The translations under genes and the position numbers were made by a program. This document shows positions 1 through 48,762 of a DNA stretch of 48,762 nucleotides, piece after piece. Each line of letters begins with the position of its first letter. Positions within the stretch are counted from its first letter, which is position 1. Under the pieces are notes generated by a model. It was not told where the DNA came from. It saw only the letters and a list, made by a program, of their open reading frames with translations, and searched no databases. Origin of the DNA: Bacteroidota bacterium (GTDB lineage Bacteria > Bacteroidota > Rhodothermia > Rhodothermales > Rubricoccaceae); assembly GCA_039027055.1 (NCBI GenBank), contig JBCCLD010000002.1, positions 1 through 48,762 of the forward strand, written 5' to 3'.

Positions 1-74
1 CGGAACTTCTGACGCACGAGCAGCGCAAGGTCCGGCGCGTCGGCGACGACGAGGATGTGGGTGGGCGTGGGCAC
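1..74 (-). CDS. partial CDS: 5' end of a probable CheY-like response-regulator receiver protein (continues past window start)
   Basis: The reverse-complement frame from GTG (74..72) reads VPTPTHILVVADAPDLALLVRQKF. This is the ILVVxD beta1/acidic-pocket pattern of receiver domains. It is too short for the ORF track and the start codon is uncertain. Confidence 0.3.
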   Translation of the reverse strand, partial: MPTPTHILVVADAPDLALLVRQKF

Positions 75-137
75 AGGGACGGGGTCGGAGGTGAGATGCC
101 AGACAAGGTACCGCGCGCCCCCCGGCGAGGTTTGGAA

Positions 138-201
138 GGTCGTGGGTCGTGGGTCGTGGGTCGTGGGTCGTGGGTCGTGGGTCGTGGGTCGTGGGTCGTG
201 G
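138..201. repeat. tandem heptanucleotide array (GGTCGTG) x about 9
   Basis: Perfect head-to-tail 7-nt units read directly from the sequence. They place a GGG tract every 7 nt on the + strand. The ORF-track peptides GRGSWVVGRGSWVV are only its translation. Confidence 0.97.
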
Positions 202-273
202 AAGCAAAGCGGCCTCGCAGGTGAAGCCAAACGAATTCGCCCAGTTGGAACCTTTTGCAAGCGACCCTTCTGA

Positions 274-325
274 CCCTATCCCCTATCCCCTATCCCCTAT
301 CCCCTATCCCCTATCCCCTATCCCT
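274..325. repeat. tandem heptanucleotide array (CCCTATC) x about 7.4
   Basis: Perfect 7-nt units read directly from the sequence. On the minus strand this is (GGGGATA)n. The array ends about 77 nt upstream of the clpB ATG at 402. Confidence 0.97.
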
Positions 326-401
326 GCCATCCTGACAGGCCTCACATGCTTGGCACGCCGTTCGTTCTATGTCGGGCAGCAAACTCAACCACACTCGACC
401 T

Positions 402-3122
<2,721 letters not shown>

Positions 3123-3189
3123 CAGCGGACAGCCCGATCAGCGAGCATGCGGGGCGGCTTCACGCGAGGCCGTCCCGCTTCGCGTTGGG

Positions 3190-3666
3190 TCACGACTGCA
3201 AACGCTCCACCACCTGGTCAAGTAGTGAGGGCGCGAGCCGCGCATTGGTCGCCCGCAGCCGTTCGATGGCAGCGACTCCATCGAGGAGATCCTGCGAGGC
3301 GGCGCGCTCGATCACGCCGAGCGTTCCCGCGATGCGCAGGCCTCGCGCTCGCGCCGTCACCCTGCCAATACGCTCGTCAATCAGTAATAGGCTGGCTTTC
3401 TCGGTTTCCGCGAGCAGGATCGCGTTGCGCTCCCCTGGGTCGAGGCGAAGGAGGTCGGCATCCTGCGCAGTGGGCGCAGATGCGACCTGGAGCCAATCGG
3501 GGGAGGCGGCGATCCAACTGCGAACAGCCTCCGGCGCATGGGGATGCGCCAACTCGGCGCGAACAGTCTCCGGGATCGTCACGGTACCGAACAGGGCGGG
3601 AAGCACCACCACCGCGTCAATCAGCACGAGGTAGTGCAGCGGCGTCGTGTTCGAGACGACGGTCAT
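3190..3666 (-). CDS. PIN-like toxin, DUF3368 family (predicted nucleic-acid-binding/RNase)
   Basis: VVSNTTPLHYLVLI...TIPETVRAEL...LDPGERNAILLAETEKASLLLIDERIGRVTARARGLRIAGTLGVI matches the DUF3368/COG2405 pattern (SPL, iP.aV..El, LD.GE..aI.LA, lllIDe..gR, GtlGvl). Its ATG overlaps the upstream antitoxin stop as ATGA. Confidence 0.8.
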   Translation of the reverse strand: MTVVSNTTPLHYLVLIDAVVVLPALFGTVTIPETVRAELAHPHAPEAVRSWIAASPDWLQVASAPTAQDADLLRLDPGERNAILLAETEKASLLLIDERIGRVTARARGLRIAGTLGVIERAASQDLLDGVAAIERLRATNARLAPSLLDQVVERLQS

Positions 3667-3929
3667 TCGCCGAGGACGTCTCGAAGGGTTGCACGGTCAG
3701 CGTCCAGGTCGGCCGCCTCGTACGCCAGCGATGCGCCCCGGCTGACAAGGAACGACTCCGTGTCCCACCGCGACGCGAAGCCAAGCAGCGCCTGCACCTC
3801 TGCGGGCGTGAACGTGCCCGTTCGGTACGCGTCTACGGCGAGCGCTTCAAGGGCACGCCGGGAGAGGTCACCTGACTCGGCGCGGAGCCGTTGGGCGAGG
3901 TCGTCGGGAAGCGCGAGCGTGATTTCCAT
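3663..3929 (-). CDS. UPF0175-family antitoxin (partner of the DUF3368 PIN-like toxin)
   Basis: MEITLALPDDLAQRLRAESGDLSRRALEALAVDAYRTGTFTPAEVQALLGF is the typical UPF0175/COG2886 layout. It overlaps the toxin gene by 4 nt. I prefer the internal ATG (3929) to the ORF-track start at 3971. Confidence 0.7.
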   Translation of the reverse strand: MEITLALPDDLAQRLRAESGDLSRRALEALAVDAYRTGTFTPAEVQALLGFASRWDTESFLVSRGASLAYEAADLDADRATLRDVLGE

Positions 3930-3988
3930 AGGCCGTGCAGGAGGAATGGATTGCGTGTACGGCACACGCAACGCTTCGTTCGGCGTAG

Positions 3989-4184
3989 GCTCGCCGAGCA
4001 GATCCTCGCCGGGTTCGTCCGCGAGGGCGACACCGTGAAGGTCGATGCATACGCCGATTGCTCGGGTGTGACGCTGGAGACGGTGCCCGTCGGGACGGTC
4101 GTCGAAACCACGCCGCTCCCCAACGGCGACGGCGCGACCGGCGAGCCCGAGGTGCGCCCGAACGCGCCGACGGCGCAGGCGTAG
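3989..4184 (+). pseudogene. orphan relic of the clpB 3' end (direct repeat copy 2), followed by the likely ancestral clpB terminator
   Basis: It encodes only the last 64 or so residues of ClpB, and the upstream part of the listed 97-aa ORF is unrelated sequence. The stop and tail are conserved with copy 1, and a strong hairpin follows. Confidence 0.8.
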
Positions 4185-4207
4185 GGAGAACGCTATCGCA
4201 ACCTCGC

Positions 4208-4250
4208 GAAGCGGGTGCTGTACTTTGCAACAGCACCCGCTTCTCGGTTA
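4208..4250 (+). terminator. rho-independent-type hairpin (14-bp perfect stem)
   Basis: gaagcgggtgctgt (4208-4221), loop actttgca, acagcacccgcttc (4230-4243), then tcggtta (a weak U-tract). It lies 24 nt after the relic clpB stop and 6-13 nt before the ATG at 4256. Confidence 0.7.
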
Positions 4251-4255
4251 CGTCT

Positions 4256-5764
4256 ATGATCACCCGGCTCCAAATCGACGGCTTCAAGAACCTGCTGGAC
4301 GTAGACGTCCGGTTCGGTCCCTTCACCTGCATTGCAGGCGCGAACGGCGTTGGCAAATCCAACCTCTTCGACGCTATTAGCTTCCTGAGCCGCCTTGCCG
4401 ACTCGACGCTTAACGAAGCAGCTTCACGCGTGCGTGATCCTGAGGCCCGCTCCGGCGATCTCCGCTCGCTCTTTACGCTGGTGGGCAACGAGCGCAGCGA
4501 GGTCATGAAGTTTGGAGTCGAGATGGTCGTTCCCCGCGAAGCGACGGATGACCTCAACCAGCCTGCCGAGGCAAGCATCACGCTTCTTCGATACGATCTA
4601 CACCTTGGATTCGAAGATGGAGACCAAGTTACGAGACCGGACCGCCTCACCGTTCGCTACGAATCGCTCACGCACCTGAATCGCGGAGATACAAGCGCGA
4701 GGCAAGTACTACCCTTCCTGAGAACGTCATGGAAGCGAAGCTCTGATTGGCGCAAGGTCGCACTCTGGGGTAGAAGGACAGCTCCCTTCGTCTCGACGGT
4801 CGATGTCAGCGGCGAGAGGCTCGCAGCAAGGGATGCCAGTCATGCCTCTCGGATTCAGCGACACCAGGAAGGCAACCAAGGACGCCCGTATCCCTTCGAC
4901 ATGGCGACACTGCCACGTACGGTGCTTTCGACAGCCAATTCGCTCGAGAGCCCGACCATGCTTGTCGCACGGCGGGAGATGCAGTCTTGGTCATTACTCC
5001 ATTTCGAACCAAGTGCCCTACGAAGCCCCGATGATTTCCGCGCACCGGGACGTATGGCTCCGAACGGAAGGCACTTGCCAAGTACACTCTATCGGCTTGC
5101 TCATCGCGCGGGTCACGAGCCAGAGGACATTTACGCGAGCATTGCCAATCGACTAGCTGAGTTGATCGACGACGCAAAAACTGTTCGGGTAGAACGAGAC
5201 CCTCCACGCCAACTCCTTACGCTGCAAGTTCAAGATCGAGCAGGCACGTTTCATTCGGCTCGCTCGCTCTCTGACGGCACGCTACGCTTTCTAGCACTCG
5301 CCGTACTCCAGGAAGACCCTGACGAGCGCGGCGTGTGGTGCCTTGAGGAGCCTGAGAACGGCCTGCACCCTGCTCGCATTCCAGCAATGATGGCACTGCT
5401 AACTGACATCGCGACGGACACGGGAAGCGCTGTCGGTCAGGACAACCCCTTGCGCCAGGTCATCATCAACACCCACTCGCCGGGCGTTGTCCAGAACGTC
5501 CCCGATGAAAGCCTACTCGCCGCGATGCCTGCTCAGGTGAAACGGGGAGGCACTTGGCAACGAACGATCCGCTTCCAGGCGTTGGACAAGACTTGGCGTA
5601 CAGATCAGGCAGACCCACCTGCGGAATTTGTAGGCAAGGGATGGCTGCTAGACTACCTCAACCGCCCTCCACCGCTCCACGCCGGCGATGGAGAGGCTAA
5701 TGATAGGGTCACGCGGGTCATCGACCGACCTGACGTCCGGCAGTTGGCGTTTCCCTTCGCGTAA
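4256..5764 (+). CDS. SMC/ABC-type ATPase (AAA_15/AAA_21-like), predicted sensor/motor of a two-gene conflict system
   Basis: MITRLQIDGFKNL...FTCIAGANGVGKSNLFDAISFL (Walker A), LSDGTLRFLALAVL (ABC signature), VWCLEEPENGLHP (Walker B/D-loop), IINTHSP (H-loop). I chose ATG 4256 because the upstream part of the ORF-track ORF is the clpB relic read in another frame. GC is clearly lower than in neighbouring genes. Confidence 0.85.
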   Translation: MITRLQIDGFKNLLDVDVRFGPFTCIAGANGVGKSNLFDAISFLSRLADSTLNEAASRVRDPEARSGDLRSLFTLVGNERSEVMKFGVEMVVPREATDDLNQPAEASITLLRYDLHLGFEDGDQVTRPDRLTVRYESLTHLNRGDTSARQVLPFLRTSWKRSSDWRKVALWGRRTAPFVSTVDVSGERLAARDASHASRIQRHQEGNQGRPYPFDMATLPRTVLSTANSLESPTMLVARREMQSWSLLHFEPSALRSPDDFRAPGRMAPNGRHLPSTLYRLAHRAGHEPEDIYASIANRLAELIDDAKTVRVERDPPRQLLTLQVQDRAGTFHSARSLSDGTLRFLALAVLQEDPDERGVWCLEEPENGLHPARIPAMMALLTDIATDTGSAVGQDNPLRQVIINTHSPGVVQNVPDESLLAAMPAQVKRGGTWQRTIRFQALDKTWRTDQADPPAEFVGKGWLLDYLNRPPPLHAGDGEANDRVTRVIDRPDVRQLAFPFA

Positions 5765-6405
5765 TGCTCCTGCTACGGTTTACGCTGCTCAGCGACGGCA
5801 CCTCGGACCGTACGCTTCTCCCTATGCTCACGTGGCTGTTTCGCGAGCACATGCCCGAAGGCGTTGCCCTACAGGAAGCCCATACCGACCTTGGACTGCA
5901 CCGGCAGGCTCCTGGGCGCTCCGACCTCGGGGAACGTATACGCCTTGCCACCGAGCTTTACCCCTGCGACGTGCTTTTCGTGCATCGCGATGCAGAGCGC
6001 GCGGGCGATATCGCCGCCCGATTCGAGGAAATGGATGGCGGGGTCCGCGCAGCAGCGCTTGACCTTCCCTGTATACCCATCGTGCCAGTGCGAATGAGCG
6101 AAGCATGGCTCCTCATCGACGAGACGACCGTCCGCGAGGCTGCCGGTCGCCCCAGAGGCCGCATGAAGCTCACGTTACCGCCTCTTTCAAGAGTCGAGCA
6201 GGTCGATGCTAAGCAGGTCCTTTTCGACTTGCTTCGGACTGCGTCAGGAACGACAGGACGGAGGAGACGCAGCTTCTCAGTAACGCAGGCTAGACAGCGC
6301 GTTGCAGAGTTGATTGAGGACTTCAGCCCACTACGGACGCTCGAAACGTTTGGCATACTAGAGCAGCACGTCGCTGATTTCTGCTCGCAACTCAATGGCG
6401 CCTGA
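5764..6405 (+). CDS. small Toprim-like protein (DUF4276/RloB/DUF4435 class), predicted nuclease effector
   Basis: The start overlaps the ATPase stop by 1 nt (TAATG). The N-terminal strand plus acidic motif is RFTLLSDGTSDRTLLPML (compare lvEGetE). It has VLFVHRDAE (DxD-like) and PVRMSEAWLLIDE, reminiscent of the FELWLL motif of RloB/AbiLii-type proteins. The family assignment is by eye only. Confidence 0.5.
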   Translation: MLLLRFTLLSDGTSDRTLLPMLTWLFREHMPEGVALQEAHTDLGLHRQAPGRSDLGERIRLATELYPCDVLFVHRDAERAGDIAARFEEMDGGVRAAALDLPCIPIVPVRMSEAWLLIDETTVREAAGRPRGRMKLTLPPLSRVEQVDAKQVLFDLLRTASGTTGRRRRSFSVTQARQRVAELIEDFSPLRTLETFGILEQHVADFCSQLNGA

Positions 6406-6566
6406 GGCACGGGAGGGCGCGGGGGCGTCGTGCGGGTCCATGCGCAGCGGGTGAGGTGGCTGCGCGAACATAACGCCGGGCGGGCGTACGTGCCAGCGCG
6501 CCGCGTGCGGCCGTCGGGGAGACGGCAGCGGGGCGGGGCACACCCCCTGATCTCGTTTCACTCGAT

Positions 6567-6600
6567 CTGTCCCCCCTCGAAATCGAGGGGGACAGTTTTT
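6567..6600 (+). terminator. rho-independent terminator
   Basis: ctgtcccccctcga / tcgagggggacag form a stem (one bulged C) with an AAT-type loop, followed by TTTTT (6596-6600). It lies about 160 nt downstream of the Toprim-like gene. Confidence 0.7.
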
Positions 6601-6654
6601 GGTTGCGGGGAGCGCAGCGACCGCGATCAAAAACAGGGGGTGCCTGCCGAGCGC

Positions 6655-7011
6655 TCAGGCCCTGAACACTGCTGCAATCGTATCCAACACCGCATGCGCA
6701 TCCGCGGAGACGGCCTCGTTACGAAAGCGCAGCACGTGGAGGCCCTCCGCTTCGAGGTGGCGCTGGCGCTCAGCGTCGTAGGCGGCGCGCTCGGGCGTGC
6801 CGTGCACGCCGCCATCGAGTTCGATGACGAGGGACTCGGCGCGGCAGTAGAAGTCCACGACGTACGGCCCGATGCCGTGCTGGCAGCGGAACTTGCGACC
6901 GTGAAGCTGGCGGCGTTGGAGGAACACCCACAGCACCGCCTCAGCCGGCGTACCGTGCGAACGGAGGTGCTGCCGGGTCGGCTTCTGGTGCGAGAGGTTG
7001 CGGGTGCGCAT
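6655..7011 (-). CDS. DUF559 endonuclease-domain protein (Vsr/restriction-endonuclease-like fold)
   Basis: MRTRNLSHQKPTRQHLRSHGTPAEAVLWVFLQRRQLHGRKFRCQHGIGPYVVDFYCRAESLVIELDGGVH...ERQRHLEAEGLHVLRFRNEAV is the classic DUF559 pattern (P.E..LW..Lr......kFrRQ..ig.yivDF.c....l.iElDG..H). The start was trimmed to ATG at 7011. Confidence 0.85.
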   Translation of the reverse strand: MRTRNLSHQKPTRQHLRSHGTPAEAVLWVFLQRRQLHGRKFRCQHGIGPYVVDFYCRAESLVIELDGGVHGTPERAAYDAERQRHLEAEGLHVLRFRNEAVSADAHAVLDTIAAVFRA

Positions 7012-7179
7012 GGGCGAAGCGTGCAGAGAACGCCCAGCTAGACAAGCATTGCAGCGACGCCGTAACACGCCCAGACCGCTACCGCTCGCAGACCGCTCAG
7101 CCTTGGCGCGGGTCGCAACGATCCGGAAGTACCTCCGTAGGCCGACGGTCTGCCCGCCCTGCTCTGCACCTCGCTCGCT

Positions 7180-9627
7180 ATGCTCGCCAACTACCTCCGC
7201 GTTGCGCTCCGGGCGCTGCGCAAGCACCGCGGCTACACCGCAATCAACGTCCTTGGCCTCGCGGTCGGCATCGCGGCGAGCGTGCTCATCCTGCAGTACG
7301 TCACCTACGAGCGCAGCTACGACGCCTTCCACACGGACGGCGACCGCATCTACCGCGTCCAGTACGACTTCCTGCGCGACGGCGAGACCGTCTTCCAGTC
7401 GGCGACGGCGTTTCCGAAGGTCGGTCCGGCAATGATCGAGGAGCTTCCCGAGGTGGAGGACGCGGCGCGGCTGTTCCTGCACTACGGCGGCGGCGTAGTG
7501 CGCGTCACCGCGCCCTCAGAAGAGGGCGGCCCGGGCATCGAGCGCTCCTTCGCCGAAGACTTCGTGTTCACCGTCGACCCGTCGTTCCTGGCGATGTTCG
7601 ACTACCCGTGGGTGGCGGGCGACCGCGCGACCGCGCTCGACGGGCCCGGCGAGGCGGTGCTCTCGGTGGAGACGGCGCGGAAGTACTTCGGCGACGCCGA
7701 CCCACTCGGCCAGCGCTTCCGCTTCGGCAACAACCTCGACTACGAAGTCACGGGCGTGATCGAGTCGCCCGAGACCTCGCACCTGAAGTTCAACGTGCTC
7801 CTCTCCTACGAGACGCTCGTGCAGGCGTGGGGCGACGGCTTCGACACGGCGTGGGGCTGGTACGATTTCTACAACTACATCCGGCTCACGCCCGGCACCA
7901 CGCCCGCGTCGGTGGAGGCGAAGTTTCCCGCGTTCATCGAGCGGCACGGCGGAGAGGGGGCGTCGGCGGGCACCGTCTTCGCACTGCAGCCGCTCGGCGA
8001 CATCCACCTCACGTCGGATCTGCTCCAGGAAGCCCGCGTCAATGGCGATGGTACGGCGGTCACGTTTCTCGCCATCATTGCCGGGCTGATCCTGCTCATC
8101 GCGTGGGTCAACTACGTCAACCTTGCCACGGCACGGGCCGTCGAGCGAGCCAAAGAGATCGGCGTGCGCAAGACGCTGGGCGCGAACCGCGGGCAGCTGA
8201 TGCGGCAGTTCCTGTTCGAGTCGCTGCTCGTGAACGTCCTCGCGGCGGTCCTTGCCCTCGGACTGACCTTGGCGGCGTGGCCGCTCTTCGAGGCGCTCGT
8301 CGGCAAGCCCATCCCGCTCGCGCCTGCGACGAATGCCCCGCTGTGGCTCGCGATGCTTGGGGTGCTTGTGGCTGGCGCCATCGTCGCCGGGCTGTATCCG
8401 GCACTCGTGCTCTCGGCCTACCGCCCGGTGACGGTGCTGAAAGGGGCGTTCGCGCGCTCGACGCAGGGGCTGACCTTGCGGCGCGGCCTCGTGGTCGCGC
8501 AGTTCGCCGCGTCGGTCGGCCTCGTGGCCGGGACCGTGCTCGTCGCGCAGCAACTCACCTACATGCGCGGCCAGGACCTCGGCGTCGACATCGACCAGAT
8601 GGTGATCCTGGACGGGCCGGGCGTGCAAGACTCGACCTACAGCGAACGCTACGACGCTTTCAAGCAGGAGGTCGAGCGCATGGCAGGCGTCCGCACCATC
8701 GCGGCCTCGACGGAGATCCCCGGCAACCTGATCTACTGGACCAACGGCGCGCGCCAAGTCGGGCAGCCCAGCGAAGCCACCACAATCATGTACCGGATGG
8801 GCGTCGGCGAGGACTTCCTGGAGAGCTACGACCTTGACCTGCTCGCGGGGCGACGCTTCCGCGGCACCTACGAGGCGGAGCAGCCCAACGTGATCCTCAA
8901 CGAGACGGCGCTGCGCGTGCTGGGCCTCCCGGATGCGAGCCAAGACGACCTGGAAACGGTACTCGGCGAGCAGGTGCAGATCGGCGGCGACACGCTCTCA
9001 GTCGTGGGCGTCGTGGCCGACCACCACCAGCAGGACCTTCAGCAGGACTACTACCAGATCGCCTACGTCCACACGCCCTACGTGAGCAGCTACTTCTCCG
9101 CCAAGCTTACCTCGGCGGCCACCGACGTACCCACCACGCTAGCCAGTCTGGAGTCGGCCTACCGGGAGTTTTTCCCGGGCAACCCGTTCGAGTATGCCTT
9201 CCTCGACCAGCACTTTGACCGGCAGTACCGCACCGACCGGCAGTTCGGCCAGGTGTTCAGCTTCTTCGCGCTGCTCGCGATCGGCGTAGCGTGCCTGGGG
9301 CTACTCGGACTGGCGAGCTTCATCGCCGCTCAGCGAACGAAGGAGATCGGCGTCCGCAAGGTGCTCGGCGCGTCGGTCGGCGGCATCCTGCTGCTCTTGA
9401 CGAAGGACTTCGTGCGCCTCGTGGTGATCGGCGCTGTGGTCGCCACGCCGGTCGTGTGGTGGCTGATGGAGCGTTGGCTCGACGGCTACGCCTTCCGCAT
9501 CGACGTAGGGCCGGGGGCGTTTCTGCTAGCGACGGCGCTGACGCTGGCCGTGGCGCTGGCGACGGTGAGCGTGCAGTCGCTTCGCGCCGCCCAGGCTGAC
9601 CCGGTTCGCTCGCTGCGCTACGATTAG
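7180..9627 (+). CDS. ABC transporter permease, double FtsX / MacB-like with periplasmic core domains
   Basis: MLANYLRVALRALRKHRGYTAINVLGLAVGIA is the typical Bacteroidota-type N-terminus. There are two FtsX modules, each preceded by KEIGVRKTLGA or KEIGVRKVLGA. The protein is 815 aa. Confidence 0.9.
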   Translation: MLANYLRVALRALRKHRGYTAINVLGLAVGIAASVLILQYVTYERSYDAFHTDGDRIYRVQYDFLRDGETVFQSATAFPKVGPAMIEELPEVEDAARLFLHYGGGVVRVTAPSEEGGPGIERSFAEDFVFTVDPSFLAMFDYPWVAGDRATALDGPGEAVLSVETARKYFGDADPLGQRFRFGNNLDYEVTGVIESPETSHLKFNVLLSYETLVQAWGDGFDTAWGWYDFYNYIRLTPGTTPASVEAKFPAFIERHGGEGASAGTVFALQPLGDIHLTSDLLQEARVNGDGTAVTFLAIIAGLILLIAWVNYVNLATARAVERAKEIGVRKTLGANRGQLMRQFLFESLLVNVLAAVLALGLTLAAWPLFEALVGKPIPLAPATNAPLWLAMLGVLVAGAIVAGLYPALVLSAYRPVTVLKGAFARSTQGLTLRRGLVVAQFAASVGLVAGTVLVAQQLTYMRGQDLGVDIDQMVILDGPGVQDSTYSERYDAFKQEVERMAGVRTIAASTEIPGNLIYWTNGARQVGQPSEATTIMYRMGVGEDFLESYDLDLLAGRRFRGTYEAEQPNVILNETALRVLGLPDASQDDLETVLGEQVQIGGDTLSVVGVVADHHQQDLQQDYYQIAYVHTPYVSSYFSAKLTSAATDVPTTLASLESAYREFFPGNPFEYAFLDQHFDRQYRTDRQFGQVFSFFALLAIGVACLGLLGLASFIAAQRTKEIGVRKVLGASVGGILLLLTKDFVRLVVIGAVVATPVVWWLMERWLDGYAFRIDVGPGAFLLATALTLAVALATVSVQSLRAAQADPVRSLRYD

Positions 9628-9657
9628 TGCGAGGACACAGCAAGTCTAGCGGGGCCA

Positions 9658-9912
9658 GCGTCACAGCAGGTGTTGCGTATCACGTGTTGCGTATCACTGC
9701 ACGCCACGTGTTGCGTAACCCAGTTGTGTGCTATGGCTCAGCGCTGCGCTGTGGACGGTTTGTGGGGGGAGCGGGTAGGAAGTGGGGCGTCTGGCACCTT
9801 TTCTAGCCCCTACTCCTCACCCCCGACACCCTCCACGTTGAGAAAGAGCGGATAGGGCACAACTTGAGTTGCGTATCAAATCGAGGCCAACACGCAATAC
9901 GCAACACGTGTG
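9658..9912. repeat. intergenic repeat cluster, family 2 (core CACGTGTTGCGTAT), with copies in inverted orientation at both ends
   Basis: gtgttgcgtatcac occurs in tandem at 9670-9683 and 9684-9697. gtgttgcgtaa is at 9708-9718 and gagttgcgtatca at 9866-9878. The reverse-complement copy cacgtgttgcgtattgcgtg is at 9891-9910. The leader gtcacagcaggtgttgcgta also recurs at 32239. Confidence 0.8.
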
Positions 9913-9929
9913 AGCAAACTTTCGACCTT

Positions 9930-10032
9930 GTCATGCTGAACTTGATTCAGCATCTCAGCGATGCCTCGAAACACCACAATCGCCAGAGATTGGCTTCGCC
10001 GGCCTTCGGCTCTGAACCGAGTTCAGGATGAC
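9930..10032. repeat. MITE-like element of about 103 bp with imperfect terminal inverted repeats
   Basis: The left end is gtcatgctgaac and the right end gttcaggatgac (reverse complement gtcatcctgaac, 11/12 match). Internal hairpins are gctgaa/ttcagc and ctgaac/gttcag. A related gtcatcctgagcgc... motif occurs at 48592. Confidence 0.6.
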
Positions 10033-10189
10033 ACCATCGCGACTCATCAGGCGGACTTGGTATGACTCCAGGCTTATCGGGCCAGCCTCCCCTTCAACTT
10101 TTTGTGAACATAAGTTGAAGCCTGCGGAACGTTTGTCGAGGCGATCCCGTCTGTGGCTGCCCGTCAGCCCGTCCTCTCCCCTCTCTCGC

Positions 10190-10504
10190 ATGCTCGTCAG
10201 CACCACCTCGTCCCTGGACGGTCGCCCCGTGACGGAGTACCTCGGCCTCGTCTCGGGCGAGGCGATTCTGGGCGCGAACGTCGTCCGTGACTTCTTCGCG
10301 GGCATCCGCGACGTGATCGGCGGGCGCTCCGGGGCCTACGAGCGCGAGCTGCGCAAGGCCAAGGACATCGCGCTCGACGAGATGACCGACCTAGCCGCCG
10401 AGATGGGGGCCGATGCCGTGATCGGCGTCGACCTTGACTATCAGACTGTTGGCCAGGGCATGCTCATGGTCACGGCCTCGGGCACGGCAGTCCGCCTCCG
10501 CTGA
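10190..10504 (+). CDS. YbjQ/UPF0145 family (putative heavy-metal-binding) protein
   Basis: [65 protein letters not shown]...[13 protein letters not shown] is the canonical UPF0145 sequence. The start was trimmed to ATG 10190. Confidence 0.9.
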
Positions 10505-10593
10505 TCACCTCGGCTCACCGCTCGAGCCAGCGCTACCACCACCCTTCACTCCCCGCTGCACACCGTCTCGTCTCACGCAGCCGCCCCGCGCTC

Positions 10594-11469
10594 ATGCAAG
10601 CTCCCGCGTCCCCTCCACCCCCTATCTCCACTGGCGACGGCGCGCCCGCGACGCGTCGCCGCGTGCTCGACTTCGACCCGAAGCGCGACGGCTTCGCGTT
10701 CACGAACGCGTTCGTCTGGACCGACCACGACCACGACTTTCTCACCGAGCAACTCCAGCCGCTCCTCGTGGGCGCCGGGGGTTTGCTCGGCGGCCTGGCC
10801 GGACAGTTCATCGGGCGCAAGCGTGTACTCGGCTCCCTCGTGGCTGGCACGGTCGGGTCTATCGCGGCCCGGTGGCAGGGCCGGGCGCTGGTCGAGAGCG
10901 TGGCCCGGCAATGGAGCCAGTTCGGACTCTGCGGTGGGATGGCGCTGGCCGCCGTTGAGCGGTGGCCACTTCAGGCGGGGCTCCCCACGGCCAAGCTGGA
11001 ACGCGAGCGCGTACGGGCGCTCCTCCGACGGCGGCAGGCGCGGACGCTCCGCGCGGCCTGGCAGCCGTTCCTTCGCTACTGGCTCGGCGTACGGGCTCGC
11101 CCCGACGGCGTGCCCTATGCCCCGTACGGCGACGACCTCCTCGCCGCCTACCGCCAGATCCGCCAGCGCATCGACGGCGGACGGCCTGTCGTGGTCGGCC
11201 TCGTCGGCGACGCGCCGGACGTGTTCGCGCAGCACCAGGTTGCCTGCTTTGGCTACGCCGACCACGAGGGGGTCGCGGGCGGCACGCTACTCATCTACGA
11301 CCCCAACAGCCCCGGCCAGATCAAGACCATCACCGTCGAGGCGTTCGGTAGCCATCCGCGCCGCTGCTTCGTCTCGACCGACATCGAGACCGGCCCGCGT
11401 GCCGACGGGACCTACTTCGTCAGCCAGCGCCACAACCACCTCAGCACGCTCTTCGTCGTCGATGCCTGA
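10594..11469 (+). CDS. hypothetical protein; possible papain-fold (C39-like) cysteine peptidase with a glycine-zipper segment
   Basis: Candidate catalytic Cys in WSQFGLCGGMALAA. Candidate His and Asp in HQVACFGY...LLIYDPNSPG (compare H.vV..g...i.DPa.G of C39-like peptidases). The Gly-rich hydrophobic stretch is LLVGAGGLLGGLAGQFIG...LVAGTVGSIAA. The function is inferred from motifs only. Confidence 0.6.
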   Translation: MQAPASPPPPISTGDGAPATRRRVLDFDPKRDGFAFTNAFVWTDHDHDFLTEQLQPLLVGAGGLLGGLAGQFIGRKRVLGSLVAGTVGSIAARWQGRALVESVARQWSQFGLCGGMALAAVERWPLQAGLPTAKLERERVRALLRRRQARTLRAAWQPFLRYWLGVRARPDGVPYAPYGDDLLAAYRQIRQRIDGGRPVVVGLVGDAPDVFAQHQVACFGYADHEGVAGGTLLIYDPNSPGQIKTITVEAFGSHPRRCFVSTDIETGPRADGTYFVSQRHNHLSTLFVVDA

Positions 11470-11534
11470 GGGACGTGGGACGTATGGGCGGGTGAACGTG
11501 AGCATGTCCGGCCCTTCAGCTCTGCGTTCGCACC

Positions 11535-12557
11535 CTACCGCTCTACGCGGCCGAGGGTGACGACGACCGGGAAGTGGTCGGGCGCGACGAGCGGGTCGTG
11601 GCTGTGCACGTAGGTGACCTCACGGATCGCCGCGTACAGGTCGGCGCTCAGGAGGATGTGGTCGATCGCGGACAGCTCGCCGCGGTCCACGGTGCCGTTT
11701 CCGTTGCGGTCGTAGAGCGCCGTGAAGCGGCGGCGCTGCGGGACGTCGCCCATCACGTTGGTGAGGTCGTCGGTGGGGTCGGCGGGGTCGGCGCTCCGGA
11801 TGCGGGTGAGCACGTCGGTGATCGGCTGCGAGCCGCGCACGTCGCGGACCGAAGCGTCGAAGTCGTTGAAGTCGCCAAGCACCGCAACAGCGCGCCCCGC
11901 CTCCTGCTCGCGGACGACGAGGCGGCGGATGACCTCGGCCTGGGCCTCGCGACGGTCCTTGCGGGTGGTGTCGTCGGGACGCGCTAGAAAGTGCACGCCG
12001 ATGAGCGTCGCGGGCGTGCCACTGGGGAGCGTGAGCCGCACCCAGAGGTTCTTCGAGACCCCGTAGGTCTGCTCGCTCATCGCGCCGACGGGCACGCGCA
12101 CGTTGGTCCGCCCGGCCTCTTCGATGGGCAGCCGCGTCAGCAGCGCCACGTTCTGCCGCGTGAATGTGTCCGTGCCGTTCACGAGCACGCCGGTGTAGCC
12201 GAGGCCCTCCAACTGCTCGTCAATGAGCAGATCGAGCGCGCGTTGGTTTTCGACTTCCTGGAGCATCACAAGGTCGGCATCGAGCATCTGCACGACGCGC
12301 CCGACGCGTGCCCGGTGCGCCTGCGACGCCTCAGGGTCGCCCTTCCAGTCGAAGCCGGCCGCGCCCTCCTCCTCGTCGCCGTCGAACATGAACTCGGCGT
12401 TCAGCGTGGCGAGGCGCAGCCCCTCGGTCTTGAACGTGGGTGGCGGTTCCACCTCGAAGCCGCTCGCGGACGGCAGCGAGATGGACGGCCCGGAGCACCC
12501 CGCACACCCGGCGAGGACGAAGAGCAGGAGTAGGGGAGCAAGGGAGCGAGGAGACAT
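11535..12557 (-). CDS. endonuclease/exonuclease/phosphatase (EEP) family lipoprotein
   Basis: Lipoprotein signal peptide MSPRSLAPLLLLFVLAGCAGC. EEP motifs are present: ATLNAEF, VMLQEVEN, LIGVHF, VLGDFNDF, DHILLS, APDHFPVVVTL. I prefer ATG 12557 over the upstream TTG at 12599. Confidence 0.85.
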   Translation of the reverse strand: MSPRSLAPLLLLFVLAGCAGCSGPSISLPSASGFEVEPPPTFKTEGLRLATLNAEFMFDGDEEEGAAGFDWKGDPEASQAHRARVGRVVQMLDADLVMLQEVENQRALDLLIDEQLEGLGYTGVLVNGTDTFTRQNVALLTRLPIEEAGRTNVRVPVGAMSEQTYGVSKNLWVRLTLPSGTPATLIGVHFLARPDDTTRKDRREAQAEVIRRLVVREQEAGRAVAVLGDFNDFDASVRDVRGSQPITDVLTRIRSADPADPTDDLTNVMGDVPQRRRFTALYDRNGNGTVDRGELSAIDHILLSADLYAAIREVTYVHSHDPLVAPDHFPVVVTLGRVER

Positions 12558-12616
12558 GACGAAGCGGAGAGGCGGGGAAACGACAAAGCGAGGAGACAAC
12601 GGCGTGCGAAATCGAG

Positions 12617-12839
12617 CTAGGGTGAGCGCAAGGGGTATTCTGCGCGATCACCTCTAGACGGGGCAGGGGAGCTAGGTTGGTCAACCACCCCTGTCCCAAA
12701 AAGACAGGCAACCCCGCAGCGCAGTGCGCTGCCCTGTCCAGAGCCTGCCCTCGCGGAAGCGGGGGAGGGAAACTCCGGATGCGGCTTTCACACCCGAGCG
12801 ACGAGAACGCAAAAGACTCGTTGATCATGCACTAGGACC
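12617..12839 (+). repeat. intergenic repeat family 1, copy A (longer variant)
   Basis: ctagggtgagcgcaaggggt...gcgcgatcacctct...aggttggtcaaccacccctgtccc ... cgcaaaagac.cg.ttg.tcatgcactagg aligns with copy B at 28381-28546. It carries an extra internal insert of about 57 nt. Confidence 0.85.
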
Positions 12840-12845
12840 TGAGAC

Positions 12846-13814
12846 CTACGATCCGGCGGCGACCTGCGATCCGGCGACGACCGGATCGAGTACGGTGAGC
12901 GAGGCGGTGGTGCCGGTGACGGTAAGGCGAGCACGGACCCCGACGGGGAGCGTCGACTTCACGGGGAAGTGCCCGTAGACGAGGCCCCGAGCGACTGGAA
13001 TGGCAAGCGACGCGGCGTAGTGCTCAAGCACCTCGTCCACGGTGAACGAGGCGGGCTGACCGCTGGGCGGTGTCGTGCTCGTGAACGCGCCGAAGACGAG
13101 GCCGCCGAGTTGGTCGAGGAGGCCCGCGAGCCGAAGCCGCGCCAGCAGCCCGTCGATGCGGTAGGGAGCCTCGCCGATGTCCTCGACGAAGAGGATCGCG
13201 CCGGTGAGGTCGGGGAGGTAGGGCGTGCCGAGAAGCGCTGCCACAAGCGAGAGGTTGCCGCCGAGCAGCGTGCCGGTGGTGTCGCCCGGCTGCATCGGGA
13301 CGAGCGGTTCGCTGCCCGGCCCTACGATGTCGACGGGCACGGTGCCGCCCGCGAGTGCCCAGAACTGCGCCTCAGCGGCCCGGCCTGCATCGGACTCGGC
13401 GAGGCGCGGCCAGTCGGGCGCAGCCATGGGGCCAGAGAGACCGGGCAGGCCCGCGTGCGCGAAGAGCGCGAGGTGCAGCGCCGTGATGTCGCTGTAGCCG
13501 ACGATCAGCTTCGGGTGACGGCGCGCAACGGCGTAGTCGAGCCGGTCGAGGAGGCGCAGGACGCCGTAGCCCCCGCGCACACAGACGAGCGCGTCGAGGT
13601 CGTCGCGGGCGAGGAGCGCGTTGAGCGCGGCAGCACGCTCCTCGTCGGAGGCCGCGAGGTAGCCCGTTGGGGCGAGGTGCGGTACCTCGACGGTCAGCCC
13701 GCGTGCTTCGAGCGCCGCGACTCCGGCCTCGAGGTGGTCGGGCGAGCGCGGCGGGCTGGCCGGGGCCACGAGGGCGATGCGGCTATCGGGACGGAGCGGC
13801 GGCGGAAGCGGCAC
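12846..13814 (-). CDS. ldcA: LD-carboxypeptidase (peptidase S66, muramoyltetrapeptide carboxypeptidase-like)
   Basis: RIALVAPASPP, VCVRGGYG, nucleophile motif IVGYSDITALH, and C-terminal YGHFP...LPVG. It uses a GTG start. Confidence 0.85.
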   Translation of the reverse strand: MPLPPPLRPDSRIALVAPASPPRSPDHLEAGVAALEARGLTVEVPHLAPTGYLAASDEERAAALNALLARDDLDALVCVRGGYGVLRLLDRLDYAVARRHPKLIVGYSDITALHLALFAHAGLPGLSGPMAAPDWPRLAESDAGRAAEAQFWALAGGTVPVDIVGPGSEPLVPMQPGDTTGTLLGGNLSLVAALLGTPYLPDLTGAILFVEDIGEAPYRIDGLLARLRLAGLLDQLGGLVFGAFTSTTPPSGQPASFTVDEVLEHYAASLAIPVARGLVYGHFPVKSTLPVGVRARLTVTGTTASLTVLDPVVAGSQVAAGS

Positions 13815-13931
13815 AGCGCGGCGGGGGCGTGCGAACGGGTAGACGTCTGAACGTACGCGATTCCCCGCGCCACGTGCGGAGGTGCGTTTGCTCGTTCGCC
13901 GACTCCTCGGTTCGCCAGCTCCCCGACGCCC

Positions 13932-14384
13932 TTACCCGCGCTCCAGGAACACGAGCGCGGAGAAGTGCGGGCCGCTCGCGCTCGTGGGCGCGACGTGGGC
14001 CACGCGCCAGCCGTCGGCGAGGGCGGCGTTGAGGGCGTCGAGGCCCTCAGTCTGGCTGCCACTGCGGGCGACGAGGATCACCTGCTGCGCCAGGGTCGCG
14101 GCGGCAGGGCGTGCGGCGAGGCGCTCCTGTGCGGGGGCGGTCGGGCGGTCGTCGGCGAAGAAGACGGAGCGCGTGCTGCCGCGCCGCTCCGGCGACGGCT
14201 CGTAGGTGCTGCGCCCACCGCCTTCACCGTCTTCCGGGAAGGCCGGAACCCGGTCGCGCGTGACGCGCCCGGCGGGGCCGAGGGGCGCAGTGACCGCCTC
14301 AGCCACGGGATCGGCGACCATAAACGGGTCTTGGCCGAGCGTGCCGAAGAAGTCGATGGGGAATTTCCGCTGGGGCTTGGACAT
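13932..14384 (-). CDS. small protein with a basic N-terminal peptide, a P/A/R/G-rich linker and a C-terminal GWRV module (DUF4177-like); candidate ParA partner
   Basis: MSKPQRKFPIDFFG..., then low complexity, then QQVILVARSGSQTEGLDALNAALADGWRVAHVAPTSASGPHFSALVFLERG. It is paralogous to the module in 15601..16005. It starts 44 nt downstream of the ParA-like gene on the same strand. It was trimmed from the 326-aa ORF-track entry. Confidence 0.6.
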   Translation of the reverse strand: MSKPQRKFPIDFFGTLGQDPFMVADPVAEAVTAPLGPAGRVTRDRVPAFPEDGEGGGRSTYEPSPERRGSTRSVFFADDRPTAPAQERLAARPAAATLAQQVILVARSGSQTEGLDALNAALADGWRVAHVAPTSASGPHFSALVFLERG

Positions 14385-14428
14385 GAGCCGGGCAGACGGA
14401 CGGGCTGTGGGTGAGGGAAGCGGAGGAG

Positions 14429-15283
14429 TCAGGAGGCGGGTGCCGAGACCGGGGCGGGCGCGCCGTCGCCGGCCACCTGCGCGCGGGACGCGCCGTTGAG
14501 CTGCGCGAACACCGCGGCGTAGCGACGGATGCGCTCGGTCACCTCGGTCACGAGCGCCTGGTAGTCCCTGGCGCCTTGGCTGTCGGGGGCGAACTCGTAG
14601 ATCGTCTGGCCGAGGCCGGGCGAGTCGCTCAGCGTGTCGTCCTTGCGGATCATCGTCTGGAAGACCTTGCTGCCGTAGTGCCCGCGCACCTGCTGCTCGA
14701 TCTCGGCGTGGCTCTCGTTGTTGGGGTCCACCATCGTCATGATGACGCCGAGCACCGGCGCGACGCGGCCCAGGTTCATGCGCACCTGCGTGACCACCTC
14801 GCCCAGGCTCACGAGGCCTTCGAGCGCGAGGTAGGAGGGAGACAGCGGGATGATGAAGGCATCGGCGGCGACGAGGATGTTCACCGACAGCAGCGACGTG
14901 GACGGCGGGCAATCCATCAGGATCACGTCGTACTCGTCCATGACCTCCTCGATGGTGCGCCGGAGGACGCTCTCGCGGCCCGAGTGCTCGGCGAGGCAGA
15001 GGTCGGCGTCAGCGAGGTCGAGGGAGCCGGTGATGAGGTGCAGGCGCGGGATGTGCGTCTGCAGAATGGCGCGCCGGATCGGCACTTCGCCGTAGAGGAC
15101 GTGCGCGATGGACGGGCGCAGCTTCGCCCGCTCGATTCCGAGCGCTAGCGAGGCCGAGGCCTGGCTGTCCATGTCGATCAGCAGCACCCGCTGCGTCTGC
15201 GCTAGGCCTGCAGCGAGGTTGATCGAGGTCGTCGTCTTGCCGACGCCGCCCTTGTTGTTGATGATGGAGATAACCTTGAGCAT
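14429..15283 (-). CDS. ParA/MinD-family P-loop ATPase (orphan; no ParB nearby)
   Basis: MLKVISIINNKGGVGKTTTSINLA is the deviant Walker A with signature Lys. DMDSQASAS is Walker A'. VILMDCPPS is Walker B. The start was trimmed to ATG 15283. Confidence 0.9.
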   Translation of the reverse strand: MLKVISIINNKGGVGKTTTSINLAAGLAQTQRVLLIDMDSQASASLALGIERAKLRPSIAHVLYGEVPIRRAILQTHIPRLHLITGSLDLADADLCLAEHSGRESVLRRTIEEVMDEYDVILMDCPPSTSLLSVNILVAADAFIIPLSPSYLALEGLVSLGEVVTQVRMNLGRVAPVLGVIMTMVDPNNESHAEIEQQVRGHYGSKVFQTMIRKDDTLSDSPGLGQTIYEFAPDSQGARDYQALVTEVTERIRRYAAVFAQLNGASRAQVAGDGAPAPVSAPAS

Positions 15284-15600
15284 GGGGCAGACAAGAGCGT
15301 CGGCGCTGAGAGCAGGCTGTGCGAGTGAGTACCTGACCCACACAAAAGGCAGGCCACCCCGCGCGCGCTGTCTAAAAAACACCTACGGGAGCCGTCAAAC
15401 CTAGCCCTGCTGCCTCTGTGCCGCCCCGTTTCCGCCGGCAGATGCGGGCGTTCCTACCCAGCCCACTTCCGCTCTTTCCTCCTCGCATGGCACAAAACAG
15501 CCACCCCCCGGCACGTCTCGTACCGGAGGGCGGCGGCAGGCTAGCCTCGGAGGGGAGGAAGACTAGCGTGTTGGAGTTCGATGGGGCGTGGCCGTGTGTG

Positions 15601-16005
15601 TCAGGAGGAGGGCGTGTCAACGGAACGCTCCCAGGTCACCACGGGCGGGAGGTCCCCCGCGCCGTCGCCCACGTAGCCACCGGTGGCCCCATGGCCGCGC
15701 TCGCCCCCACAGCGATGGGGACCGACATGCCGGTGCGGCGTGCGCGCGAGCAGAACCTGCACCTCGAAGTCGAGCGGGGCGGCGTCGGGGGGGGCTTCGG
15801 AGCGAACGCTCACCACGCGCCACCCTTCACGCAGCGCCGCGTGCAGCTTCTCCACCCCCTCTACCACGTCGCCGTGGCGCACGAGCGTCATGGTCTGCTG
15901 CACCAGGGATGACATGACCCCGGTAGCAGGTCCAGCGTCGGCCTCTGCAAACGCACTGGTGCGCCGGTGCAGAAACGAAGAGGGAAAGAGTCGGTGTTGC
16001 GTCAT
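15601..16005 (-). CDS. small protein with a GWRV module (DUF4177-like) and a His/Cys/Gly-rich tail; paralog of 13932..14384
   Basis: QQTMTLVRHGDVVEGVEKLHAALREGWRVVSVRSEAPPDAAPLDFEVQVLLAR aligns with the C-terminal module of the downstream small protein. GC3 is high in this frame. The start is either ATG 16005 or the internal ATG giving MSSLVQQ. Confidence 0.5.
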   Translation of the reverse strand: MTQHRLFPSSFLHRRTSAFAEADAGPATGVMSSLVQQTMTLVRHGDVVEGVEKLHAALREGWRVVSVRSEAPPDAAPLDFEVQVLLARTPHRHVGPHRCGGERGHGATGGYVGDGAGDLPPVVTWERSVDTPSS

Positions 16006-16468
16006 TGATCCACACGAGCTAGGCTAAGGAGGGGACGCGGCTGTAGGGTGGATCCAGCAGGTCGAGCCCCGTCGGTCAAAGCACAGGCCAACCGCATATG
16101 TGTGGACCAATCCCTACCCGCGAGTTAGGCTTACTCTCACACGCGATGTCCCATCTTGCTACACGCAGACGTACATATAGCAAGTCTAACCATCAATTAT
16201 ATATAATCAAAACAATGTTTTAGATAAGTAAGACAAACACTTACATCGAGACTGGAGAAATACCCTAAGTCTCTTGAAAACTGTTTGCTCGAGCCGACTG
16301 ATAACGAGACAGTCGAGGCGTTACAAAACACCCTCCAGGCGGGAAAAAGCGTAATAGGACCCCACATCAGTCTCCTATGCCGTTCTTTTGTCCAGCCTGA
16401 ACGCTCGGCTCGGCTCTCATATGACGCACTAAGCTTCCTCGTCTAGCCTTTCACCTCCCCCCGCTCTC

Positions 16469-18463
16469 ATGCCGTTGCCTGCCACCCCATGCCCTGCCAC
16501 GCCGACGACGCTCTGGTTCCGTTCTGCTGCGGGCGCCACACACGCCGTGCTGCTCGTCGGTCTACTCATGCTAGGTCGGGGAGCCGCCGCGCAGCCCGAT
16601 CCCACAGCCTCGGTCGCCACGCCGAAGGCCGTGCTCGGTACGGTTGCGCCCGATGGCTTTGGCACCAAAGCCTCGGCGTTGGGTCGCGTGGGAGTGGGCC
16701 GTCTGGAAGGCACCCCCGAGACGGTCACGCTGTCGTTTGAGCATGCCGCCGCGCTCGACTCCACCGCGCTCCGCATCGACGACGGGAGCCTGGCGGACCT
16801 GTTCGTCTTCGATGCGGCCCAGGGCGACACGGTGGTCGTAGCGATGACGTCGGAGGCCTTCACGCCGTACCTCGCGCTCGGCTATGGAGCGAGCACGGTG
16901 GCCCACGGGCGCGTGCAGCGCGTGCGGCCCATCGCGGAAGCCGTGGCCGTGGACGGCACGGCTGCGCTCCGCGTGGCGCTTCCTGCCGACGGCACCTACA
17001 CGCTGCTGGCCAACGCCGCCGCGCCCGGCGAGCAAGGCACTTATCGGTTGGAGGCGCAGTCCGTCACCGCCGCCGAGGCCCCGGCTCCGCGTCCGCTCCG
17101 CCTGAGCGACCTTCCCGGCTCGCCGTTCCGTGACAAGACCCTGGCCCCACGCTTCCTCGAATCTGGAGCGACCGTGACGGGCCGTCTCACGCAGAAAGAC
17201 CCGACGTTCTCGGACCAGACGCCCTTCCACACCTGGCTCTTCGAGGGCAACGCCGGCGACCGCATCCAGGCGACGCTGCGCTCGGACGACTTCGATCCGT
17301 ACCTCATTCTCGCCGAGGGCACGCCCAGCGCCCCAGACAAACTCGTGGAGAACAACGACGCCCCTGGAACGACGGACGGCACCGCCGGGATCACGTTTAC
17401 GCTAACCGAGAGCGGCACGTACACGCTCTACGCGAACACCGCCACGCCTGCCACCGGTGCCTACGCGCTGACCTATGAGGTCGTCGGGCGCGGCGCGGTT
17501 CCGGCGTCCACGCCCACCTCCGACTTCGCCACGCGCTACCCCGGCGGCGGCGACCCTGACGGGCGCTATGCCGTGCTCGTCGGCATCAACGACTACCCGC
17601 CGGGCGTCTCCGACCTCGCCACGCCGGTCTACGATGCCCGCCTGGTGCGCGACCTCCTCGTCGAGCGCATGGGCTACCGCTCCGAGGACGTGGTGCTGCT
17701 CACCGACCGCGAGGCGACGCGCGAGCACGTCCTCCAGGCCCTCGGGCGGCACCTCGGCCAAGCCGGACCCGACGGCTCCGTAGTGTTCTACTACTCCGGC
17801 CACGGCTCGCAGACCTACGACAACGAGGCCACGCAAGACCCCGAAGCCGACGAGCGCGACGAGACGCTGAGCCTCTGGAGCGACAACGGCGGTGTGGTCG
17901 ACCTCCTCGACGACGAGATCCGGGTGCTCCTCGACGCGCTACCGGCCCGCCGCAAGCTGCTCATCTTCGACTCGTGCCACTCGGGCACCGCCGCGCGCGG
18001 ATTCTTTGCCACGAAGCGCCTCGACCGTGACATCGCTGGTGTTGCTGATGCCTACACAGACGTGTCGAGCTACCTGACGCCAGAGACGCTGCCTGCCTAC
18101 GGCCTCACGCCACGCGTTGCCACAGGCGATCGCACCGCATCGGGCGGCGTGCTCGACGCAGACGGGCTGGCGGGGCCGTACGTCCTACTCTCAGGCTCTC
18201 AGGAAGACCAGTCGTCCTACACCTACACCGGCTGGGACCCCGAGGCCGGACGTGGCACGCGCGTGAGCGTGTTCACCTACTACCTGTTGGATGCCCTCGA
18301 AGCCTATGCGGACGCGCCCGACCAGACGCTCACGTTCGAGACGATGATGAATGGCGTGCGGGACACGACGGAATCGTTCATGGCAAAGCATCGCTACGCC
18401 CAGACGCCGCACCTCTCCGGCCCACTCGGCTCACTCCGCCTCGCCGAGTTCTTCGGACGCTAG
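16469..18463 (+). CDS. secreted caspase-family (peptidase C14) protein with two N-terminal PPC-like beta-sandwich domains
   Basis: It has a signal peptide ending LMLGRGAAAQP. Two repeats carry GDTVVVAMTSEAFTPYLALG and GDRIQATLRSDDFDPYLILAEG (pre-peptidase C-terminal-like). The caspase core is RYAVLVGINDY...VVFYYSGHGSQ (His) ...LLIFDSCHSGT (Cys). Confidence 0.85.
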   Translation: MPLPATPCPATPTTLWFRSAAGATHAVLLVGLLMLGRGAAAQPDPTASVATPKAVLGTVAPDGFGTKASALGRVGVGRLEGTPETVTLSFEHAAALDSTALRIDDGSLADLFVFDAAQGDTVVVAMTSEAFTPYLALGYGASTVAHGRVQRVRPIAEAVAVDGTAALRVALPADGTYTLLANAAAPGEQGTYRLEAQSVTAAEAPAPRPLRLSDLPGSPFRDKTLAPRFLESGATVTGRLTQKDPTFSDQTPFHTWLFEGNAGDRIQATLRSDDFDPYLILAEGTPSAPDKLVENNDAPGTTDGTAGITFTLTESGTYTLYANTATPATGAYALTYEVVGRGAVPASTPTSDFATRYPGGGDPDGRYAVLVGINDYPPGVSDLATPVYDARLVRDLLVERMGYRSEDVVLLTDREATREHVLQALGRHLGQAGPDGSVVFYYSGHGSQTYDNEATQDPEADERDETLSLWSDNGGVVDLLDDEIRVLLDALPARRKLLIFDSCHSGTAARGFFATKRLDRDIAGVADAYTDVSSYLTPETLPAYGLTPRVATGDRTASGGVLDADGLAGPYVLLSGSQEDQSSYTYTGWDPEAGRGTRVSVFTYYLLDALEAYADAPDQTLTFETMMNGVRDTTESFMAKHRYAQTPHLSGPLGSLRLAEFFGR

Positions 18464-20437
18464 CCGCTCCTCTTGCGACACACCGCTCGTCAAGAAACGC
18501 TGCCCGCGTTCCGTCACCTCGACGCGCTCGGCGAGCGGGCCTATTGCCCGGAGGTGCCCCTCGGCAAAGAGCCACGCGGCCAGGTCCTGCGTGCGGCGCC
18601 CTGCGGCGGGCAGCGTACCGGTGAGCGCCACCTCGTCGAGGAGCGCGCGGAGGACAGGCTCGTCCGCCGGCGTGACCGTGGCGGGACGATGGCGGCCCAG
18701 GCACACGTCGCATCGGCCACACCGCGTCGGCGCGTCCTCGCCGAAGTAGCCGAGGAGGAAGCGGCGGCGGCACGTCGCGGCCTGGGCGTAGCGTTCGACG
18801 TAGCCGAGCCGCTTCTGAGCGCGGGCGCGCGTGGCGTTGAGGGCGGCATGGTCGAGGGTGGCCTGCCGGGCGCGCGGGCGTAGCAAGGTGACGGCAAGCC
18901 CGGCGTCGGGGCTCAGGTAGGCGAGCAGGCCGTGCTCCTGGAGAAACTGCAGCCCCGCGTCGATGCGGGTGCGGGCGAGGCGCGTGCGACGGCTGAGCGC
19001 GCGCAGGTCGAGGTCGGTCCAGCCGGTGAAGGCGTCGGCGTGGACGGCGCGGAGGAGCACGCGCACGAAGCGCCCGAGCGCCGGGTTGGGCGACTCGGCG
19101 GCGTAGCGGCGTAGCGCCTCGGCGGGCTGCCGCATCTGCACGAAGGCGACGCTCGGCCGCGGCTTGCGTACCTCCCAGACCTCGGCCCGGGCGAGGGCCT
19201 CGACGGCGGCGCGGGCCGTGGTCCTGGGTACGCGGGCCGCGTCGGCCAGCGCGTCGAGGGCGAGGGGGACGGGGCCGTCGGGCTGGCTGCCGACAGGCAC
19301 CTGCGCGAGGCTGCACGCGGCCGCGTAGACGCGCTGCACCGTCGCGGCGTCGGGATGGCTCACGTCGGCCCGCATCGCCGCTTCGGACGCCGCGCCCGGC
19401 CCGACGAGCAGCACCGCGTGTGCCCGCTCGCCGTCGCGCCCACCGCGTCCGGCCTCCTGGTAGTACGACTCCAGCGTGGGCGTGAGCGCCGTGTGCACCA
19501 CGAAGCGCACGTCGGGCTTGTCGATCCCCATGCCGAAGGCGCTTGTGGCAGCGATGACGCGCGTCTGGCCACGGAGCCAGCGCTGCTGCACGGCGGCGCG
19601 CGTCTTGGCGTCGAGGCCCGCGTGGTAGGCTTCGGCGGCGATGCCAGCGGCGGCGAGCGCTTCGGCCCAGTGCTCGGCGCCCTTGCGCGTCCCGGCATAG
19701 ACGAGCCCCGTGCCCGGCACCCTCGCCGCGATCTCGCGAAGCTTGCCCGCTACGTCCTCCACGTGGTAGACGCTCCATAGCAGGTTCGGCCGGTCGAACC
19801 CGCGCACCTCCACCTGCGGCTCCGCGAGATGGAGCTGCGTCACGATGTCGCGGCGGACTTCCGGCGTGGCCGTGGCCGTCACGGCGAGCATCGGCACCGG
19901 CCCGGTGAGCGCGCGCACCTCGGCGATGGCGCGGTAGGCGGGGCGGAAGTCGTGCCCCCACTCCGAGATGCAATGCGCCTCGTCCACGGCAACGAGCCGG
20001 ATGGGGAGGCGCGGCGCGCGCAGCCGGAAGCGCTCGGTCTGGAGTTGCTCGGGCGCGACGTAGAGCAGCCGGTAGCGTCCAAACTGGGCGTCGATCCAGA
20101 CCTGTTCGGCCTCGCGGAAGGGCAGCGCCGAGGTGAGCGCTGCGGCAGGGATGTTGCGGCGGTTGAGCGCGTCCACCTGGTCCTGCATCAGCGCGATCAG
20201 CGGCGAGACCACGAGCGTGAGACCGCCGAGCACGACGGCCGGGACCTGGTAGCACACCGACTTGCCGCCGCCCGTCGGCAGCACCGCGAGGGCGTCGCGC
20301 CCGGCGAGCACCGCGGCGATCGTCTCCGCCTGCCCCGGCTGGAAGGCGTCGAAGCCCCAATGCGTCCGCAGCGCGTCGTGCGCGCTCGGCAGAGTAGCGG
20401 GAGCGGGCTCATTCGGCGTGGATCGAGAGCGTGGCAT
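18431..20437 (-). CDS. recQ: RecQ-family ATP-dependent DNA helicase
   Basis: WGFDAFQPGQAETIAAVLAGRDALAVLPTGGGKSVCYQVPA, DEAHCISEWGHDFRPAY, ATSAFGMGIDKPDVRFVVH, and the C-terminal Zn-binding CRRRFLLGYFGE...CGRCDVC. The start is ambiguous (20437, 20467 or 20482). Confidence 0.9.
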   Translation of the reverse strand: MPRSRSTPNEPAPATLPSAHDALRTHWGFDAFQPGQAETIAAVLAGRDALAVLPTGGGKSVCYQVPAVVLGGLTLVVSPLIALMQDQVDALNRRNIPAAALTSALPFREAEQVWIDAQFGRYRLLYVAPEQLQTERFRLRAPRLPIRLVAVDEAHCISEWGHDFRPAYRAIAEVRALTGPVPMLAVTATATPEVRRDIVTQLHLAEPQVEVRGFDRPNLLWSVYHVEDVAGKLREIAARVPGTGLVYAGTRKGAEHWAEALAAAGIAAEAYHAGLDAKTRAAVQQRWLRGQTRVIAATSAFGMGIDKPDVRFVVHTALTPTLESYYQEAGRGGRDGERAHAVLLVGPGAASEAAMRADVSHPDAATVQRVYAAACSLAQVPVGSQPDGPVPLALDALADAARVPRTTARAAVEALARAEVWEVRKPRPSVAFVQMRQPAEALRRYAAESPNPALGRFVRVLLRAVHADAFTGWTDLDLRALSRRTRLARTRIDAGLQFLQEHGLLAYLSPDAGLAVTLLRPRARQATLDHAALNATRARAQKRLGYVERYAQAATCRRRFLLGYFGEDAPTRCGRCDVCLGRHRPATVTPADEPVLRALLDEVALTGTLPAAGRRTQDLAAWLFAEGHLRAIGPLAERVEVTERGQRFLTSGVSQEERLASEELGEAE

Positions 20438-20517
20438 CTCGCAATCTACTGCCTCGCTTCTCAGCATCCTGCCCTCGCGCAACCCCAGTGACGACGGACC
20501 ATATCGTGCCCTCCACT

Positions 20518-20775
20518 CCGCTCGCCCTCACGCTCGCCCCCAACCCCCTACGCCAGACAGCCACGGCCGCTTTCGACGTGACACAGGGAGGTCCTGCCCG
20601 GCTCGACGTGTACGACCTCCTCGGATGGCGCGTGGCGGCGCAGCCCGAGCGGCTCGTCCCCGCAGGCTCGCAGCGAGTGGACTGGGACCTGAGCACACTA
20701 CCCGCAGGCATCTACGTGCTGCGCGTCACGACCAACTAGCGTAGCGAGACGCAGCGGTTCACCGTTGTCCGATAG
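20518..20775 (+). pseudogene. orphan T9SS (Por) C-terminal sorting-domain relic with an internal TAG
   Basis: LALTLAPNPLRQTATAAFDVTQGGPARLDVYDLLGWRVA...LPAGIYVLRVTTN*RSETQRFTVVR*. The CTD consensus continues in frame across the TAG at 20737-20739 to a second stop at 20773-20775. There is no cargo domain upstream, because the recQ start lies there on the other strand. Confidence 0.6.
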
Positions 20776-20787
20776 AATCGCTGCTCG

Positions 20788-21939
20788 CTAGAATCGTCCC
20801 GGCGCGAACGGCGCGAGCACCTCGGACTCCGCCGCATCGCCTGCGAGCCGTGCGGTCACGAGTGCGGCGATCTCGTCGGCGGTGACGGGCGTGAGCAGGA
20901 TGCCGTGGCGATAGTGCCCGGTCGCTGCGACGACGCCGGGGGCAAGGTCGCCGAGCAGCGGCGCGTGGTCGCGGCTCGCCGGGCGCAGGCCCGCCCACGT
21001 CTCGATCACGTCGAGGTCTTCGATGCCAGGGCAGGCCTCCCATGCGCCTTCGAGGAGGCGATACAGGCCGCCTGCTGTCACGCGCGTGTCGAAGCTCTGC
21101 TCCTCGCTCGTGGCCCCGATCACGAGGCGGCCGTCGGACTTGGGGACGAGGTAGGCGTGCGGCGCGCGGACGACGTGGCGCAGCCCGAACGGCGGCCCGG
21201 CCACGGGCGCGTCCATGCGCAGGCTCAGCATCTGCCCCTTCACCGGCCGGATCGGCACCTCGGCAGGCGCGAGGCCGTCCACGCTGCGGCTCCACGCCCC
21301 AGCGGCAAGCACCACCTGCCGGGCCGCGCGCTCCGTGCCGTCGTCCAGCACCACGCGCGGCTGCGCTTCGTCCGGGACGATGGCGCGCACCCCGACGCCC
21401 TCGTGCAGGGCGATGCCCTCGTGCTGCTCGACCGCCGCCCTCAGCGCACCGACGAGGCGGCGGTTGTCGACCTGGTGATCGCCCGGGGCGTGGACGGCCG
21501 CCGCGATGCGGGGCGAGAGGAACGGTTCGAGCTCGAGCGCGGCGTCGCGGGAGAGCCAGCGCACGTCGGCCCCGTGCGCCTGCTGGAAGCGGAAGCTGCG
21601 CCGGAGCGCCGCCGCGTCGTCGCGGTCGGGCGCGACGACGAGCGTGCCGTCCGCGCGGTAATCGACGGCCTGCCCCGTTGCGGCTTCGAGGTCGCGGGCG
21701 AACGTCGGCCAGCGGCGGAGGCTCTCGCGGCTGAGCGCGTAGAGGTCGAGTTCCTCGAAGCCGAGCTCGGCGACGGGCGCGAGCATGCCTGCCGCCGCCC
21801 ACGACGCGCCGCGTCCCGCTTCGTCCTTTTCCAACACAGCCACGCGCATGCCGCGCTGCCCGAGCCGCCACGCCACGCCCATGCCCACCACGCCGCCACC
21901 GACGACGAGCACGTCGCGCGAAGAATCTAGAGGCACCAT
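20788..21939 (-). CDS. thiO: FAD-dependent oxidoreductase, glycine oxidase ThiO / DAO family
   Basis: DVLVVGGGVVGMGVAWRLGQRGMRVAVLEK is the dinucleotide-binding motif. GASWAAAGMLAP and the C-terminal GHYRHGILLTP are typical of ThiO/DAO. The ThiO versus generic DAO assignment is uncertain. Confidence 0.75.
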   Translation of the reverse strand: MVPLDSSRDVLVVGGGVVGMGVAWRLGQRGMRVAVLEKDEAGRGASWAAAGMLAPVAELGFEELDLYALSRESLRRWPTFARDLEAATGQAVDYRADGTLVVAPDRDDAAALRRSFRFQQAHGADVRWLSRDAALELEPFLSPRIAAAVHAPGDHQVDNRRLVGALRAAVEQHEGIALHEGVGVRAIVPDEAQPRVVLDDGTERAARQVVLAAGAWSRSVDGLAPAEVPIRPVKGQMLSLRMDAPVAGPPFGLRHVVRAPHAYLVPKSDGRLVIGATSEEQSFDTRVTAGGLYRLLEGAWEACPGIEDLDVIETWAGLRPASRDHAPLLGDLAPGVVAATGHYRHGILLTPVTADEIAALVTARLAGDAAESEVLAPFAPGRF

Positions 21940-22055
21940 GGAACCGAAGACGAAAGGTGGACGGTCGAAGAAACAAACGGATCACCTCACCGGCGTCAAG
22001 CGAAATTGCCACGTGCTGCTGCGATACAGCACGGCTGGTAGACTCGGCGCCACAC

Positions 22056-22096
22056 CACGTGGTTCGTGTTGCGTATCGGATCGAGCCAGCGAGGCC
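22056..22096 (+). repeat. repeat family 2 copy
   Basis: cacgtggttcgtgttgcgtatcggatcgagccagcgaggcc. Compare gagttgcgtatcaaatcgaggcc at 9866-9888. Confidence 0.6.
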
Positions 22097-22183
22097 TGCC
22101 TCAGCGGAGGGTGCACACGCGATACGTAGCACGTTCGAGAACCCTGTCGGTCATTCTGTGCACCCACGCCCCCCTTCCTTGCC

Positions 22184-23125
22184 ATGACGGACCTGCTTCA
22201 ACCTAGAACCGCCCCGGAAGCCATCGCTGACGGCCTTCAGTGGGTCGAGGGGCCCGTGTGGGTCGCGAGGCTGGGCAGCCTACTCGTCTCCGACGTGAAG
22301 GGCAACACGATGTGGCAGATCACGCAGGACGATGGCGGTACGTGGACGAAGCAGGTGTTCTTGCGCCCGAGCGGCCACAGTGGCCCCGAGCCCCCCGGCA
22401 TCGAGCACGGCTCCAACGGACTCACGCTCGACGCGGAGGCGCGCGTGGTCCTCTGCTCCCACGGCGAGCGCGGCGTCTTCTGGCTCGACGAGGGCCGCTG
22501 GCTCAAGCATCCGCTCGCGACGCACGCCGTAGAAGACGGCCAGACAAAGCGCCTCAACAGTCCCAACGACGTCACGTGCCACCCGACGACGGGCGCGCTC
22601 TACTTCACCGATCCGCCCTACGGCTTGGACGACCCCAGCCTCCGCGAACTCGACCGCGCCGCCGTCTACCGCATCGACCCGGAGGACGAGACCCTGACCG
22701 TCGCGACGCAGGCGCTCTACCGCCCCAACGGAGTCGGCTTCACGCCGGACGGGCAGACGGCACTCGTGGCGTGCTCGGACGACCACTGCCCAGGCTGGTG
22801 GGCCTTCCCCGTACAGGACGATGGCACCTTCGGCGCGGGCACGCTCTTCCACGACGCCGCACCCTACCTCGCCCCACCGCAATCCACCGAGCGCGCCACG
22901 CAGGCGATGCCCGACGGCTTCACGTTCGACGACGCAGGACAGGTATGGTCGGCCGGACCGCTCGGCCTGCACGTCTTCGCGCCGGACGGGACGGCACTCG
23001 GCACGATGGACTTCGGGCGCAAGGTGTCCAACTGTGCCTTCGGCGAGGACGGCCACAGCCTGTTCGTGACCGCGACCGATCACGTCTACCGCCTCCGCAC
23101 CGTCACGGCAGGTCCGGTTGGCTAG
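22184..23125 (+). CDS. SMP-30/gluconolactonase/LRE family protein
   Basis: VEGPVW, SNGLTLD, LNSPNDV, YFTDPPYG, YRPNGVGFTPDG, MPDGFTFDDAGQVW and SNCAFGEDG are the six-bladed propeller lactonase motifs. Confidence 0.85.
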   Translation: MTDLLQPRTAPEAIADGLQWVEGPVWVARLGSLLVSDVKGNTMWQITQDDGGTWTKQVFLRPSGHSGPEPPGIEHGSNGLTLDAEARVVLCSHGERGVFWLDEGRWLKHPLATHAVEDGQTKRLNSPNDVTCHPTTGALYFTDPPYGLDDPSLRELDRAAVYRIDPEDETLTVATQALYRPNGVGFTPDGQTALVACSDDHCPGWWAFPVQDDGTFGAGTLFHDAAPYLAPPQSTERATQAMPDGFTFDDAGQVWSAGPLGLHVFAPDGTALGTMDFGRKVSNCAFGEDGHSLFVTATDHVYRLRTVTAGPVG

Positions 23126-23309
23126 GGCGTGCGGACACTCATCGGGTCGGGTGCTCACGAGACACCGTTTGCGTCTGCACAAGGCGTAGGAGAGCCTGCC
23201 CCGGACCTGGATGCGGGGAGTGCGATCCCGCAGGACCGGACGACGAGTGGAACGCAGCGGAGGCCGAACGGAAGCCGTGAGCGCCGATCAGACCGAATGG
23301 CCACACGCC

Positions 23310-25475
23310 TTAGCCTGCCAGCGCTGCACCGACGGTGAGCACCACCTCCATGTCGTCGAGGGGCTTACGGAGCACGGCGTCGAAGCCGACATCCGCTGCG
23401 TTGAAGCCAGCCTCAGCGAGCGCGATGGTGTAGGCCTCGGCAGTCCCGGCGCAGGCACGCAGTTGAGCCAGCAGCGCTTGCGGGGTGCATTCCTCGCCCA
23501 GCGTGGGGTCGAGCAGCAGTAGGTCGAAGGGGCGCTCCTCGGCGCGCTCGAGCGCGTCGGCGAGGGTGGTTGCGGTGTGGACCTCGCAGATGCCCATCAG
23601 GTAGGCTCCGACGAGGGAGCACACGGTTTCGGCGGCGTCCACCACGAGCACGCTCGTCGGCTGCGCGAGTGGTCCTGGGGGGGGGTGGGCAGGGGATGCT
23701 GCCATCGGCGGCTCGCGGTGCGGCGTAGCCTCGGACCGACTCGGGCCGCTCGGCGCGGACGGCTTCGCCGCAACCGGGCTGCCATCGCCGCGGCCTGGGA
23801 ACGCCCCGGCTAGCTTGTCCAGCGCCTCGTCGGCCACGAAGAAGACCTCCGCGCTCCCCCCCGGGGGCACGGGCACTTCGGCGTCGGGAAGCCAGATGCA
23901 GGGTAGCATCACCGTGAAGGTGCTGCCCCCGCCGACGCGGCTCTCCGCCTCGATGGTGCCACCGACGAGGGCCGTGAGGCGCTGGGCGATCGTCAGACCG
24001 ATACCCACGCCGTCGTGCGAGCGAGCCCATCCGTCTGACTCCTGTTCGAAGGCGTTGAAGACGTGCGGCAGGAAGTCCGGGTCGATGCCGCGGCCGGTGT
24101 CGGCCACGCGCAGCCGCAGCGCATCGTCGAGCGCCTCCAGCGTCACGGCAACGTGTCCGTCCTCGGTGAACTTGAGCGCGTTCGTGACAAGGTGCGTGGC
24201 GATGCGGCGTAGCACCGAGGCCTGCCCTTCAGCCACCTGGGCCGGGATCGGCACCGCCAGTTCCAGGGCGAGCGCGCGCTCCTCCGCGACATTGCGCACC
24301 TCGTCCACGACGGACTGGAGCAAGTGCCCTGGGACAAAGCGCTCGGGCTGCGTCGGCATCTCGCCCGCGTCGATGCGCGCCAAGTCGAGGACGGAGTCGA
24401 GGGTAGTCTTGAGGCGTAGGCTGTTCTGGTGGATCAGGTCAAGGGGCTGCCGGAGGTCGGACGGGGCCTCGTGGCGTAGCCACTCGGCGCTGCCGAGCAG
24501 GCCGGTGAGCGGCGTGCGTAGCTCGTGGTTGATGTTGGCAAGAAAGGCCCGGATGAGGTTGGCCGCGGCCTCGGCCTTGTCACGTGCCTGCCGCAGCGCA
24601 TCCTCCGCGACCTGCTGCGGTGTCACGTCGCGGATCAGCCCCAGAAAGCCGTCTGCGCCCCCATCGATCTTGACACCGACGGTCTCGCCCACGAACGTCG
24701 AACCGTCGGCGCGGCGGTAGGTCACCCGGTAGGCCGCCTCCCGCTCAGACGCCTCGGGGTGAAAGCGCAGCCGCCCCTGCAAGGCATAGTCCTCGGAATC
24801 GGCGTAGAGCCGCTCGGTAGTGTCGCCAGCGACTTCGTCCAGCGTGTAGCCAAAGATCTGCTCGAACGCGGGGTTCACCGCGACGATGCGGCGGTCCGGC
24901 GCGGCGAGGACGACCGCATCCGGCGTGGCCTCGGCGATGCGGCTCAGGCGCGCCTCGGTCTTGTAGCGGCTGGTCTCGCTCTCGAAGCGGGCCACGGGGT
25001 CGGCGAGGCTCGCAGCCAGCTCAGAGAGGAACGCGACCTGCTCGGGCCGCAGCACGCGGGGCTGGCTGTCCCATAGGCACAGCGCGCCCAGCCGCGTCAC
25101 CGCACCCGGCGCCGCCGGGTCGAGCGCGTGATGGCACACGAAGCCGGCGAAGAACCGTGCCTCGGACGGCGCTACGTCCAACCAGCGGTCGTGGGCGTGG
25201 AGGTCGCTCTGGATCTCGATGCCGTCGGTGATGTGGCCGTCGGCGTACAGCGCACGCGCGTCGGGCTTTACGTCGGCGAGCCCCCCCTCGGTCAGGTTCC
25301 AGATGCTGCGCTCGGCATCGAAGAAGACCACCTGCACGCACGGGACCTGGGTGAAGCGAGCAGCCAGCCGGGCCGTGCGGCGCAGCCCCAGGCGCGCGGT
25401 GTCACGGAGCGCCTGCAACGGTCCCGACACGGGTGCAACGTTGAGCGGCAGGGCGGAGTCGGGAGCGAGCGGCAT
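23310..25475 (-). CDS. hybrid sensor histidine kinase (GAF-like, PAS, HisKA, HATPase_c, C-terminal receiver-like domain)
   Basis: H-box NINHELRTPLTGLLG. G-boxes DTGRGIDPDF and GVGIGLTIAQRL. PAS segment IVAVNPAFEQIFGYTLDEV. Receiver-like tail VLVVDAAE...FDLLLLDPTL...LRKPL. Confidence 0.85.
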   Translation of the reverse strand: MPLAPDSALPLNVAPVSGPLQALRDTARLGLRRTARLAARFTQVPCVQVVFFDAERSIWNLTEGGLADVKPDARALYADGHITDGIEIQSDLHAHDRWLDVAPSEARFFAGFVCHHALDPAAPGAVTRLGALCLWDSQPRVLRPEQVAFLSELAASLADPVARFESETSRYKTEARLSRIAEATPDAVVLAAPDRRIVAVNPAFEQIFGYTLDEVAGDTTERLYADSEDYALQGRLRFHPEASEREAAYRVTYRRADGSTFVGETVGVKIDGGADGFLGLIRDVTPQQVAEDALRQARDKAEAAANLIRAFLANINHELRTPLTGLLGSAEWLRHEAPSDLRQPLDLIHQNSLRLKTTLDSVLDLARIDAGEMPTQPERFVPGHLLQSVVDEVRNVAEERALALELAVPIPAQVAEGQASVLRRIATHLVTNALKFTEDGHVAVTLEALDDALRLRVADTGRGIDPDFLPHVFNAFEQESDGWARSHDGVGIGLTIAQRLTALVGGTIEAESRVGGGSTFTVMLPCIWLPDAEVPVPPGGSAEVFFVADEALDKLAGAFPGRGDGSPVAAKPSAPSGPSRSEATPHREPPMAASPAHPPPGPLAQPTSVLVVDAAETVCSLVGAYLMGICEVHTATTLADALERAEERPFDLLLLDPTLGEECTPQALLAQLRACAGTAEAYTIALAEAGFNAADVGFDAVLRKPLDDMEVVLTVGAALAG

Positions 25476-25674
25476 GGCGAAACGACCCGCCGACGGGGTC
25501 GAAAGGTGAACAAACCGCGGGAGAGCCTCTCAGGTGTCGCCGCGAAACGCGACGGCACTGTGTCCGCTAACGCTCCCGCCTGTGCACCCTACCCACGGGC
25601 AAGAAGCGTACCGCCCGCTTTGCTCGGCGTCGTCCCAGCATCGGTCCTGCCCAACACGGATCCTACTTCGCCGC

Positions 25675-26082
25675 TCAGGCTCCGTCCTCATCGATGTGGA
25701 GCACGTCCGGCAGGTCGTTGCGCTGCACCTCCGGGTTGACCAAGCCGCCTGTGAGCGGCAGCACGAGCGCGGTCAGGAACGGCCCGAGCGCGCCAACCAG
25801 GAACTCCTGCTGGAATTCGAAGAAGTCGGGGTCGAAGCCCTTGGCCTCGCCCTCGTGGCCGAGCACGTCGAGGTAGTAGACGCGTGGCCAGTCGGGAAAG
25901 CGCTCCTGCGATGTCGCCAGCAGGGCAAACGCCTCCTGCGCGGCGACCTCGAACGTGTCGGCCTCCGCCACGACCTGGTAGAGCGCAACCGTGTTGTCGA
26001 AGCTGAGGTGGATGCCCGGCGCGTCGGGCTTGTTGTAGGTCGGGACGAACGGGGGTGGCTGCATGGGCGGGGGCGGCTGCAT
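25675..26082 (-). CDS. hypothetical acidic protein
   Basis: Trimmed from the 262-aa ORF-track entry, whose N-terminus is an alternate frame of the neighbouring gene. It reads MQPPPPMQPPPFVPTYNK...YYLDVLGHEGEAKGFDPDFFEFQQEFLVGALGPF. The first 12 codons arise from an 18-bp tandem duplication (26054-26089). No family recognised. Confidence 0.5.
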   Translation of the reverse strand: MQPPPPMQPPPFVPTYNKPDAPGIHLSFDNTVALYQVVAEADTFEVAAQEAFALLATSQERFPDWPRVYYLDVLGHEGEAKGFDPDFFEFQQEFLVGALGPFLTALVLPLTGGLVNPEVQRNDLPDVLHIDEDGA

Positions 26083-26137
26083 GGGCGAGGTCGGGGCAGA
26101 GGACAACTGTCGGACGCGGCGGGATCCGGCGCGCTGG

Positions 26138-27619
26138 CTAGCGGGCGAGCACCAGGCGGCGCGTAGCGCGGTCGCCCCCCACATCGAGGCGGGCGATGTA
26201 GAGCCCGGCGGGCAGCCCAGCGGCCTCGAAGCGGGCCTCGATGACCTGGCCGGGCTGCATGGCAACGTCGTCAAGGAGGGTGGCGACGGTGCGCCCGAGG
26301 AGGTCATAGACCCGGAGCGTGGCGCGGCCAGCCGTGGCCGTCTCCGCACGGAGCGTGGTGGCTCCCTGGAACGGGTTGGGCCCCTGCACGTCGAGCACCA
26401 CCGCGCGACCGGCGAGCGCGTCGTCCTCGGTGGACGTCGGGTTGCGAACGAACTGGAAGACACGTGCCCGCGACGAGCCGAACGGCGCGCTGATCACGTA
26501 GAGCTCGTTGTCGGCGTCGACGCCGAACGAGGTGGGGTTGTCCACCAAGGCGATACGTTCGTTGGCGACGTTGTCCAGGTCGCGCACGTCGAGCGCCCAG
26601 ACGTTGCCGGTCACGTAGTCGCCGTAGATGTAGCGGCCGGTGAGCCCGCTGTTCGTCACGCCGCGGTAGACGTAGCCGCCGGTGACGGAGTAGCCGGTGT
26701 CATCGCCGTGGGCGTAGACGAAGATGGGGTCGACCTGGTCGGCCACGTCGCAGTTGCGCGACGGCTCGTAGCAGGCGAAGCCCTCCTTGCGGTCCCAGCC
26801 GTAGTTGCCGCCGTTGACGATGCGGTTGATCTCCTCGAACGCGTTCTGACCCACATCGGCCGTCCAGAGGTAGTCCGTCACCGGGTCGAAGGAGAAGCGC
26901 CAGGGGTTGCGCAGCCCGTAGGCGTAGATCTCGTCGCGCTCCAGGCCATCGGTCGGGGCAAACGGGTTGTCCTCCGGAATGCCGTAGGGGGCCCCAGCGG
27001 GCACGTCGTCCACGTCGATGCGGAGGATGGAGCCGAGGAGCGTGGTTGGGTCCTCGCCGTTCTCCTCGGGGTCGCCGCCCGCGCCGCCGTCGCCGAGTGC
27101 GATGTAGAAGAGGCCATCCGGGCCGAAGGCGATCTGCCCGGCGTTGTGGTTCTGGTAGGGCTGCGAGATCGAGAGCAGGATGCGCTCGCTGTCCGGGTCA
27201 GCCACGGTCGGGTCGGTGGCCGAGCGGGCGTACTCCGCGACAATGGTGCGGATGGGCGACGGCGACGTGTAGTAGACGAAGAAGCGCCCGTTGTCGGCAT
27301 AGTCCGGGTGGAAGGCGAGGCCGAGCAGCCCGAGCTCGCCGCCCGCGAGGACGCGGCTGCGGATGTCGAGGAACGGCGCGGCGTCGCTGCCGTCGCCGGA
27401 GCGGCTGAACGCCACGATGCGTCCCGCCTGCTCGACGAGGTAGAGGCGGTCCGGGTCGGTGTTGTCGTGCTGGAGGTCGACGGCGAACCTGAACGAGGCG
27501 GCGGTGAACACCTCCTGCGTGAGATACGGGTCCTGTGCGCGCACCTGCGGCACGAGCACGGCCGGCACGACAAGGGCGAGGAGGGAGAAGACCGACAGGG
27601 TACGGAGCAAGGAACGCAT
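26138..27619 (-). CDS. PQQ-dependent sugar dehydrogenase (sorbosone/glucose dehydrogenase-B-like propeller) with a T9SS C-terminal sorting domain
   Basis: Signal peptide MRSLLRTLSVFSLLALVVPA. Motifs LLGLAFHPDYADNGRFFVYYT, NHNAGQIAFGPDGLFYIALGDGG, YAYGLRNPWRFSFDP and GGNYGW. C-terminal CTD: VLDVQGPNPFQG...LRVYDLLGRTVATL...GLYIARLDVGGDRATRRLVLAR. Confidence 0.9.
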   Translation of the reverse strand: MRSLLRTLSVFSLLALVVPAVLVPQVRAQDPYLTQEVFTAASFRFAVDLQHDNTDPDRLYLVEQAGRIVAFSRSGDGSDAAPFLDIRSRVLAGGELGLLGLAFHPDYADNGRFFVYYTSPSPIRTIVAEYARSATDPTVADPDSERILLSISQPYQNHNAGQIAFGPDGLFYIALGDGGAGGDPEENGEDPTTLLGSILRIDVDDVPAGAPYGIPEDNPFAPTDGLERDEIYAYGLRNPWRFSFDPVTDYLWTADVGQNAFEEINRIVNGGNYGWDRKEGFACYEPSRNCDVADQVDPIFVYAHGDDTGYSVTGGYVYRGVTNSGLTGRYIYGDYVTGNVWALDVRDLDNVANERIALVDNPTSFGVDADNELYVISAPFGSSRARVFQFVRNPTSTEDDALAGRAVVLDVQGPNPFQGATTLRAETATAGRATLRVYDLLGRTVATLLDDVAMQPGQVIEARFEAAGLPAGLYIARLDVGGDRATRRLVLAR

Positions 27620-27721
27620 GGGTATGGGAGCGAGGCCGGAGGACAGAGGCCGGTAAGACGTAATCGTGGGGCGGGCTGAACGTCTCGACGGGCTGCGGGT
27701 TCTACGCGCCACTGTTCGTCC

Positions 27722-28384
27722 ATGCCCAGGTCTATGCCCGCGTTTTCTTCTCTCGTTTTGGCGGTGCCTCTGGCGCTCGGTCTCGGGCTCTGCCTAGGGG
27801 CGCTCAGCGGCTGCACGGAGCCACCTGCGCCGGAGCCGCTGCCGGTCGACCAACTGCACGCCGAGTGGGACGCCACCGTCGCGCGCAAGGACAGCCTCTT
27901 CCGCTCGGCCGCCTCGCCGCTCCTCCCGGCCGACACGGCGGCCTTCAGCGGCCTCCCCCACTTCCCCTACGACTCCACGTTCGCGTTCCGCCCGCGCCTC
28001 ACGCCCACCTTCGTTGCCGACACGCTCTTGCTGACCACCTCCACGGGCACCGCGCGGCCGTTCACGCACGCGGGGCTGCTCTCGTTCAGCTACGACGGCC
28101 GCCCCTTCCAACTCACCGCCTTCGAGCCCGTGCTGGGACCGGCCGCGCTCTTCATCCCGTTTCGCGACGCCACGAGCGGGCGCACCACCTACGGGGCCGG
28201 TCGCTACCTCGAACTGCAGCCCCAGCCCGACGGGCGCTACGTGCTCGACTTCAACTTCGCCACGACGCCCTACTGCGCCTTCAACCCGAAGTACGTCTGT
28301 CCACTACCGCCCGCCGAGAACCTGCTGCCGTTCGAGGTCAACGCCGGTGAGCGCGTGGAGGGCTCCCTCGATCTGGCGGGCTAG
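27722..28384 (+). CDS. DUF1684 domain-containing lipoprotein
   Basis: Lipobox LGALSGC. FIPFRDATSGRTTYGAGRYLEL...LDFNFATTPYCAFNPKYVCPLPPAENLL is the canonical DUF1684 sequence. Confidence 0.85.
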   Translation: MPRSMPAFSSLVLAVPLALGLGLCLGALSGCTEPPAPEPLPVDQLHAEWDATVARKDSLFRSAASPLLPADTAAFSGLPHFPYDSTFAFRPRLTPTFVADTLLLTTSTGTARPFTHAGLLSFSYDGRPFQLTAFEPVLGPAALFIPFRDATSGRTTYGAGRYLELQPQPDGRYVLDFNFATTPYCAFNPKYVCPLPPAENLLPFEVNAGERVEGSLDLAG

Positions 28385-28546
28385 TGTGAGCGCAAGGGGT
28401 CTACCGCGCGATCACCTCTGGACGTGACGGGGTTGCCAGGTTGGTCAACCACCCCTGTCCCCTCCTATCCAGGAGGGGAACTGCGTTTGCGGCTTCCATG
28501 CCCGAGCAGCGATATCGCAAAAGACCGGTTGTTCATGCACTAGGCC
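28381..28546 (+). repeat. intergenic repeat family 1, copy B
   Basis: It fills the whole gap between two convergent genes. The 85 nt from gtcaacc to gcactag (28445-28544) match the reverse complement of 48663-48762 with one substitution. It contains the hairpin tcccctcct/aggagggga. Confidence 0.9.
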
Positions 28547-28550
28547 TCAC

Positions 28551-29450
28551 TCAAGGCGCCAGCGTCGCCAGCTGGCCCGTCTCAATGTTGGCGCGGAAGA
28601 CCTGCGCGTCGAAGAGCAGCCGCAGCGCCTGCAGGCCCGCGCCACTCTCCAGGTCGATCTCGACGGTCCGCTCGACGGATTGCTGGTCGGTGACGCCGCC
28701 GCCGACCTCGCGGGAGTAGGTCGCCTGGTAGGTGCCGGTGAGCCGCCCGGTGGCCTCGGCGGCCCAGCCGTCGCGCCCGGCGCTCGGCCCGCGCACGTTC
28801 TCGACCGCGAGCGTGAGCGTGTAGTTGGTGCCGACGAACACGTTGTCCTCGCGCGCGATGCGGTCGAGGCCCGTCAGCGCGAGGGTGCCGTTGACGGTGA
28901 GCGCCGCCGCATCGAGATCGGTGACGGTGAGGCTGCCCTGCATGGCGGTGAGGCGGCTGCTGCTGCCGGGGAGGTCCCGGTCGCTGGTGCCGCCCGTGAT
29001 GGCGACCTGGAGCGAGGTAGCGCGGTCGTTGGGCGCGTCGAACGACGAGATGGGGCGGCCGTCGGCCGTGAGGAAGTTGAGCGTGTACGTCCGGCGAATG
29101 TCGGCGAAGAAGTCGGTGCCGCGGCTGCCGCGGCTGCCGTCGGCGGTGACGCGCCAGGTCGTCGCAGGGTCGTCGAAGCGGTAGGTCCGCGTGACGGCGT
29201 CGGCGGCGTAGGTCAGCGGGGCCGACGCGGGCGAGATGGCCTGCACACGGGCGAGCGCAAGGTCGGCGGCGATGTCGAGCACACCGTTGGTATGCAGTGC
29301 GAGCGCGTTGGCGACGGACAGCGCGACATCTTCGGCGAGCGTCTCGGGCGGCGGCTCGCTCTCAGACGCAGTGTCGCAGCCCACGAGGAGGCTGAGGAAC
29401 AACGCGGCCCACAAGCAGCGGGGCACCCGGCGACAAGACGAAACGTTCAT
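28551..29450 (-). CDS. hypothetical lipoprotein
   Basis: MNVSSCRRVPRCLWAALFLSLLVGCDTASE is a lipoprotein signal. The remainder looks beta-rich, with no recognisable family. The start was trimmed to ATG 29450. Confidence 0.6.
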   Translation of the reverse strand: MNVSSCRRVPRCLWAALFLSLLVGCDTASESEPPPETLAEDVALSVANALALHTNGVLDIAADLALARVQAISPASAPLTYAADAVTRTYRFDDPATTWRVTADGSRGSRGTDFFADIRRTYTLNFLTADGRPISSFDAPNDRATSLQVAITGGTSDRDLPGSSSRLTAMQGSLTVTDLDAAALTVNGTLALTGLDRIAREDNVFVGTNYTLTLAVENVRGPSAGRDGWAAEATGRLTGTYQATYSREVGGGVTDQQSVERTVEIDLESGAGLQALRLLFDAQVFRANIETGQLATLAP

Positions 29451-29734
29451 GGCGGCGATATGGGCGGTGCGGAGGGACCCGGTCGGAGCCAGTGGCGCGG
29501 GCGTGGCAGGCCGCACGCATAGGCCACATGCAGCGCGACCACGCGCTTCCCGCGATGCACGTGGACGCTGCAAGTATACCATAATTGAACGCCTGTGCCG
29601 AGGATCTCTGCGTTACCCTGACTTTTGACTCGGGCGCTTTCGTGAAAATCGCCGCGCACGCGTGCGCATGTGGGTCGGCCGACTATATTGACTGCAGTCG
29701 CGTTGCGACCGTCGGATTGTGCCGCTTAGGTCGG

Positions 29735-30010
29735 CCGGCTCGTTCTCTCACATACGCGCGCGGGTGTCCGCGGGGACCGACTCGGTCGGCCTCGGGATGA
29801 AAAGGGAATCCGGTGCGAACGTGCAGGCGGTGTGGTGCCCTCCCCATGAGGGTGCTCACGCAGGTGCCCGTTCCAAGCCGGAGCTGTGCCCGCAACTGTA
29901 AGCGGTCGGCTGCCGCTGCGGATGCGTCGTCCACTGCCCCGTGCGGGCGGGAAGGGCGGCGCTGAGGCGGACCAGCCCCACGACCGTGAGCCAGGAGACC
30001 TGCCCGTGCG
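29735..30010 (+). promoter_or_regulatory. cobalamin (AdoCbl) riboswitch
   Basis: Conserved core elements are read directly: aaaagggaatccggtgcgaa, gtgcccgcaactgtaa, the B12-box region gtccactgcccc...gggcgggaaggg, and gtgagccaggagacctgcc. It lies upstream of a TonB-dependent receptor. The boundaries are approximate. Confidence 0.85.
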
Positions 30011-30151
30011 CCCACGCCCCCACGCCCTCCGGGACCAGAGGTGTCTGGCGTCATCGGCCCCACCGGCCTCGCTTCCCCGTGCGCACCCCCCATGCGCCGC
30101 GTTCTGGTGTGGCGTACCCTGTCCACGCGGCGGTGCACCTGGCCCATGCGA

Positions 30152-30181
30152 CCCGACCTCTCCCCGAGGCCGGGTTTTTTG
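30152..30181 (+). terminator. riboswitch expression-platform terminator/attenuator
   Basis: cccgacctc / gaggccggg form a stem (one mismatch) with loop tcccc, followed by T6 (30175-30180). It lies immediately before the GTG start at 30184. Confidence 0.6.
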
Positions 30182-30183
30182 TT

Positions 30184-32208
30184 GTGCCCGTGCGCCGCGC
30201 CCTCGCCCTGCTCCTCCTACTCGCCGTCCCCACCTCGGGAGCGGCCCAGGAGACCGTGCGCGACTCACTCCGCGGCACCACGCTGCTGCGCGACTCGCTC
30301 GGCGCGGTCACCGTCACCGCCACGCGTGCGCCGACCGCGCCCTCGGAGGCCCCCGGCCGCGTGACCGTGCTCACCCGCGCCGATGTCGCCGCCACCGGCA
30401 GCGCCAGCGTGGCCGATCTCCTCGACGCCCGCAGCGGGGCGTTCCTGCGCCGCTACGGCCCCGGCGGCCTCGCCAGTATCTCGCTGCGCGGCACGGGCGC
30501 GTCGCAGACACTCATCCTACTCGACGGCCACCGCATCGCCGATCCGCAGCTGGGGCAGCTCGACCTCTCGCTGCTGCCCGCCGTCCTGTTTGAACAGGTC
30601 GAGGTGGCGCACGGGCCAGGCAGCGCGCTTCACGGCACCGACGGGCTGGGCGGCGTGGTCAACCTGCGCACGGGTAGCACGGGACGCCAGGTCCGGGCCT
30701 ATGGCGAGACAGGAGCGTGGGGCACGCGCACCGCCGGGCTCCTCGTCCGCGACGAGGCACTGCTGCCCGCCACGACGCTCGGCGGCATGCTCGGAGGGGG
30801 CGCTCGTTTCGGCGTGCTCGCCGTCGCCGACGTGGCCGCGCACGAGGGCGACTACGCCTACTTCGACCCCACGCGCTTCGACAACGAGACGGGCACCTCG
30901 GGGCTGTGGCTACGCCGCGAGGACACCGACGAGCAGCGCCGCAACCTCCTCGCGCGCCTGCACCTCGGCACGGAGCGCACCCGCTCCAGCCTCGGCGTGT
31001 GGCACAGCGCCGCCGAGCGCGGCCTCTTCGCCTTCGGCGGCACCCGCGGCGAGCGGCAGTGGGACGAGCACCTCCGCGTCTGGACCGACCACACGCACCG
31101 CCTCGGCACGACGGAGCTGCGCGTGGGCGCGCTCGTGCAGGAAGGCCGCCTCCGCTTCCTCGGCGGCGGCGTGGACGACACGGGGGACACGCAGACCCTC
31201 TCGACGCAGGCGAGCCTCCAGCGCCCGTTTTCGGTGCACCTGCCCGTGGAGGGCGTCTGGACGCTGACTGCCGGGGGCCAGGCGACGTTCGGCCACGCCT
31301 CGCACCCGCAGCTGCGCGAGGACGCCACCGACCGCAGCCTCGCCGCCTACCTCAGCGCCGTCGGCGACTACGGCCGCGTGCGCCTCTTCCCGGCGCTCCG
31401 CTACGACGCCGTGCGCGCCGCCGACCAAGATTCGAGCGCGACGCTGGCAGCGTTCAGCCCCGCGCTCGGCCTCAACGTCCAGCCGCTCGCGCGCGTCCCG
31501 CTCTTTCTCAAGGTGAGTGCTCGCCGCGCCTTCCGCGCTCCCACCTTCAACGACCGCTTCTGGGGCTCCGTCGGCGACCCGGCGCTGCGCCCCGAGCGCG
31601 GCACGAGCCTCGACGCGGGGGCCGCGCTCGCGCTCCGTCGCCCCATCGCCCGCGAGGCGGCGCTGCACCTTGATGCCGAGGTGTCGTGGTTTGCGAGCCG
31701 CATCCGCGACCAGATCGCCTGGCGGCCCGGCAGCGACTTCGTATGGCGACCGGGCAACGTCGGCCGGGTGGTGACGCGCGGCTGGGAGCTGTCGGGGGCC
31801 GTCCGCTACGCCCGCGCCGGACGCACGGTGGAGGCGCGCGGCCTCGTCACGCTCACCGACGCCCGCGACCGCTCCAACCCGGAGTCGAGCAGCTACGACC
31901 AGCCGCTCCTCTACGTCCCCGACGAGCAGATCAAGGCCGGCCTCGGCGGCGGCACCGACCTCCTCCGCGTCGACGTGGACGTGCGGCACACCGGACGCCG
32001 CTACCACACGTCCGACGGCTCGCAGTCGCTCGCGCCCATCACCGTGCTCGACGTGCAGGCGCGCAGCCGCGTCGTGCTCTCGCGGCACGTCGCCGCCACG
32101 CTCGCGCTCCGCCTCGACAACGCCGCCGACCTCCGCTATGCGATCGTCCGACGTTTTCCGATGCCCCCGCGCCACCTCACCCTCCGCCTCGCCCTCGACA
32201 TCCGCTGA
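30184..32208 (+). CDS. btuB: TonB-dependent receptor, BtuB-like (vitamin B12/corrinoid transporter)
   Basis: Signal peptide VPVRRALALLLLLAVPTSGAAQE. Plug motifs are VTVTATR, GRVTVLTRADV, LRGTGASQTLILLDGHRIADP and IEVAHGPGSALHG. The C-terminal beta-barrel ends in aromatic-rich strands. It is controlled by the cobalamin riboswitch. The GTG start was chosen by signal-peptide logic. Confidence 0.85.
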   Translation: MPVRRALALLLLLAVPTSGAAQETVRDSLRGTTLLRDSLGAVTVTATRAPTAPSEAPGRVTVLTRADVAATGSASVADLLDARSGAFLRRYGPGGLASISLRGTGASQTLILLDGHRIADPQLGQLDLSLLPAVLFEQVEVAHGPGSALHGTDGLGGVVNLRTGSTGRQVRAYGETGAWGTRTAGLLVRDEALLPATTLGGMLGGGARFGVLAVADVAAHEGDYAYFDPTRFDNETGTSGLWLRREDTDEQRRNLLARLHLGTERTRSSLGVWHSAAERGLFAFGGTRGERQWDEHLRVWTDHTHRLGTTELRVGALVQEGRLRFLGGGVDDTGDTQTLSTQASLQRPFSVHLPVEGVWTLTAGGQATFGHASHPQLREDATDRSLAAYLSAVGDYGRVRLFPALRYDAVRAADQDSSATLAAFSPALGLNVQPLARVPLFLKVSARRAFRAPTFNDRFWGSVGDPALRPERGTSLDAGAALALRRPIAREAALHLDAEVSWFASRIRDQIAWRPGSDFVWRPGNVGRVVTRGWELSGAVRYARAGRTVEARGLVTLTDARDRSNPESSSYDQPLLYVPDEQIKAGLGGGTDLLRVDVDVRHTGRRYHTSDGSQSLAPITVLDVQARSRVVLSRHVAATLALRLDNAADLRYAIVRRFPMPPRHLTLRLALDIR

Positions 32209-32238
32209 TGGTCCCTCTCGTCCCAGCTGGCTGGTTTA

Positions 32239-32275
32239 GCGTCACAGCACGTGTTGCGTAGTGCGTATCGGGCCG
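32239..32275 (+). repeat. repeat family 2 copy
   Basis: gtcacagcacgtgttgcgtagtgcgtatcgggccgaa shares its first 20 nt (one mismatch) with 9659-9678. Confidence 0.7.
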
Positions 32276-32431
32276 AAGCCCGCATAGGCGGCACACCCGG
32301 ACCCACGCATCGGACAACCTAGAACACGAGACCTGCCTCCCATTCGCCCCTCCTTCTCCCCCACAGCCTCTCCTCACCGCCAACACGTCGCCTTGCTGCG
32401 GCGCACCGCTCACTCCTCAACCCCGCCTCCT

Positions 32432-33745
32432 ATGCGCCTCCTTTCGCTACTCACCCTCCTGCTCTTCATCGCGCCCACCTTTGCCCAGACCGCTGAGACG
32501 CGCGGCATCTACGTCCCGAGCCAGGGAGCCTTCGGCGCGGACAACGCCTCGCTCACCTTCGTCGACCCTGGCATGGGGAGCGCGTCTGAGATCTTCACCG
32601 ACCGCGTCTACACGCAGGGCGCGCAGATCATCGGCGACCGGCTCTACCTCACCGCAGGCAACGACGGCGCGAGCCGCATAGACGTGATCGACCTGACCAC
32701 GAACACGCAAGTCGCCCAGGTGACGGGCAGCCTCACCGAGCTCCGCAACCCACGCTACCTCACCGAGGTCGCCCCGGGCAAGGCCTACGTCACCAACCAG
32801 ACGTACGCCTTCGCCACGGAGGACCCCGCCTTCGTGAGCGTCCTCGACCTCGCCACAAACACGATCACCGCCAGCATCACGGTGGACCGCCAGCCCGAGG
32901 GCGTCGCAGCCGCGGCCGGACGCGCCTACGTGGCCCTCGGCGGCTTCGGCGAGCGCGACTCCCTCGCCGTGCTTGACATCGCCACAGACGCACTCGTGGA
33001 CTACGTCGACATCGGCTGCCCGGCGCGCCTCGTCTTCGCCGACAGCGAGGACGATATCTGGGCCGTCTGTGCCGACGAGGTCGTCATCCTAGCGGCGGCC
33101 GACGGCAGCGAAGTAGCCCGCATCGCGGCACCGCAGCCCATCGCGGTCGGCTTCGCGCAGGAGGCCACCTACGAACCGTTTACGAATACGCTGCTCGCGG
33201 TCGTAGCAGGGGGCGTGCTCATCTTCGACACGGAGCGCAACGTGCTGAACGGCTCGGCCGTGATCACGGGCGACGCCGCCGTGTCGGCCGTGGCGCTCGA
33301 TCCCGAGGGCGAGGTGGTCTACGCTGGGCGCCCCGACATCGACAACCCGTTCAGCGCAGCCGGCACCGTCACCGTCCACACCGTTGACGGGCAGCAGGTG
33401 GCGAGCTACCCGAGCGGCATCTACCCGACCTACGCCGCCGCCTACGTCGTGACCTCCGTCTCGAACGAGAGCGCTCAGCCGGACGCCGCGCTGGCCCTGG
33501 CCGCCTATCCGAACCCGTTTGCCGACGCCGCCACGGTCGAACTCACCCTCGGCGAGGCCGCCTCGGTGCAGCTCACGGTCTACGACGTGCTCGGCCGCGC
33601 CGTCGCTCGCCTCGCAGACGGCCCGGTCGCCGCCGGGACGCAGACGTTCCGCTTCGACGGCCGCGCGCTGCCCGCCGGACGCTACGTCGCTCGCGTCGTG
33701 ACGGGCGGCACCGTGCAGACGCTCCCGCTCACCCTCGCCCGCTAG
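32432..33745 (+). CDS. YncE/DUF5074-like beta-propeller surface protein with a T9SS C-terminal sorting domain
   Basis: Signal peptide MRLLSLLTLLLFIAPTFAQ. Repeated blade-like segments: RLYLTAGN..IDVIDLTTN, KAYVTNQ..VSVLDLATN, RAYVALGG..LAVLDIATD. CTD: LAAYPNPFADAATVELTL...LTVYDVLGRAVARL...GRYVARVVTGGTVQTLPLTLAR. Confidence 0.75.
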   Translation: MRLLSLLTLLLFIAPTFAQTAETRGIYVPSQGAFGADNASLTFVDPGMGSASEIFTDRVYTQGAQIIGDRLYLTAGNDGASRIDVIDLTTNTQVAQVTGSLTELRNPRYLTEVAPGKAYVTNQTYAFATEDPAFVSVLDLATNTITASITVDRQPEGVAAAAGRAYVALGGFGERDSLAVLDIATDALVDYVDIGCPARLVFADSEDDIWAVCADEVVILAAADGSEVARIAAPQPIAVGFAQEATYEPFTNTLLAVVAGGVLIFDTERNVLNGSAVITGDAAVSAVALDPEGEVVYAGRPDIDNPFSAAGTVTVHTVDGQQVASYPSGIYPTYAAAYVVTSVSNESAQPDAALALAAYPNPFADAATVELTLGEAASVQLTVYDVLGRAVARLADGPVAAGTQTFRFDGRALPAGRYVARVVTGGTVQTLPLTLAR

Positions 33746-33750
33746 TCGCC

Positions 33751-33978
33751 GTGTCCCTCCGCATCGACCGCTGCTACTGCTTCCAGCAGACCTTCGCCCG
33801 CCTGAAGGACACCGCTGCCGCCACCGGGGCCGACTCGGTGGCGGCGCTCCAGGCGCACGTCACGTTCGGGCAGAAGTGCAAGCTGTGCCACCCCTACACC
33901 CGGCGCATGCTCCAAACCGGGGAGACGGTCTTCCACGAGATCATCCGTGAAAAGGAGCCTGTGAAAAGGAGCCCGTGA
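33751..33978 (+). CDS. BFD-like (2Fe-2S)-binding domain protein
   Basis: The Cys pattern is CxC (RCYCF) ... CxxC (KCKLCHPY), followed by TGE, as in bacterioferritin-associated ferredoxin-like domains. It uses a GTG start. Confidence 0.7.
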   Translation: MSLRIDRCYCFQQTFARLKDTAAATGADSVAALQAHVTFGQKCKLCHPYTRRMLQTGETVFHEIIREKEPVKRSP

Positions 33979-34110
33979 AAGGGCAAACCGAGACAACGGC
34001 AGAACGACGAGACGGGGAAACGATTTGAGCGAATCATTCGTTGCAACGAGTATCAAGGCACGATCGGTCCCCCCTCGCCTCCCCGTTTCCCCTCCTCGCC
34101 GTCTCCTTCC

Positions 34111-34854
34111 GTGACCCTCCTCTACATCTTCCCGCACCCGGACGACGAGTCGTTCTGCCCGGGCCCCGCCATGGCGCGGCAGGCGCGCGAGGGCCACGCC
34201 GTCCACCTGCTCACGCTCACGCGGGGCGGTGCGACGAAGCAGCGGCACACCTACGGCTACTCCGTCGCGGAGATGGGCGCGATCCGGGAGCGCGAGACGC
34301 TAGCTGCCGCCGACGCCCTCGGCTGCACCTCGGCGGCCGTCCTCGACTTCCCCGACGGCGGCCTCGCCGACCTCGACCCACGCGACCTCGAAGCGGCGGT
34401 GCGCGACGCCATCCAGCGCGTGCGGCCCGATATCCTCGTGACCTACGCCGCGTACGGCAACAGCGGCCACCCCGACCACCTCGTCACCCACGCCGTCGTG
34501 AAACGGGTGTTTTGCGAGCTACGCGGCCAACCTGGCGCACCGCAGCGGCTTGCCCTTTTCACCCTCATCGAAGGCGAGATCGTGCGACCGCCTGACCACC
34601 TCCGCGGCGTGCCACGTGCCGGCATCGGGGCCATCGTGACGTTCACCAACGCCGACCGGCAACGCGGGAACGAGGCGCTGCGGTGCTACGAGACCTTTCA
34701 GTCCGTCGTGGACGAGCACGACCCGCTCAAGCAGGTCGCGGGCGGCGTCCCGTTCGTGTTGTTCCAGGAGACCGTCGAGGGCGTACTCGACGACCTCACC
34801 GCTGGGCTGACGAGGCGGCTGACCTCGCGTGTCGTCACCGGCGTCGGCGCGTGA
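34111..34854 (+). CDS. PIG-L/LmbE family deacetylase
   Basis: LLYIFPHPDDESF, LTLTRGG and the GHPDH motif. It uses a GTG start. Confidence 0.8.
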   Translation: MTLLYIFPHPDDESFCPGPAMARQAREGHAVHLLTLTRGGATKQRHTYGYSVAEMGAIRERETLAAADALGCTSAAVLDFPDGGLADLDPRDLEAAVRDAIQRVRPDILVTYAAYGNSGHPDHLVTHAVVKRVFCELRGQPGAPQRLALFTLIEGEIVRPPDHLRGVPRAGIGAIVTFTNADRQRGNEALRCYETFQSVVDEHDPLKQVAGGVPFVLFQETVEGVLDDLTAGLTRRLTSRVVTGVGA

Positions 34855-35110
34855 TGAGGCCTACGCCGAAGGCGAACAGCGCCGAGCCGAGCACCGCCCA
34901 GATCACCGGAAACGCCTCGCCGCCGATGCGCAGCACCCAGAACTCAGGGAAGTTGAACTCGGCGGCGATCCAGGTGCCGAGGTAAGCTCCGATCAGGCCC
35001 ACGACGGCCGAGACGAAGCAGCCGCCGAGCGAGTAGCCCGCGAGCGACTGTCCGATGGCCCCGCAAATCGCGGCGATGATGAGGTAGACGACGAAGCTGC
35101 CGAGCGTCAT
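34835..35110 (-). CDS. GlsB/YeaQ/YmgE family stress-response membrane protein
   Basis: MTLGSFVVYLIIAAICGAIGQSLAGYSLGGCFVSAVVGLIGAYLGTWI is the typical transglycosylase-associated family sequence. The protein is 91 aa with three TM segments. Confidence 0.85.
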   Translation of the reverse strand: MTLGSFVVYLIIAAICGAIGQSLAGYSLGGCFVSAVVGLIGAYLGTWIAAEFNFPEFWVLRIGGEAFPVIWAVLGSALFAFGVGLITRRRR

Positions 35111-35149
35111 GGCGCGGTCCGGTAGGTGAGCGAGGGTGGTCGCTCCAAC

Positions 35150-36292
35150 CTACGGCGTAGGCGCTAATAGTTCAGTACGGCCCTGGATGCGGCTCCAGAG
35201 TCCGCGAAACGCCTCAACGTCGAGGGCACTCAGGTCGGGGCGCTGCTGCTCGAAGGTCCAGGCCCCGGCGTTGTCCTGGTAGAGCCAGAACGTGAAGACG
35301 AACGGCGCCTCGGCGTCGGTGGCGGCCCCGCCGATGCGGCCGAAGCGGAGGTCGTGCACGAGGAGGCGGTCTCCGCGCTGCTCGGCGGCGTACCAGCCCT
35401 GCGAGAACCACCGGAGCGTTTCGAGCGCACGCGACCCCTCGGCGGGCGCGAGCAACGCGGCCCGCTGCGGGATGACGAGGCCCTGCGTGAGGTCGAGCGT
35501 GCCCGGCGCGTCGGCGAGCGCGTAGGTCTGCGCGATGAACGCTGCCTCGTCGTCGGCTCCGTCTACGGTATCACAGGGATGGAGGGCGCTACCGGGCGGC
35601 ACCTCCACAAGCACGTTCCACGCGAGCGTCGTGAACGGGAGGGCGGCTACGAGCGTGCGGCCGTCCGCATGCTGGGCGTTGGCCACGTCGCCGACGGTCG
35701 CGCGTGCCCAGGCGTGCGCGACGAGGCTCCACCCCGCGTAGGCGGTGCTGAGCATCAGGCCCGCAACCACGACGCGACGCCGCCAGGGATGATCGCGCCG
35801 CAGCGCAAGCGCGAGGCCCACGCCCAGCACCAGCCATACCGTGTAGAGCGGGTCGATGATGAAGAGCGAGCCGACCGAGACGGGGGTGTCACTGAACGGC
35901 TGGAAGAGCTGCGTCCCGTAGATCGTGAGCGCGTCGAGGAGCGGGTGCGTGACGAGCGCAACGACGGCGACGGTACCCCAGAGCCGCCACGAGGTCGCTG
36001 TTCGCAGCGCCTCGCTCGGCTCGGGTCCCGCCCGGTTCAGACGCCATCGGTAGAAGCGTGCGATGAGCCATCCGAGGAGCGGCCCTGCGACGAAGCCGAA
36101 CAGCAGCCCGTGCGTGAGGCCGCGGTGGAAGTACAGCTCGCCCATCGGGTCGAGGAACGGGTAGGCGAAGATATCGAGGTCGGGGAGCGTCCCGGCGACC
36201 CCGCCCCAGAGGGCTGCCCGGCCGCCGACGCGCCGCCCGGCGACCGCTTCGCCGCAGGCCGCGCCCAGCGCGATTTGGGTGAGAGAATCCAA
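35150..36292 (-). CDS. membrane-bound metal-dependent hydrolase, YdjM/DUF457-like, with a C-terminal extension
   Basis: A TTG start gives MDSLTQIALGAACGEAV...GTLPDLDIF...HRGLTHGLLF, the canonical DUF457 N-terminus. The ORF-track start at 36370 adds non-homologous residues. Confidence 0.75.
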   Translation of the reverse strand: MDSLTQIALGAACGEAVAGRRVGGRAALWGGVAGTLPDLDIFAYPFLDPMGELYFHRGLTHGLLFGFVAGPLLGWLIARFYRWRLNRAGPEPSEALRTATSWRLWGTVAVVALVTHPLLDALTIYGTQLFQPFSDTPVSVGSLFIIDPLYTVWLVLGVGLALALRRDHPWRRRVVVAGLMLSTAYAGWSLVAHAWARATVGDVANAQHADGRTLVAALPFTTLAWNVLVEVPPGSALHPCDTVDGADDEAAFIAQTYALADAPGTLDLTQGLVIPQRAALLAPAEGSRALETLRWFSQGWYAAEQRGDRLLVHDLRFGRIGGAATDAEAPFVFTFWLYQDNAGAWTFEQQRPDLSALDVEAFRGLWSRIQGRTELLAPTP

Positions 36293-36450
36293 GAGACGTG
36301 GGGAAGCGTGGAGGTGCAGCCCCCTCCAACGTGCACCCTCAGCGGACGTTCGCGGTCCATTGGTCTGCACCTTTGCCGCGAGGCGGCTCTAGGGGCTACC
36401 TCTGGAAGCGGAGAGCTTGGCGTATCCCACTCATATCGTCGCTGCCTGCC

Positions 36451-39133
36451 ATGCCTGCCCGCGTTCTCCTCACTATCCTTGCGCTGCTCTCGATGCCCAG
36501 CGCCGCGCAGTCGCCCTCCGAAGCGACCCCAGCCGGCACCTACGTCCTACACGCAACCCGCACCAGCGGGATCGCGGTCGATGGGCGGCTCGACGAGGCC
36601 GCCTGGCACTCCGCCGGGGCCGCGACCGACTTCGTGCAGTTCGCCCCGCAAGCCGGGGTGACCGCGAGCGAACGCACCGAGGCGCGTGTGCTCGTCGGGA
36701 CGACGACACTCTACGTCGGGCTGCGGCTCCACGACGCCCAGCCTAGCGGCATCGACGACCGCCTCGCCCGCCGTGACACGCCGCCCGCCACCGATGCCGC
36801 CTCGGTGCTGCTCGACTCGTACGACGACGACCGCACCGCCTTCCTCTTCCAGGTCACCGCCGCCGGCGTCCAGCGCGACGCGCTCCTCTTCGACGACATC
36901 CGCGAGGACGCCTCGTGGGACGCCGTCTGGGACGTCGCCACCCGCCGCGACGATGCGGGCTGGACGGCCGAGTTCGCCATCCCGCTCGCCCAGCTGCGGT
37001 TTGCTGGCGGGGCGGGGCCGCACACGTGGGGCGTGCAGTTCCGCCGCACGCATTTCCGCACGGGCGAGGTCGCCTACTGGGCGCCGCAGCTGCCAAGCAC
37101 CTTCGGCGTCGTGAGCCGCTTCGGGTCGCTGACGATCCCCGGTTCGCTCCGCGCGCCGCGCGCCGTCGAGGTGCAGCCCTACGTGGCGAGCGCACTCACC
37201 CGCGCGCCGGGCGACACGGCCGACCCCTTCTACCAAGCCAACGACCTCGCCCCCAACGTCGGCGTCGACTTCAAGGTGGGACTGACGAGCGACCTCCGGC
37301 TCACGGGCACCGTCAACCCCGACTTTGGGCAGGTCGAGGCCGACCCGGCGCAGATCAACCTCACCGCCTACGAGCTGTTCTTCCCCGAGCAACGGCCGTT
37401 TTTTATTGAGGGGGTAGACATCTTCAACTACGGGCGCACGCGGTCGTACTTCAACAACAACCGGCCGCTCTTCCTCTACACCCGCCGCATCGGGCGCGGG
37501 CCGCAGCGCGCGGCGTTCGTGCCCGGCGCCGCCTACGACGCCGCAGGCGCGACGGGAACGATCTACACCGACGCGCCCGCCCAGACGACCATCCTCGGCG
37601 CGGCGAAGATGACCGGGCGTGTCGGCCCGTTCACAGTCGGCGTGCTCGATGCCGTGACCGCGCCCGAGTACGGCCGCTTCGCCGTGCGCGGCGGCGATGT
37701 ACGCATGGACGACCGGGCGCGCATCGAGCCGGCGTCGAACTACCTCGTGGCGCGCGGACGCGGGCGCTTCGGCGCGGCGCAGGTCGGCGGGCTGCTCACC
37801 GCAGTAAACCGCAGCGTAGAGAACGGGGCTGGCGACGACGCGCTGGCGGCGTTGCTACCGAGCCACGAGTACGTCGTCGGCCTCGACGCCGAGTATGCGC
37901 TCTCCGACGCCTGGATCGTGAGCGGGCTGGGCGCGGCGAGCCACGTCGGCGGCAGCGCGGACGCGATCCTCGGCCTCCAGACGGCGTTCCGGCGGCTCTA
38001 CCAGCGGCCCGACGCCGACCACCTCGCCGTGGACTCGGCGCGGACGACGCTCACGGGCACAACCGCCGAGGTGGCCATCGCCAAGGTGAGCGGCACGCAC
38101 TGGCGCGGCTCGCTCAGCGCGGCCTACACCTCGCCCGGCTTCGAGTCCAACGCGCTCGGCTTCCAGACGCGCGCCGACCAGAACTACGTCGGCCTCTCGG
38201 TCTTCTACGACGAGCCCGAGGCGCAGGGCTGGCTGCGGCGCTGGACGGCCAACGTGTTCGGCTCGCTCGGCTACAGCATGGGCTGGGACCGCACGCACTC
38301 GTTTGTGGGCTGGAACCTGAGTGGGGAGTTTGCCACCCTGTGGAGCGCGCGGCTAAGCGGCTTTGCCAACCTGCGCACCGTCAACGACCGCATCACGCGT
38401 GGCGGGCCGCTCTGGACCGACCCCCTCGGCGCGCAGGCGAGCCTCTCGGTAACGTCGGACCCACGGAAGGCGGTCGGCGGGACGGGCTACGTCCACGGCG
38501 GCGGCGACGAGATCGGCGGCGGCTTCTACGGGGGCGGCGTGACGATGAGCGCCCGCCCAGCACCCGGCGTCGTGTTCTCGCTCGGCCCCGACGTGACGCG
38601 CACCGTCTCGCCCTACCAGTACGTCACCGCCTTCGACGACCCCGCCGCGAGCGCGACGTTTGGGCGGCGCACCGTCTTCGGGCGCATCGACCGGCTCGAC
38701 TTCGCGCTCGTCTCCCGCCTCGACTGGACGTTCTCGCCCACCGTCTCTCTGCAACTCTACCTCCGCCCGCTCGTCTCGACGGGGCGCTACACCGACTTTC
38801 GCGCGTTCACCGAGCCCGGCGTGATGGCCCTACGGCACCGACCTGGGCACGGCGCAGGACAACGCCGACGGCTCCGTCACCATCGACCCCGGCGACGGCG
38901 GCGCAGCGTTCGAGATCGCCGACCGCGACTTTACCTTCCGCGCGCTCCAGGGCAACGCCGTCCTCCGCTGGGAATACCGCCCCGGCTCGACGCTCTTCGC
39001 CGTCTGGCAGCAGCAGCGCTCGGACACCCTCGTGCAGGACGGGCGGCTCCGCGGCCGCGACCTCTCGGCGCTCTTCACAGACCCCGGAACGAACGTCTTC
39101 CTCGTCAAACTCAGGTACTGGCTCGCGCGATGA
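36451..39133 (+). pseudogene. CBM9-like/DUF5916 outer-membrane protein gene, apparently frameshifted near 38827-38830
   Basis: Signal peptide MPARVLLTILALLSMPSAAQ. The CBM9-like N-terminus is DGRLDEAAWHSAGAATDFVQFAPQAG...LYVGLRLHD. The family-typical C-terminus (FRALQGNAVLRWEYRPGSTLFAVWQQQR...VFLVKLRYWLAR*) is in the +1 frame from 38831 and stops at 39131-39133. That frame has a TGA at 38822-38824, so the switch must lie within 38825-38830. Confidence 0.65.
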
Positions 39134-40644
39134 CCGGACGCACAGACGCCCCCCTGATCGACCTCGTCGCCGCGTTGACTGCGCCTGCGACAGGCGATGC
39201 CTCGGGCACGCCGCTCTACCATCGGCTGCGGGATCACCTGCGTGGGCTCATCCTGCGCGAGCACCTCAGCGCGGGGGCCCGGCTCCCGGCGTCGCGCGTG
39301 CTCGCCCGCGACCTCGGCGTGTCGCGCACGACCGTCGAGCTGGCCTACGACGAACTCGTCGCCGAGGGCTTCGTGGTGCGGCGGCGCGGCGCGGGGACGT
39401 TCGTGGTGGACCTGCTCCCGACACGACCGGCTCCACTCGCGCCACCGGACCCGAGCACAGCGACACCGCCGACCCCGTCGCTGTCGAACCTTGGCCAACG
39501 GCTTGGCGCACTCGACCGCTATCGCGACGCGCCGGGGACGCCCGTCGGCTTCGCGCCGTGCCTACCGAACGAGGACGTGTTCCCACTCGCGGCGTGGAAC
39601 CGGCTCGTGACAGAGGTGCTGCACGAGCGCGGGCGCGACCTCCAGCGCTCGCCGCCGCTCCTCGGCGACCTTGGGCTGCGGACGGCCCTCGCCGACCACC
39701 TCGCGCGGACCCGCCGCGTCCAGTGCACGCCCGCGCAGTTGCTCATCGTGACGAGCACCCAGCAGGCGCTGTCGCTGCTCGCCCGTGTCCTCCTCGACCC
39801 CGGCGACGCGGTCTGGGTCGAGGACCCCGGCTACCTCGGGGCGCGGGCTGCGTTTGGAGGAGCGCGGCTCGTGCCCGTGCCGGTGGACAACGACGGCGTT
39901 GACGTGCAGGCGGGCCTCGACACGGCTCCGGACGCCCGGCTGGCGTACGTGACGCCCTCCCACCAGTACCCCACCGGCGTGACCCTCTCCGCCGAGCGCC
40001 GCACGGCGCTGCTCGCCTGGGCGTCGCAGACGGGCGCGTGGATCGTCGAGGACGACTACGACAGCGAGTTTCGGCACGTCGGGCGACCGCTCGCGCCGCT
40101 CCAGAGCTTCGACCGCGCCGGGCGCGTGATCTACGTCGGCACGTTCAACAAGGTGCTCTTTCCGGGGCTGCGGCTCGGCTATGTGGTGCTCCCGGCGTCG
40201 CTCGTGGAGGTCGTAGAGCGCGCGGTTGAGGCGTTCGGCGGCCAGCCCTCGGCGCTCGCGCAGGCGGCCACGGCGGCGTTTGTCGGGCGCGGGCACTTCG
40301 CTGCGCACCTGCGCCGGACGCGGGAGGTCTACCGCCAGCGCCGCAGCGCGCTCCTCGACGCCGCAGGCGACGGCCTCGATGCCCTCGTGACGCTCGGGCC
40401 CTCCGACACAGGCCTCCACGTCTGCGCCCGGCTTCCGTCGACGGCCGACGACCTCGCTGTGTCCGCGCGCGCGGCCGAGGTGGGGCTGCACGTCCCGTCG
40501 CTGTCGCCGTGCTACCTCGGCGTACCCGCTCAGCCGGGCCTCGTCCTCGGCTACGCCGGCGTCGATGAGCGGGCCCTGCGCCGTAGCGTGGCCCAACTGA
40601 CCGCGCTGCTGCGCGCCTCCTCCTCCCCCCCCGCGATGCCATGA
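39130..40644 (+). CDS. MocR/PdxR-type regulator (GntR HTH fused to a PLP-dependent aminotransferase-like domain)
   Basis: PLYHRLRDHLRGLILREHLSAGARLPASRVLARDLGVSRTTVELAYDELVAEGFVVRRRGAGTFV is the GntR wHTH. YVGTFNKVLFPGLRLGYVV is the PLP-Lys motif. The ATG overlaps the upstream TGA (ATGA). Confidence 0.9.
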   Translation: MTGRTDAPLIDLVAALTAPATGDASGTPLYHRLRDHLRGLILREHLSAGARLPASRVLARDLGVSRTTVELAYDELVAEGFVVRRRGAGTFVVDLLPTRPAPLAPPDPSTATPPTPSLSNLGQRLGALDRYRDAPGTPVGFAPCLPNEDVFPLAAWNRLVTEVLHERGRDLQRSPPLLGDLGLRTALADHLARTRRVQCTPAQLLIVTSTQQALSLLARVLLDPGDAVWVEDPGYLGARAAFGGARLVPVPVDNDGVDVQAGLDTAPDARLAYVTPSHQYPTGVTLSAERRTALLAWASQTGAWIVEDDYDSEFRHVGRPLAPLQSFDRAGRVIYVGTFNKVLFPGLRLGYVVLPASLVEVVERAVEAFGGQPSALAQAATAAFVGRGHFAAHLRRTREVYRQRRSALLDAAGDGLDALVTLGPSDTGLHVCARLPSTADDLAVSARAAEVGLHVPSLSPCYLGVPAQPGLVLGYAGVDERALRRSVAQLTALLRASSSPPAMP

Positions 40645-41171
40645 CCGATGTGGTCCTTCGTCCCGTCCGCCGCGCCGACCTCGACGCCCTGGTGGTGCTC
40701 TGCGCCGAGCACGCCGCCTACGAGGGGAGCGCCTACGATTCGACGGGCAAGGCGCAGCGCCTCGGCGCGTTGCTCTTCGGCGAGGTGCCCGCCGTGTTCG
40801 GCTTCGTCGCGGCGCAGGCCGACCGCCTCGTCGGGTTTGCTACGTGGATGCCGCAGCTCTCGACGTGGGACGCCGCGCGCTACGCCCACCTCGACTGCCT
40901 CTACCTCCGTCCCGAAGCGCGGGGTCGCGGCCTCGGCCGCCGTCTGATGGCGCGCGTCGCCCAGGCGGCATGTGCAGCCGGATGCGACCGGATGGAGTGG
41001 CAGACGCCCACGTCCAACGCGCCCGCGATCCGGTTCTACGAGCGCCTCGGCGCGACCTCGAAAGCCAAGCGTCGCTTCTACCTCGACGGCGAGGCCTGGC
41101 ACCACCTCCGGGCGGCTCCCTCCCACCCCGACGACGCGATCCCCGACAACGCCCTGCTTCCCAACGCCTGA
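40641..41171 (+). CDS. GNAT family N-acetyltransferase
   Basis: LYLRPEARGRGLGRRLMARVAQAA...RFYERLGA (motif A, Q/RxxGxG/A). It has an ATGA overlap with the mocR-like gene. Confidence 0.85.
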   Translation: MTDVVLRPVRRADLDALVVLCAEHAAYEGSAYDSTGKAQRLGALLFGEVPAVFGFVAAQADRLVGFATWMPQLSTWDAARYAHLDCLYLRPEARGRGLGRRLMARVAQAACAAGCDRMEWQTPTSNAPAIRFYERLGATSKAKRRFYLDGEAWHHLRAAPSHPDDAIPDNALLPNA

Positions 41172-41174
41172 CCG

Positions 41175-41390
41175 ATGCTCCAACTCCGTCCTGCCTGCGA
41201 GCGCTGCGGCGCGGCGCTCCCCCCCGACTCCCCCGACGCCCGCATCTGCTCGTTCGAGTGCACCTTCTGCGCCGCGTGCGTGGACGGCCCCTTCGCCGGC
41301 GTCTGTCCCAACTGCGGCGGCGGCTTCGTCCCGCGGCCGATCCGCCCGGCGCACCTCCTCGAAAAGTACCCGCCTCTTTCGCCTTCCTGA
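41175..41390 (+). CDS. DUF1272 domain-containing protein (Cys-rich)
   Basis: MLQLRPACERCGAALPPDSPDARICSFECTFCAACV...GVCPNCGGGFVPRPIRP is the canonical DUF1272 sequence. Confidence 0.85.
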   Translation: MLQLRPACERCGAALPPDSPDARICSFECTFCAACVDGPFAGVCPNCGGGFVPRPIRPAHLLEKYPPLSPS

Positions 41391-41394
41391 CACC

Positions 41395-41931
41395 ATGACG
41401 CCCCTCACCCTCCCCGGCGACAGCGATGCAGCTACGGTCACCCGCTACCGCAACGCGCTTCTTACGATGCTCGGCGACGCCGACCCGCTCGACGTGCTTC
41501 GCGCGATGCCGTCGTGGTGCGCAAACGTCCTCAGCGACACTGCGGCGGAGCGGCTGCGCGTGCCGGAAGCGCTGGGGCGCTGGTCTGTGGCCAGCGTGCT
41601 GCACCACCTTGCCGACTCCGAGGTGATGTGGAGCGTCCGCCTCCGCCGCACCCTCGCCGAGGAGCGGCCCGCGCTGGCCGGGTACGACCAGGACCTCTGG
41701 GCAGCGCGCCTCCGCTACGGGGCCCGTCCCCCCGGTCCCTCGGTGGAAGCCTTCGGGGCGATGCGCGTCGTCAACCTGATCCTCGTCAAGCAGGCGACCG
41801 AGTCAGAGTGGCAGCGGGTGGGCCTGCACGGCGAGCGCGGCGAGGAGTCCGTCGCCGACATGGTGCGGCTCTACGCCGGGCACGACCTCGCCCACCGCGC
41901 GCAGATCGAGCGCATCCTAGCCACGGCGTAG
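41395..41931 (+). CDS. DinB-family (DinB_2) protein
   Basis: WSVASVLHHLADSEVMWSVRLRRTL...YAGHDLAHRAQIERIL shows the His-triad four-helix-bundle pattern. The start was trimmed to ATG 41395. Confidence 0.8.
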   Translation: MTPLTLPGDSDAATVTRYRNALLTMLGDADPLDVLRAMPSWCANVLSDTAAERLRVPEALGRWSVASVLHHLADSEVMWSVRLRRTLAEERPALAGYDQDLWAARLRYGARPPGPSVEAFGAMRVVNLILVKQATESEWQRVGLHGERGEESVADMVRLYAGHDLAHRAQIERILATA

Positions 41932-41932
41932 C

Positions 41933-42835
41933 TCAGAGCCGCTTCCCGGCGATGCGCAGCGTGACCGTTGGCGTCAGGCCGAGCCGACGCCGCGCTAGGT
42001 TGACCATCACCCGGTTGCTGGCCTCGACCGCAAACAGGCCGCGCCCGTCCGGCGAGTGCCGCGCATGGCGCTCGATGGCGGTACGCAGCAGCACGAGCGC
42101 AAGCGGCGTGCGGACGAAGTCGCGGCGAACCCACAGCGTGGTGTACTGCCGAACGCCGGCCTCGCCGACCTCGTGCAGCAGCATCCACCCGACGACCTCG
42201 CCCCGGTAGCGCGCGCCGACGCTACACGCTACGTCGAGGCGGTCGGGCTGCTGGAACGGCGAGAGTTGCGTCGGGATCGTGCGTCCTAACTCTTGCGCGA
42301 GGGCGAGGTGCTCGGCGTCGGTCAGCGTCGCCCAGTCGAAAACCGTGCAGCCGTCGGGCAAGGCGAGGCCCTGGAACGCGGGCGTATCGAGGACGGCGGC
42401 AGTGCCGCGGAAGAGGTACTGCGCCGGGCGGGGCGGGTCCCAGCCGCGCTTGGCGAGGATCGTCTCAACCGCGACGAGGCTGCGGAGGTCGGTCCGGTAG
42501 ACCGCCTGCACCGCTGGGCATCCAGCTTCCGTCAAGCGCGCCTCGATGCGCTCCAGGAGGGCCGACGCCACCCCCTGCTGCCGATGGACGGGCGCAGTAG
42601 CGAGGGAGTAGACCTGCGCGAGCGCGTCCGGGCGCACGGCGGCGAGCGCCATCGCCACCACGTGCTCGCCCGCGACGGCCTGCTCGGCGTGGTAGCGCTG
42701 CGCTCGCAGGGCAGGCACGCGTTCGAGCCGCCGCCGCCAGCGATCCTGGACGGGCAGCGCGGGGTCGGCGAGCACCTCCGCGCCGGTCAGCGCGACCGAC
42801 GCGAAGGGGACTCGTTCCGTCTGAGCCTCACTCAC
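41933..42835 (-). CDS. GNAT family N-acetyltransferase (two-lobed)
   Basis: VYSLATAPVHRQQGVASALLERIEARLTEAG is motif A. The GTG start overlaps the stop of the upstream FG-GAP gene (GTGA). Confidence 0.7.
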   Translation of the reverse strand: MSEAQTERVPFASVALTGAEVLADPALPVQDRWRRRLERVPALRAQRYHAEQAVAGEHVVAMALAAVRPDALAQVYSLATAPVHRQQGVASALLERIEARLTEAGCPAVQAVYRTDLRSLVAVETILAKRGWDPPRPAQYLFRGTAAVLDTPAFQGLALPDGCTVFDWATLTDAEHLALAQELGRTIPTQLSPFQQPDRLDVACSVGARYRGEVVGWMLLHEVGEAGVRQYTTLWVRRDFVRTPLALVLLRTAIERHARHSPDGRGLFAVEASNRVMVNLARRRLGLTPTVTLRIAGKRL

Positions 42836-44382
42836 TCAGGAAGCACCGTCAGCCGCTGCACGTCGGCGAATTGCTCGCCCAGCACCCGCACGAAGTACAC
42901 CCCCGCGCTCAGGCCCTGACCGATCTCCACGCGCTCGGCGATGCCCGCCTCCACGCGCCCGCTGAACGCCTCCGTCACGTGACGGCCCGCGGCGTCGTAC
43001 ACCCGCACGCGCACCTCCTGCGCCTCGGCAACACGCAGCGTGAACTGCGCCCCCGCTGCCGTCGGGTTCGGATACACCTCGCCCAGTTCGTGCGTGCCCG
43101 CGAGCCCTGTGCGCACCTCGGCGCTCGGCCCGTAGGCGCTGCGGCCGTCGGCCTCCACGCGGCGCAGGCGCACCTCCGTGGTGCCTCCCCAAACGGCATC
43201 GCCGAGGGGACCGGTGTGGAAGCGCACGGCCTCGCCGTCTTTCGCGGAGACGGTGCCGAGCAGGTCGAACGCGCCGGCCGAGCCGAGGAGACGATGGACC
43301 TCGTAGGTGGCGTCGGGGCCGGAGTGGGCCCAGGCGAGCAGCGCGCCGTCTCCGTCGCGAGTGGCGGCCGGAAGCGGCACGGAGACCGCCTCCAAGCTTG
43401 CCTTGCCTGCACGGACGCCTACGATTGTGACGTTCTCGAAGTAGCGCACCCCGTTGCCATCAGAGCCAAAGGCAAGGTCGAGGTCGCCATCGGCGTCGAG
43501 GTCCACGAGCGCAGGGGTGAGCCCGTCGGTGCCCGTCACGCTCCCGAAGGGATCGCGGTCGATCGGAAGCAACACAAAACGGGGGGCCGTCGGCGTGCCC
43601 ACGTTCCGGTAGGTCCGGAGCGTCCGCTGGAACGAGTCGCTGATGCCCGCGACGAGGTCGAGGTCGCCGTCGCCATCGCCGTCGCCAAACGTGAAGCCGT
43701 TCACCGACCCGATCTCATCGAAGGGGTTAGCCTCACCAAACCGCTGCGCAAAGAGTGGCGCCTCCGGTGTGCCGACGTTCTCGAAGTAGGTGGGCACCCC
43801 GGTCGTACCGAAGGAAGTGCGCGCACCGGTCGGACCGATGAGGTCGAGGTCCCCGTCATCATCCAGGTCGGCGAAGACGGTGTCGTCCAGTAGGTCGTTA
43901 AAGTCACTGAACGGATTGCCGGCTCCGAACCGCTCCTCGACACGCAGCTTGGTCGGGGTGCCGACGTTCTCGAAGTAGCGCACGATCCCGTCGAAGGTGG
44001 TCAGCACGACGTCGAGGTCGCCATCGTCGTCGAGGTCGGCGAAGGACGGCAAAACGACGTCGTTGATGTCCAGACCGAAGGGCTCAAAGAAGCTCGGGTC
44101 CACTCGCTTGACGAAGGCCGGGTCGGTCGGCGTGCCCACGTTCTGGTAGACCGTGAACGAGCCGTACTTATCGCTGAAGATGAAGTCGAAGTCGCCATCG
44201 CCGTCGTAGTCGGCGAATTTGACGGCGGAGTCCGGGTTGGACTCCAGGGCCTCGATGCCGTCGAACGGCGAGGGGTCTGGTTCGACGAAGGCAACCTGGG
44301 CGTCGGCATCCGGCGCGGCAACGACGGCGGCCGCGCCGAGCGCGAGGGTGCCAAGGGCCTTGGGAGTACGTAGGCGTGCCAT
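42832..44382 (-). CDS. FG-GAP/VCBS repeat protein with a T9SS C-terminal sorting domain
   Basis: Signal peptide MARLRTPKALGTLALGAAAVVAAPDADAQ. It has repeated FADYDGDGDFDF, FADLDDDGDLDVV, FADLDDDGDLDLI, GDGDGDGDLDLV and LVDLDADGDLDLA units, each followed by YFENVGT or YRNVGT. CTD: EVYPNPTAAGAQFTLRV...VRVYDAAGRHV...GVYFVRVLGEQFADVQRLTVLPE. The start was trimmed to ATG 44382. Confidence 0.9.
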   Translation of the reverse strand: MARLRTPKALGTLALGAAAVVAAPDADAQVAFVEPDPSPFDGIEALESNPDSAVKFADYDGDGDFDFIFSDKYGSFTVYQNVGTPTDPAFVKRVDPSFFEPFGLDINDVVLPSFADLDDDGDLDVVLTTFDGIVRYFENVGTPTKLRVEERFGAGNPFSDFNDLLDDTVFADLDDDGDLDLIGPTGARTSFGTTGVPTYFENVGTPEAPLFAQRFGEANPFDEIGSVNGFTFGDGDGDGDLDLVAGISDSFQRTLRTYRNVGTPTAPRFVLLPIDRDPFGSVTGTDGLTPALVDLDADGDLDLAFGSDGNGVRYFENVTIVGVRAGKASLEAVSVPLPAATRDGDGALLAWAHSGPDATYEVHRLLGSAGAFDLLGTVSAKDGEAVRFHTGPLGDAVWGGTTEVRLRRVEADGRSAYGPSAEVRTGLAGTHELGEVYPNPTAAGAQFTLRVAEAQEVRVRVYDAAGRHVTEAFSGRVEAGIAERVEIGQGLSAGVYFVRVLGEQFADVQRLTVLPE

Positions 44383-44638
44383 GGGTGCGAGCAGGGTTGA
44401 GCGTTGAGAGCATGAGCGCCGCCGTCGCCCCTCCTGCGACTCAGCGCCGTCGGCGTTGCGGCAAAAGCAGCATGCCGAACGGCTTAGAGGCATAGTAGGG
44501 CCGTCTCCTGCATATCTCCTAACCCGTCCGGCGCAGCACACCTCGGCGCGAGAACGCTGGTGCACGTAGCCTGAGCGACTCGCACACGTAGGCTGAAGGA
44601 AGCGGCTTCCCGCCTCGCCGCTGAGCTCTCGCCGTGGC

Positions 44639-45070
44639 CTACTCCGCCACCATGGCATCCTCGAACAACCCCTTGGCCAAGGCCTGCGCCTCGTCGGCGC
44701 GCGCCCGGATGCGGCGGCACATCCGCAGCGCCGTCGGGTAGGACACGCCAATCTCCTGCTCAATCTGCTTGGCGGTCGGGGTCTCAGATAGACGGGCGAA
44801 GAGGTAGAGCACGTAGAACCAGTCGGGCAGCGGCACCCGCGAGCGCTCGAACATCGTCCCGGCGGTGGGACGTACCTGGGTGCCGCACGTCTGGCACGAG
44901 TAGCACCGCCGCGTGGCGATGAGGTGGTGGCGGGTCGGGACGCCGCACTTCTTGCACGGGATCGCCCCGCCGTGCGCTTCCATCGGCCAGCGCACCTCCT
45001 TGAGCGCGGCGATGCAGGCGGCGTCGGTGCCGTAGCGGGCGAAGAACTGGGCGAGGGTGAGCAGGGCCAT
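44639..45070 (-). CDS. IS1595-family transposase N-terminal region only (zinc ribbon plus HTH; no DDE domain)
   Basis: FFARYGTDAACIAALKEVRWPMEAHGGAIPCKKCG...YSCQTCGTQVRPTAGTMFERSRVPLPDWFYVLYLF...GVSYPTALRMCRRIR matches the Zn_Tnp_IS1595 N-terminal pattern. The ORF ends after 143 aa and no ISXO2-like DDE domain or terminal repeats were seen. Confidence 0.7.
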   Translation of the reverse strand: MALLTLAQFFARYGTDAACIAALKEVRWPMEAHGGAIPCKKCGVPTRHHLIATRRCYSCQTCGTQVRPTAGTMFERSRVPLPDWFYVLYLFARLSETPTAKQIEQEIGVSYPTALRMCRRIRARADEAQALAKGLFEDAMVAE

Positions 45071-45380
45071 GCGGCGCCTCCATCAAGAAGGGGGTGAGTG
45101 GGGGAGACAGGGCGCGGCGTCTCTACGCCAGACCCTACACGCTGCCGATGCGCGCAGACACAGCCGCGCACGACGACTACGTGCGGGATCGTATCTGAAA
45201 GCACCCGTTCCATCCTGGAGACATTCCCCAGCCTGAGTGCGGGCCCGTCGTCGTGCCGTGCCTTCCTCAACGGCCGCGCCAAGCACGCTGCACGTAGGAA
45301 TGACCGGCCTCATCCCCTCCACTCTGTGCGCCACCGCACAGCAAGCGCGCGCTAGCCCCTCTCTATCTCAGCGTTTCCCC

Positions 45381-45755
45381 ATGCGCCTCGTCCTTGTCTA
45401 CAACGCCGACAGCGGCCTCTTCAACGCCGCCACCGACACGGTCCACAAGCTCCTCTCGCCGGGCACCTATGAGTGCCGCCTCTGCCAGTTCACCTACGGC
45501 GCGTTCACCATGCGCCGCGCCTGGCGCGACTACCTCGACCGCCTCGGCCTCCCGCTCGTCTTCCTCCACCGCAACGAGTTTACCCACGCCTACCCCACGC
45601 TCGCCGACCTCCGGCTGCCCGTCATCCTCACCGACGACGGCCCCGACGAGGCCGCGCCGTCCGTGCTGCTCGACGCGGCGGCCATCGATACCTGCACCGA
45701 CCTCGATACGCTTATCGCCGCGACAGACGCGGCCCTGGTAGCGCGCTCAGAGTAG
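45381..45755 (+). CDS. conserved hypothetical protein with a CxxC motif
   Basis: MRLVLVYNADSGLFNAATDTVHKLLSPGTYECRLCQFTYGAFTMRRAWRDYLDRLGLPLVFLHRNEF. I believe this pattern is common in Bacteroidota, but I cannot name the family. The start was trimmed to ATG 45381. Confidence 0.6.
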   Translation: MRLVLVYNADSGLFNAATDTVHKLLSPGTYECRLCQFTYGAFTMRRAWRDYLDRLGLPLVFLHRNEFTHAYPTLADLRLPVILTDDGPDEAAPSVLLDAAAIDTCTDLDTLIAATDAALVARSE

Positions 45756-45768
45756 CAGCGCGCTTTCC

Positions 45769-47187
45769 TCAGAGCGCAGTCTTGGCGACGGCGGCATCGA
45801 GCCAGTCGGCGAAGGCCGCCGTGACCTCGGGGTTGAACGCGGCGACCTGGTAGGGATTCTCGCCACGCTTCAGCATGGCGGTGTAGGTCTCCATCGTGCC
45901 CACCTTCAGCATCGGGTGGTTGGTCTCGGGGACGACCTGAAAGACAGCCGTGTCGGGGCGGTAGTGGTTGACGATGCGGACGAGCGTGCGCTGGTCCTCG
46001 TCGTGCAGCGCGGCGATGTCGACCTCGCCGTAGAGCGAGAGCACGTAGGCGTCGGTGTTGGCCCAGGCGACGGTGGCGTCGTGCTGGGCGAGTTCCTGCC
46101 AGAACGTGTAGTCGCGCCCGATCATGTCGCGGTCGCCGTTCCAGCCGAGGCCCTCGGTGAGGGCGGCTCGGGCGGTCTCGGAGGTGGCGAGGTCGGCGGG
46201 CGGCGTCTGGTCGTCGAAGAAGGCGGTGATGGTGGGCCGCCACGCGCGGACGTTGGCAGCGGCCTCCACGGGATCGCCTTGGCCCTGGAGGAGGCCCTGC
46301 GTGCGGGTGAGGTCGAGGAGATAGTCGCGCCAGGGCCGCATGCCGGTGCCGTAGACGGCGACACCCTTCGGGCTGAAGCGGTCCATCGCGGCGAGCATCG
46401 GCGCTTGAAGGCCACCCATCGAGTGGCCGAGCAGGAAGACGTTGTCGGGGTCCACCCACTCATACGCGAGCAGGTGGTCGTAGGCGGCGGCGAAGGCAGC
46501 GAGCTCTTCGTCGTAGCCAATCTCGGCGCACGCCGAGGTGCCCGCGCTGTCGCCGACGCCGGGCTTCTCGACACGGAAGACGGCGTAGCCGCGGTCCACG
46601 AGGCCGTCGATGAGTTGCGCGTAGGGGTGCGGCGACCCGCCGACGTCGATGCTGGAGCACGGGTAGCCCTGGATGAAGTAGACCGTCGGGAGCGGCCCCT
46701 TCTCAGGCTCGCCCTCCGACCCGATCGGCTTCTTGACGATGGCGCGGAGGGCGCCGTCCCGGAAGGGCACGGCGTCGTAGACCACCTCCGCGTCGTCGTC
46801 GGTCTCGAACGGCCTGGGCACGGCCGTCCCGACGAGCGTGTGCCGCGCCCCGCCGCGGACGACCTCCATGGTCACCGTGTCCCCCCCGCGGATGGGGCTC
46901 GCCATCGCCACGAGCGCCTGCGGGCTGGCGATGGCCTCGCCGTTGAGCGTGAGCACCACGTCGCCCGCCTCCAGTTCGAGCGCGGTCCCGGTCAGCCCGT
47001 CCATGACCTGCTGGACCATCACCCCCGTCGGCGCGTCGAGGCCGAGTTCGTCGGCGATGTCCTGCGTGACCGGCACGGGCCAGATGCCGAACTGCGCCTG
47101 CCGCTGCAGCGTCGGCTGCGCCTCAGCAGGGACTGGGCCTGCAACGACGAGGAGCACAAGAAGAGCGAGAGCGAAGACGTAGTGCAT
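45769..47187 (-). CDS. secreted alpha/beta hydrolase with an N-terminal PDZ domain
   Basis: Signal peptide MHYVFALALLVLLVVAGPVPAEA. PDZ-like segment GVMVQQVMDGLTGTALELEAGDVVLTLNGEAI. Nucleophile elbow LLGHSMGG. Confidence 0.8.
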   Translation of the reverse strand: MHYVFALALLVLLVVAGPVPAEAQPTLQRQAQFGIWPVPVTQDIADELGLDAPTGVMVQQVMDGLTGTALELEAGDVVLTLNGEAIASPQALVAMASPIRGGDTVTMEVVRGGARHTLVGTAVPRPFETDDDAEVVYDAVPFRDGALRAIVKKPIGSEGEPEKGPLPTVYFIQGYPCSSIDVGGSPHPYAQLIDGLVDRGYAVFRVEKPGVGDSAGTSACAEIGYDEELAAFAAAYDHLLAYEWVDPDNVFLLGHSMGGLQAPMLAAMDRFSPKGVAVYGTGMRPWRDYLLDLTRTQGLLQGQGDPVEAAANVRAWRPTITAFFDDQTPPADLATSETARAALTEGLGWNGDRDMIGRDYTFWQELAQHDATVAWANTDAYVLSLYGEVDIAALHDEDQRTLVRIVNHYRPDTAVFQVVPETNHPMLKVGTMETYTAMLKRGENPYQVAAFNPEVTAAFADWLDAAVAKTAL

Positions 47188-47280
47188 CGGAGCAGGGGTT
47201 CGTGAGACGAGACGTCCACGCTACGACGTCCCCCCCGCGGCGACTTTGCCCAGACTGCTCGGTTCGGGCCGCTTCGCGGC

Positions 47281-47329
47281 GTCCGTTGTCCTTGGTCCGC
47301 TGTCCTTGGTCCGCTGTCCTTGGTCGTTC
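47281..47329. repeat. heptamer-periodic tandem array (GTCCnnn x 7; 14-mer TGTCCTTGGTCCGC x about 2.8)
   Basis: gtccgtt gtccttg gtccgct gtccttg gtccgct gtccttg gtcgttc is read directly. An inverted partial copy gaaccaaggaccgcc lies at 47461-47475, abutting the batA stop. Confidence 0.9.
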
Positions 47330-47474
47330 GAGCCAAGACATGGCTATGGTGCCAAACGCCTACTTCGCAATCACGACCGATTTCCCCCACAAACCACAGC
47401 GAGCAACGCGAGCGTCCCACAGGCGGCGCAGCCGCCGTCCCACAGGGGAGCGCAGCGACCGAACCAAGGACCGC

Positions 47475-48449
47475 CTACGGCACGCGCAGCAGCCGCGTCG
47501 TCCCGAGCACCACGCTCAGCAGGAGCAGGAGCAGCGCGGGGCGGAGGAAGAGGGCGTAGCGCTCGTCCACGTCCACGTAGACGCGCTCCTGGATCTCGGT
47601 GCGCTCCAGCTCCGAGATCTCGGCGTAGATCTGGCGCAGCGCCTCGGCGTCGCGCGCGCGGAAGTAGCGCCCGCCCGTCTTCTCGGCCACGGCGCGCAGC
47701 GTCTCCTCGTCGACCTGCAGCGCCGGGACGCGCCGGGAGCCACCGAAGGGCGTCTGCTGGCGCACCACGCCGCCCGTCTCCGAGCCCACGCCGATGGCGT
47801 AGATCTTGACGCCGAGCGCCTCGGCGACCTCCGCCGCCGTGCGCGGGTCGATCTCGCCGCGGTTGTTCTGGCCGTCGGTGAGCAGCACCATCACCTTGCT
47901 CGGCGTGTCGGCATCGCGCAGGCGCGCCGTGCCCGTGGCGATGGCCGTCCCGATCGCCGTCCCGTCCTCGATGACGCCCATGCGAACCTCGCCGAGCATC
48001 TGCTTGAGGAAGCCGTAGTCGAGCGTGAGCGGGGCCTGCGTGTAGGCCTGCGCGGCGAAGACGACGAGGCCGATGCGGTCGGAGAGCCGCCCGTCGATGA
48101 ACTCGGCAGCGACGGCCTTCGCGGCCTGGAAGCGGTTGGGGTAGAAGTCGTCGGCCTTCATCGACGTGGACACGTCGAGCACGAGCACGATGTCGATGCC
48201 CTCGGCGTACTGCTCGCGCGTGACGTCGCGCTCCTGGGGCCGCGCGAGCGCCACGATGCCGAGCGCGAGCGCCCCGAGCAGCAGCGCCCCGGGCAGCCAC
48301 GCGAGCCGCGCCCAGAGCGTCGGCGGCACGCCGTCCGCCGCCGCCGTCTCGGAGAAGAGCAGCCCCGCCGCGGCACGCCGCCGCCCCAGCCACACGAGCA
48401 CGGGCACCGCAAGGAGCAAGAGGAGCAGCCAGGGATACGCGAAGGTCAT
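47475..48449 (-). CDS. batA: VWA domain-containing protein, BatA-like
   Basis: MTFAYPWLLLLLLAVPVLVW is the BatA-type N-terminus. The MIDAS motif is VLVLDVSTSM. Also present are VVFAAQAY, VMVLLTDGQNN, KIYAIGVG and a C-terminal TM segment. Confidence 0.9.
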   Translation of the reverse strand: MTFAYPWLLLLLLAVPVLVWLGRRRAAAGLLFSETAAADGVPPTLWARLAWLPGALLLGALALGIVALARPQERDVTREQYAEGIDIVLVLDVSTSMKADDFYPNRFQAAKAVAAEFIDGRLSDRIGLVVFAAQAYTQAPLTLDYGFLKQMLGEVRMGVIEDGTAIGTAIATGTARLRDADTPSKVMVLLTDGQNNRGEIDPRTAAEVAEALGVKIYAIGVGSETGGVVRQQTPFGGSRRVPALQVDEETLRAVAEKTGGRYFRARDAEALRQIYAEISELERTEIQERVYVDVDERYALFLRPALLLLLLSVVLGTTRLLRVP

Positions 48450-48591
48450 TTTAAATTTGCGATTTACGATTGGTGATTTTCGGTAATAGCGGACGGGCTA
48501 CAGCGCTGCTTAACGAGGTTGATCGGAGAAAAACAGTTCTCCCCCTAGACAGGCTGGTAGGGGTAGGCTTTCACAGAGATCCCCTCTTTTT

Positions 48592-48635
48592 GTCATCCTG
48601 AGCGCAATCCGCGCAGCGGATGAAGTCGAAGGATC
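48592..48635. repeat. short palindromic repeat motif gtcatcctgagcgc...gaaggatc
   Basis: gtcatcctgagcgcaatccgcgcagcggatgaagtcgaaggatc has an internal hairpin atccgc/gcggat. It shares the gtcatSctga leader with the element at 9930. Confidence 0.5.
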
Positions 48636-48660
48636 TTGTTCGTATCTCTCTGACAAGGAG

Positions 48661-48762
48661 GGCTAGTGCATGAACAACCGGTCTTTTGCGATATCGCTGC
48701 TCGGGCATGGAAGCCGCAAACGTAGTTCCCCTCCTGGATAGGAGGGGACAGGGGTGGTTGAC
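48661..48762 (-). repeat. intergenic repeat family 1, copy C (reverse orientation, truncated by the window end)
   Basis: The reverse complement of 48663-48762 is gtcaaccacccctgtcccctcctatccaggaggggaactacgtttgcggcttccatgcccgagcagcgatatcgcaaaagaccggttgttcatgcactag. This is identical to copy B apart from one substitution. Confidence 0.9.

Follow-up and report, generated by a model that had tools for sequence, protein, structure and literature searches.

Modules that combine an ABC ATPase with a Toprim protein, such as Old, Gabija, PARIS, AbiL, and MADS3-4, are a major theme of bacterial immunity, and MADS3-4 and AbiL have been grouped with the ABC ATPase plus TOPRIM systems (PMC11464382). Among the least understood branches is HEC-01 (Hma-embedded candidate 01). 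[quoted passage not shown] 2024, bioRxiv 10.1101/2024.01.29.577857). Two published phenotype tests of HEC-01 disagree. In E. coli, no protection was seen against a subset of the BASEL phages and several classic coliphages (10.1101/2024.01.29.577857), whereas a 2026 study reported that E. coli B carrying one HEC-01 representative was protected from at least one of the phages T4, T5, and T7 (PMC12881386). Both studies used representatives from other organisms and neither used the locus described here. The DUF4276 family has been treated as the same as Mad4 and counted among the members of the Toprim superfamily (PMC12065111); Menshen also contains DUF4276 domains. PARIS is often encoded in viral genomes.

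A two-gene operon between two hairpins

The window analyzed here is a 48,762-nt stretch of DNA from a high-GC member of the Bacteroidota, and the locus of interest comprises two genes on its forward strand. The first (4256..5764, stop codon included) begins at a conserved ATG at 4256 and encodes an ATPase of 502 aa. The second (5764..6405) encodes a partner protein of 213 aa, with the stop codon of the ATPase and the start codon of the partner overlapping by 1 nt in a TAATG at 5762-5766. The GC content of the pair is 59.7% compared with 69.3% for the window, the lowest among all segments of 2150 nt, and GC3 is 65%, whereas clpB and the MacB-like gene have values of 91-94%. Individual 60-nt lines have a GC content of 51.7% (4981-5040) and 53.3% (5161-5220) within the ATPase gene and 75.0% (1021-1080) within clpB. 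A preliminary description of this DNA, made by eye, had reported both ORFs with their overlap, the motifs in both proteins, GC values of 52-53% and 75% counted by hand, and a hairpin on either side of the pair. All of these were reproduced, the hairpins by an inverted-repeat search and a terminator scan. The two genes form a real, tightly coupled operon between the two hairpins.

The upstream hairpin (4205..4246, forward strand) is strong and separates the old 3' end of clpB from the start codon of the ATPase gene. Its 17-nt arms (4205-4221 and 4230-4246; inverted repeat I6) are 94% complementary and fold with a dG of -32.4 kcal/mol and a z of -4.5. It has no U tract, and the 72-nt spacer that contains it is identical in a related MAG (L001). 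The hairpin is probably an ancestral clpB terminator-like element. Its loop holds the motif TACTTTG (4221..4227, forward strand), which we speculate may be a Bacteroidota-type -7 promoter element for the pair. The resemblance to the -7 box pointed out earlier is imperfect, because TACTTTG has 7 bases and the TAnnTTTG consensus has 8, but the motif occurs only once in the 48.7-kb window and its position is kept in four related loci, namely the window, L001, L002, and L003 (the last with diverged flanks), where it lies 35-36 nt upstream of the ATG. A promoter scan returned no sigma-70-type promoter. The downstream hairpin belongs to an intrinsic terminator of the pair (6567..6600, forward strand) in which T5 (6596-6600) follows a G+C-rich hairpin (6567-6595). 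The terminator scan places the stem at 6572-6591 with the tail ACAGTTTTTG. No known RNA was found by an Rfam search of 3000-7300, and no tRNA by a tRNA scan across the window.

On profile matches, the pair is a member of the catalogued candidate anti-phage type HEC-01 of PADLOC. The ATPase matches HEC-01A (PDLC04184) with an E-value of 3.4e-94 and 314.5 bits, residues 1-419 aligning with profile positions 1-398 of 464. The partner matches HEC-01B (PDLC04210) with an E-value of 1.2e-17 and 62.4 bits over residues 1-210 (positions 1-212 of 217), and four further HEC-01B models weakly. As in HEC-01, the partner gene directly follows the ATPase gene on the same strand, and the products are likewise an ABC ATPase and a small Toprim-like protein. 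The partner match is modest, and the pair is therefore a diverged sub-branch of the HEC-01 model set. Unlike the HEC-01 first described, it stands alone after clpB. The class proposed in the preliminary description, an AAA_21/AAA_15 ATPase with a Toprim-class partner in a candidate defense architecture, agrees with these matches and with those of the ATPase to Pfam AAA_21 (3e-27) and AAA_15 (2e-15). The suggestion that the system is uncharacterized, or an undescribed subtype, does not survive, as PADLOC-DB v2 holds full-length models of both proteins and HEC-01 has been published (10.1101/2024.01.29.577857) and later tested (PMC12881386).

The pair shares its overall ATPase plus Toprim-class logic with several other systems. 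PARIS also consists of two genes, an AAA_15/AAA_21-type ATPase followed by a Toprim-class effector, and this common architecture makes PARIS a likely model for a sensor/effector mechanism. However, the partner has no DUF4435 or AriB match at E <= 1 in Pfam or PADLOC, and the ATPase meets AriA only via a generic AAA_21-like model (1.8e-27, against 3.4e-94 for HEC-01A). The N-terminal region of the ATPase is similar to those of GajA (4.5e-11), AbiLi (7e-15), and ATPase-Toprim_I-B (8e-14). In OLD and Gabija GajA, the ATPase and Toprim domains are fused, whereas here they are separate ORFs, and the partner matches neither the OLD-like_TOPRIM model nor, among the listed Pfam matches, RloB.

The pair could instead be an orphaned part of, or an accessory to, a larger Hma, MADS, or Menshen-like system, and on its own be non-functional or function differently. 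HEC-01 was discovered within Hma, DUF4276/Mad4 and MAD3-like ATPases belong to MADS, and DUF4276 is found in Menshen; the partner here is DUF4276-like, and the ATPase gives a weak full-length alignment with MAD3 that takes in its residues 1-424. That alignment (NF047739) scores 128.3 bits against an NCBIfam equivalog cutoff of 420, however, and no mad4 model of PADLOC matched the partner. Neither mad genes nor a methyltransferase lie nearby in the window or L001, and no Hma, MADS, or Menshen genes sit beside the pair in these or the other contexts inspected. Standalone pairs are under purifying selection, and the shortlisted candidates of Payne et al. also occur outside Hma, in more than 100 genomes. 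We consider a sub-module origin highly improbable. A "mad3" neighbor at locus L010 proved to be an ordinary ABC-F protein.

The ATPase and its divergent partner

The ATPase carries a Walker A motif (GANGVGKSN, residues 28-36), an ABC signature (LSDGTLRFLAL from residue 338, core 338-345), a Walker B/D-loop (VWCLEEPENGLHP, residues 360-372), and an H-loop (NTHSP, 405-409). Across 73 ATPase homologues, GxNGxGKSN, LSDGTxRF, CLEEPENGxHP, and NTHSP show little or no variation. All four motifs of an ABC ATPase of the AAA_15/AAA_21 branch are thus present and conserved and, as judged from the alignment, none of the catalytic motifs examined has lost its core residues. A segment near the C-terminus of the ATPase (residues 443-468) is conserved as well. 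The dN/dS of the ATPase is 0.07-0.10.

The partner contains the motifs LLSDGTSD at residue 8, HRDAE at 74, and SEAWLL at 112, and has a dN/dS of 0.15-0.17. It has a DUF4276-like core (1-130) with motifs in a Toprim-style arrangement and a helical C-terminal domain (141-212). D11, D15, H74, R75, D76, E78, E113, and K150 are candidate catalytic residues. The family of the partner is large, with 2,394 representative clusters. The match of the partner to Pfam DUF4276 (PF14103) has 12.5 bits and an E-value of 0.18, below the gathering threshold of 30.2 bits. DUF4276 is matched below threshold and in a consistent register by 34 of 35 relatives, the best at 30.1 bits against the 30.2-bit cutoff (E 7e-7). 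The earlier view that the partner falls outside DUF4276, DUF4435, and RloB holds to this extent, as does the substitution of Asp for Glu, since residue 11 is D in 231 of 269 family sequences and E in 35.

An AF2 model of the partner (pLDDT 94.8) shows a β-α-β-α-β-α-β order, with strands at 3-9, 35-40, 70-74, and 103-106 alternating with helices. A [D/E]11-G12-x-x-D15 motif follows strand 1 and D76-x-[E/D]78 follows strand 3, both kept in 266-269 of 269 sequences, and an invariant Glu follows strand 4. This is the layout of a Toprim domain, with an acidic residue after strand 1 and a DxD-type motif after strand 3. By alignment and model, the partner is a divergent DUF4276-like protein with acidic residues in the Toprim pattern, and the fit of motif layout and secondary-structure order lends indirect support to a Toprim fold.

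The structure comparison suggested earlier retrieved no Toprim structure. Foldseek searches with the full model against the PDB and BFVD, and with the core (1-132) against the PDB, gave no Toprim protein in the top 50 and no match of any kind with E < 1e-3. The best matches are generic alpha/beta sandwiches (small GTPases, USP, lumazine synthase, and TIR) with E >= 0.003 and TM <= 0.46. The partner family profile found nothing among PDB sequences and, when compared with P2 Old by hhalign, reached a probability of 0.06%; used as a query for an OLD-Toprim alignment, the C-terminal half of P2 Old yielded five fragments only. P2 Old itself matches the OLD-like_TOPRIM model at 1.2e-17.

The partner might be read as a four-stranded flavodoxin-like enzyme centered on the invariant His74-Arg75-Asp76 and Lys150, for instance a nucleotide-processing enzyme or a nuclease resembling XseA. 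The generic alpha/beta proteins that top the Foldseek results and the lack of a profile link to the P2 Old Toprim domain would fit such an enzyme. To our knowledge, the classical Toprim signature does not include an invariant His-Arg ahead of the acidic pair. The catalytic domain of the exonuclease VII subunit XseA also recurs in the Foldseek results (probability 0.92-0.97 over 108 columns, at a non-significant E-value). According to the literature, however, the XseA domain has a 3-dehydroquinate-dehydratase-like fold, so the match says only "flavodoxin-like sandwich". All Foldseek matches are non-significant, while the DUF4276 matches of the relatives share one register and the acidic motifs fall precisely where strands 1 and 3 end, as they do in Toprim. 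Structure comparison has, in addition, assigned HEC-01B and DUF4276 to Toprim (10.1101/2024.01.29.577857, PMC12065111). A non-Toprim enzyme is thus very unlikely.

A related and quite unlikely reading concerns the partner family as a whole. Its 2,394 representative clusters, with an invariant His-Arg-Asp-x-[Glu/Asp], Glu113, and Lys150, lie outside DUF4276 and match no PDB fold. They may represent a structurally unsolved nuclease clade, perhaps with non-Toprim chemistry such as His-assisted RNA cleavage, that in Rhodothermales has settled for the long term at the clpB locus, possibly with a tie to stress sensing in place of a role as a freely mobile defense gene.

Pairing, distribution, and the clpB locus

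The ATPase gene lies directly upstream of the partner gene in 79 of 80 judgeable genome loci. Stop and start codons overlap in 59 of 82 loci, and all intergenic gaps are at most 33 nt. The identity matrices of the two proteins are correlated (r = 0.75, Mantel 0/999). The two genes thus nearly always sit side by side, are mostly coupled in translation, co-evolve, and are subject to purifying selection. Relatives occur patchily across many phyla, with at least 528 matches among 185,579 species genomes, and the GC content of the pair is below that of its flanks in 35 of 38 loci; both are signs of horizontal spread. There were no relatives among 50,697 phage records or in IMG/VR viral contigs, unlike PARIS with its frequent viral occurrence, and two among 72,556 plasmids.

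In the window and the syntenic L001, the neighbors are clpB, a TA pair, a DUF559 gene, the MacB-like gene, and further housekeeping genes. The TA pair upstream and the DUF559 endonuclease-like gene downstream had been recognized in the preliminary description, and correspond to UPF0175 (E 4e-14) with a weak DUF3368/PIN-like match, and to Pfam DUF559 (E 1e-30). DUF559 was rejected as a component of the system; it adjoins the pair only in the closest relatives, L001 and L002, and is absent from L003, L004, L082, and other phyla. The 128 immediate neighbors at 32 loci carry 164 Pfam families, none present in more than three proteins, with scattered and partly generic PADLOC matches; the estimate is rough, as genes were called crudely as greedy longest ORFs. 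The neighbors are heterogeneous and mostly housekeeping genes, and there is thus no defense-island signal in the window or the 32 other loci. Of the two points raised earlier for homologous pairs, co-occurrence was borne out, and enrichment beside known defense genes found no support.

Several of these features would also suit a selfish addiction or TA-like module, in which a toxic nuclease is held by the ATPase and the unit persists since its loss is harmful, with no dedicated anti-phage role. The genes are tightly coupled and co-evolving, they stand as an isolated pair amid housekeeping genes, where no third gene is conserved alongside them, their GC content is below that of the flanks in 35 of 38 loci, and one published HEC-01 test showed no phage protection. 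Against this, addiction modules are common on plasmids and in phages, but this family is nearly missing from the former and absent from the latter, and the full set of ATP-hydrolysis motifs is strictly conserved, beyond the need of a simple antitoxin. Phage protection has also been reported for one HEC-01 representative (PMC12881386). On balance, an addiction module is unlikely.

In Rhodothermales-like genomes, clpB (75-97% identity) lies directly upstream of the pair at five of five loci. This was also the arrangement in the window before a TA cassette with a duplicate clpB 3' end was inserted upstream of the pair. Such a fixed position is unusual for a mobile defense module. The divergence of both proteins roughly scales with that of clpB. 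Together with strong purifying selection and the lack of a defense-island context, this would fit a stress-linked housekeeping module for nucleic-acid processing or repair that is passed on vertically beside clpB in this lineage and acts in the manner of chromosomal ATPases of the RecF or OLD type, not in immunity. However, no clpB was found near the pair in about 75 loci of other lineages, and the distribution is patchy. The GC3 of the pair departs from that of its neighbors, and its dS against L002 is about 1.0-1.2 compared with 0.21 for clpB, discordant with the flanks. The best profile matches are to defense-candidate models. We see little chance that the pair is a housekeeping module.

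Proposed mechanism and significance

Our preferred reading, with a probability of roughly 0.55, is that the two genes make up a self-contained operon of the HEC-01 type, belonging to the OLD-like/PARIS-like class of ABC ATPase plus Toprim systems and using a sensor/nuclease mechanism. By analogy with PARIS, P2 Old, and Gabija, an oligomer of the ATPase would restrain the nuclease and sense infection. A phage-derived trigger would alter the ATP-dependent state of the ATPase, and the partner would be freed or activated. The partner may then cleave nucleic acid in a metal-dependent manner, either tRNA, as do AriB and Old, or DNA, as does GajA. Such cleavage would stop phage propagation, probably at a cost to host growth. 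Counting against this reading are the negative HEC-01 test, the missing Foldseek and hhalign link to Toprim, and the sub-threshold DUF4276 match, as well as the housekeeping neighbors, the near absence from phages and plasmids, and the fixed place after clpB.

For a branch of immunity whose phenotype tests disagree, the sub-branch described here adds a family that is essentially absent from phages and plasmids and spread over many phyla, with strict pairing, translational coupling, co-evolution, purifying selection, and a clearly delimited group of invariant residues. The locus is an ordinary one that PADLOC would call. Its value is as a well-bounded example of HEC-01 in a high-GC member of the Bacteroidota, with native promoter and terminator candidates and a stable place after clpB.

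The pair as a member of HEC-01

The two genes under study form a real and well-bounded operon on the forward strand. The ABC ATPase ORF runs from a conserved ATG at 4256 to a TAA at 5762–5764 (502 aa), and the partner ORF from an ATG at 5764 to 6405 (213 aa), with a single base at 5764 common to the stop and the start. These ORFs, their 1-nt overlap and all 7 of the 7 motifs quoted for the two proteins in the preliminary description were found in place, and its hand GC counts (51.7%, 53.3% and 75.0%) were reproduced by computation. At 59.7% GC (whole window, 69.3%), the pair is the GC-poorest of all 2150-nt windows, and its GC3 is 65%, compared with 91–94% in clpB and the MacB-like gene. The bracketing hairpins described earlier are both present. 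The upstream one (arms 4205–4221 and 4230–4246) precedes the ATPase ATG and has a folding energy of -32.4 kcal/mol (z -4.5 versus shuffles), and the downstream one, on the forward strand (6567–6595, followed by T5), was scored as an intrinsic terminator by a terminator scan. Pfam confirmed the proposed neighbours, a toxin-antitoxin pair upstream (UPF0175 antitoxin-like and DUF3368/PIN-like genes, minus strand) and a DUF559 gene downstream (6655–7482, minus strand).

Within the 275-aa mechanical ORF at 6655–7482, the DUF559 domain is confined to the C-terminal ~130 aa, and the corresponding gene call in L001, a related locus in another genome, is 118 aa. This gene adjoins the pair in the closest relatives only (L001 and L002); L002 lacks the MacB-like and YbjQ genes that come after it in both the window and L001. 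Elsewhere in the window, the lowest 500-nt GC (51.8%) falls in a ~460-nt intergenic stretch (16006–16468), flanked by a minus-strand ORF that ends at 16005 and a plus-strand caspase-like gene that starts at 16469 (Peptidase_C14 in L001). No tRNA was found in this stretch, which is likely a divergent promoter region.

The ATPase matches AAA_21 (3e-27) and AAA_15 (2e-15) in Pfam, plus SMC_N/AAA_23 in its N-terminal region. Alignment of 73 homologues shows little or no variation in the cores of the Walker A (GxNGxGKSN), ABC signature (LSDGTxRF), Walker B/D-loop (CLEEPENGxHP) and H-loop (NTHSP) motifs, and the family is therefore predicted to be an active ABC-type ATPase. Against PADLOC-DB v2, the ATPase matches the HEC-01A model PDLC04184 (3.4e-94) and the partner matches the HEC-01B model PDLC04210 over its full length (1.2e-17), profile matches that we regard as decisive for the predicted type. 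HEC-01 comes first among the "Hma-embedded candidates" of Payne et al., who describe an ABC ATPase accompanied by a TOPRIM protein that shares a conserved metal-binding site with Burkholderia OLD. In their E. coli assays, HEC-01 protected neither against the BASEL phages used, a subset of that collection, nor against several classic coliphages (bioRxiv 10.1101/2024.01.29.577857). In a later metagenomic study, one cloned HEC-01 representative conferred protection from one or more of the phages T4, T5 and T7 (PMC12881386). No mechanistic follow-up on HEC-01 was found in the literature. Because both proteins match models of a published type, the earlier proposal of an undescribed subtype is dropped: the pair belongs to a candidate type that is catalogued, though poorly understood, and does not define a new one.

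The partner as a candidate Toprim protein

The partner family is large, with 1,184 proteins in a word-indexed search (E <= 1e-3) and 2,394 representatives of 50%-identity clusters in a profile search (872 at E <= 1e-30). Among the matches listed, nearly every homologue is a stand-alone protein ~205–235 aa long. The partner has zero matches in NCBIfam and only a sub-threshold Pfam match, to DUF4276 (12.5 bits, E 0.18). That match recurs in a consistent register in 34 of 35 aligned family members, yet none reaches the gathering score (best 30.1 versus 30.2 bits, E 7e-7), which makes the family a diverged sister group to curated DUF4276. Published work places DUF4276 among Toprim proteins and treats it as equivalent to Mad4 in MADS (PMC12065111; PMC11464382).

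An AlphaFold2 model of the partner (pLDDT 94.8) has strands 3–9, 35–40, 70–74 and 103–106 alternating with helices, and a helical domain C-terminal to this core. Across 269 sequences, four residues never vary (H74, R75, D76 and W115), two hardly do (G12 and D15), and E113 and K150 are each kept in 268. Acidic residues prevail at position 11 (D in 231, E in 35) and at position 78 (E in 236, D in 32). Mapped on the model, [D/E]GxxD ends strand 1 and Dx[E/D] ends strand 3. The classical Toprim layout, reportedly set out by Aravind, Leipe and Koonin in 1998, has acidic motifs ending these same two strands; the partner has an additional Glu after strand 4.

The Toprim-like character suggested for the partner in the preliminary description thus finds support in the motif layout and the DUF4276 register, but not in structure or profile searches. 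Foldseek returned nothing at E < 1e-3, either for the full model (searched in PDB and BFVD) or for the core-only model (searched in PDB); the matches were generic three-layer alpha/beta proteins (TM <= 0.46), with no Toprim among the top 50. The family profile had zero matches to PDB sequences and gave 0.06% against P2 Old in hhalign, and no solved structure was found for any relative. A non-Toprim enzyme would accord with these searches and is, given the motif layout, quite unlikely. The partner likely belongs to the Toprim superfamily, with its fold a candidate assignment.

The closest public homologues, L001 1858–2499 (GenBank MAG GCA_039178415.1) and protein P0003, are annotated as 193 aa from an internal Met, a start that leaves out conserved strand 1 with its [D/E]GxxD motif. 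In L001, just as in the window, the stop codon of the ATPase overlaps an ATG (TAATG); translation from this ATG yields the full 213 aa, and the deposited start is probably wrong. The P0003 start is probably wrong too, judging from length and 90% query coverage alone.

Residence after clpB

clpB lies immediately 5' of the pair in 5/5 Rhodothermales-like relatives (L001–L004 and L082; clpB 75–97% identical), and did so in the window too (369–6405) until a cassette was inserted. There, a ~1.07-kb segment is inserted at the clpB 3' end and includes another copy of the gene's last ~200 bp (second copy 2912–3122; remnant of the old 3' end 3989–4184; copies 89–96% identical with one 15-nt indel). The segment carries a new hairpin (about 3149–3183, dG -39) and the minus-strand toxin-antitoxin pair (3190–3971), and contains no integrase. 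L001 and L002 lack it and run from clpB straight to the ATPase. As the old clpB 3' end and the original 72-nt spacer before the ATPase, identical to that of L001, are preserved, the hairpin before the ATPase is best read as an ancestral clpB terminator-like structure. The TACTTTG in its loop, raised earlier as a possible promoter box, occurs once in the window. Its distance 5' of the ATG is 35–36 nt both there and in L001, L002 and L003, the last of which has diverged much further. This conserved position lends some support to a putative promoter element of the pair, with TACTTTG matching TAnnTTTG imperfectly.

The pair keeps a lower GC at the clpB site (58–66% versus 68–70%), including at clpB identities as low as 75%. 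It may have resided there for long without GC amelioration, or may have been replaced repeatedly at one hotspot; stable residence after clpB is unusual. Linkage to clpB would suit a clpB-linked housekeeping function, an improbable reading; the linkage is absent in roughly 75 loci of other phyla. Against L002 (4256–6405 versus L002 2624–4788), dS is 0.95–1.22 for the pair and ~five-fold lower (0.21) for adjacent clpB; against L001, it is 0.33–0.42 for the pair, near the 0.24 of the MacB-like gene. The excess against L002 could reflect allele replacement in one lineage or GC3-constrained synonymous sites in clpB.

Co-inheritance, distribution and proposed mechanism

Synteny was assessed at 81 loci with a partner homologue, 80 of which had sufficient upstream sequence to judge. 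An ATPase lies directly upstream on the same strand in 79 of these 80. Stop and start overlap in 59/82 loci, mostly as ATGA, and all gaps are <= 33 nt. Pairwise identities among the ATPases track those among the partners (matrix correlation r = 0.75, Mantel 0 of 999), which points to co-evolution. In comparisons with the two nearest relatives, dN/dS is 0.07–0.10 for the ATPase and 0.15–0.17 for the partner. Synteny, coupling, matrix correlation and dN/dS thus establish a co-inherited two-gene unit under selection. Such a unit might be an addiction module, which we consider unlikely. The only orphan among the judged loci is L072 10001–10606, on a gammaproteobacterial MAG chromosome, a homologue 46% identical to the partner with no ATPase detectable across the 20-kb locus.

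By record titles, the family occurs in phyla including Bacteroidota/Rhodothermales, Planctomycetota, Chloroflexota, Cyanobacteria, Acidobacteriota, Desulfobacterota, Armatimonadota, Verrucomicrobiota and Proteobacteria, with at least 528 confirmed matches among 185,579 species genomes. The pair's GC is below that of its flanks in 35/38 loci, by a mean of 4.9 points, which fits horizontal spread. Relatives number 0 in 50,697 phage records, 0 in IMG/VR and 2 in 72,556 plasmids, both large non-mobilizable replicons, a scarcity that counts against a mobile-defence picture. On the 591-kb non-mobilizable plasmid p1 of Burkholderia sp. FERM BP-3421 (L088 3307–6657), a more distant pair, with a partner 31% identical and an ATGA-type overlap, comes immediately after an IS3-family transposase, one of the few hints linking the family to mobile DNA.

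The expected enrichment beside known defence genes was not seen. Immediate neighbours are heterogeneous (128 proteins from 32 loci, 164 Pfam families, each in <= 3 proteins), PADLOC gave only scattered matches among these proteins, at least one of them spurious, and on four more contigs the gene-called surroundings are housekeeping. That the pair is a sub-module orphaned from some larger system is very improbable. The defence assignment therefore rests on architecture homology and one positive assay, and not on guilt by association.

The best-supported reading, by analogy, is a PARIS/OLD-like sensor-effector module. The identity of its parts, their coupling and their conservation are observed; sequestration, trigger and substrate are inferred from PARIS (PMC11464382), P2 Old (bioRxiv 10.64898/2026.07.10.737580) and Gabija. 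An oligomer of the ABC ATPase would sequester the partner and sense infection, a trigger would free or activate the partner, and the partner may then cut tRNA or DNA in a metal-dependent manner.

Follow-up and report, generated by a model that had tools for sequence, protein, structure and literature searches.

A candidate ParA–partner positioning module of a protein family found so far in Rhodothermales

Partners of ParA/MinD ATPases act through a disordered N-terminus, and those that are known combine a disordered stretch with a small folded module (PMC10241942). Most ParA/MinD ATPases remain orphans, owing to partners that are too diverse to be recognized (PMC10241942). In McdA–McdB and other adaptor systems, two genes encode the ATPase and a small, mostly disordered partner, of which an N-terminal region faces the ATPase and the rest serves the cargo, and several systems of the McdA–McdB type can coexist in one cell (PMC10241942; PMC7182216).

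Encoded on the minus strand of the DNA stretch analysed here (the window, 48,762 nt) are three genes singled out by a preliminary description made from the sequence, and all three open reading frames are present where it had placed them. The middle gene (14429..15283) specifies a ParA/MinD-family ATPase of 284 residues, P0002. The gene for P0001 (150 residues; 13932..14384) starts 44 nt past the ParA stop codon, and on the other side of the ATPase gene lies that for P0003 (134 residues; 15601..16005), a paralogue of P0001 with a short linker. With its disordered N-terminal part and small folded end, P0001 has the architecture of known ParA/MinD partners. We consider it fairly probable that the locus is a ParA–partner module for positioning, from a new family restricted to the order Rhodothermales.

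Closest in sequence to P0002 is chromosomal ParA/Soj, with which it shares the deviant Walker A motif with its signature lysine as well as the catalytic Asp, and, as in the chromosomal ParA–ParB system, the N-terminal motif of P0001 is disordered and abounds in large hydrophobic residues. The locus differs from chromosomal ParABS in having no ParB/CTPase domain, no parS and no adjoining ParB, in the replacement of Myxococcus xanthus (Mx) R238 by T217 in P0002, and in a changed R13-contact site. The peptides are also distinct, LG[RK]GLxALI in ParB and F..FF..DP-Φ-Φ in the P0001 family, and a C-terminal RYGxVY extension sets the P0002 subfamily apart from Soj.

The arrangement at this locus, a two-gene unit of ATPase and small, mostly disordered partner, is like that of McdA–McdB, but carboxysome or organelle genes are missing here, the partner is without sequence similarity to McdB, and its N-terminal motif is acidic/hydrophobic in most members, whereas the McdB-type N-terminus is positively charged. 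ParF–ParG of TP228 likewise has a small partner encoded behind the ATPase gene; the flexible tail at its N-terminus acts on the ATPase and its small C-terminal domain is dimeric, both the action and the dimerization being predictions here. The present genes are, in contrast, chromosomal and multi-copy, with acidic partners, a C-terminal domain that is not a ribbon-helix-helix, and no centromere repeats. MinD–MinE resembles the pair in that a short protein combines, at its N-terminus, a segment for contact with the ATPase and a small α/β domain, probably a dimerising one; it differs in that the present locus has a long disordered linker, no membrane-targeting helix and no nearby MinC, and an ATPase that MinD models score far under their cut-offs.

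Gene organization of the locus

Separating P0003 from the ATPase gene is a gap of 317 nt holding a terminator-like hairpin (15490..15534, minus strand; stem region 15500–15534) of 16 pairs, 12 of them G-C, followed by TGTTTTGTG; 1.1 such sites are expected in shuffles of the region. Owing to this gap and hairpin, P0003, ParA and P0001 are probably not one operon, and P0003 is probably transcribed separately, with its own predicted terminator. Within the genus, dN/dS is 0.03–0.08 for ParA, 0.05–0.28 for P0001 and 0.13–0.25 for P0003. By this measure all three genes alike are under purifying selection, which bears out the small open reading frames as coding.

Neighbouring the locus are genes for an LD-carboxypeptidase, an EEP nuclease/phosphatase, a caspase-like peptidase and RecQ. 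In the gene neighbourhoods of related loci, no conserved cargo gene stands beside the ParA–partner pair and only lineage synteny is kept, and carboxysome or microcompartment genes were found neither at the locus nor in related loci. Around the genes there are no iterons or tandem repeats, no intergenic array and no repeat family of more than three short copies. The absence of ParB from the locus, remarked on earlier, holds: the sole ParB_N match of the assembly is on contig C67, outside the window, and a separate Soj, 38% identical to P0002, is encoded on contig C460. A defence-system reading was set aside, PADLOC having returned just a trivial P-loop match, as was a plasmid origin of the ATPase, plasmid ParAs being at most about 41% identical to it. 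The high GC content here yields many spurious long open reading frames.

The ParA ATPase

P0002 matches Pfam AAA_31 with 178.6 bits (E = 1.5e-52) and CbiA with 81.8 bits (E = 5e-23), both exceeding the cut-offs. Close to its N-terminus is the deviant Walker A motif NNKGGVGKTT, as first described, in which translation and alignment to 8RAY and 1WCV place NNKGGVGKT at residues 9–17 (15233..15259, minus strand), with K11 as the signature lysine and K16 also present. D39 is the equivalent of Mx D60, and a DCPPS segment lines up with Walker B in both structures. By these features P0002 belongs to the ParA/MinD deviant Walker A superfamily, and it is a Soj-derived extra copy within a Rhodothermales-specific subfamily. 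Among solved structures, M. xanthus ParA (8RAY, E = 1e-46) and T. thermophilus Soj (1WCV/2BEJ) come nearest, McdA structures being distant matches (E around 1e-14). Among NCBIfam models, ParA_partition and RepA match partially, with E around 1e-31 and all far under the cut-offs (110.8 bits versus 180 for ParA_partition), and minD_bact reaches 50.4 bits versus a cut-off of 212.9.

At the position of the DNA-binding Arg of Soj (Bs R189/Mx R238), where P0002 has T217, no subfamily member carries Arg, and the residue is kept in the genome's own Soj. With this canonical residue missing, the matrix used for positioning is uncertain; if the ATPase indeed operates without the nucleoid, it would add to the kinds of positioning matrix that are known. 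The subfamily ends in a C-terminal signature, ER[IL]xRY[GA]x[VI][YF], and no MinD-like membrane-targeting helix is evident at this terminus.

The partner protein

P0001, a member of partner subtype D, is composed of an N-terminal motif, a disordered linker and a C-terminal domain referred to here as the GW module. The N-terminal motif (residues 1–23, MSKPQRKFPIDFFGTLGQDPFMV; 14316..14384, minus strand) comprises a basic head, an FPxxFF segment and DP-Φ-Φ. M1, F13, D19 and P20 are invariant across partner subtypes, with L22 nearly so, and K3, R6, F8 and P9 are invariant inside subtype D. The basic N-terminal peptide that the preliminary description emphasized stands for P0001 itself, in which K3, R6 and K7 are positive, but not for the family, of which the invariants F13, D19 and P20 are not basic. 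Family-wide, the element is hydrophobic/acidic, and Lys or Arg in front of the DP motif is retained by subtypes D and A and missing from many members of B and C.

Residues 1–98 are disordered in the AlphaFold2 model. Lying within this part is a second short motif, RSVFFADD (residues 72–79; 14148..14171, minus strand), recognized by its recurrence across subtypes with the family pattern S-[VIL]-F: subtypes A and D have it in their linkers as DSVF, NSIF and SPLF, and subtypes B and C have it at the C-terminus as PRSLFDF. One family member, P0257, bears the same N-terminal and SVF motifs with a different C-terminal domain, a swap that fits a portable ATPase-facing tag. Two apparent ParA–partner fusions, P0270 and P0282, were rejected as Rosetta-stone evidence, as they look like internal deletions or assembly chimeras.

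The GW module (residues 99–149; 13938..14090, minus strand) is modelled by AlphaFold2 as strand-strand-helix-strand-strand with pLDDT of 91–97. G125 and W126 are invariant, and L115, N119 and A121 nearly invariant. The module is neither a ribbon-helix-helix nor a helix-turn-helix and is not basic, and most family members and standalone relatives are strongly acidic. Searches of Pfam and NCBIfam gave no family for P0001 or P0003. With DUF4177 (PF13783), to which the shared module had been likened, it has in common a similar size and a local helix-end/strand pattern, LN..GW[ER][LV]. Membership was rejected: the Pfam model gave no match to P0001, P0003, P0072 or others at E up to 1, a PF13783 genome scan misses all GW genes yet finds true DUF4177 genes in the same taxonomic order, and hhalign assigns a probability of 21% over 14 columns. 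Structure comparison did not supply a family either, two Foldseek searches of the PDB having returned no significant solved fold (E of at least 0.06), with partial similarity to ACT/NikR-C-like domains.

Distribution and diversification of the pair

Across a survey sample of 201 Rhodothermales genomes, the ParA subfamily is represented by 23 genes in 14 genomes of three families (f1, f2 and f24), the orthologues of P0002 having 43–58% identity to it. Directly downstream of 17 of these 23 genes is a protein with both the motif and the GW module, and the partner gene follows ParA in all three metagenomic contexts looked up. Orthologues of P0001 within the genus are 63–87% identical, and a distant one is found in a genome of another family (G025), behind a 58%-identical ParA. 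As many as five subfamily ParAs and about four pairs occur in genome G124. ParA clades track the subtype of the partner, with 10 label changes on the tree versus a shuffled mean of 18.2, a value reached in 0 of 200 shuffles.

These comparisons show the ParA and its downstream gene to be a conserved two-gene cassette that has duplicated as a unit. Judged by this behaviour, the assignment of P0001 as the cognate partner of the ParA is supported. The earlier proposal of a downstream adaptor is upheld in the placement of the partner and in the match between ParA clade and subtype; the basic peptide on which it drew is not family-wide. Similarly, of the proposed three-gene arrangement, the pair is conserved across three families, whereas the full triad is limited to one genus.

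The partner family comprises 138 clusters among 1.84 billion representatives. It is previously undescribed and found so far in Rhodothermales only, in a search that outside this order was of low sensitivity, missing known partners in G008, G016 and G025. The sequences also show that the GW module exists by itself as a small standalone protein, widespread in this order and present in 66 of the 201 genomes versus 14 with the ParA subfamily. A separate standalone gene is found in 13 of the 14 pair-bearing genomes; in G000 the only hint of one is a fragment of 11 nt where contig C275 ends. Standalone GW proteins bear acidic EGDG tails.

Predicted docking surface

The site of the ParB peptide on M. 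xanthus ParA (bioRxiv 10.1101/2025.03.14.642875) served as the template for mapping. Four of the six pocket residues are still hydrophobic. The site contacted by R13 of ParB is remodelled subfamily-wide, Y81 being replaced by A, and E117, in most members, by R; in P0002, residues Y81, E82 and E117 are replaced by A, H and C, and the genome's own Soj retains the canonical contact residues. Between the net charge at ParA positions 82, 110 and 117 and how acidic the partner's motif is, there is a positive correlation (Spearman 0.59, p = 0.005, n = 21, with rows that are not independent). The covariation rests on roughly six independent clades, with one exception, G025, in which R117 is paired with a basic partner. 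In these alignments, the charge of the ParA site tends to oppose that of the partner motif.

Proposed mechanism and alternatives

In the positioning module that we propose, an ATP-bound ParA dimer would take the N-terminal motif of the partner into a hydrophobic pocket that lies on the edge of this dimer, equivalent to the ParB-peptide site of chromosomal ParA. A neighbouring electrostatic contact would have co-varied between ATPase and partner, so that in this genus a basic partner (K3, R6 and K7) would face an acidic or neutral ParA site, and in most other clades an acidic partner motif (EDDPLL) would face an Arg-bearing one. Binding of the partner would stimulate ATP hydrolysis and lead to release, and the GW module, by dimerising or by binding GW-type proteins, would set the cargo. 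As a tentative elaboration, doubtful in its entirety, the pairs may form a multi-paralogue ParA positioning family of Rhodothermales in which the electrostatics of the adaptor motif are inverted relative to ParB-type peptides (and reverted to basic here), the canonical nucleoid-binding Arg is lacking, and the cargo-binding GW module was co-opted from a small, ubiquitous protein of the order with an acidic tail, assemblies of which would be positioned as a protein-based cargo; in this genus two adaptors that differ in linker length would compete.

The family delimited here, about 138 clusters marked by a pair of short linear motifs and by a small fold that is new, combines several paralogous pairs per cell with a charge that varies naturally at the docking site predicted above, and would thus offer a compact system for ParA–partner specificity and for the avoidance of cross-talk between paralogues. 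Through a putative positioning machine, the abundant and unstudied standalone GW family gains its first functional lead.

The rival explanation that survives best, unlikely in our view, needs no cargo apart from the pair. In it the small protein would act as a MinE-like, ATPase-activating antagonist and form, together with ParA, a self-organising pattern or polarity switch, the GW module would merely dimerise, and in other Rhodothermales the pair might work with Roadblock/LC7-like proteins encoded beside the ParAs. A peptide joined to a small α/β domain parallels MinE, the weak fold similarity of the module is to dimer-forming ACT/NikR-C-type domains, no conserved cargo gene is nearby, and Roadblock-like genes adjoin ParA-subfamily genes in seven loci, three of them without a GW partner. 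However, the long, variable, disordered linker with its second motif, together with several pairs per genome, is more like cargo-specific adaptors, and the GW module exists as a standalone family. Nor was a MinD-type membrane-targeting sequence seen in the ATPase (minD_bact 50 bits versus a cut-off of 213), or a Roadblock-like third component found in this genome.

Were the GW module instead the part that faces ParA, the N-terminal motif would bind another target, such as a replisome or envelope component, and the pair would tether ParA there. This is conceivable for a protein with two distinct conserved short motifs, one of which is enough for contact with ParA, and with the module as its most conserved part; PRSLFDF and the linker S-Φ-F also loosely recall clamp-binding motifs of the QL[SD]LF type. 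The arrangement is nonetheless improbable, as standalone GW proteins are common in genomes without the ParA subfamily, P0257 retains both motifs and swaps the module, and it is with the N-terminal motif that the ParA site charge co-varies.

In gene order, with ParA ahead of a small protein whose N-terminal tail is flexible, the locus matches ParF–ParG-type systems, and with the partial ParA_partition and RepA matches this could point to a type Ib-like DNA partition cassette, in which the GW module would bind centromere repeats on a chromosome region, an island or a plasmid. We hold this to be highly improbable. The cassette and its surroundings hold neither iterons nor tandem repeats, the module is not of the ribbon-helix-helix or helix-turn-helix kind and is not basic, and the ParA is without the Arg for non-specific DNA binding. 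Four to five subfamily ParAs reside on the large replicons of one genome, the NCBIfam partition scores are far under the cut-offs, and plasmid ParAs reach an identity of about 41% at most. That the small proteins are hypothetical open reading frames of a GC-rich genome, fortuitous neighbours without functional link to ParA, is close to refuted and scarcely credible: high GC does give many spurious long frames and neither protein has a Pfam or NCBIfam family, but the genes show purifying selection, the GW module is modelled confidently, adjacency is kept over three families and metagenomes, and ParA and partner have diversified together.

The upstream paralogue

If the locus is a ParA–partner positioning module, P0003, short in its linker and bearing the motif's first half, would be a second adaptor or a competitor or regulator of the same ATPase. 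P0001 and P0003 are 40% identical over 57 residues (BLASTP, E = 5e-10), and the GW module of P0003 (residues 35–88; 15742..15903, minus strand) adopts in AlphaFold2 the topology of its counterpart in P0001, with pLDDT mostly above 90, confirming the paralogous module claimed for the flanking proteins. P0003 had been described as a module followed by a tail, a reading that overlooked an N-terminal motif akin to that of P0001 (residues 1–12, MTQHRLFPSSFL; 15970..16005, minus strand). Conserved in five genomes, this motif (R-L-F-P-S-S-F-L) follows the R-x-F-P-x-x-F-[FL] pattern of P0001 and is without the DP-Φ-Φ half. Of the genome's 140,525 candidate starts, only those of P0001 and P0003 and one site inside a long open reading frame on contig C4 match ^M x1-6 [KR] x0-2 FPxxF[FL], and among the real N-termini of the genome FPxxF[FL] occurs in just the two ParA-flanking proteins.

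The start of P0003 at 16005 is supported by a G002 orthologue without an internal Met and by the conservation of residues 1–12 in the five genomes. On the same grounds we rejected a start at M31, which would have made P0003 the genus orthologue of the standalone family. The module is nearer to that of P0001, with 41–43% identity to P0001-type modules versus 18–34% to the standalone family, and the genus has a separate standalone gene of 74 residues, both of which speak against such orthology. On its sequence, P0003 is a full-length, partner-like paralogue and more than a module carrier.

Beyond the GW module, P0003 ends in a variable tail. A profile match of this tail was discounted as circular, P0003 itself being in the profile. 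In relatives the tail reads ...TPHRHVGDGA..., and inserted into it here is a genome-specific segment of about 16–18 residues (PHRCGGERGHGATGGYVG; 15667..15720, minus strand) that is absent from four genus orthologues, which read HVGDGA. The His/Cys/Gly-rich character attributed to the tail is real in this genome, and is largely the product of this private insertion.

Organization of the ParA locus

At the core of the locus, in a window of ~69% G+C, is the ParA/MinD ATPase P0002 (14429–15283, minus strand), which carries the Walker A sequence NNKGGVGKTT and matches the Pfam models AAA_31 (E=1.5e-52) and CbiA (E=5e-23). Starting 44 nt past its stop is the gene of the small protein P0001 (13932–14384, minus), and 317 nt upstream lies that of the paralogue P0003 (15601–16005, minus); all three open reading frames of the preliminary description are confirmed. 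The paralogous module that it reported in the small proteins is also recovered, aligning the P0001 C terminus with the middle of P0003 (40% identity over 57 residues, E=5e-10), and the three genes show the coding signal expected of them in relatives, with purifying selection within the genus (dN/dS of 0.03–0.08 for ParA, 0.05–0.28 for P0001 and 0.13–0.25 for P0003). Neither small protein matches a Pfam or NCBIfam model, and P0002 scores far under the cut-off of every NCBIfam partition and MinD model.

Separating P0003 from ParA is a terminator-like hairpin (15500–15534; 16 pairs, 12 of them G-C, followed by a T-rich run), so that P0003 is probably transcribed separately; ParA and P0001 are probably co-transcribed, as the gap between them contains no terminator. 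On the far side of P0003 is an ORF-free, AT-rich stretch (16080–16440) bounded by a divergent caspase-like gene, probably a promoter region shared by the two. The neighbouring genes (LD-carboxypeptidase, EEP-family enzyme, caspase-like peptidase and RecQ) give no hint of a cargo. The absence of a ParB partner at the locus is borne out: the assembly has its sole ParB_N gene on contig C67 and a distinct Soj, 38% identical to P0002, on contig C460, which makes the ParA of the window an extra copy of non-chromosomal type.

Pairing of ParA with its partner across the order

A strict search with P0002 of 201 sampled Rhodothermales genomes places the ParA subfamily at 23 sites in 14 genomes, from families f1, f2 and f24, with 43–58% identity to the query and five copies in one genome (G124). 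Directly downstream of 17 of the 23 genes is a partner gene of the P0001 family, and one further gene is the first of a ParA–ParA–partner tandem; the three metagenomic contigs looked up also all have ParA immediately upstream of the partner. In the ParA tree, genes cluster by partner subtype (support of 100/99 for clade C and 100/94 for clade A), with 10 changes of subtype label against a shuffled mean of 18.2.

In several relatives, ParA tandems precede a partner: a subtype-C partner follows at loci L057, L061 and L077/L078, and a further tandem is found at L059/L070; the first ParA of the tandems is only 36–49% identical to P0002 and falls in a separate clade. Beside subfamily ParA genes at seven loci of other Rhodothermales is a Roadblock/LC7-like family of 121–141 residues (L077:4941–5306, minus; L081:6091–6456, minus; L079:8579–9004, plus; also L063, L069, L071 and L072), with sub-threshold similarity to Pfam Robl_LC7 and LAMTOR5 (E ~0.04–0.06). 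The GW partner is missing from three of the seven, and no such gene was found in the genome of the window; the Roadblock-like protein may complement the pair as a third component or serve in place of the GW partner.

Architecture of the partner family

The partners are always tripartite, with an N-terminal motif, then a disordered linker that bears an S-[VIL]-F motif, and a ~50-residue GW module (G125-W126 in P0001). A word search yields 40 clusters of the family, and a search of 1.84 billion representatives yields 138 at 50% identity; all are small proteins, bar one repetitive match of 3209 residues. The family has subtypes A (MSxFGSR[ED]DDPLLQxDPLAP), B (GFFGxIFxxPEDDPLL, with a C-terminal PRSLFDFG), C (LSLSSIFQDFFDxPEDDPLLQ, with PRSLFDF) and D (M-[ST]-[KR]...F-P-x-x-F-F...D-P-[FLI]); the last includes P0001, and its modules are the nearest to the standalone family described below. 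Invariant over the subtypes are M1, F13, D19, P20 and W126, with L22 nearly so. The determinant common to the whole family is thus hydrophobic/acidic. Lys or Arg ahead of the DP is conserved in subtypes D (K3, R6) and A (FGSR) and missing from many B and C members, which qualifies the original argument from a basic N-terminal peptide, although it may still apply to P0001.

Among named relatives of the small proteins, the closest are from MAGs labelled 'Bacteroidota bacterium', from Salinibacter sp. 10B and from Longibacter salinarum, itself a member of Rhodothermales; a low-sensitivity search of 126 genomes from other orders of the class found no partner. A Pseudomonadota-labelled MAG (JAUXQH010000148.1, L101) has a 33%-identical match to P0001 residues 54–149; this contig may have been mis-binned, and otherwise it is the sole hint of the module beyond Rhodothermales. 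The metagenomic protein P0257 (183 residues) joins a subtype-A N-motif and an ESVF linker motif to a helical C-terminal domain that is unrelated to the GW module and replaces it, an arrangement in keeping with a tag that faces the ATPase and is portable between different cargo ends. The C-terminal P[RQ]SLFDF(G) of B and C partners (P0130, P0137; L058, L068) resembles the A/D linker motif S-[VIL]-F and the N-terminal DFFG, and may bear a loose likeness to clamp-binding QL[SD]LF motifs. Two short metagenomic ORFs (P0270 and P0282), in which a ParA fragment is joined straight to a partner C terminus, resemble ParA–partner cassettes that have suffered an internal deletion or been chimerically assembled.

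In the AlphaFold2 model of P0001, built from a 67-sequence alignment, residues 1–98 are disordered (pLDDT 48–67) and residues 99–149 form a compact strand-strand-helix-strand-strand module (pLDDT 91–97); residues 35–88 of P0003 are modelled with the same topology, followed by a disordered tail. Foldseek finds no match to the module in the PDB with an E-value under 0.06; partial similarity is strongest with the ferredoxin-like oligomerization domains ACT and NikR C-terminal. The likeness to DUF4177 suggested earlier failed three tests: the Pfam model matches none of the GW proteins tested, a PF13783 genome scan recovers the genuine DUF4177 genes of the order and no GW gene, and hhalign puts the probability at 21%, over 14 columns confined to the LN..GW.L stretch.

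A remodelled ATPase surface

In Myxococcus xanthus ParA, the ParB-peptide pocket comprises V116, L150, L152, L155, L187 and L192, ParB R13 is contacted by Y81, E82, D110 and E117, and R238E is a DNA-binding-deficient variant (bioRxiv 10.1101/2025.03.14.642875). Mapped onto this structure (8RAY), the pocket of P0002 is L95, T129, L131, V134, Q166 and L171 (four of six hydrophobic), the R13-contact site is A60, H61, D89 and C96, and R238 becomes T217; the genome's own Soj keeps all canonical residues at the mapped sites. The whole subfamily (M. xanthus numbering) has Ala at 81, mostly Thr at 150 and never Arg at 238, with Arg at 117 in most members and additionally at 110 in B and C. It also carries a C-terminal extension, ER[IL]xRY[GA]x[VI][YF], that Soj is without. 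A more positive net charge at 82/110/117 goes with a higher net acidity of the partner motif (Spearman 0.59, p=0.005, n=21, the rows being non-independent and representing about six clades), G025 being an exception. This pattern would be expected if the N-motif docks at the ParB-peptide site, the polarity of the electrostatic contact being inverted in most clades; in the genus of the window, the partner peptide is basic and the ParA site acidic or neutral.

A candidate positioning module

We favour, as the probable reading, a positioning module built of ParA and its partner, from a new family restricted to the order. The partner N-motif would dock in the ParB-peptide pocket of ParA, and docking would stimulate the ATPase; the GW module may mediate dimerization or GW–GW association. 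Such a module would work like the ParB-peptide/ParA, McdAB and ParFG adaptor systems, yet belongs to none of them, since ParB and parS, a microcompartment context, iterons and an RHH fold in the partner, respectively, are absent here and no curated model reaches its cut-off. Bearing on the positioning matrix, the canonical DNA-binding Arg is missing from the P0002 subfamily and a membrane-targeting helix is not evident. The libraries and papers searched contain no description of the partner family or of its fold and two motifs, nor of the standalone family.

Alternatively, the partner could be a MinE-like regulator without a cargo, which we consider unlikely. More doubtful still is an arrangement in which the GW module, rather than the N-motif, faces ParA, against which stands the charge correlation. 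A type Ib DNA partition cassette would likewise pair a ParA with a small partner, and is slightly less probable again, no iterons or tandem arrays having been found at the locus. Adjacency by chance is highly improbable, as ParA clades match partner subtype and the pair has therefore duplicated and diverged as one unit.

The upstream paralogue

For P0003, the best-supported assignment is a second partner-like paralogue, differing from P0001 in linker length and motif completeness; in the positioning module it might act as a second adaptor or a competitor. Its N terminus, MTQH-RLFPSSFL, corresponds to the opening half of the subtype-D motif (seen in P0001 as MSKPQRKFPIDFF), and residues 1–12, M[TN]xxRLFP[SA]SF[LQ], are kept in each of the five genomes of the genus (dN/dS ~0.2–0.45 over residues 1–30). 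The pattern ^M-x(1-6)-[KR]-x(0-2)-F-P-x-x-F-[FL] is found at three of the 140,525 candidate start sites of the assembly: P0001, P0003 and a site within a long ORF of contig C4. This count is indicative and carries no formal probability because the pattern was written after both proteins were seen. A start at M31 was rejected, the G002 orthologue having no Met there. The P0003 module is 41–43% identical to P0001-type modules versus 18–34% to the standalone family, and P0003 was rejected as the genus orthologue of the latter.

The His/Cys/Gly-rich tail noted for P0003 is present, but is mostly a 16–18-residue insertion private to this genome, at a site where relatives have TPHRHVGDGA. The three-gene arrangement is likewise kept within the genus, but a P0003-like gene upstream of ParA is unseen outside it.

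A standalone GW family

Standalone GW proteins (~74–120 residues) share the consensus MxxQKALIVxTGxxGxxGLDELNxxLxRGWRVxxxxPMGG...FAALVV[IL]E[RQ] and usually end in a tail that is strongly acidic and bears a conserved VEGDG motif. The family comprises at least 186 clusters, none named and none with a Pfam domain, and is present in 66 of the 201 sampled genomes, concentrated in f1, f2, f17, f18 and f24 (L009:1630–1920 and about 30 other loci; P0007–P0126). A separate standalone gene is found in 13 of the 14 pair-bearing genomes, which are related and not independent; the genome of the window has a fragment alone, on contig C275 (6000–6405, L104), which breaks off 11 nt into an apparent 74-residue gene (ATGTCCAAAGA), beside a dispersed repeat. 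A 74-residue standalone gene is also present in the genus (G004, contig C18), followed (L102:601–718) by a ~115-nt dispersed element; with more than 40 copies in the genome of the window, this element probably accounts for the contig break.

Divergently adjoining the standalone gene at 13 loci, in several families, is a D-Ala-D-Ala-ligase-type ATP-grasp gene with weak TTL similarity. Five of these loci have an extra conserved gene, by eye a KamA-type radical-SAM aminomutase, of which one truncated copy had no Pfam match. The GW/ATP-grasp adjacency could reflect conserved synteny or a functional link, for example tail modification.
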